From assembly GCF_004010195.1 (NCBI RefSeq), contig NC_057719.1:33081671-33101670 (forward strand): a stretch of DNA of 20,000 nt. Direction: 5' to 3'. The stretch is from Chiloscyllium plagiosum. Its lineage: Eukaryota. How positions within the stretch are numbered: position 1 is the stretch's first letter; every line of letters starts with the position of its first letter. The notes under the pieces are model-generated. The model worked only from the letters and a program-made list of their open reading frames with translations. It was not told the origin of the DNA and searched no databases. The translations under genes were made by a program, and so were the position numbers. This document shows, piece by piece, positions 1-20,000 of this stretch.

Positions 1-642
1 GTATTCTTCCTAGGTGGCTTTTACACTGGCTGACCTCATCTCTCTAAGAAATGCTTTCAATAAGAATCACTTTTACAAAGGTGGATGTTTTTGTTGATGT
101 TTCTTGAATTTTTTAAAGGATACTCTAAATCCAAGTGTAGTCATTAGGTGTTCCATGTAGTTAAACTTCAGCATGAATAAAAATATTCCTATTTATTTCT
201 CAGCCTTTCAATCCATTACTTCTTTTCCATTTTTGAAGTTAATGCAACACAAAAGATTTCAAGTGTGGCAAGGCAGAAGCCTCTCCATTATTCTTAAAAG
301 AAAATCAGTGTGAAATTCACCATTCTAAAATTCATTGACTAGCTTTTCTTTGAATAAACTTAATAGAACTTTTGAGTTGAAACCATAGTAGAAGTTAAAG
401 AATACTATCAATAAATATAGCTGACACATCCTGGAAAATGTATTACTCTGCAACTGCCTGAACTGTATGATCCTGAGAGAAAAGATCAAGAGATCCTGGG
501 CTGGCTTTTGTACTGGGAAATATGGCTACAGTGTTTCTGCTGTCAATATAAACATCAGTGATGCACCGACATAGCACTCAGTGACCCTCAGGCCTTTGAA
601 TGGTCAGCACCTTATCAAAGAAGAAGTCTGGCCTTTGAATAT

Positions 643-3600
643 GGTCCATGTAGGTATCATCGACATAAGTAGAAAGCAGGATAGAAATGTAAGGCAGGAT
701 TTCAGGGAGTTCGGGTGGAAGCTGAGAGCTAGAACAAACAGAGTTGTTATCTCTGGTTTGTTACCTGCACCATGTGATAGCGAGGCAAGAAATAGGCAGA
801 AATATCAACTGAACACATGGCTGAAGGGATGGTGCAGGAGAGAGGGTTTCAGGTACATGGATAATTGGGGCTCATTCTGGGGAAGGTGGGACCTCTACAA
901 ACATAACGGTCTTCACTTGAACCAGAGGGGTACCAATATCCTGGGTGGGAAATTTGCTGGTGCTATTCGGGTGGGTTTAAATGAGCTCAATAGGGGGATA
1001 GTTCCAGTGCACAGGAGGATGAGAGTAGGGAGGGCATGGACAGGATTTCACAGCCACAGGAATGTTCTGGCAGACAGAAAGCTGGTTTGAAGTCTGTCTG
1101 CTTCAACAGCAGAAGTATCTGAAATAAGGAAGGTGAGCTTGCAGCATGCATAGGTACCTGGGACTTCAATGTTGTGGCCATTTCAGAGACATGGATAAAG
1201 CAGGGTCAGAAACAGATGTTGTAGGATCCAAGGTTTAGATCTTGCGTTAAGAACAGGGAAGTTAGTAAAAGAGGGAGAGGTGTAGTTTTGTTAGTCAAGG
1301 ACAATATAACGGTGGCTGAAAGAACTTTTGACAAGGACTTGTCTACTGAGGTCGTATGGGTTGAGGTTAGAAAAGGAGAGGAGAGGTCACATTGTTGGGA
1401 GTTTTTTATTGGCCTCCGCAGAGTTCCAGGGATGTGGAGGAGAGGATCAGCAAAACGATTCTGGGTGGGAATGAAAGAAACAGGGTGGTCATTATGGGGA
1501 CTTTAACTTACCCAACATTGACTGGAAATGCTATAAATTTAATATGTCGGATGGATCAGTTTTTGTCCAATGTGTTGTAGGAGGGTTTCCTGACACAGTA
1601 TGTCAAAGGGCCAACAAGAGGGAAGGCCGCACTGGATCTGATGCTTGGTAATGAACCGAGCCAGGTGTTTAATTTAGTGGTGGGTGAGTACTTTGGAAAG
1701 AATGATCATAATTCAGTTATGTTTATATTAGCGATGGAAAGGAATAGGTACATACCCCAGGGCAAGAGTTATAGATGGAGGAAGAGCAATTATAATGCAG
1801 TTAGGCAAGACTTCGGATGCATAGAATGGGGTAGCAAAATGCAGGGGATGGGGAAAATTTAAATATGGAGCTAGTTTAAGGAACAGATATTGCGTGTCCT
1901 TGATAGGTATGTCCCTGTTAGGCAGGGAGGATGTGATAAGGTAAGGGAACCGTGATTTATGAAAGAAATTGCATCTCTTGTTAAGCAGAAGGAGGCTTAT
2001 GTGATGATGAGACAAGATGGTTCAGATGAGACAATGGAGAGATACAGATTAGCTCGGAAGGATTTAAAGAGATAGTTTAGAAGAGCAAAGAGAGGACATG
2101 AGCAGTCTTTAGCAAATAGAATAAAGGAGAACACTAAAGCTTTCTATATGTGAGGAATAAAAGGATGACTAGGGTAGGAATAGGGACAGTCAACGACAGA
2201 TGTGGGAAGTTGGGTGTGGATCCTGTGGAGATTAGAGAGGTGCTAAACGAACATTTCTCATCAGTTTTCACTCAGGAAAAGGAGAATATTGTAGAGGAGA
2301 AGAATGAGATACGGGATCTTAGACTAGAAAGGATTGAGGTTAGTTACGAAGAAGAGTTATCAATTCTGGAAGGAGTGAAAGTAGACAAATCCCTGGGCCA
2401 GATGGGATTTATCTGAGGATTCTCTGGGAAGCTAGATAGGAGATATTTGAGTCATCATTGTCTACGGGTTTGGTACCAGAGGACTGGAGGATTGCAAATG
2501 TGTGCCTTTGTTCAAGAAGGGCAGTAGAGATGACCCAGGAAATTATAGACCAGTGGGCCTTACATCTGTTGTAGGAAATGTTTTGGAAAGGATTATAAGA
2601 GATAGGATTTATAATCATCTAGGAAACAACAAGTTGATTGCAGATAGTCAATATGGTTTTGTTACGTGCAGGTCATGTCTCACAAACCTCTTTGAGTTTT
2701 TTGAGGTGACCAAGTATGTAGATGAGGGTAGGGCAGTTGACATGGTATACATAGACTTCGGTAAAGCCTTTGATAAGGTTCCACATGGAAGGCTGTTGGA
2801 CAAAATGCAGAGGCATGGGATTTAGGGTGATTTAGCAGTTTGGATTAGGAACTGGCTTTCTGTAAGAAGGCAGCGAGTGGTGGTTAATGGAAAATATTCA
2901 GCCTGGAGTCCAGTTACTAGTGGTGTGCCATAAGGATCTGTTTTGGGACCACTGCTGTTTGTCATATTTATAAATGACTTAGATGCAGGCCTTGGTGGAT
3001 GGATTAGTAAGTTTGCAGATGACACTAAAGTCGATGGAGCAGTGGACAGTGTGGAAGAATGTTGCAGGTTGCAGGGAGACTTGGATAAACTGCAGGATTG
3101 GGCTGAGAGGTGGCAAATGGAGTTTAATGCAGATAAATATGAGGTGCCCAGGTTGATAGTGCTGTTAAGAAGGCATTAGATGTGTTAGGTTTTATTGGTA
3201 AAGGGATTGCGTTCCAGAGCTGTAATGTCAGGCTGCAACTATAAAAAATGCTTGTGCAGCCGCACTTGGAATATTATGTACAGTTCTGGTCGCCCCATTA
3301 CAGGAAGGATGTGGAAGCATTGGAAAAGGTGCAGAGGAGATTTACCAGGATGTTGCCTGGTCTGGAGGGAAGGTCTTATGAGGAAAGGCTGAGAGATTTG
3401 GGTCAGTTCTCATTGAAAGGAAGAAGGCTAAGAGAGGATTTGATAGAGACATAAAAGATGATCAGGTGATTAGATAGGATAGAAAGTGAAAGGATGATGA
3501 AATCAGCTTGTACGAGGGGGCATCACTACAAATTAAGGGGTGATAGATGTAAGACAGATGTCAGAGGCAGATTCTTTACTCAGAGAGTGGTAAGGGTGTG

Positions 3601-3777
3601 GAATGCCCTGCCTGCCAATGTAGTTAACTCAGCCACATTAGGGAAATTTAAACAATCCTTGGATAAGCACATGGGTGATGATGGGATAGTGTAGGGGGAT
3701 GAGCTTAGGTTAATTCACAGGTTGATGCAACGTCGAGGGCCGAAGGGCCTGTTCTGTGCTATTCTGTTCTATGTTCT
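643..3777 (+). mobile_element. 5'-truncated, decayed CR1-clade LINE (ORF1 esterase end, ORF2 APE-RT, 3' tail)
   Basis: ORF1 SGNH-esterase-like motifs (VHVGIIDI, VVISGLLP, NGLHLNQRGT). ORF2 fragments: PLFKKGSRDDPGNYRPVGLTS, DFGKAFDKVPH, GPLLFVIFINDL, KFADDTK (FADD at 3012-3023), [25 protein letters not shown]. Many stops and frameshifts. 3' tail GGGCCGAAGGGCCTGTTCTGTGCT..TTCTATGTTCT. Possible TSD AATAT at 638-642 and 3778-3782. Confidence 0.95.
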
Positions 3778-3782
3778 AATAT

Positions 3783-4250
3783 CTCCACCAAATAGTCCCA
3801 CCAATGCTATTAGGAATTATGGCCACTTCTGAAATTGCACCTCGTTACGAAAAGACATTGATGACAGAGCCTCGATTCTCTGTCCATCTGGGGTCTTGCC
3901 AGGGTCAAGTTGGCAAGTCTCAGAAACAGATTTTTTTTTAAAATGGGGATGCTGAGGCTACACTTGACAAGTCTTGGAGGAAACGAAACCTCGTAGCATG
4001 GAGAGGAAATCTGGTGGGAATACCTTGAAAGTGTCCTCTATTGTGTATTTGGGAACACAAAGCTCTGCTCACATAAGAATCATCTGGCATCCTAAATACT
4101 TAATATGGACCTCCCAATTAAGGGAAAATCCCAAAGGTGGTAGGAGGAGTGCCTTATATGACCACATACCTAAGAGCCTCAACTGAACCATAGGTGAGCA
4201 TCTGATGCCTATTCGTCATGGATAAAAGACCTATGAAAGCGATGAAGTGA
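3783..4250 (+). mobile_element. Possible very old RTE-type LINE remnant (may continue left of the CR1 at about 480-642)
   Basis: Weak peptide resemblance to an RTE ORF C-terminus (KDIDDR.., HPKYLIW..RENPKGGRRSALYDHIPKSL). Recognised by eye only. Confidence 0.3.
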
Positions 4251-4438
4251 CAGTGCAATAGCAGTTTTACAACCCTTCCTCTCTGTCACCCCAGCCTCAG
4301 GGAAAGTGTAAAGCTTAGAAAATCATCTCGGCTGAGAATTAACACTAACTGAAGCCCATACCTTCAGTAAAGACTGAGCATTTCAGGTATAAGCAATCTT
4401 AATTTTAATCAAAAAAAATGAAATTACATAAAAGCAGT

Positions 4439-5755
4439 TCAATGAACAAATCTAATTCCTGCTTTTGTGAATAAAATGCCGTTTTTAAAAAATGTTAAAT
4501 TTATTTAAAGCCTTAATTATTGAAATCACTAGTGCTTAAAAGGGGAGAAACTCTTAAAAATTAAAAAAGAAAACATTTAAGGGTGTGGAAAATTTATGAA
4601 TGTACAACAGAATCAGAATTATGATTTTATCCAAGTGTTTTCTGATATATGTGCAAAATATTGGAAATGATAATGACAAAAGCTGATGTGAAATGTCTGT
4701 CAGAAACATAACAATGGTAAGACAAGTGAGAAAAACAGAAAGGCATGTCTGCACAGACATTATGAATTTAAAGTTATTATGGACAGACTGTTCATTACAC
4801 TAATAGATTAGCATAACAACAAATGAATTAATCAATACTATTTTAAAAAATGGTTTGTGCTAATTCATCAAAATACAGGATGACTCCAAATTTCCAAAGG
4901 CATTAGAATGAATATCGAGGGATTTTCACTCAAGTCAGGAGCACGAACGTCAAGAAAATTCCTGACTCCACAAACCCAACCAGGGAGAAAATGGTTGGAA
5001 CATCTATCAAATGTTCTTAAAAGAAGTAGATGCAAAAAAAAAGGGGCATTGGTCAAAATGTTCCAGAAAATACTGGATTCTGGGAGCATTCCAGCATCAA
5101 TGAACAAATCTAATTCCTGCTTTTGTGAATAAAATGCCGTTTTTAAAAAATGTTAAATTTATTTAAAGCCTTAATTATTGAAATCACTAGTGCTTAAAAG
5201 GGGGGAAGCTCTTAAAAATTAAAAAAGAAAACATTTAAGGGTTGTGAAAAATTTGTGAATGTACAACAGAATCAGAATTATGAATTTATCCAAGTGTTTT
5301 CTGATATATGTGCAAAATATTGGAAATGATAATGACAAAAGCTGATGTGAAATGTCTGTCAGAAACATAACAATGGTAAGACAAGTGAGAAAAACAGAAA
5401 AGCATGTCTGCACAGACATTATGAATTTAAAGTTATTATGGACAGACTGTTAATTACACTAATAGATTAGCATAACAACAAATGAATTAATCAATACTAT
5501 TTTAAAAAATCGTTTGTGCTAATTCATCAAAATACAGGATGACCCCAATTTTCCAAAGGCATTAGAATGAATATTGAGGGATTTTCACTCAAGTCAGGAG
5601 CACAAACGTCAAGAAAATTCCTGACTCCACAAACCCAACCAGGGAGAAAATGGTTGGAACATCTATCAAATGTTCTTAAAAGAAGTAGATGCAAAAAAAA
5701 GGGGGCATTGGTCAAAATGTTCCAGAAAATACTGGATTCTGGGAGCATTCCAGCA
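4439..5755 (+). repeat. Direct tandem duplication, units 4439-5096 and 5097-5755
   Basis: Both units start TCAATGAACAAATCTAATTCC and end GGGAGCATTCCAGCA. About 13 substitutions and 1 indel by manual count (~98% identity). Confidence 0.97.
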
Positions 5756-5945
5756 GACTGGAAAATTATTTGCCCATAGTGTTAGATGAAGGAAAAAATG
5801 TAGGGGAATGGGTCTGGGTGGGTTGCGCTTCGGCGGGTCGGTGTGGACTTGTTGGGCTGAAGGGCCTGTTTCCACACTGTAAGTAATCTAATCATTAATG
5901 TGGTGTCCCTGTTCAAGAAGAGAGGGAGATAGAAAACAGGAAACT
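5665..5945 (+). mobile_element. Old CR1 ORF2 fragment interrupted by a SINE (its 5' part is also duplicated at ~5005-5096)
   Basis: VLKEVDA..ALVKMFQKILDSGSIPADWKI-[insert]-INVVSLFKKRGR*KTGN matches the CR1 pre-RT motif. Confidence 0.8.
5771..5893 (+). mobile_element. 5'-truncated HE1-like SINE (3' half)
   Basis: Matches the 3' half of the SINE at 15074-15371 (TGCCCATAGTGTTAG...GGGCCTGTTTCCACACTGTAAGTAATCTAATC). Possible ATT TSD. Confidence 0.88.
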
Positions 5946-6460
5946 TTTGTCTTCCACTCTCCCAAAGGAGTCCCTGCACCTAGTCAAAGGACACCCTATA
6001 TATCCAACTAGGCCCCAGACTTATCCTTTGCCTCTTCAAGAAACTTCAATACATTTAAACACATTGAAAAGTATAAAGGAGAATGGAAGAATTAAGTGCC
6101 CTTTGGGATTATTAAGAGCAGACATGGATAAATTCATTGAAACTGTAATGTTCATTATAACTGTCAAAGGTTTCAATCTCCTGCCCTTTAATTTAAAAAA
6201 AAGTCATGTCTTAGAATATCATTAATGCAAATTGTATCTACTGGAAGGCAGCTGTCTCTGTATAAAACACATGTCCAAAATATGACCTGCCTTCAATCTC
6301 CTCAATGTCATGGTAGATGCTGGATACAGGAGCACTATTTTGGCCATATCAGAAGTCTCCTCCCTGTGAAAATTCAGGTTTATATTTTATACCCACTTTT
6401 TGTATTTGTGAAAATGTTTGTTGCTTCATTAATTTTCTGGTTAGAGACAGATAATGAGGA

Positions 6461-7130
6461 GAGTCTAGATTAGACCTGCACATCCCCCAATGTAATTGAT
6501 TGTATCCATTGCTCCCAATGTGGTATCCTTTACATTGAGAAGGCTAGACGCCTTCTCACTGAGTTCGTTAGGGATCATCTCCAGGACACCAGCACCAATC
6601 AACCCAACTGCCCAACATTTCAACTCCCTCTCCCAATCTGCCAAGGACATGCAGGTCTTGGGCCTCCTCCACCGCCACTCCCTCACCACACGATGCCTGG
6701 AGGAAGAAAGCCTCATCTTCTGCCTCGGAACCCTTCAGCCACAGGGCATCAATGTGGACTTCACCAGTTTCCTCATTTCCCCTCCCCCCACCTTACCCCA
6801 GCTCCAACCTTCCAGCTCAGCACCATCCTCATGACCTGTCCTACCTGCCAATCTTCCTTCCCACCTTTCCACTCCAACCTCCTCTCTGACCTATTACCTT
6901 CATCCCCACCTCAATCCACCTATTGTACTCTTGGCTACCTTCTGCCCAGCCCCACCCCGCTCCCGTTTATCTCTCCACCCCGGAGGCTCCCTGCCTTCAT
7001 TCCTGATGAGGGGCTTTTGCCCAAAATGTCGATTTTCCTGTTCGTCGGATGCTGCCTGACCTGCTGTGCTTTTCCAGCACCACTGTAATCTAGACTCTGA
7101 TCTCCAGCATCTGCAGTCCTCACTTTTGCC
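6461..7130 (+). mobile_element. 5'-truncated Penelope-like element (GIY-YIG end + 3' terminal repeat)
   Basis: CTSPNVIDCIHCSQCGILYI and AQHFNSLSQS..EEESLIFCLGTLQPQGINVDF. 14 bp TSD ACAGATAATGAGGA at 6447-6460 and 7131-7144. Confidence 0.93.
6999..7034 (+). ncRNA. Degenerate minimal hammerhead ribozyme motif
   Basis: CTGATGA (7003-7009) G GGGC TTTT GCCC AAAA TGTC. The GAAA box is mutated to AAAA, so it is likely inactive. Confidence 0.65.
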
Positions 7131-8479
7131 ACAGATAATGAGGATACCATAGTTTCTATTTTTATTATAAAATAAACTTATGTTAGATCTTCAACATGGT
7201 AAAATTATGTTAAGTATATGTCTTGTATCAACACAGAAGCCTAGCATCAAGAGCCTGCAGAATGAAGACTGTAGTCACATATATTAAAAATGCAGCAAAT
7301 AGTTTTTTTCAATCTGAGGCAATGTCTCAGCAAATTATCAAGACACACTCTTTTACCACTATAGGATGTGGTGTGTAGCTTCCATGCCAATTACACAATT
7401 GGCAGGAGGGTAAAAAGCATGAGTGTGGAATTTTACAAATGCTGAATTGTAGATTGGAATCCCTGCAAATTATATGTGATGATTCAGCCTCTTTGCAGTT
7501 GATGAAGTGCCTGCCACCAAACAATGCCTGACAAGGCAATACGGAGAAATCAAAGTTTGCCTTCATCTGGTCCTGGTACTACTTTGCGAAAAAATCAGTA
7601 ATCTAAAGAAGATTTGCACAGCTCATTCAGTCATTTCCACGCTGTAATGTAGAGGAATATGTGCAGAGCGAATAATGTTTCTGAGTTACAATAGTCATTA
7701 ACTACTGTTCAAAATGTTCTATTTAATGGAATCTATTGAACACCATACAAAATAGACTTTCAGCCACAATGCTAAAAGGTTTTATCATAAAATTGGGAAG
7801 TAAAAATAACAGGGGTTGATTCAGGCAAGTCAGCTAACACAACGGAGTGTATCCTTCTGAGAACGAGCTCCAACTGGTATCTCAATGTCATGTTGCAACT
7901 TTCATTGCAACTGAGCCCGTGACATCTGATGCAGGAGCACCAGCACAGCATGAAAGAAAATATTTTATTTTCCCGCTCAGTCTTCATCACCATCAAAAAT
8001 ACACAGAAGCATCACATATTAATTGCACAACCTACATCAATATGCCACAGAAAGACTGCAAATTCTATTGAGCGAAGGGAAACCCAAAGTAAAAATAGTT
8101 CTGGATGTTGATAACTGATGATCAGCTTGATATATTGCAAGCTGATTAATTAAACTGACAAAAACTTTATCAAGATCACATCAGTAGGCTTAGGACAATC
8201 TAAATTCATAGCAATCACTTGCATTACATTAACTGCTGTGCTTGCAGCTCATTGGTATATACATTTTAGATTAAGATTAAAACATTGGGTATAAATTGCA
8301 AGACAAAAATGCAAGAAATCTCACAGCACTTCAAGCAAATTTGTGAAAAATATAATTTCCCTTTGTGTTTCTTCTGATGTGTTACTTTAAAATTATCAAA
8401 GGGCACAAACTATCCACAGAAAAATGCTTAATTTGACAAATAGTTCCTGACAGTGTTTAGCAAACTGCTATATCATGAA

Positions 8480-8587
8480 CACTGAATTCAAATTTTCAAA
8501 TTATCGACTGGGATTTGAACTCACGGTCTCTGTCTTATTAGTCCATACTTCATACAGCTGATAACATAAACAGAATACTACCGTGCC
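8480..8587 (-). mobile_element. Old tRNA-derived SINE head
   Basis: Minus strand reads GGCACGGTAG...GGACTAATAAGACAGAGACCGTGAGTTCAAATCCCAGTC (B-box-like GTTCAAATCC). Confidence 0.55.
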
Positions 8588-9128
8588 TAGAAGTTTGGGT
8601 ATTTTGTTGCTGCCCAGGAAGGTGGGGGGCCTACAGGAATATGACGAGGTTGAGGAGCAGGAGGCAGTGGGGTGGGAGATCAGTCTAGAATGGACCTCAG
8701 GATAAAGGCATCAGTAAGAGTGGAGAGATGACAAGTGCAGAGGTGGCAGCAGAAAAGGAAGTAAGTGTAGGGACAGCAAACGAGGTAGGGAAATGATTTA
8801 GAGAAAGAGACTAAGGCATCCATGCTAGCTCATTTTTAACCAAGGACACATTTTTCAACTTTCACTGTAGTGACCATCAGCAGAGGTAACCACAACAAAG
8901 AAGATTTTAAAATATTTATAAAGTCTACATTGAATTAACATTTTCTGCATTTTAAACTGTATTAAAGTAATTCATTGCAGGTAGCCTTGTTTATTAACTA
9001 ATGTGCTATTTTTACATTTTACAGTAAAAACCAGATATAGCAATATCTGAACTAGTAAGGTTCTGAACTTGTAATCTAAAGGCCTGGAATAAGCATCTCA
9101 AGATGTTGAAATCTATATTCTCCTAGTA

Positions 9129-9211
9129 CAGGTTCACAATCCTTTATCCGAAATTCTGAAATCCAAAAAACAACTGGTCTCAAGGATTTCGGATAAAGGA
9201 TTGTGTACGTG
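9129..9211. mobile_element. 83 bp MITE, Tc1/mariner-pogo (Tigger-like) type
   Basis: 26 bp TIRs CAGGTTCACAATCCTTTATCCGAAAT (9129-9154) and 9186-9211, 24/26 complementary. Flanked by TA at 9127-9128 and 9212-9213. Confidence 0.85.
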
Positions 9212-9559
9212 TATCTGCTTTTGATATGCTCTGTGTTGGCTTTCACATGCGTCTTTATAATGTTTGAATGTTACAAAGTAACTGGATCTGTTGCTCTCTT
9301 GGGATAGGGTTATTTTTCTTCTCTCAGAATCTGAGTATCTTTCTGGTTTTTGTTTCGGGCACAATTTGAATGGATTTCTCCAAAATTAAATCTTGCTTGT
9401 ATATTAAATAAAACTGACAAAAACTCATAAATAATCTCCATTGTGACAGTTTTCCGGTTACCTTTTTGCGGAGAGAACTGAGCCCCGGTGTAGCGCAACT
9501 TATCTTGGTGCAGCTGAATGCTAGTGCAGAATGGACGAAAGGCTTGGAGCGGAGTGTAA

Positions 9560-9848
9560 CAATTGTTGGACTGGGGCCTGGCCCAGGCGGTCAGACTATG
9601 TGCTGAGATGTTACTATTTGAAATTCTTTACTGGACTTTAATATCAATCCTTTTACTACGTTATAACTATTTTGTTTCTAACTTCTTTTTTAAACACTGC
9701 AAGGTACTTTTTCTTTTATTCCTCTTTTGTATCCAAGATTTGAATCTAAAATGGTGCCTTAAAGGCAGCCATTGTAAAAACCTTTCAATGTACAGCTGTA
9801 CTTCTATACTGGAGTCCATGTGACAATAAAGGATATTCTATTCTATCT
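9560..9848 (+). mobile_element. Non-LTR retroelement 3' tail fragment, family uncertain
   Basis: Ends ATGTGACAATAAA followed by ATTCT-type microsatellite tail. The left boundary is approximate. Confidence 0.5.
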
Positions 9849-9902
9849 ATAGTGAGAATTAATGAAATTGAAATTCCTCTGTAAGGCAAAATCTTCTGGT
9901 AA

Positions 9903-10065
9903 ATTTGATTTGATTTATTATTGTCACATGTACCTAGGTACAGTGAAAAGTTTTGTTTTGTGGGCAGTACAGGCAGCTCATACCACACAAAGATCACAGG
10001 GTGATTCTACAGAGTGAGAAATAAAATGTTACTCCTACAAAAAAGGTGCACAAAAAGCAAAATTA
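9903..10065 (-). mobile_element. LINE-like 3' tail fragment, tail-to-tail with the previous one
   Basis: Minus strand ends ACTTTTCACTGTACCTAGGTACATGTGACAATAATAAATCAAATCAAAT. Confidence 0.55.
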
Positions 10066-10767
10066 ACATTTGGTTTGAAAATTGAAACACTCTTGACCAT
10101 CTCCACCTCAGCACCATTGATGTTGCTCATTGAAGAATTATATATGGTCTCAGACTGAAGTAATTATCAAATATTTTAAAAACTTTATCACAAAACTTTA
10201 TCTTAAATATATATTTATTTTTATATTCTGGCGTCACCTAAGGACCTGTCTAACTAAAAATGATAGAGGATAAGCCACTATAGAGTTTTAAGAAGAGACA
10301 CTTGTCTTACATAACAAGGTGCAGTTAATTTCATAAAGCTATAGGTAGAATTAACATCAACTAGTTATGCATTATACAATTATCAGGAGTTAAATATGTT
10401 ATATATGTTTTATTCAAGACATAGTACAAAATGAACTGTTCCTCTACGAAACATAATCAGATCAGATGGTGTTCATTATAGCTTAGCACTAATTCTCTCA
10501 CATCCATTAACTTAAACAACAAAGAAGAAAGATAAATAGTAGGATATGTTGATAGGGTTAGAGAGGAATTATCTATTTCTGAACTGTGACTTCTACATAT
10601 TTATATGCAGCCGTATAAGGTATACTTGTTTTATGATAAATTCCAAGATTTAACACTGAATTTAATTCCGTGGGTAAAAACAATGACTGCAGATGCTAAA
10701 AACCAGAGTCTAGATTAGAGTAGTGCTGGAAAAGCACAGCAGTTCAGGCAGCATTCGAGGAGCAGTA

Positions 10768-10804
10768 AAATCGACATTTCGAGCAAAAGCCCTTCATCAG
10801 GAAT
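10768..10804 (-). ncRNA. Minimal hammerhead ribozyme motif
   Basis: Minus strand: ATTC CTGATGA A GGGC TTTT GCTC GAAA TGTC GATTT. Core boxes intact. Confidence 0.72.
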
Positions 10805-10855
10805 ACAGGTAGAGAGCTTGAAGGGTGCAGAGATAATTGAGAGGAGGGTGACCGT

Positions 10856-11891
10856 CGCGTTGTTGTGGTTTGGCGGTGGATGAGTCCAATGACCTGCATA
10901 TCCTCGGTGGAGTGGGAGGGGGAGTTGAAATGTTGAGCCACTGGGCGATTTGGTTGATTGGTGCGGGTGTCCCAGAGATGTTCCCTAAAGCGCTCTGCTA
11001 GGAGGAGTCCAGTCTCCCCAATGTAGAGGAGTCCGCATCGGGAGCAACGGATACAACAAATGATATTGGTGGATGTGCAGATAAAATTTTGAGGGATGTG
11101 GAAGGCTCCTTTAGGGCCTTGGATGGAGGTGAGGGAGGAGGTGTGGGCGCAGGCTTTGCAATTCCTGCAGTGGCAGGGGAAGGTGCCAGGATGGGAGGGT
11201 GGGTTGTAGGGAGGCGTGGGCCTGACCAGGTAGTCATGGAGGGAACGGACTTTGCGGAAGGTGGAAAGGGGTGGGGAGGGAAATATATCCCTGGTGGTGG
11301 GGTCTGTTTGGAGGTGGCGGAAATGTCGGCGGATGATTTGGTTTATGCGAAGGTTGGTAGGGTGGAAGGTGAGCACCAGGGGCGTTCTGTCCTTATTACG
11401 GTGGGAGGGGTAGGATCTGAGGGCGGAGGTGCAGGATATGGACGAAATGCGTTGGAGGGCATTTTTAATCACGGGGGAAGGGTAATTGCGGTCTCTAAAG
11501 AAGGAGGCCATCTGATGTGTTCTGTGGAGGAACTGGTCCTCCTGGGAGCAGATACAGCGGAGGCGGAGGAATTTGGAATATGGGATGGCATTTTTGCAGG
11601 AGGTAGGGTGGGAAGAGGTGTAATCCAGGTAGCTGTGGGAGTCGGTGGGTTTGTAAAAAATGTCAGTGTCAAGTCGGTCGTCATTAATGGAGATGGAGAG
11701 GTCCAGGAAGGGGAGGGAAGTGTCAGAGATGGTCCAGGTAAATTTAAGGTCAGGGTGGAATGTGTTGGTGAAGTTGATGAATTGGTCAACCTCCTCGCGG
11801 GAGCGCGAGGTGCCACCAACGCAGTCATCAATGTAGCGGAGGAAGAGGTGGGGAGTGGTGCCTGTGTAATTACGGAAGATGGACTGTTCCA
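10856..11891 (-). pseudogene. Truncated PLE ORF: RT C-terminal half + Cys-rich linker + GIY-YIG endonuclease
   Basis: FLRYIDD, LPFLDL, IFYKPTDSHSYLDYTSSHP, linker FPCHCRNCKACAH, NIICCIRCSRCGLLYIGETG..ERFREH. About 345 codons without a stop, but lacking the N-terminus and native C-terminus. Confidence 0.92.
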
Positions 11892-12059
11892 ATTATCTAT
11901 TTTTCTATCAGTCAGGGCATCTGACTCAGGAAATATATTGCTAGCTGTAAGCTTTGAACATGAACGCGATTGAAGATGAATTAACAAGGTGTGCAAAGAA
12001 TAAACTTAAATTGTTTTAGATCTTAAACACTGAGGCAAAATGAATATTCAAAAACTCAA
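11886..12059 (-). repeat. Inverted copy of 12635-12808 (174 bp)
   Basis: Reverse complement aligns without gaps to 12635-12808 with 6 mismatches by manual count. Confidence 0.96.
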
Positions 12060-12999
12060 CTGATAATTGAACGTCGATTTTACTGCTCCTCAGACGCTGC
12101 CTGAACCACTGAATTTAATTCCAACAATTCTTCCCAGCTCATCCTTGGCTCCTCCAGTTCAGAAGTGAGGAAATATGGTCCCTCAAGGTAATCCAGTTAA
12201 TTCCACACAATTATATCTGGCTACTGTCAGAATTGCAGGTCAGATGTAGTTGAAAGCTTACATGATCCATGCTCAGCTTTTCCAAAACAAAAAACACTTT
12301 CATATTTTGCCCTTTTCTCTACCTTAAAATTAGCAGGAGACACACATAATCAAATAATTATTCATATAATCAATCATTTATCTCCTTTGATCTTGGTATT
12401 GAAGGGGGCAACATTGCTTATTATTCAATATATATTAATATCTTGCTTTTCTGTTCAGTCAAATCCACGTGGAGCAATCAGAGTGTTCCAAATGCCTGAA
12501 GATGGTGTCATTTGGAGAAAACTTCTGTACTAAAACTTATGTCCCATTTTGTTTTTTTACTCCAGTTGTATTAAAGCATATTCCTTCAGTGTCTTTTTGT
12601 TTGCTTCTACCAAACTTCCAGTTTCTGCAGAGCATTGAGTTTTTGAATATTCATTTTGCCTCAGTGTTTAAGTTCTAAAACAATTGAAGTTTTTTCTTTG
12701 CGCACCTTGTTAATTCATCTTCGATCGCGTTCATGTTCAAAGCTTACAGCTAGCAATATATTTCCTGAGTCACATGCCCTGACTGATAGAAAAATAGATA
12801 ATTGGAACCAATTAAATTACCATTTTAGAACTATAACGAAGTTGAATGATCGCTAAAAGTGCAGTTATCTCTGCCCTGTTACTTTGCTTCTTAATGTAAA
12901 TTTTGATCTATTTTATCTTTGTTTTCAAAAATTCCAAAAAGATACTAGATCACAAATATTTCCAAGCATTTGCTTCCTCAACACTATTGCTACTATAGA

Positions 13000-13198
13000 G
13001 AGAAAATGAGGTCTGCAGATGCTGGAGATCAGAGATGGAAATGTGTTGCTGGAAAAGCGCAGCAGGTCAGGCAGCATCTAGGGAACAGGAGAATCGACGT
13101 TTCGGGCATTTCTTGAAGAAGGGCTAATGCCCGAAACGTCGATTCTCCTGTTCCCTAGATGCTGCCTGACCTGCTGCGCTTTTCCAGCAACACATTTC
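13000..13198. mobile_element. Palindromic PLE terminal-repeat mini-insertion
   Basis: Perfect 75 bp inverted arms 13036-13110 and 13126-13200 with a 15 nt spacer. TSD CACTATTGCTACTATAGA at 12982-12999 and 13199-13216. Contains hammerhead variant TTGAAGA A GGGC TAAT GCCC GAAACGTC (C3 changed to U). Confidence 0.95.
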
Positions 13199-13439
13199 CA
13201 CTATTGCTACTATAGACAAGGTTGTAGTGTTGCCAAGGCTCTCCAACCAAAAGCAAAGGGAACCTATTCTCCTGGCAGTTTAAAGTTGAAAGTGCCCTTG
13301 CACTATACCCCTGACTACAGATCCAAGTGATTAGTTTGAATTATATACCTAATAATTGCTACAAATGCTGGCATGATGCTGCCAAAATACTCTTAAAGGC
13401 ATTTCGATTGGCAGACAATCTGTGTTAGTTTGCTGCAGG

Positions 13440-14911
13440 AACTGTAGTAGAGGGAATGGAAGCTAGGGTGGTTGTATGCTCTTCATGCAGGATATAGGAG
13501 GTAAAGGTCACCACTCGTGTCCCTGCTGACATCACCAGCGATAAGTGCACCCAACTCCAACTCCTCACATACCATGTTAGGGAACTGGAGGTAGATGAAC
13601 TTCGGATCATTCAGGAGGCTGAGGGGGTGGTAGAGAGGAGTTATAGGGAGGTAGCCACACCTAAGTTATAGGAAAAAGTTACAGCATAAACGCTACTTGC
13701 GGAGCGTTTCAGGGAACACCTCTGGGACACCCGAACCAACCAACCCAACTACCCAGTGGCTCAACACTTCAACTCCCCCTCCCACTCCACCAAGGATATA
13801 CAGGTCTTTGGATTCCTCCATCGCCAGACCACAACAACACGACGGTTGGAAGAGGAGCGCCTCATCTTCCACCTAGGAACCCTCCAACCACAGGGGATGA
13901 ACTCGGATTTCACCAGTTTCCTCATTTCCCCTCCCCCCACCTTGTCTCAGTCAAAACGTCGATTCTCCTGTTCCCTGGATGCTGCCTGACCTGCTGCGCT
14001 TTTCCAGCAACACATTTTCAGCTCTGATCTCCAGCATCTGCAGACCTCACTTTCTCCTACAGTATAAAGATGGCTGGGTGACCATCAGGGGAATGAAAGG
14101 GAATCAACAGACAGTGCAGGGAACTCCTGTGGCTGTTCCCCTCAAGAATAAGTATATTGTTTTGGATACTCATAGGGTGAGGGGTGGGGGTACCTATCAG
14201 AGGAAAGCCAGAGTGGCCAGGTCTCTTGCACTGAGCCTGGCTCTGTGGCTCAGAAGGGAAGAGGGGAGAATAGGAGAACAATACTGATAGTAGTTTCAAT
14301 GGTGAAAGGAGCAGATAGAGGATTGTGTGGTCGCGAACAAGACTCCTGGATGGTATGTTGCCTCCTGGATGCCAGGGTCAGGGGTGTCATGGATTGAGTC
14401 TAAGGATTCATAAGGGGGAGGGGGAGCAACCAAAAGTTGTGGTACACATCAGTACCAATGAAATAGCTAGAAAAAGGGATGAGGACCTGAAAAGTGAATA
14501 TAGGGAGTTAGATTGGAAGCTAAACAGCAGGACAAGCAGAGTAGTAATCTTAGGATTGCTACTGGTGCCACAGGCTAGTGAGGCAAGGAACAGAGAGTGA
14601 GTGCAGCTGAATGCATGGCTGCAGAAATGGTGTATTGGGGAAACCAGCAGATATGTGGATATTTGGGATACTTTTGGGAAAGGTGAGACCTGTACAAGAA
14701 GGATGGATTTCACCTTAATAGAGGTTTGCAGGTGCTATTTGGGAGGGTTTAAACTAGATTGTCAGGGGATGGGAACGGGAGCTGTGGATTAGATGATTGA
14801 GTAGGTAATGAACAGCTAGATACAGTGTACAGAGAGTCTGTGAGGAGAAATAGACAGTTGATATGGTAAAGGTGCACTCAGTATGATGGGTTGTTCCTAA
14901 TTTAATGCAAA
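13440..14911 (+). mobile_element. Decayed CR1 LINE 5' part (ORF1: Cys motif/coiled coil + esterase, up to the ORF2 start)
   Basis: VVCSSCRI..KCTQLQLLTYHVRELE, then PVAVPLKNKYIVLD and GEGEQPKVVVHISTNEIARK..RVVILGLLLVP. Interrupted by a PLE. Confidence 0.87.
13691..14057 (+). mobile_element. PLE 3' fragment nested in CR1 ORF1
   Basis: LLAERFREHLWDTRTNQPNYPVAQHFNSPSH..GTLQPQGMNSDF. TSD TACAG(C/T)ATAAA at 13680-13690 and 14058-14068. An internal deletion joins the UTR to AAAACGTCGA (~13953). Confidence 0.92.
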
Positions 14912-14965
14912 GTTAAAAATCACATAAGCACTAGTCTTTGGAGCGCTGTTCCTTCACCATGTAGT
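14912..14965 (-). mobile_element. Short remnant of a second hammerhead-bearing repeat family
   Basis: Minus strand CATGGTGAA GGAAC AGC GCTCC AAAG ACTAG resembles a decayed CUGAUGA-A-GGAGC-AGC-GCUCC-GAAAGCUA. Confidence 0.45.
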
Positions 14966-15073
14966 TCTGACATCAGGTAGCTCCTCTGACTCCAGGCACA
15001 AGTTCCCTCCACTATCCCAGATTGGCCCTAGCCTCACTCTGGCCATCCTCTTGTTCCTATACAAGTGTAGAAT

Positions 15074-15371
15074 TAGATTACCTACAGTGTGGAAACAGGC
15101 CCCTCGGCCCAACAAGTCCACACCGATCCTCCAAAGAGTAACCCACCCAGACTCATTCCCCTACATTTACCCCCGACTAATGTACCTAACACTATGGGCA
15201 ATTTAGCATGGCCAAGTCACCTAACCTGCACATTTTTGGACTGTGGGAGGAAACCCACGCAGACACAGGGAGAATGTGCAAACTCCACACAGACAGTTGC
15301 CTGAGGCAAGAATTGAACCCGGGTCTCTGGTGCTGTGGTGCAGTGCTAACCACTGTGCCACCGTGCCACCC
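15074..15371 (-). mobile_element. Full-length tRNA-derived HE1-like V-SINE
   Basis: A box TGGCACAGTGG, B box GGTTCAATTC, V-domain TGTGTGGAGTTTGCACATTCTCCCTGTGTCTGCGTGGGTTTCCTCC, CR1-like tail. TSD GAAT at 15070-15073 and 15372-15375. Confidence 0.93.
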
Positions 15372-15692
15372 GAATGTCTTAGTGTTTTTGAATCTTACCT
15401 GTTCAAGCTTTCTCATGCCCCGTTCCAGCTCTCCTAAAACCATTCTTCAGTTTCCTTCTTCCTCTTGACTAGATGTTCCACACCCCTTGTCACCCAAGTT
15501 TCTTTCAACTTACTATCCCTTCCTTGCTTCAGTGGGACAACCTATCCAGCACTCTCAACAAGTGCTCCCTAAACAACTTCACATTTCTGTTGTGCATTCC
15601 CTGAGAATATCTGTTCCCAATTTAGGTGCCCCAGTTCCTGCCTAATAGCATTGTAATTCCCCACCCCCCCCATTTAAATGCTTTCCCATACT

Positions 15693-15843
15693 CTAGATTT
15701 GAGTGGTTCTGGAAAAGCACAGCAGGTCAGGCAGCATCCGAGGAGCAGGAATTCCTGATGAAGGGATTTTGCCTGAAACATTGATCTTCCTGCTTCTAAG
15801 ATAGACTTTAGTTTCCAGCATCTGCAGTCCTCATTTTTGCCTA
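15693..15843 (+). mobile_element. PLE terminal mini-insertion with inverted 5' piece and decayed hammerhead
   Basis: 12 bp TSD CTTTCCCATACT at 15681-15692 and 15844-15855. 15693-15750 is antisense to the terminus. Core reads CTGATGA AGGGATTTTGCCT GAAAC ATT. Confidence 0.9.
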
Positions 15844-18540
15844 CTTTCCCATACTGTCTGCACTTATCCTTCTCCATGAGTACAACAAAGGTCAGGGAGT
15901 TGTGATCACTATCATCAAAATACTCTCCCACCAAGCAATCTGACACCTGGTATGGTTCGTTGTCAAACACCAAATCCAATATGGCCTTCCCTCCAGTTGG
16001 CCTATCTATATATTGCCTGGACACACCTGACAAAAACTTCTCCAGACAAACTATTTGAACAAAGGAGGTTTCAATCAAGATTAGGGAAGTTAAAGTCACC
16101 CTGATAACAACCCTGTTACTTCTGCATATCTCCAAAATCTGCCTCCCAATCTGCTCCTCCATGTCTCTGTTGCTATAGAGGGGGCCTGTAGAAAACTCAA
16201 AATAAAGTGTCTGCTTCTTTCCTGTTTCTGACTTCCACCCATACTGACTCTGTAGGCAAACCCTTCTCGATGACCTCCCTGTTCTATTATCCTTGATTAG
16301 CAATGCCACTCCTTCACCTCTTTTACCTCCCTCCTTATTCCTTTTGAAACGTCTAAACCTTGGAACATCCAGCAACCATTCTTGCTCATGTGATATCCAA
16401 GTCTCTGTAATGGCCACAACATCATATTTCCAAGAACTGATCCTTGCTCTGCGTCTGTCATCTTTTTTTCCTGATACTTCTTACATTAAAATAGACAACT
16501 CAACTTATCATATTGACTGCCCCATCAAGTACCTATCCCTCCTCACAGACTCTCACAGACTTAGGCCGGTTGATTTTTTTTTGGCTCTTAGTGGGGTGTT
16601 TTAGCACCAGATCAGGTGCCTCTAACTCTGCCTGTGATGCGGGTGAAGTGTCAGACACATTAGCTCTCCTCTTGTGCCAAGAGCATCTCGTAAGAAATTC
16701 ATTTTCCTCTTCAAGCATCAAGACAGCCACATCCATCATATCTATCCCAGATTCCAAAGTATCTTCAATGATTGATGGAGAGAGAGAGAACCCATGGGTT
16801 CCAGAAAGACTCTTGAGGAACTCGGCACATTTTGACTGGACTGTTTGTGAAATTGTGGCTATCGTATGGTCCATGTGTTTGTTCAGGACCAATAGACCCA
16901 CCCAAACTTTATAGTTCACTAGACCTGATCTTCAATTGACCTTGCCTCTTACCCATGCTGGGCCGTTCTTATGGTTCCTACAAAACGTCATCCACTTCAG
17001 GAAATTACTCTGTCAATCAGCAGTATTGTGTCCTTGGCATTCCTGATGCTGCTTCATCACCATACCCACCCATCAAGTCTGGGAAGATCAGCTTTAACAC
17101 AGATCAAAGTCTCCTCCCTCATAAGCAACTCTGCTGGAGCTATGCATGTCACTGTAGGACGGGTGGTCCTATAATCAAATAGTAACTGGGACAGTTTCGT
17201 ATCTCGTGAAGCTGTAGACTGTTTCTTTAAGCCTGCCTTTAAAGTTTGGACTGCTCTTTCTGCCAGACCATTGGATGATGAATGGTATGGAGCTGTCCAT
17301 ATGGATCACAAACTATTTGATTTCAGGAAATACTCAACTTCCCTGCTAGTAAATGATGGCCCATTATCTGTGACCAATTCTTCTGGAGTCTGAGTACTAT
17401 AAAAGATGCACATAGTTTTTTCCATTGTTTGACGAATGAACTCCATGCACATCCAGTCACATTGAGCAGGCACCCACAATGACTGAGAACTTTATGCCCA
17501 TGAACTGACCTACAGAATCAACATGTAATGGAGTCCAAGATTTACCTGGCCATTCCTATGGATATGGGAGAGCTGCTGGCAGGAGTTTTTGTCCTTGTTG
17601 GCTCTCTGAGCATGCCCCACCAATTCAACTATGTCTGCATCCAATCTTGACCAAAGATATTAATTCATTTTGGAAACTCCTGAATGACCCAGATAAAATT
17701 CAGTCAGTAACTGGAGGTGGCCTTTCCTGTGGACAATTACTCTTGCGCCCCATGGTAATATATGCCATCCTGCAATGAAATCTGGTCTCTCCAGATCCAA
17801 AAAACATTTGTTTCAGTTTGATTAGGACCAGATCCTTTTGCATCCAAAGTCTGATATTGGAAGCTCTGACTAGAAGCATGTCCAGAAAATATAAAACTAT
17901 TATGGACTTGTGCAGTGGCGGTACCACCGGTGATGTCTCTGCCAGTGGGGGAATGGCTCAATGATTCGGCATTTGCTGCTTGGCCTCCCGGACAGTGTTC
18001 CAACTTGTAATTAGACACATATAGCATGAGACCCCATGGCTGAATTCAGTTTGAAGCTATGCGCAACACTGCCGTCTTCTCTTTAAGTCGACCTGGCAGG
18101 GCCCTTTGGTCCATTATTATTACAAATTGATTTCTGTAAAAATACATGTGGAACTTCCTGGGTCCAAATATGACCGCCAAACCGTCCTTCGCTATCTGGA
18201 CATATTTACACACAGCATTAGCCAAAATCTAGCATGCATTCGCTATTGTACATTCCTCTCCATTGGACCACCTATAAGATAATACTACCCTGGCACCATA
18301 TGGGGAGGCATTACATATCAATACCAGATCTCACATAGGATCATAACATGCCAACACCTTAGAGGATGATAGCTGTTTCTTCACGTCCTTATGAACTATG
18401 TCTGCAACCATTTCCAAGGTTTATCCTTCTTTAAGAGTTGATACAGAGGAGCCAGGATGGAGGCCAGGTTATGGATGAACTTTCAATAATAATTCACCAA
18501 TCCAAGGGAAGACCTAAGCTCCGGTACAGACTTGGGAGCT

Positions 18541-18978
18541 GGAATGAGGCGTGCGGGCAGGGGCTTGAAAGATAAATGGGAGGGGGGTGGGCAAGGGGAA
18601 GGTTTCTCTGGGACACCTGCACCAACCAACCCCACCGACCCATGACTGAACACTTCAACTTACCCTCCCATTCCACCAAGGACATGCAGGTCCTGAGCTT
18701 CTTCCATTGCCAACCTTAACCACCCGATGTCGGGAGGAAGAACATCTCATCTTCCACCTTGGAATCCTGCAACCACATGGGATTTCACCAGTTTCCTCAT
18801 TTCCCCTCCCCCACCTTCTCCCAGTCTGTTTCCACACTGTAAGTAATCTGATCTAATCTCTCAGAGCCCCGGCCCACAAGCCTCATTCCTGATGAAGGGC
18901 TTATGCCTGAAACGTCGATTCTCCTGCTCCTCGGATGCTGCCTCACTAGCTGTGCTTTTCCAGCACCACACTCTTGAC
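18541..18978 (+). mobile_element. Chimeric PLE insertion within Gypsy pol
   Basis: Inverted UTR piece 18541-18603, GIY-YIG tail ~18605-18824, SINE-type tail CTGTTTCCACACTGTAAGTAATCTGATCTAATC ~18826-18858, then the PLE terminus. No TSD seen. Confidence 0.87.
18885..18920 (+). ncRNA. Minimal hammerhead ribozyme motif
   Basis: ATTC CTGATGA (18889-18895) A GGGC TTAT GCCT GAAAC GTC GATT. Predicted cleavage after C18916. Confidence 0.75.
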
Positions 18979-19544
18979 AACAGATGTAACCTAGTCTTGT
19001 TGACTCTGTAGCCCAAGTAGGTCACTGGGGGTACCTGGAGCACATGTTTTTCCCTTTTAAAGAATATGCCAACCTGGGAGAAATAACTAAGGACTATGTC
19101 CAAGGCCCTCTAAGTGCTCCTTTTTGGTCTTCCCAGTTATTCACATATCATCTAGATAAATGGCAAAATGGATTTTATAAAATATTTTCTACTGTCTGCT
19201 GAAAGATTGCACAGGCTAATGATACACTAAACGGCAATCTCATATATTAGTACAAATCCTTATGGGTATTAATCATAATGTATTTTTGGGCACCCTCATC
19301 TAACCACAATTGTCAAGGTTACATGGCTGATGTCCAGCTTTGTGAAGGACAGCCTCCCAAGACGCCTAAAACTCTGCTTATATCTGTCAGTCAGGATTGG
19401 ACCAGATTAACAGCCCCAGTTAGGGAACTCATAATCATGAGGTCCAGCTGAGTGGCCTCATTACAGTCCCAGAATCCACTGCACTGTGGGATAGTGAATT
19501 TACATGCTCTTCTTTAAAATACTGTTGTAGGATCATTTACACTC

Positions 19545-19642
19545 ATTTGAAAAGCCAGAAAGGACCTTGGTTTAACACCTCATCTAAAAGATTGCACTTC
19601 TAGCATTGCTGTACTCCTTAATATTATGCTGGAATGCTAACC
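19545..19642 (-). mobile_element. Old Deu-domain SINE fragment
   Basis: Minus strand AGTGCAATCTTTTAGATGAGGTGTTAAACCAAGGTCC resembles the DeuSINE core as I recall it (GGTGCCGTCTTTCGGATGAGACGTTAAACCGAGG). Confidence 0.6.
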
Positions 19643-19700
19643 GTGGTTTTTTTAAATGCACTGCAGGCCAGATCACAGGAGCAACAGTCTGTACCCTGAA

Positions 19701-19719
19701 GTGTGTGTGTGTGTGTGTG
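19701..19719. repeat. (GT)9 microsatellite
   Basis: Direct reading. Confidence 0.9.
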
Positions 19720-19735
19720 CACTGTTGAAATATTT

Positions 19736-20000
19736 GAGAAGAAAGTGAGGTCTGCAGATGCTGGAGATCAGAGCTGGAAATGTGTTGCTGGAAAAGCGCA
19801 GCAGGTCAGGCAGCATCCAGGGAACAGGAGAATCGACGTTTCGGGCATAAGCCCTTCTTCAGGAATGAGGAAAGTTTGTCCAGCCGGCTAAGATAAAAGG
19901 TAGGGAGGAGGGACTTGGGGGAGGGGTGTCGGAAATGTGATAGGTGGAAAGAGGTCAAGGTGAGGGTGATAGGTCAGACTGGAGTGGGGGCGGAGAGGTC
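19736..20000 (-). mobile_element. PLE 3' terminus, continuing beyond the window
   Basis: Near-identical to 13000-13110 and to the reverse complement of 13955-14057. Confidence 0.93.
19831..19866 (-). ncRNA. Intact minimal hammerhead ribozyme motif
   Basis: Minus strand: ATTC CTGAAGA A GGGC TTAT GCCC GAAAC GTC GATT. Perfect helix II and palindromic ACGT helix III. Confidence 0.8.

Follow-up and report, generated by a model that had tools for sequence, protein, structure and literature searches.

Hammerhead motifs within PLE insertions

The window, a 20,000-nt stretch of the Chiloscyllium plagiosum genome (NC_057719.1, positions 33,081,671 to 33,101,670), carries six hammerhead cores, at 7003(+), 10800(-), 13113(+), 15755(+), 18889(+) and 19862(-), where a previous sequence-only reading had placed them. 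They are termed copies A, B, C, E, F and G in this order; D denotes a half-core at ~13954(+). The latter is one of three half-cores overlooked in that reading, the others being found at ~12069(+) and ~13102(-).

Copy A (6999..7034, +) has lost the general base through a change of G12 to A, carries a C15.2 to U change and is predicted to be dead. It belongs to insertion A (6447..7144, +), which includes the endonuclease 3' end, the 3' UTR, the hammerhead and the tail, with an exact 14-nt target duplication (6447-6460 and 7131-7144) and an inverted piece of 13 nt at 6461-6473. In copy B (10769..10804, -), C15.2 to U disrupts the palindrome, C11.2 is changed to U, and helix II is poorly formed in context. 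The surrounding insertion B (10654..12122, -) retains the C-terminal part of the RT, a Cys linker and the GIY-YIG domain at 10850-11890. It is bounded by a 16-nt target duplication (10654-10669 and 12107-12122) and contains a captured inverted copy of the flank (11886-12059) and an inverted half-core piece (12068-12106).

Copy C (13110..13144, +) has C3 changed to U, and its sense arm starts from the second base of helix I. It is locked within a 75-bp fold-back in insertion C (12982..13216), a mini-insertion of two PLE ends arranged head-to-head, with the half-core at 13102(-) and an 18-nt target duplication (12982-12999 and 13199-13216). Rfam microRNA matches at 13064-13172 correspond to this fold-back, lie far under the family cut-offs and were rejected. 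Insertion D (13680..14068, +) joins the endonuclease 3' end to the half-core at 13954 and has a full tail; its candidate target duplication matches in 10 of 11 nt, which is inside the chance range. Copy E (15751..15786, +) has four departures, including C17 and G16.2, and is predicted to be dead. Its sense arm begins at the first base of helix I, and its host, insertion E (15681..15855), is a head-to-head mini-insertion within a LINE remnant with an exact 12-nt target duplication (15681-15692 and 15844-15855).

Copy F (18885..18920, +) has intact catalytic boxes and a C11.1 to U change that makes a G.U pair at the base of helix II; it has no tail, and a search for a target duplication found none. 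Copy G (19831..19866, -) has a perfect core with a predicted cut between 19835 and 19834, and its helix I consists of two pairs, one U.U and one further pair. The segment and tail behind it (19737..19830, -) are conserved, and copies elsewhere stop at ~19781 or ~19740. With one mismatch allowed, the target duplications around A, B, C and E span 14-20 nt, and none of 396 random pairs reached 13. The copies are 1-6 kb apart, each in a separate insertion, and do not form the tandem units of non-LTR retrozymes.

PLE protein homology, in the form of same-strand GIY-YIG remnants, reaches up to A, B, D and F. C and E comprise the terminal piece only, and the region upstream of G leaves the window. 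The best protein match is 82% identical and comes from Chiloscyllium; the nearest proteins are those of bamboo shark. The GIY-YIG domain of insertion B is weak on its own (E 0.04), and over 349 aa the protein shares 44% identity with P0018, itself above both Pfam cut-offs. When the ORF start was sought, no retrieved protein matched the translated end, and the longer homologues are non-shark or fused. The order of an RT followed by a C-terminal GIY-YIG endonuclease is that of the Neptune clade. The Cys linker C-x4-C-x2-C (residues 239-247), located ahead of the endonuclease, fits the CX2-5CxxC pattern, which is common to Neptune and Nematis (PMC8557442). We infer Neptune rather than Nematis because the host is a vertebrate.

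Structure and decay of the hammerhead cores

The catalytic boxes CUGANGA, GAAA and NUH occur in type I order. They are perfect in G and intact in B, E and F; single changes affect A (G12) and C (C3). An extra base between A9 and G10.1 is found in all six copies (A in five, G in one). The G10.1-C11.1 pair that closes helix II is present in four of six copies and has become G.U through CpG decay in E and F. The helix II stem, described earlier as largely kept, is broken in the 15755 copy. The loopless palindrome at 15.2-16.2 is ACGU in C, F and G and has been lost through CpG changes in A, B and E, so that the palindromic helix III of the sequence-only reading stands for 13113, 18889 and 19862 but not for the other three copies.

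Departures from the earlier consensus number two at 7003, two at 10800, one at 13113, four at 15755, one at 18889 and none at 19862. Over the six cores, seven of ten departures fall at five CpG positions of 22 (p ~0.002). The window copies are mostly decayed, and only G is predicted to have a fully competent core. Of the two copies previously named the best candidates for activity, 19862 alone has a perfect core; 18889 has C11.1 changed to U. As these two lie on opposite strands, they could not form a hammerhead dimer on one transcript, and there are no two intact cores on a common strand in the window.

Because helix III cannot close in a monomer, activity would require a dimer or a protein; the earlier expectation of a dimer is upheld, with protein as the alternative. 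By nearest-neighbour energies, an inactive duplex spanning the cut site is more stable than the active dimer of G by ~11-13 kcal/mol. The same gap is 4-22 kcal/mol in relatives. The shark motif and its relatives are not distinguished by folding energy. A second palindrome overlaps the cut site, and helix I of the shark motif ranks among the weaker ones.

Conservation and covariation

The full consensus with up to four mismatches was matched in none of 200 dinucleotide shuffles of the window. A loose core pattern is at chance level, with six matches where 2.65 are expected and equally high counts in 14 of 200 shuffles. Since all copies belong to one repeat family, the six cores represent one motif seen six times. 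In an Rfam covariance-model search, none of the 25 matches up to E 10 was to a hammerhead family.

The excess conservation by which the ribozyme proposal was to be judged is present: copies A, B, F and G share 86-94% identity over the 36-nt motif, and the 40 nt upstream are 35-43% identical in comparisons with G and between A and F (68% between A and B; the upstream region of F is rearranged). The 50 nt after the motif are almost as conserved as the motif itself (80-88%), and therefore the conservation is not specific to catalysis.

Covariation, also proposed as a check, was found in helix I of relatives. The alignment comprised 19 motifs, namely copy G and 18 relatives hand-picked from 125. 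These had been found by a pattern that prescribed the core and three of the helix II pairs, which are for this reason uninformative in their invariance; helix I lay outside the pattern. The two inner helix I pairs are kept in 19/19 and 18/19 aligned motifs, with ten double changes each. None of 500 shuffles reached the helix I covariation score, and pairing is 85.5% versus 20-51% in slid controls. Two of five covariation measures were not above shuffles (466/500 and 101/500), and the shuffle counts overstate the support, because the relatives are mutually related and represent about six helix I types. The covariation of helix I in relatives indicates selection on the motif at the RNA level. 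In 56 of the 125 relatives the fourth pair of helix II does not form. Of the 125, 21 have same-strand PLE protein homology upstream, six have it only otherwise placed and 98 lack it in the flank covered. In the shark, a natural variant converts the helix I U.U to U-A (7.5% of depth in run X1, 37% in X15).

Copy boundaries and transcripts

Genome-wide statements derive from one read survey, of which 40 variant rows (of 90), 15 joints (of 55) and 24 loose ends (of 894) were listed. Two of the six copies in the window start at the ribozyme 5' edge and not at the cut site. Among the 15 joints listed in the survey, nine of the 11 non-deletion joints are at this edge, and copy ends do not accumulate at the cut site in the rows listed. 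Because copy starts at the 5' edge are frequent, the usual template may be uncut RNA that begins at this edge. The depth over the 126-nt end is 4-7 times that upstream, and two 3' ends ~40 nt apart agree with the PLE tail described previously (PMC11167929, PMC8557442). Inversion junctions vary between copies.

Among relatives, 94 motifs of three families showed no sharp 5' edge (three rows being misassigned to family); their shared upstream length ranges from 0 to 300 nt and is steeply truncated without a single site. An initiator-like TCATTCC is present at the first base of helix I in three of four copies that keep upstream sequence. Such a motif is not enriched before the core in relatives (3/15 and 4/15 versus 16% and 18% in controls). 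A splice acceptor at the 5' edge, as in D. virilis, was ruled out, as no AG precedes it. A single-cell poly(A) run, whose library type is blind to cap and cut sites, gave 3762 reads in both directions with no pile of starts or ends.

Discussion

We are largely confident that the motifs are minimal type I hammerheads (min-HHR) and that they belong to the pseudo-LTR of an endonuclease-bearing shark PLE, which is probably a member of the Neptune clade. The claim of such hammerheads at PLE termini is supported by the endonuclease remnants upstream on the same strand and by a full match to the published consensus. The shark motif is an added example of a class known since 2014 (PMC4209133). Our search of a limited collection of open-access papers found no report of a shark min-HHR.

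The min-HHR of metazoan PLE pseudo-LTRs (Cervera and De la Pena 2014, PMC4209133) share with the shark copies the type I core, the extra base after A9, G10.1-C11.1, the loopless palindromic helix III, the short helix I and a layout of mostly solo motifs or opposite-strand pairs 100-700 bp apart. The loopless helix III, short helix I and extra base had been considered unusual, yet all are described min-HHR features, and the appeal to the CChMVd viroid to explain the base after A9 is superfluous, as this base is already part of the min-HHR (PMC4209133). The Neptune row of Acropora digitifera agrees in the helix II start, the 4-nt loop and the CG-UC end, and is nearly the same motif; in a Nematostella row helix I begins with UUC, as here (PMC4209133). 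The table and alignment rows covered from that study include no cartilaginous fish. The shark motif differs in the U.U at the third helix I pair of common subfamilies. Small PLE hammerhead variants with a very short stem III that cleave as dimers (Lunse, Weinberg and Breaker; via PMC6765202) are similar by their description, and may already include shark examples.

In the anole Poseidon element PAc (Frangieh et al. 2024, PMC11167929), the hammerhead likewise lies upstream of two tail-defining reverse-transcription starts. The use of uncut RNA as template and protein-assisted cleavage are probably also shared, as we infer on the shark side. PAc belongs to a different clade, and the shark protein has the Cys linker. 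PLE insertions with an inverted pseudo-LTR and tail (PMC3846280, PMC8557442) resemble those of the shark in combining a 5'-truncated copy with an adjacent inverted copy, a tail at one end only, target duplications and captured host DNA. In contrast, some shark inserts are only 150-200 nt long, and a recurrent breakpoint at the motif 5' edge is absent from the passages covered of these papers.

The motif is on the sense strand at the element 3' end, before an optional 35-40 nt tail, and the insertions are truncated, often inverted, and have target duplications. By analogy with the published elements (PMC4209133, PMC11167929), two motifs in a tandem master-element transcript would pair their ACGU palindromes into helix III. 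The dimer, probably helped by the element's own protein, would be cut slowly after GUC. Against this, the anole study found no RNA reads that end at its site (PMC11167929). Reverse transcription would start ~50-95 nt downstream on uncut RNA, and the motif would therefore be copied intact into most inserts. After insertion, copies would decay, chiefly at CpG; for copy G nothing in the window offers a partner.

It is possible, but rather unlikely, that the motif is kept as a folded signal, such as a protein-binding site or an RNA 5'-end structure, with cleavage rare or irrelevant in the shark element. Hammerhead mutants left insertion of the anole element in vitro unimpaired (PMC11167929), copy ends gather at the motif 5' edge and not at the cut among the rows listed, and the weak helix I and the second palindrome over the cut site point the same way. 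Yet both the catalytic boxes and the covariation of helix I persist across hosts ranging from corals to shark, and the anole motif does cut once protein is added (PMC11167929). This alternative differs from the ribozyme reading solely in how much cleavage matters.

We doubt that the short units headed by a hammerhead form a separate non-autonomous family, retrozyme- or SINE-like, with masters of its own. The excess depth over the 126-nt end and the restriction of C and E to that end would suit such a family, but C is 97% identical to G, which continues upstream, A, B, D and F hold coding remnants, and inversion junctions vary from copy to copy. Non-LTR retrozymes, whose type I hammerheads are related to those of PLE pseudo-LTRs and which are reported in the one chondrichthyan sampled, form tandem arrays with a motif per unit, whereas the shark units are dispersed with target duplications (bioRxiv 10.64898/2026.07.22.740005). 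A chance hairpin in a repeat, with no ribozyme, would fit the lack of an Rfam hammerhead match and the chance level of the loose pattern, but is highly improbable given the fully matched consensus, the PLE-end position and the double changes in helix I.

Returning to the min-HHR reading, the function of PLE hammerheads has been called unknown (PMC8557442), and they are dispensable in vitro (PMC11167929). We speculate, as an improbable extension, that the first base of helix I is where the element RNA begins and that the downstream hammerhead cut makes the 3' end of this RNA, so that the 32-nt ribozyme core would be a terminal repeat. A tail-primed, strong-stop-like cDNA of ~85 or ~125 nt would then jump to the cut 3' end, building the pseudo-LTR, or integrate as is, often folded back. 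The literature search, within the same scope, found no strong-stop or 5'-edge report. If true, this scheme would provide the PLE hammerhead with a definite role and explain the abundance of hammerhead-headed stubs. Reverse-transcription stops are recorded in a genome with very many copies, and if these stops mark an RNA 5' end at the ribozyme edge, the role of PLE hammerheads becomes a testable question.

Minimal hammerhead motifs in the termini of Penelope-like elements

All six hammerhead cores of the sequence-only reading were confirmed at their places, 7003(+), 10800(-), 13113(+), 15755(+), 18889(+) and 19862(-) (copies A, B, C, E, F and G, respectively). They depart from the consensus at two positions in A and B, one in C and F, four in E and none in G; no match to the core was found in 200 shuffles of the window. 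Three further half-cores are located at ~12069(+), 13102(-) and 13954(+), the last termed D. One repeat family contains all these cores and half-cores, and an Rfam search of the window returned no hammerhead match.

The identification as minimal type I hammerheads in the termini of Penelope-like elements (PLEs) holds, as both the published features and the PLE-end setting agree. According to PMC4209133 (Cervera and De la Pena), the minimal hammerhead is defined by removal of the helix III loop, and its recurring features include one additional nucleotide separating positions 9 and 10.1, a G10.1-C11.1 pair and palindromic positions 15.2-16.2; helix I is short, most motifs are solo and some form opposite-strand pairs. 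The same paper reports no cleavage by monomers and low cleavage by dimers. The supplement rows examined include motifs with a two- or three-pair helix I and a coral Neptune motif with a layout almost identical to the shark one; no shark row was among them. The loopless helix III and weak helix I had been considered unusual; both are already features of the published motif, and the shark motifs belong to a known class. A literature search found no report of shark minimal hammerheads, and a paper on dimers by Lunse et al. may list one.

Host element and insertion anatomy

The reading frame at 10852-11889(-) encodes the end of a reverse transcriptase (RT), a C-x4-C-x2-C linker and a GIY-YIG domain. 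The best-matching relative (82% identical) is named Chiloscyllium punctatum and is followed by other sharks and rays; the frame also shares 44% identity across 349 residues with a protein passing the Pfam RT and GIY-YIG cut-offs. A Cys linker of this kind is characteristic of two PLE clades, Neptune and Nematis (PMC8557442); judged from its vertebrate host, the shark element probably belongs to Neptune. Coding remnants on the same strand run up to A, B, D and F.

Insertions A, B, C and E are bounded by target duplications of 14-20 nt (one mismatch allowed), which exceed all 396 random pairs; the 11-nt candidate of D is within chance (7/396), and none was found at the flanks of F. On the 5' side of the same four insertions lies a piece in inverted orientation, and of the two arms of each pair only one has the last 35-40 nt. 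This layout matches the inverted pseudo-LTR and tail pattern of PLEs (PMC3846280, PMC8557442). The window contains neither a full-length element nor a direct pair of termini, and the upstream part of copy G runs past its end.

Insertion B encloses a 174-nt inverted copy (11886-12059) of 12635-12808, with 168/174 positions identical. The copy sits inside the B target duplication, with the truncated RT on one side and the inverted half-core on the other, and its source lies ~510 nt outside the insertion; we read it as the product of template switching to host DNA close by. The layout of B is repeated in one retrieved contig (L001:1005-1133 and L002:1455-1582), in the order of an inverted hammerhead-bearing end, a truncated RT-endonuclease frame and a sense hammerhead 135 nt past the protein match. 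An inverted F-type 3' UTR piece at 18516-18600(-) ends just past the 5' strand of helix I, and ~30 nt inserted in copy F at 18825-18858 resemble a repeat end at 5868-5892.

Other repeats in the window include a broken CR1/L2-type LINE with an esterase-like ORF1 and RT by Pfam (575-3780), a piece similar by eye to the LINE 5' part (~14060-14870), and a LINE endonuclease remnant holding insertion E (15677-16480(-)). Translations of 16950-18520(-) revealed a frameshifted remnant, which we take to be that of a Gypsy-type LTR retrotransposon, with motifs resembling those of RNase H and integrase. A tandem duplication (4439-4855 and 5097-5514) has a spacing of ~659 nt and 95-96% identity. The short inverted repeat at 9127-9213, possibly a MITE, matched several microRNA models below their cut-offs. 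A short repeat forms an inverted pair (5796-5892 and 15072-15168, 91% complementary) and is presumably a shark SINE or LINE end.

Conservation and covariation

A search pattern that fixed the core plus three pairs of helix II and left helix I free yielded relatives at no fewer than 121 loci, with at least 125 distinct motifs. In an alignment of copy G with 18 hand-picked relatives (n = 19), the inner two helix I pairs are kept in 19/19 and 18/19 motifs, with ten double changes each, and the outer two in 13/19 and 9/19. In paired cells and in covariation, helix I outscores each of 500 shuffles and every slid control; two other measures do not. Since the rows are related and comprise about six helix I types, this support is good but not independent. 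A variant turning the helix I U.U into U-A accounts for 7.5% of depth in shark read run X1, 12% of reads in X21, 37% in X15 and 6.6% in X16.

Among the window copies, identity is 86-94% in the motif, 80-88% in the next 50 nt and 35-43% in the 40 nt upstream (68% for A-B). Conservation starts at the motif and extends beyond it.

The 5' edge of the copies

Depth in X1 is flat at 12-17 million across 19783-19860 and is 2-3 million across 19874-19964. The largest rows of loose ends on the upstream side are at 19865 (307 contigs) and 19866 (417 contigs), with an agreement of 0.31, which implies unrelated flanks. Among 15 of 55 joints listed, 11 are not deletions, and 9 of these terminate on one side within 19865-19871; 8 of the 12 listed rows of a second joint table end at 19865-19866, and the other end of one row, given without orientation, is at C17. 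In the window, C starts at the second base of helix I and E at the first. A preference of shark breakpoints for the 5' edge of the motif is probably real; a literature search found no report of such an edge.

The step is due in part to subfamilies that differ upstream: the X21 loose-end consensus resembles the upstream sequence of B, and in such divergent subfamilies any joint located farther upstream than the edge is more difficult to detect. Alternatively, the endonuclease could cut at the ATT that opens helix I, consistent with the ATT preference described in PMC11167929. In three families of relatives the copies are steeply truncated without one common edge, and the relatives show no enrichment of an initiator-like motif. 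Transcription start at the edge is a possibility that we consider somewhat doubtful, and a full strong-stop model, with RNA starting at the first base of helix I, a hammerhead cut producing the 3' end and a short cDNA that jumps or integrates, is very unlikely.

Proposed mechanism

The position of the motif, the anatomy, the covariation and the decay are observed. As the mechanism, we suggest that two motifs in tandem-master transcripts would pair their palindromes, probably assisted by the element's own protein, and that the paired motifs would slowly cut after GUC. As described in PMC11167929, the motif of an anole element cuts only with protein, insertion by its hammerhead mutants is normal, the template is mainly uncut RNA, and reverse transcription begins at two internal sites, setting the tail. 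The shark observations agree with this scheme: copies terminate at two positions separated by ~40 nt (19781 and 19740), and depth passes the cut site without a step (15.5 vs 14.5 million in flanking bins).

State of the individual copies

Seven of the ten core departures are at CpG positions (p ~0.002), the pattern to be expected if methylated copies decay once inserted. In copy A the general base of the hammerhead, G12 (PMC6155905), is lost; E has four changes, C17 among them; B has lost the palindrome, and its helix II folds poorly in context. F and G had been named the best candidates for activity; this stands for G, the only one of the six with a perfect core, and is weakened for F by a G.U at the base of helix II. 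F lies on the plus strand and G on the minus strand, so one transcript across both would form a duplex rather than a hammerhead dimer. The lowest-energy dimer of G is formed by a second palindrome, UCGA, at 19832-19837(-), which overlaps the cut site and in this prediction would hide the scissile bond. The active dimer of G is 11-13 kcal/mol above that duplex; the gap in relatives is 4-22 kcal/mol, so the energy calculation does not rank copy G.

Copy C has U3 and lies inside a perfect 75-bp fold-back (13000-13198, -158 kcal/mol), in which two PLE ends are joined inside the hammerhead. The fold-back has weak Rfam microRNA matches. If transcribed, it could yield double-stranded RNA.

Follow-up and report, generated by a model that had tools for sequence, protein, structure and literature searches.

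Local inverted capture of neighbouring host DNA at the arm junctions of head-to-head Penelope-like element insertions

Local inverted capture at the arm junctions of Penelope-like elements (PLEs) is real and recurrent, and the class, if tallied across the genome, would have more value than the locus through which we describe it here. That locus, the index insertion, lies in a 20,000-nt stretch of Chiloscyllium plagiosum DNA (the window), where a PLE bounded by target-site duplications (TSDs) holds between its two arms a 174-bp inverted copy of host DNA from beyond its right end; a second case was found at another locus, L197. The 16-bp TSDs (CACTGAATTTAATTCC, plus strand) occupy 10654-10669 and 12107-12122, are identical at 16/16 positions by sequence comparison and have no further occurrence within the window, which confirms the flanking duplications that the original prediction had placed around the PLE body. 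The main arm (10670-11889, minus strand, ~1.2 kb) is a 5'-truncated PLE that is 93% identical to its best other genomic copies; its 3' end, the long or 'tailed' terminus (offset 74), lies at 10670, its truncation point falls inside the reverse transcriptase (RT) domain, and compared with related copies it carries an internal deletion of ~230 nt at 10850/10851. The captured copy (11886-12059, minus strand) begins within a GTTC microhomology (11886-11889, plus strand) that is common to the element and the donor end in the alignment with relatives, and is followed by a 10-nt linker (12060-12069) and an inverted short arm (12070-12106, plus strand). This arm consists of 37 nt of terminal repeat, matches the element's own 10742-10778 at 33/37 positions, stops ~30 nt inside the usual untailed terminus and adjoins the right TSD directly. 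A linker and a PLE terminus had been foreseen here, and both are present with limits other than the 11 nt and 12071-12104 first assigned to them.

Pairwise alignment of 11886-12059 with the reverse complement of 12635-12808 gave 6/174 mismatches and no gaps, as had been reported from the sequence. The donor (plus strand) is unique host DNA that begins 512 bp past the right TSD, and the two copies are 575 bp apart. A genome search with 12600-12850 returned only the copy and the donor among the matches listed, a count to be read as a lower bound and equal to the two copies expected beforehand, and an all-against-all comparison of copy and donor with 120 other 10-kb stretches gave zero cover. Relatives run on into RT sequence at the point where the index insertion passes into captured DNA. 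Of the 29 closest element copies, 28 align in register there. Because most of them read GTTCTA or GCTCTA, the shared microhomology shrinks from the GTTCCA (11886-11891) of the original prediction to GTTC; GTTCCA was found among the 28 only in L062, which itself ends at this point. The two-place genome search, the RT continuation in relatives and the zero cover in 120 stretches rule out a dispersed repeat or a part of the element, and the genome search and the 120-stretch comparison support a local, non-repeat copy inside one TSD-bounded insertion.

The element itself is identified by an open reading frame (ORF) remnant on the minus strand (10870-11892) whose translation contains the end of the RT (FLRYIDD), a CX4CxxC linker motif (CHCRNCKAC) and a GIY-YIG endonuclease with CxxC before the YIG, placing RT motifs and a C-terminal endonuclease in one frame as in EN+ PLEs. 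The same remnant carries IICCIRCSRCGLLYIGET and downstream histidines, read by eye, which agree with the definition of EN+ PLEs in the accessible part of PMC8557442, and the family has the terminal pLTR, inverted 5'-truncated copy, one-sided tail and TSD of that group (65/110 surveyed insertions are head-to-head). The same excerpt gives a CX2-5CxxC motif in the RT-EN linker as a trait of Neptune and Nematis that is missing in Penelope and Poseidon. CHCRNCKAC in the index has this form, which on the translated sequence points to Neptune or Nematis over Penelope/Poseidon, and a Poseidon label was dropped for Neptune-type on that definition (PMC8557442, as excerpted). Pfam gave a GIY-YIG match to the window ORF (E 0.041, below cut-off) and an RVT_1 match to the longer copy L145 (E 1.7e-4, below cut-off), with no match to the window ORF at E<=0.001; a PDB search returned 0 matches for the window ORF and low-complexity matches only for L145. 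The genome holds thousands of first-look candidates for further copies. The terminal repeat contains a candidate hammerhead-like core (CTGATGA...GAAA..GTC; 10773-10800, minus strand), named for its likeness, judged by eye, to the hammerhead consensus; an Rfam scan gave no hammerhead match at E<=5 and no meaningful match of any kind. Short arms of head-to-head insertions tend to have their inner ends 51-65 nt upstream of the anchor, where this core starts (near TTCCTGATGA), and this cluster may mark the 5' end of the RNA or an RT stop. A relative, L062 / L158, is truncated almost at the RT position of the index; its last bases form a short perfect hairpin (CTGTTCCA-T-TGGAACAG), which may reflect a snap-back at the 5' junction.

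Four of the 24 public sequencing runs listed for the locus, which include no RNA run, were compared with positions 10300-12630 of the window. Over 11941-12051, run X4 has one contig that matches the copy with 0 differences and a separate one that matches the donor with 5. The element/copy junction is bridged at 11854-11970, again with 0 differences, by a contig of run X5 (organism A, from a study other than that of the best-matching runs), and in run X9 (organism B) a single ungapped contig covers 11886-12630 with 16 differences, passing through the copy, linker, arm, TSD and flank. Run X20 (organism C) holds both element ends beside their flanks, with 35 differences in 944 nt (~3.7%), and the insertion therefore predates the split from organism C. 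The donor contig of X20 breaks off exactly at 12808, an indirect hint of a fork at this breakpoint; a separate contig for the captured copy was absent from the matches listed for this run, of which 85% was covered. Neither an empty site nor an insertion allele without the 174-bp segment was seen in the four runs compared. Assembly gaps are frequent in these elements (N in 17/110 surveyed insertions) and would speak for a gap-filling error, a dispersed repeat or a piece of the element in place of a capture. We hold this explanation to be extremely unlikely, given the 6 mismatches between the copies, their presence at two places in the genome search and the RT sequence of relatives at the junction point, while the coexistence of both versions in X4 and the junctions bridged in X5 and X9 rule out a short-read gap-filling artefact.

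A single record of X9 (record 31, organism B) matches from exactly 11886 and continues to the left for 328 nt that match nowhere on the window. Such a contig would fit a secondary junction, with a capture or element that had once been longer, or a spacer that had flipped between the inverted copies in some lineage, and with GTTC as the mark of a later deletion. This history is very unlikely in our judgement, since organism C, although more distant, has a donor contig ending exactly at 12808, and since contig paths through inverted repeats can mislead.

The architecture of the index was placed in the context of its family by a survey of 172 stretches (1.52 Mb), with loci mostly picked by likeness to copies in the window and flanks covered to 3 kb or the locus edge. 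Testing of 472 termini yielded 117 TSD-bounded insertions (decoy TSD calls, 40/884), and 7 open-ended ones were set aside to leave 110 with element sequence at both inner ends and TSDs of 12-22 bp (mode 15). Because 65 of these 110 are head-to-head, the inverted arm is the normal second end of the element family; the original prediction had derived the inverted terminal piece from a switch back onto the element terminus, and the ordinary second end takes the place of that switch. Among the 65 head-to-head insertions, 57 combine a long (tailed) with a short terminus, 2 are short at both ends, none is long at both, and in 6, including the index, one inner end is odd. A long terminus is thus matched with a short one in 57/59 classifiable pairs. 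The single-arm insertions (n=45) divide into 26 long and 19 short, and under independent ends the absence of long-long pairs has P 6e-11, which suggests two RT start sites assigned one per strand. That the tail is one-sided is known qualitatively (PMC3846280 and PMC8557442, both as excerpted). For the Anolis PLE protein, the accessible text of PMC11167929 describes two RT start sites and the nicking and extension of both strands in vitro, with no strand difference in start sites, in contrast to the paired termini seen here. The pairing of long with short termini further constrains the integration mechanism.

The 65 arm junctions comprise 7 that are hidden by gaps, 47 that close within 7 nt, 8 with 8-99 nt and 3 with at least 100 nt between the arms. 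Of these last three, L108 contains a nested repeat and the index and L197 each contain a local copy. Leaving the index out, local copies occur at 1/57 readable junctions, at 1/64 when gapped junctions are counted (95% interval 0.04-8%) and in 1/109 insertions (95% interval 0.02-5%). No locally matching long insert was found at a non-junction position in the 110 insertions. For the gaps of 8-99 nt, no local match stood clearly above what the flanks of other loci gave in one screen, a control that a second screen lacked; the few stronger matches of short gaps in L144, L177, L183 and L190 are repeat-derived. Self-match screens produced 58 pairs and then 17 inverted pairs, from which we rejected L115 and L203 (match outside the TSDs), L134 (a satellite), L137 (a tandem duplicate), L143 and L167 (away from any 5' junction), L165 (29 bp at 86%) and the remaining candidates, which have no adjoining element. 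The survey of 5' junctions that the original prediction had called for accordingly gave one further case, L197, in ~1.5 Mb. As a separate observation, direct repeats of 70 and 46 bp were seen at L102:2200-2394 and L103:2882-3002; the L102 pair encloses a 55-nt element end and is possibly an unusually long target duplication.

The second case (L197:1811-3892; G000:C15) is an insertion with a 16-bp TSD, a 232-nt insert between the arms and an 867-N gap within the insertion, the last a caveat to its structure. Its insert is the reverse complement of DNA ~1.3-1.5 kb away (205/232 identical, one 16-nt gap), and the donor lies ~1.26 kb from the target site, on the left. This donor is an old low-copy repeat remnant for which the local copy is the best match by far (E 3e-81, against 1e-11 or worse on other contigs). 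The inverted arm has offset 69 and the main arm ends at the short terminus. Both copies are inverted, and each donor is found beyond whichever terminus is untailed or shorter (offsets in the index, 74 and 2); in both cases a 4-nt microhomology marks one junction (GTTC in the index; CAGG, on the body side, in L197) and a short stutter-like linker marks the other. The L197 linker, on the arm side, is built from three imperfect TGATG(C/T)T units similar to the beginning of the arm.

We consider the chances about even that the index is one head-to-head PLE insertion whose junction copy was made during integration by fold-back synthesis on the resected short-arm end. By this route the endonuclease would nick both strands 16 nt apart and both 3' ends would be extended on element RNA, the left into a cDNA of 1.2 kb or more from the tailed start site and the right into a 37-nt cDNA, so that the long cDNA would sit on the plus strand of the left end and the short cDNA on the minus strand of the right end. 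Resection of the right end by at least ~0.5 kb would leave the minus strand to the right of the TSD single-stranded. The short cDNA would be extended by ~10 nt, with stuttering or without a template, and its tip would then fold back on its own strand, prime near 12635 and copy 174 nt away from the break, and this copying from 12635 to 12808 in plus sense would read as the minus strand of the insertion. Base pairing of the new end, GAAC, with the GTTC that terminates the long cDNA, followed by fill-in and ligation, would complete the insertion with the TSD kept. Our guess for the copying enzyme is a host end-joining polymerase of the polymerase theta type; the RT of the element is a further candidate for this role. 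The resulting scar is dead and neutral.

The insert lies exactly between both arms in the index and in L197, and an inverted copy with its donor on the short-arm side fits the geometry of fold-back in cis (n=2). The original prediction had invoked a cDNA template switch to local DNA or RNA; the local origin of the copy stands, and its orientation and donor side are better fitted by fold-back from the short arm. Several observations sit poorly with fold-back: its loop would measure ~570 nt, compared with the small hairpins of LINE-1 inverted duplications; if the linker is read as a plus-sense copy of donor 12782-12808 made with slippage, synthesis from the long cDNA fits it instead; the copy and donor have diverged less than the age of the element would predict; the 328 nt to the left of 11886 in X9 are unexplained by it; and the contigs listed for X20 include no separate one for the copy. 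The linker has two other candidate templates, a 10-nt match at 10377 (decoy rate 11/560) and a remnant of CTGAT, the usual start of short arms. As the three fit equally well, the linker is uninformative on the direction of synthesis, and no priming homology could be demonstrated at the linker/donor junction.

Synthesis from the other side would have the long cDNA leave the element RNA at GTTC, prime on local plus-strand DNA (by duplex invasion or on a sister chromatid) or on nascent plus-sense RNA, copy 174 nt, stutter and join the short arm, perhaps with the element RT as the copier. The 4-nt microhomology at the body/donor junction would then be the start of priming and the linker would lie at the other end, an order that L197 repeats, and the linker can be likened to a slipped snap-back copy of the capture's own first bases. 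There are published parallels in LINE-1, for which excerpts describe the co-insertion of nearby pre-mRNA (PMC10191854) and the pairing of cDNA with nearby DNA (bioRxiv 2024.08.27.596794). We nevertheless regard such a jump as unlikely. It needs a plus strand removed by 5' resection of the right end, an intact duplex or RNA, of which there is no sign here; had the cDNA jumped to the strand exposed at the opposite end, the copy would be direct and not inverted; and microhomology is equally expected at the final joining.

The age of the copy bears on whether one event or two built the junction. Compared with the majority base among its relatives, the element has differences at 36/1072 non-CpG sites, and at this age, scaled to the base content of the copy, 9.2-9.7 non-CpG differences would be expected between copy and donor, against 4 observed (P 0.035-0.05); over all sites 6 were observed and 11 expected (P 0.074-0.078), and a separate Fisher test gave P 0.07. 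Because of the 4 differences against 9.2-9.7, the copy may be younger than the element or partly homogenised. A copy-donor divergence of about half the prediction would suit a history in two steps, in which a head-to-head insertion came first and then suffered an internal double-strand break, whose repair by fold-back or templated end joining replaced the old arm junction with the local copy. Any break there would yield the same fold-back geometry, and the unrelated-looking 230-nt deletion in the body may indicate that the insertion was remodelled after it arose. We find this history unlikely. The local copy lies at the arm junction in 2/2 cases and nowhere else in the 110 insertions, and the contig stop at 12808 in organism C hints at the same breakpoint. 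No short-spacer palindrome exists to draw a break: the complementary parts of the arms are >1.1 kb apart, and the arm junction is therefore not the tip of a fragile palindrome. The age gap itself is borderline, and could be explained by gene conversion between inverted copies 575 bp apart or, likewise, by differences from the true source element. The single integration event of the original prediction is somewhat likelier than several events on the junction position in the index and L197, with the low number of changes in the copy relative to the age of the element (P 0.035-0.078) a borderline argument against it.

What the index shows is a by-product already known from retrotransposon integration, here in a PLE and with a template farther away. 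In LINE-1, the accessible text of Nam et al. 2023 (PMC10191854) reports foldback inversions upstream of the target site in 3 cases (0.3%) and one more (0.1%) with a twin-priming inversion, spanning 52-220 bp, and bioRxiv 2024.12.14.628481 attributes LINE-1 inversions and duplications in inverted orientation to a resected reciprocal end that anneals to itself. Like the index, these rare LINE-1 events carry flanking DNA copied in inverted orientation on the 5' (reciprocal) side, in or beside the TSD, show short microhomology and are explained by resection with self-priming. They differ in being somatic, human and associated with small hairpins, whereas the index is a germline-fixed PLE insertion with a donor 512 bp from the TSD, and in the index the copy sits between two cDNA arms whose element coordinates overlap. 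LINE-1 templated insertions (22 cases in 3,598 insertions, typically <250 bp, template within 15 bp; bioRxiv 2024.08.27.596794, as excerpted) are alike in copying in a non-element template of <250 bp and duplicating genomic DNA, but their template typically lies within 15 bp, compared with 0.5 kb in the index and 1.3 kb in L197. Both groups share with the index an insert copied from unique nearby DNA within a TSD-bounded insertion; because the template here does not adjoin the target (512 bp in the index, ~1.26 kb in L197), the index is a variant and not a plain member of the LINE-1-type foldback and templated insertions.

Among PLEs, the head-to-head insertions in the accessible parts of PMC8557442, PMC3846280 and PMC11167929 resemble the index in the inverted terminal arm, the TSD and the tail at one end (30-40 bp in the papers), but those parts describe no local host DNA at the arm junction. 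In Adineta vaga, host DNA was captured between Penelope pLTRs within a TSD (Arkhipova et al., PMC3846280, as excerpted), and that case is like the index in having unrelated sequence between terminal repeats inside TSDs. The excerpt concerns a gene between direct pLTRs that moved in trans, whereas in the index a short neighbouring stretch was copied in place, inverted and with no sign of spread; with two copies only, 575 bp apart, there is no transduction of the Adineta type, in which host DNA is moved far or multiplied with the element. A full-text literature search, most subscription papers and supplements lying outside it, found no paper that describes inverted inserts copied from a local template in PLEs.

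According to PMC11167929, the final steps of PLE integration still await validation. The single locus is a neutral fossil, and its value is as one point in a countable class. Extrapolation from 6 head-to-head insertions in 20 arbitrary 10-kb stretches gives ~100,000 genome-wide. If 1/57 junctions holds a local copy, then the donor side, orientation and distance over hundreds of cases would indicate the end that undergoes resection, the length of that resection and the nature of the template, DNA or RNA. A broader and quite unlikely proposal is that PLEs integrate by a paired two-nick, two-cDNA reaction with a different start site for each strand (never two tailed ends), and that their own telomerase-like RT routinely leaves the RNA for chromosomal DNA up to kilobases away while closing the arms; if it were true, at 1-2% of ~100,000 head-to-head insertions, thousands of small inverted host duplications would have arisen in the lineage.

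The window contains further PLE insertions, namely a head-to-head insertion at 12982-13216 (18-bp TSD) in which 13036-13110 and 13126-13200 are the arms of a perfect 75-bp palindrome, one at 6460-7144 with a 14-bp TSD and a head-to-head one at 15686-15844 with a 12-bp TSD. At 4439-5755, 659 bp of low-copy DNA are present as a tandem duplication that is 98% identical.
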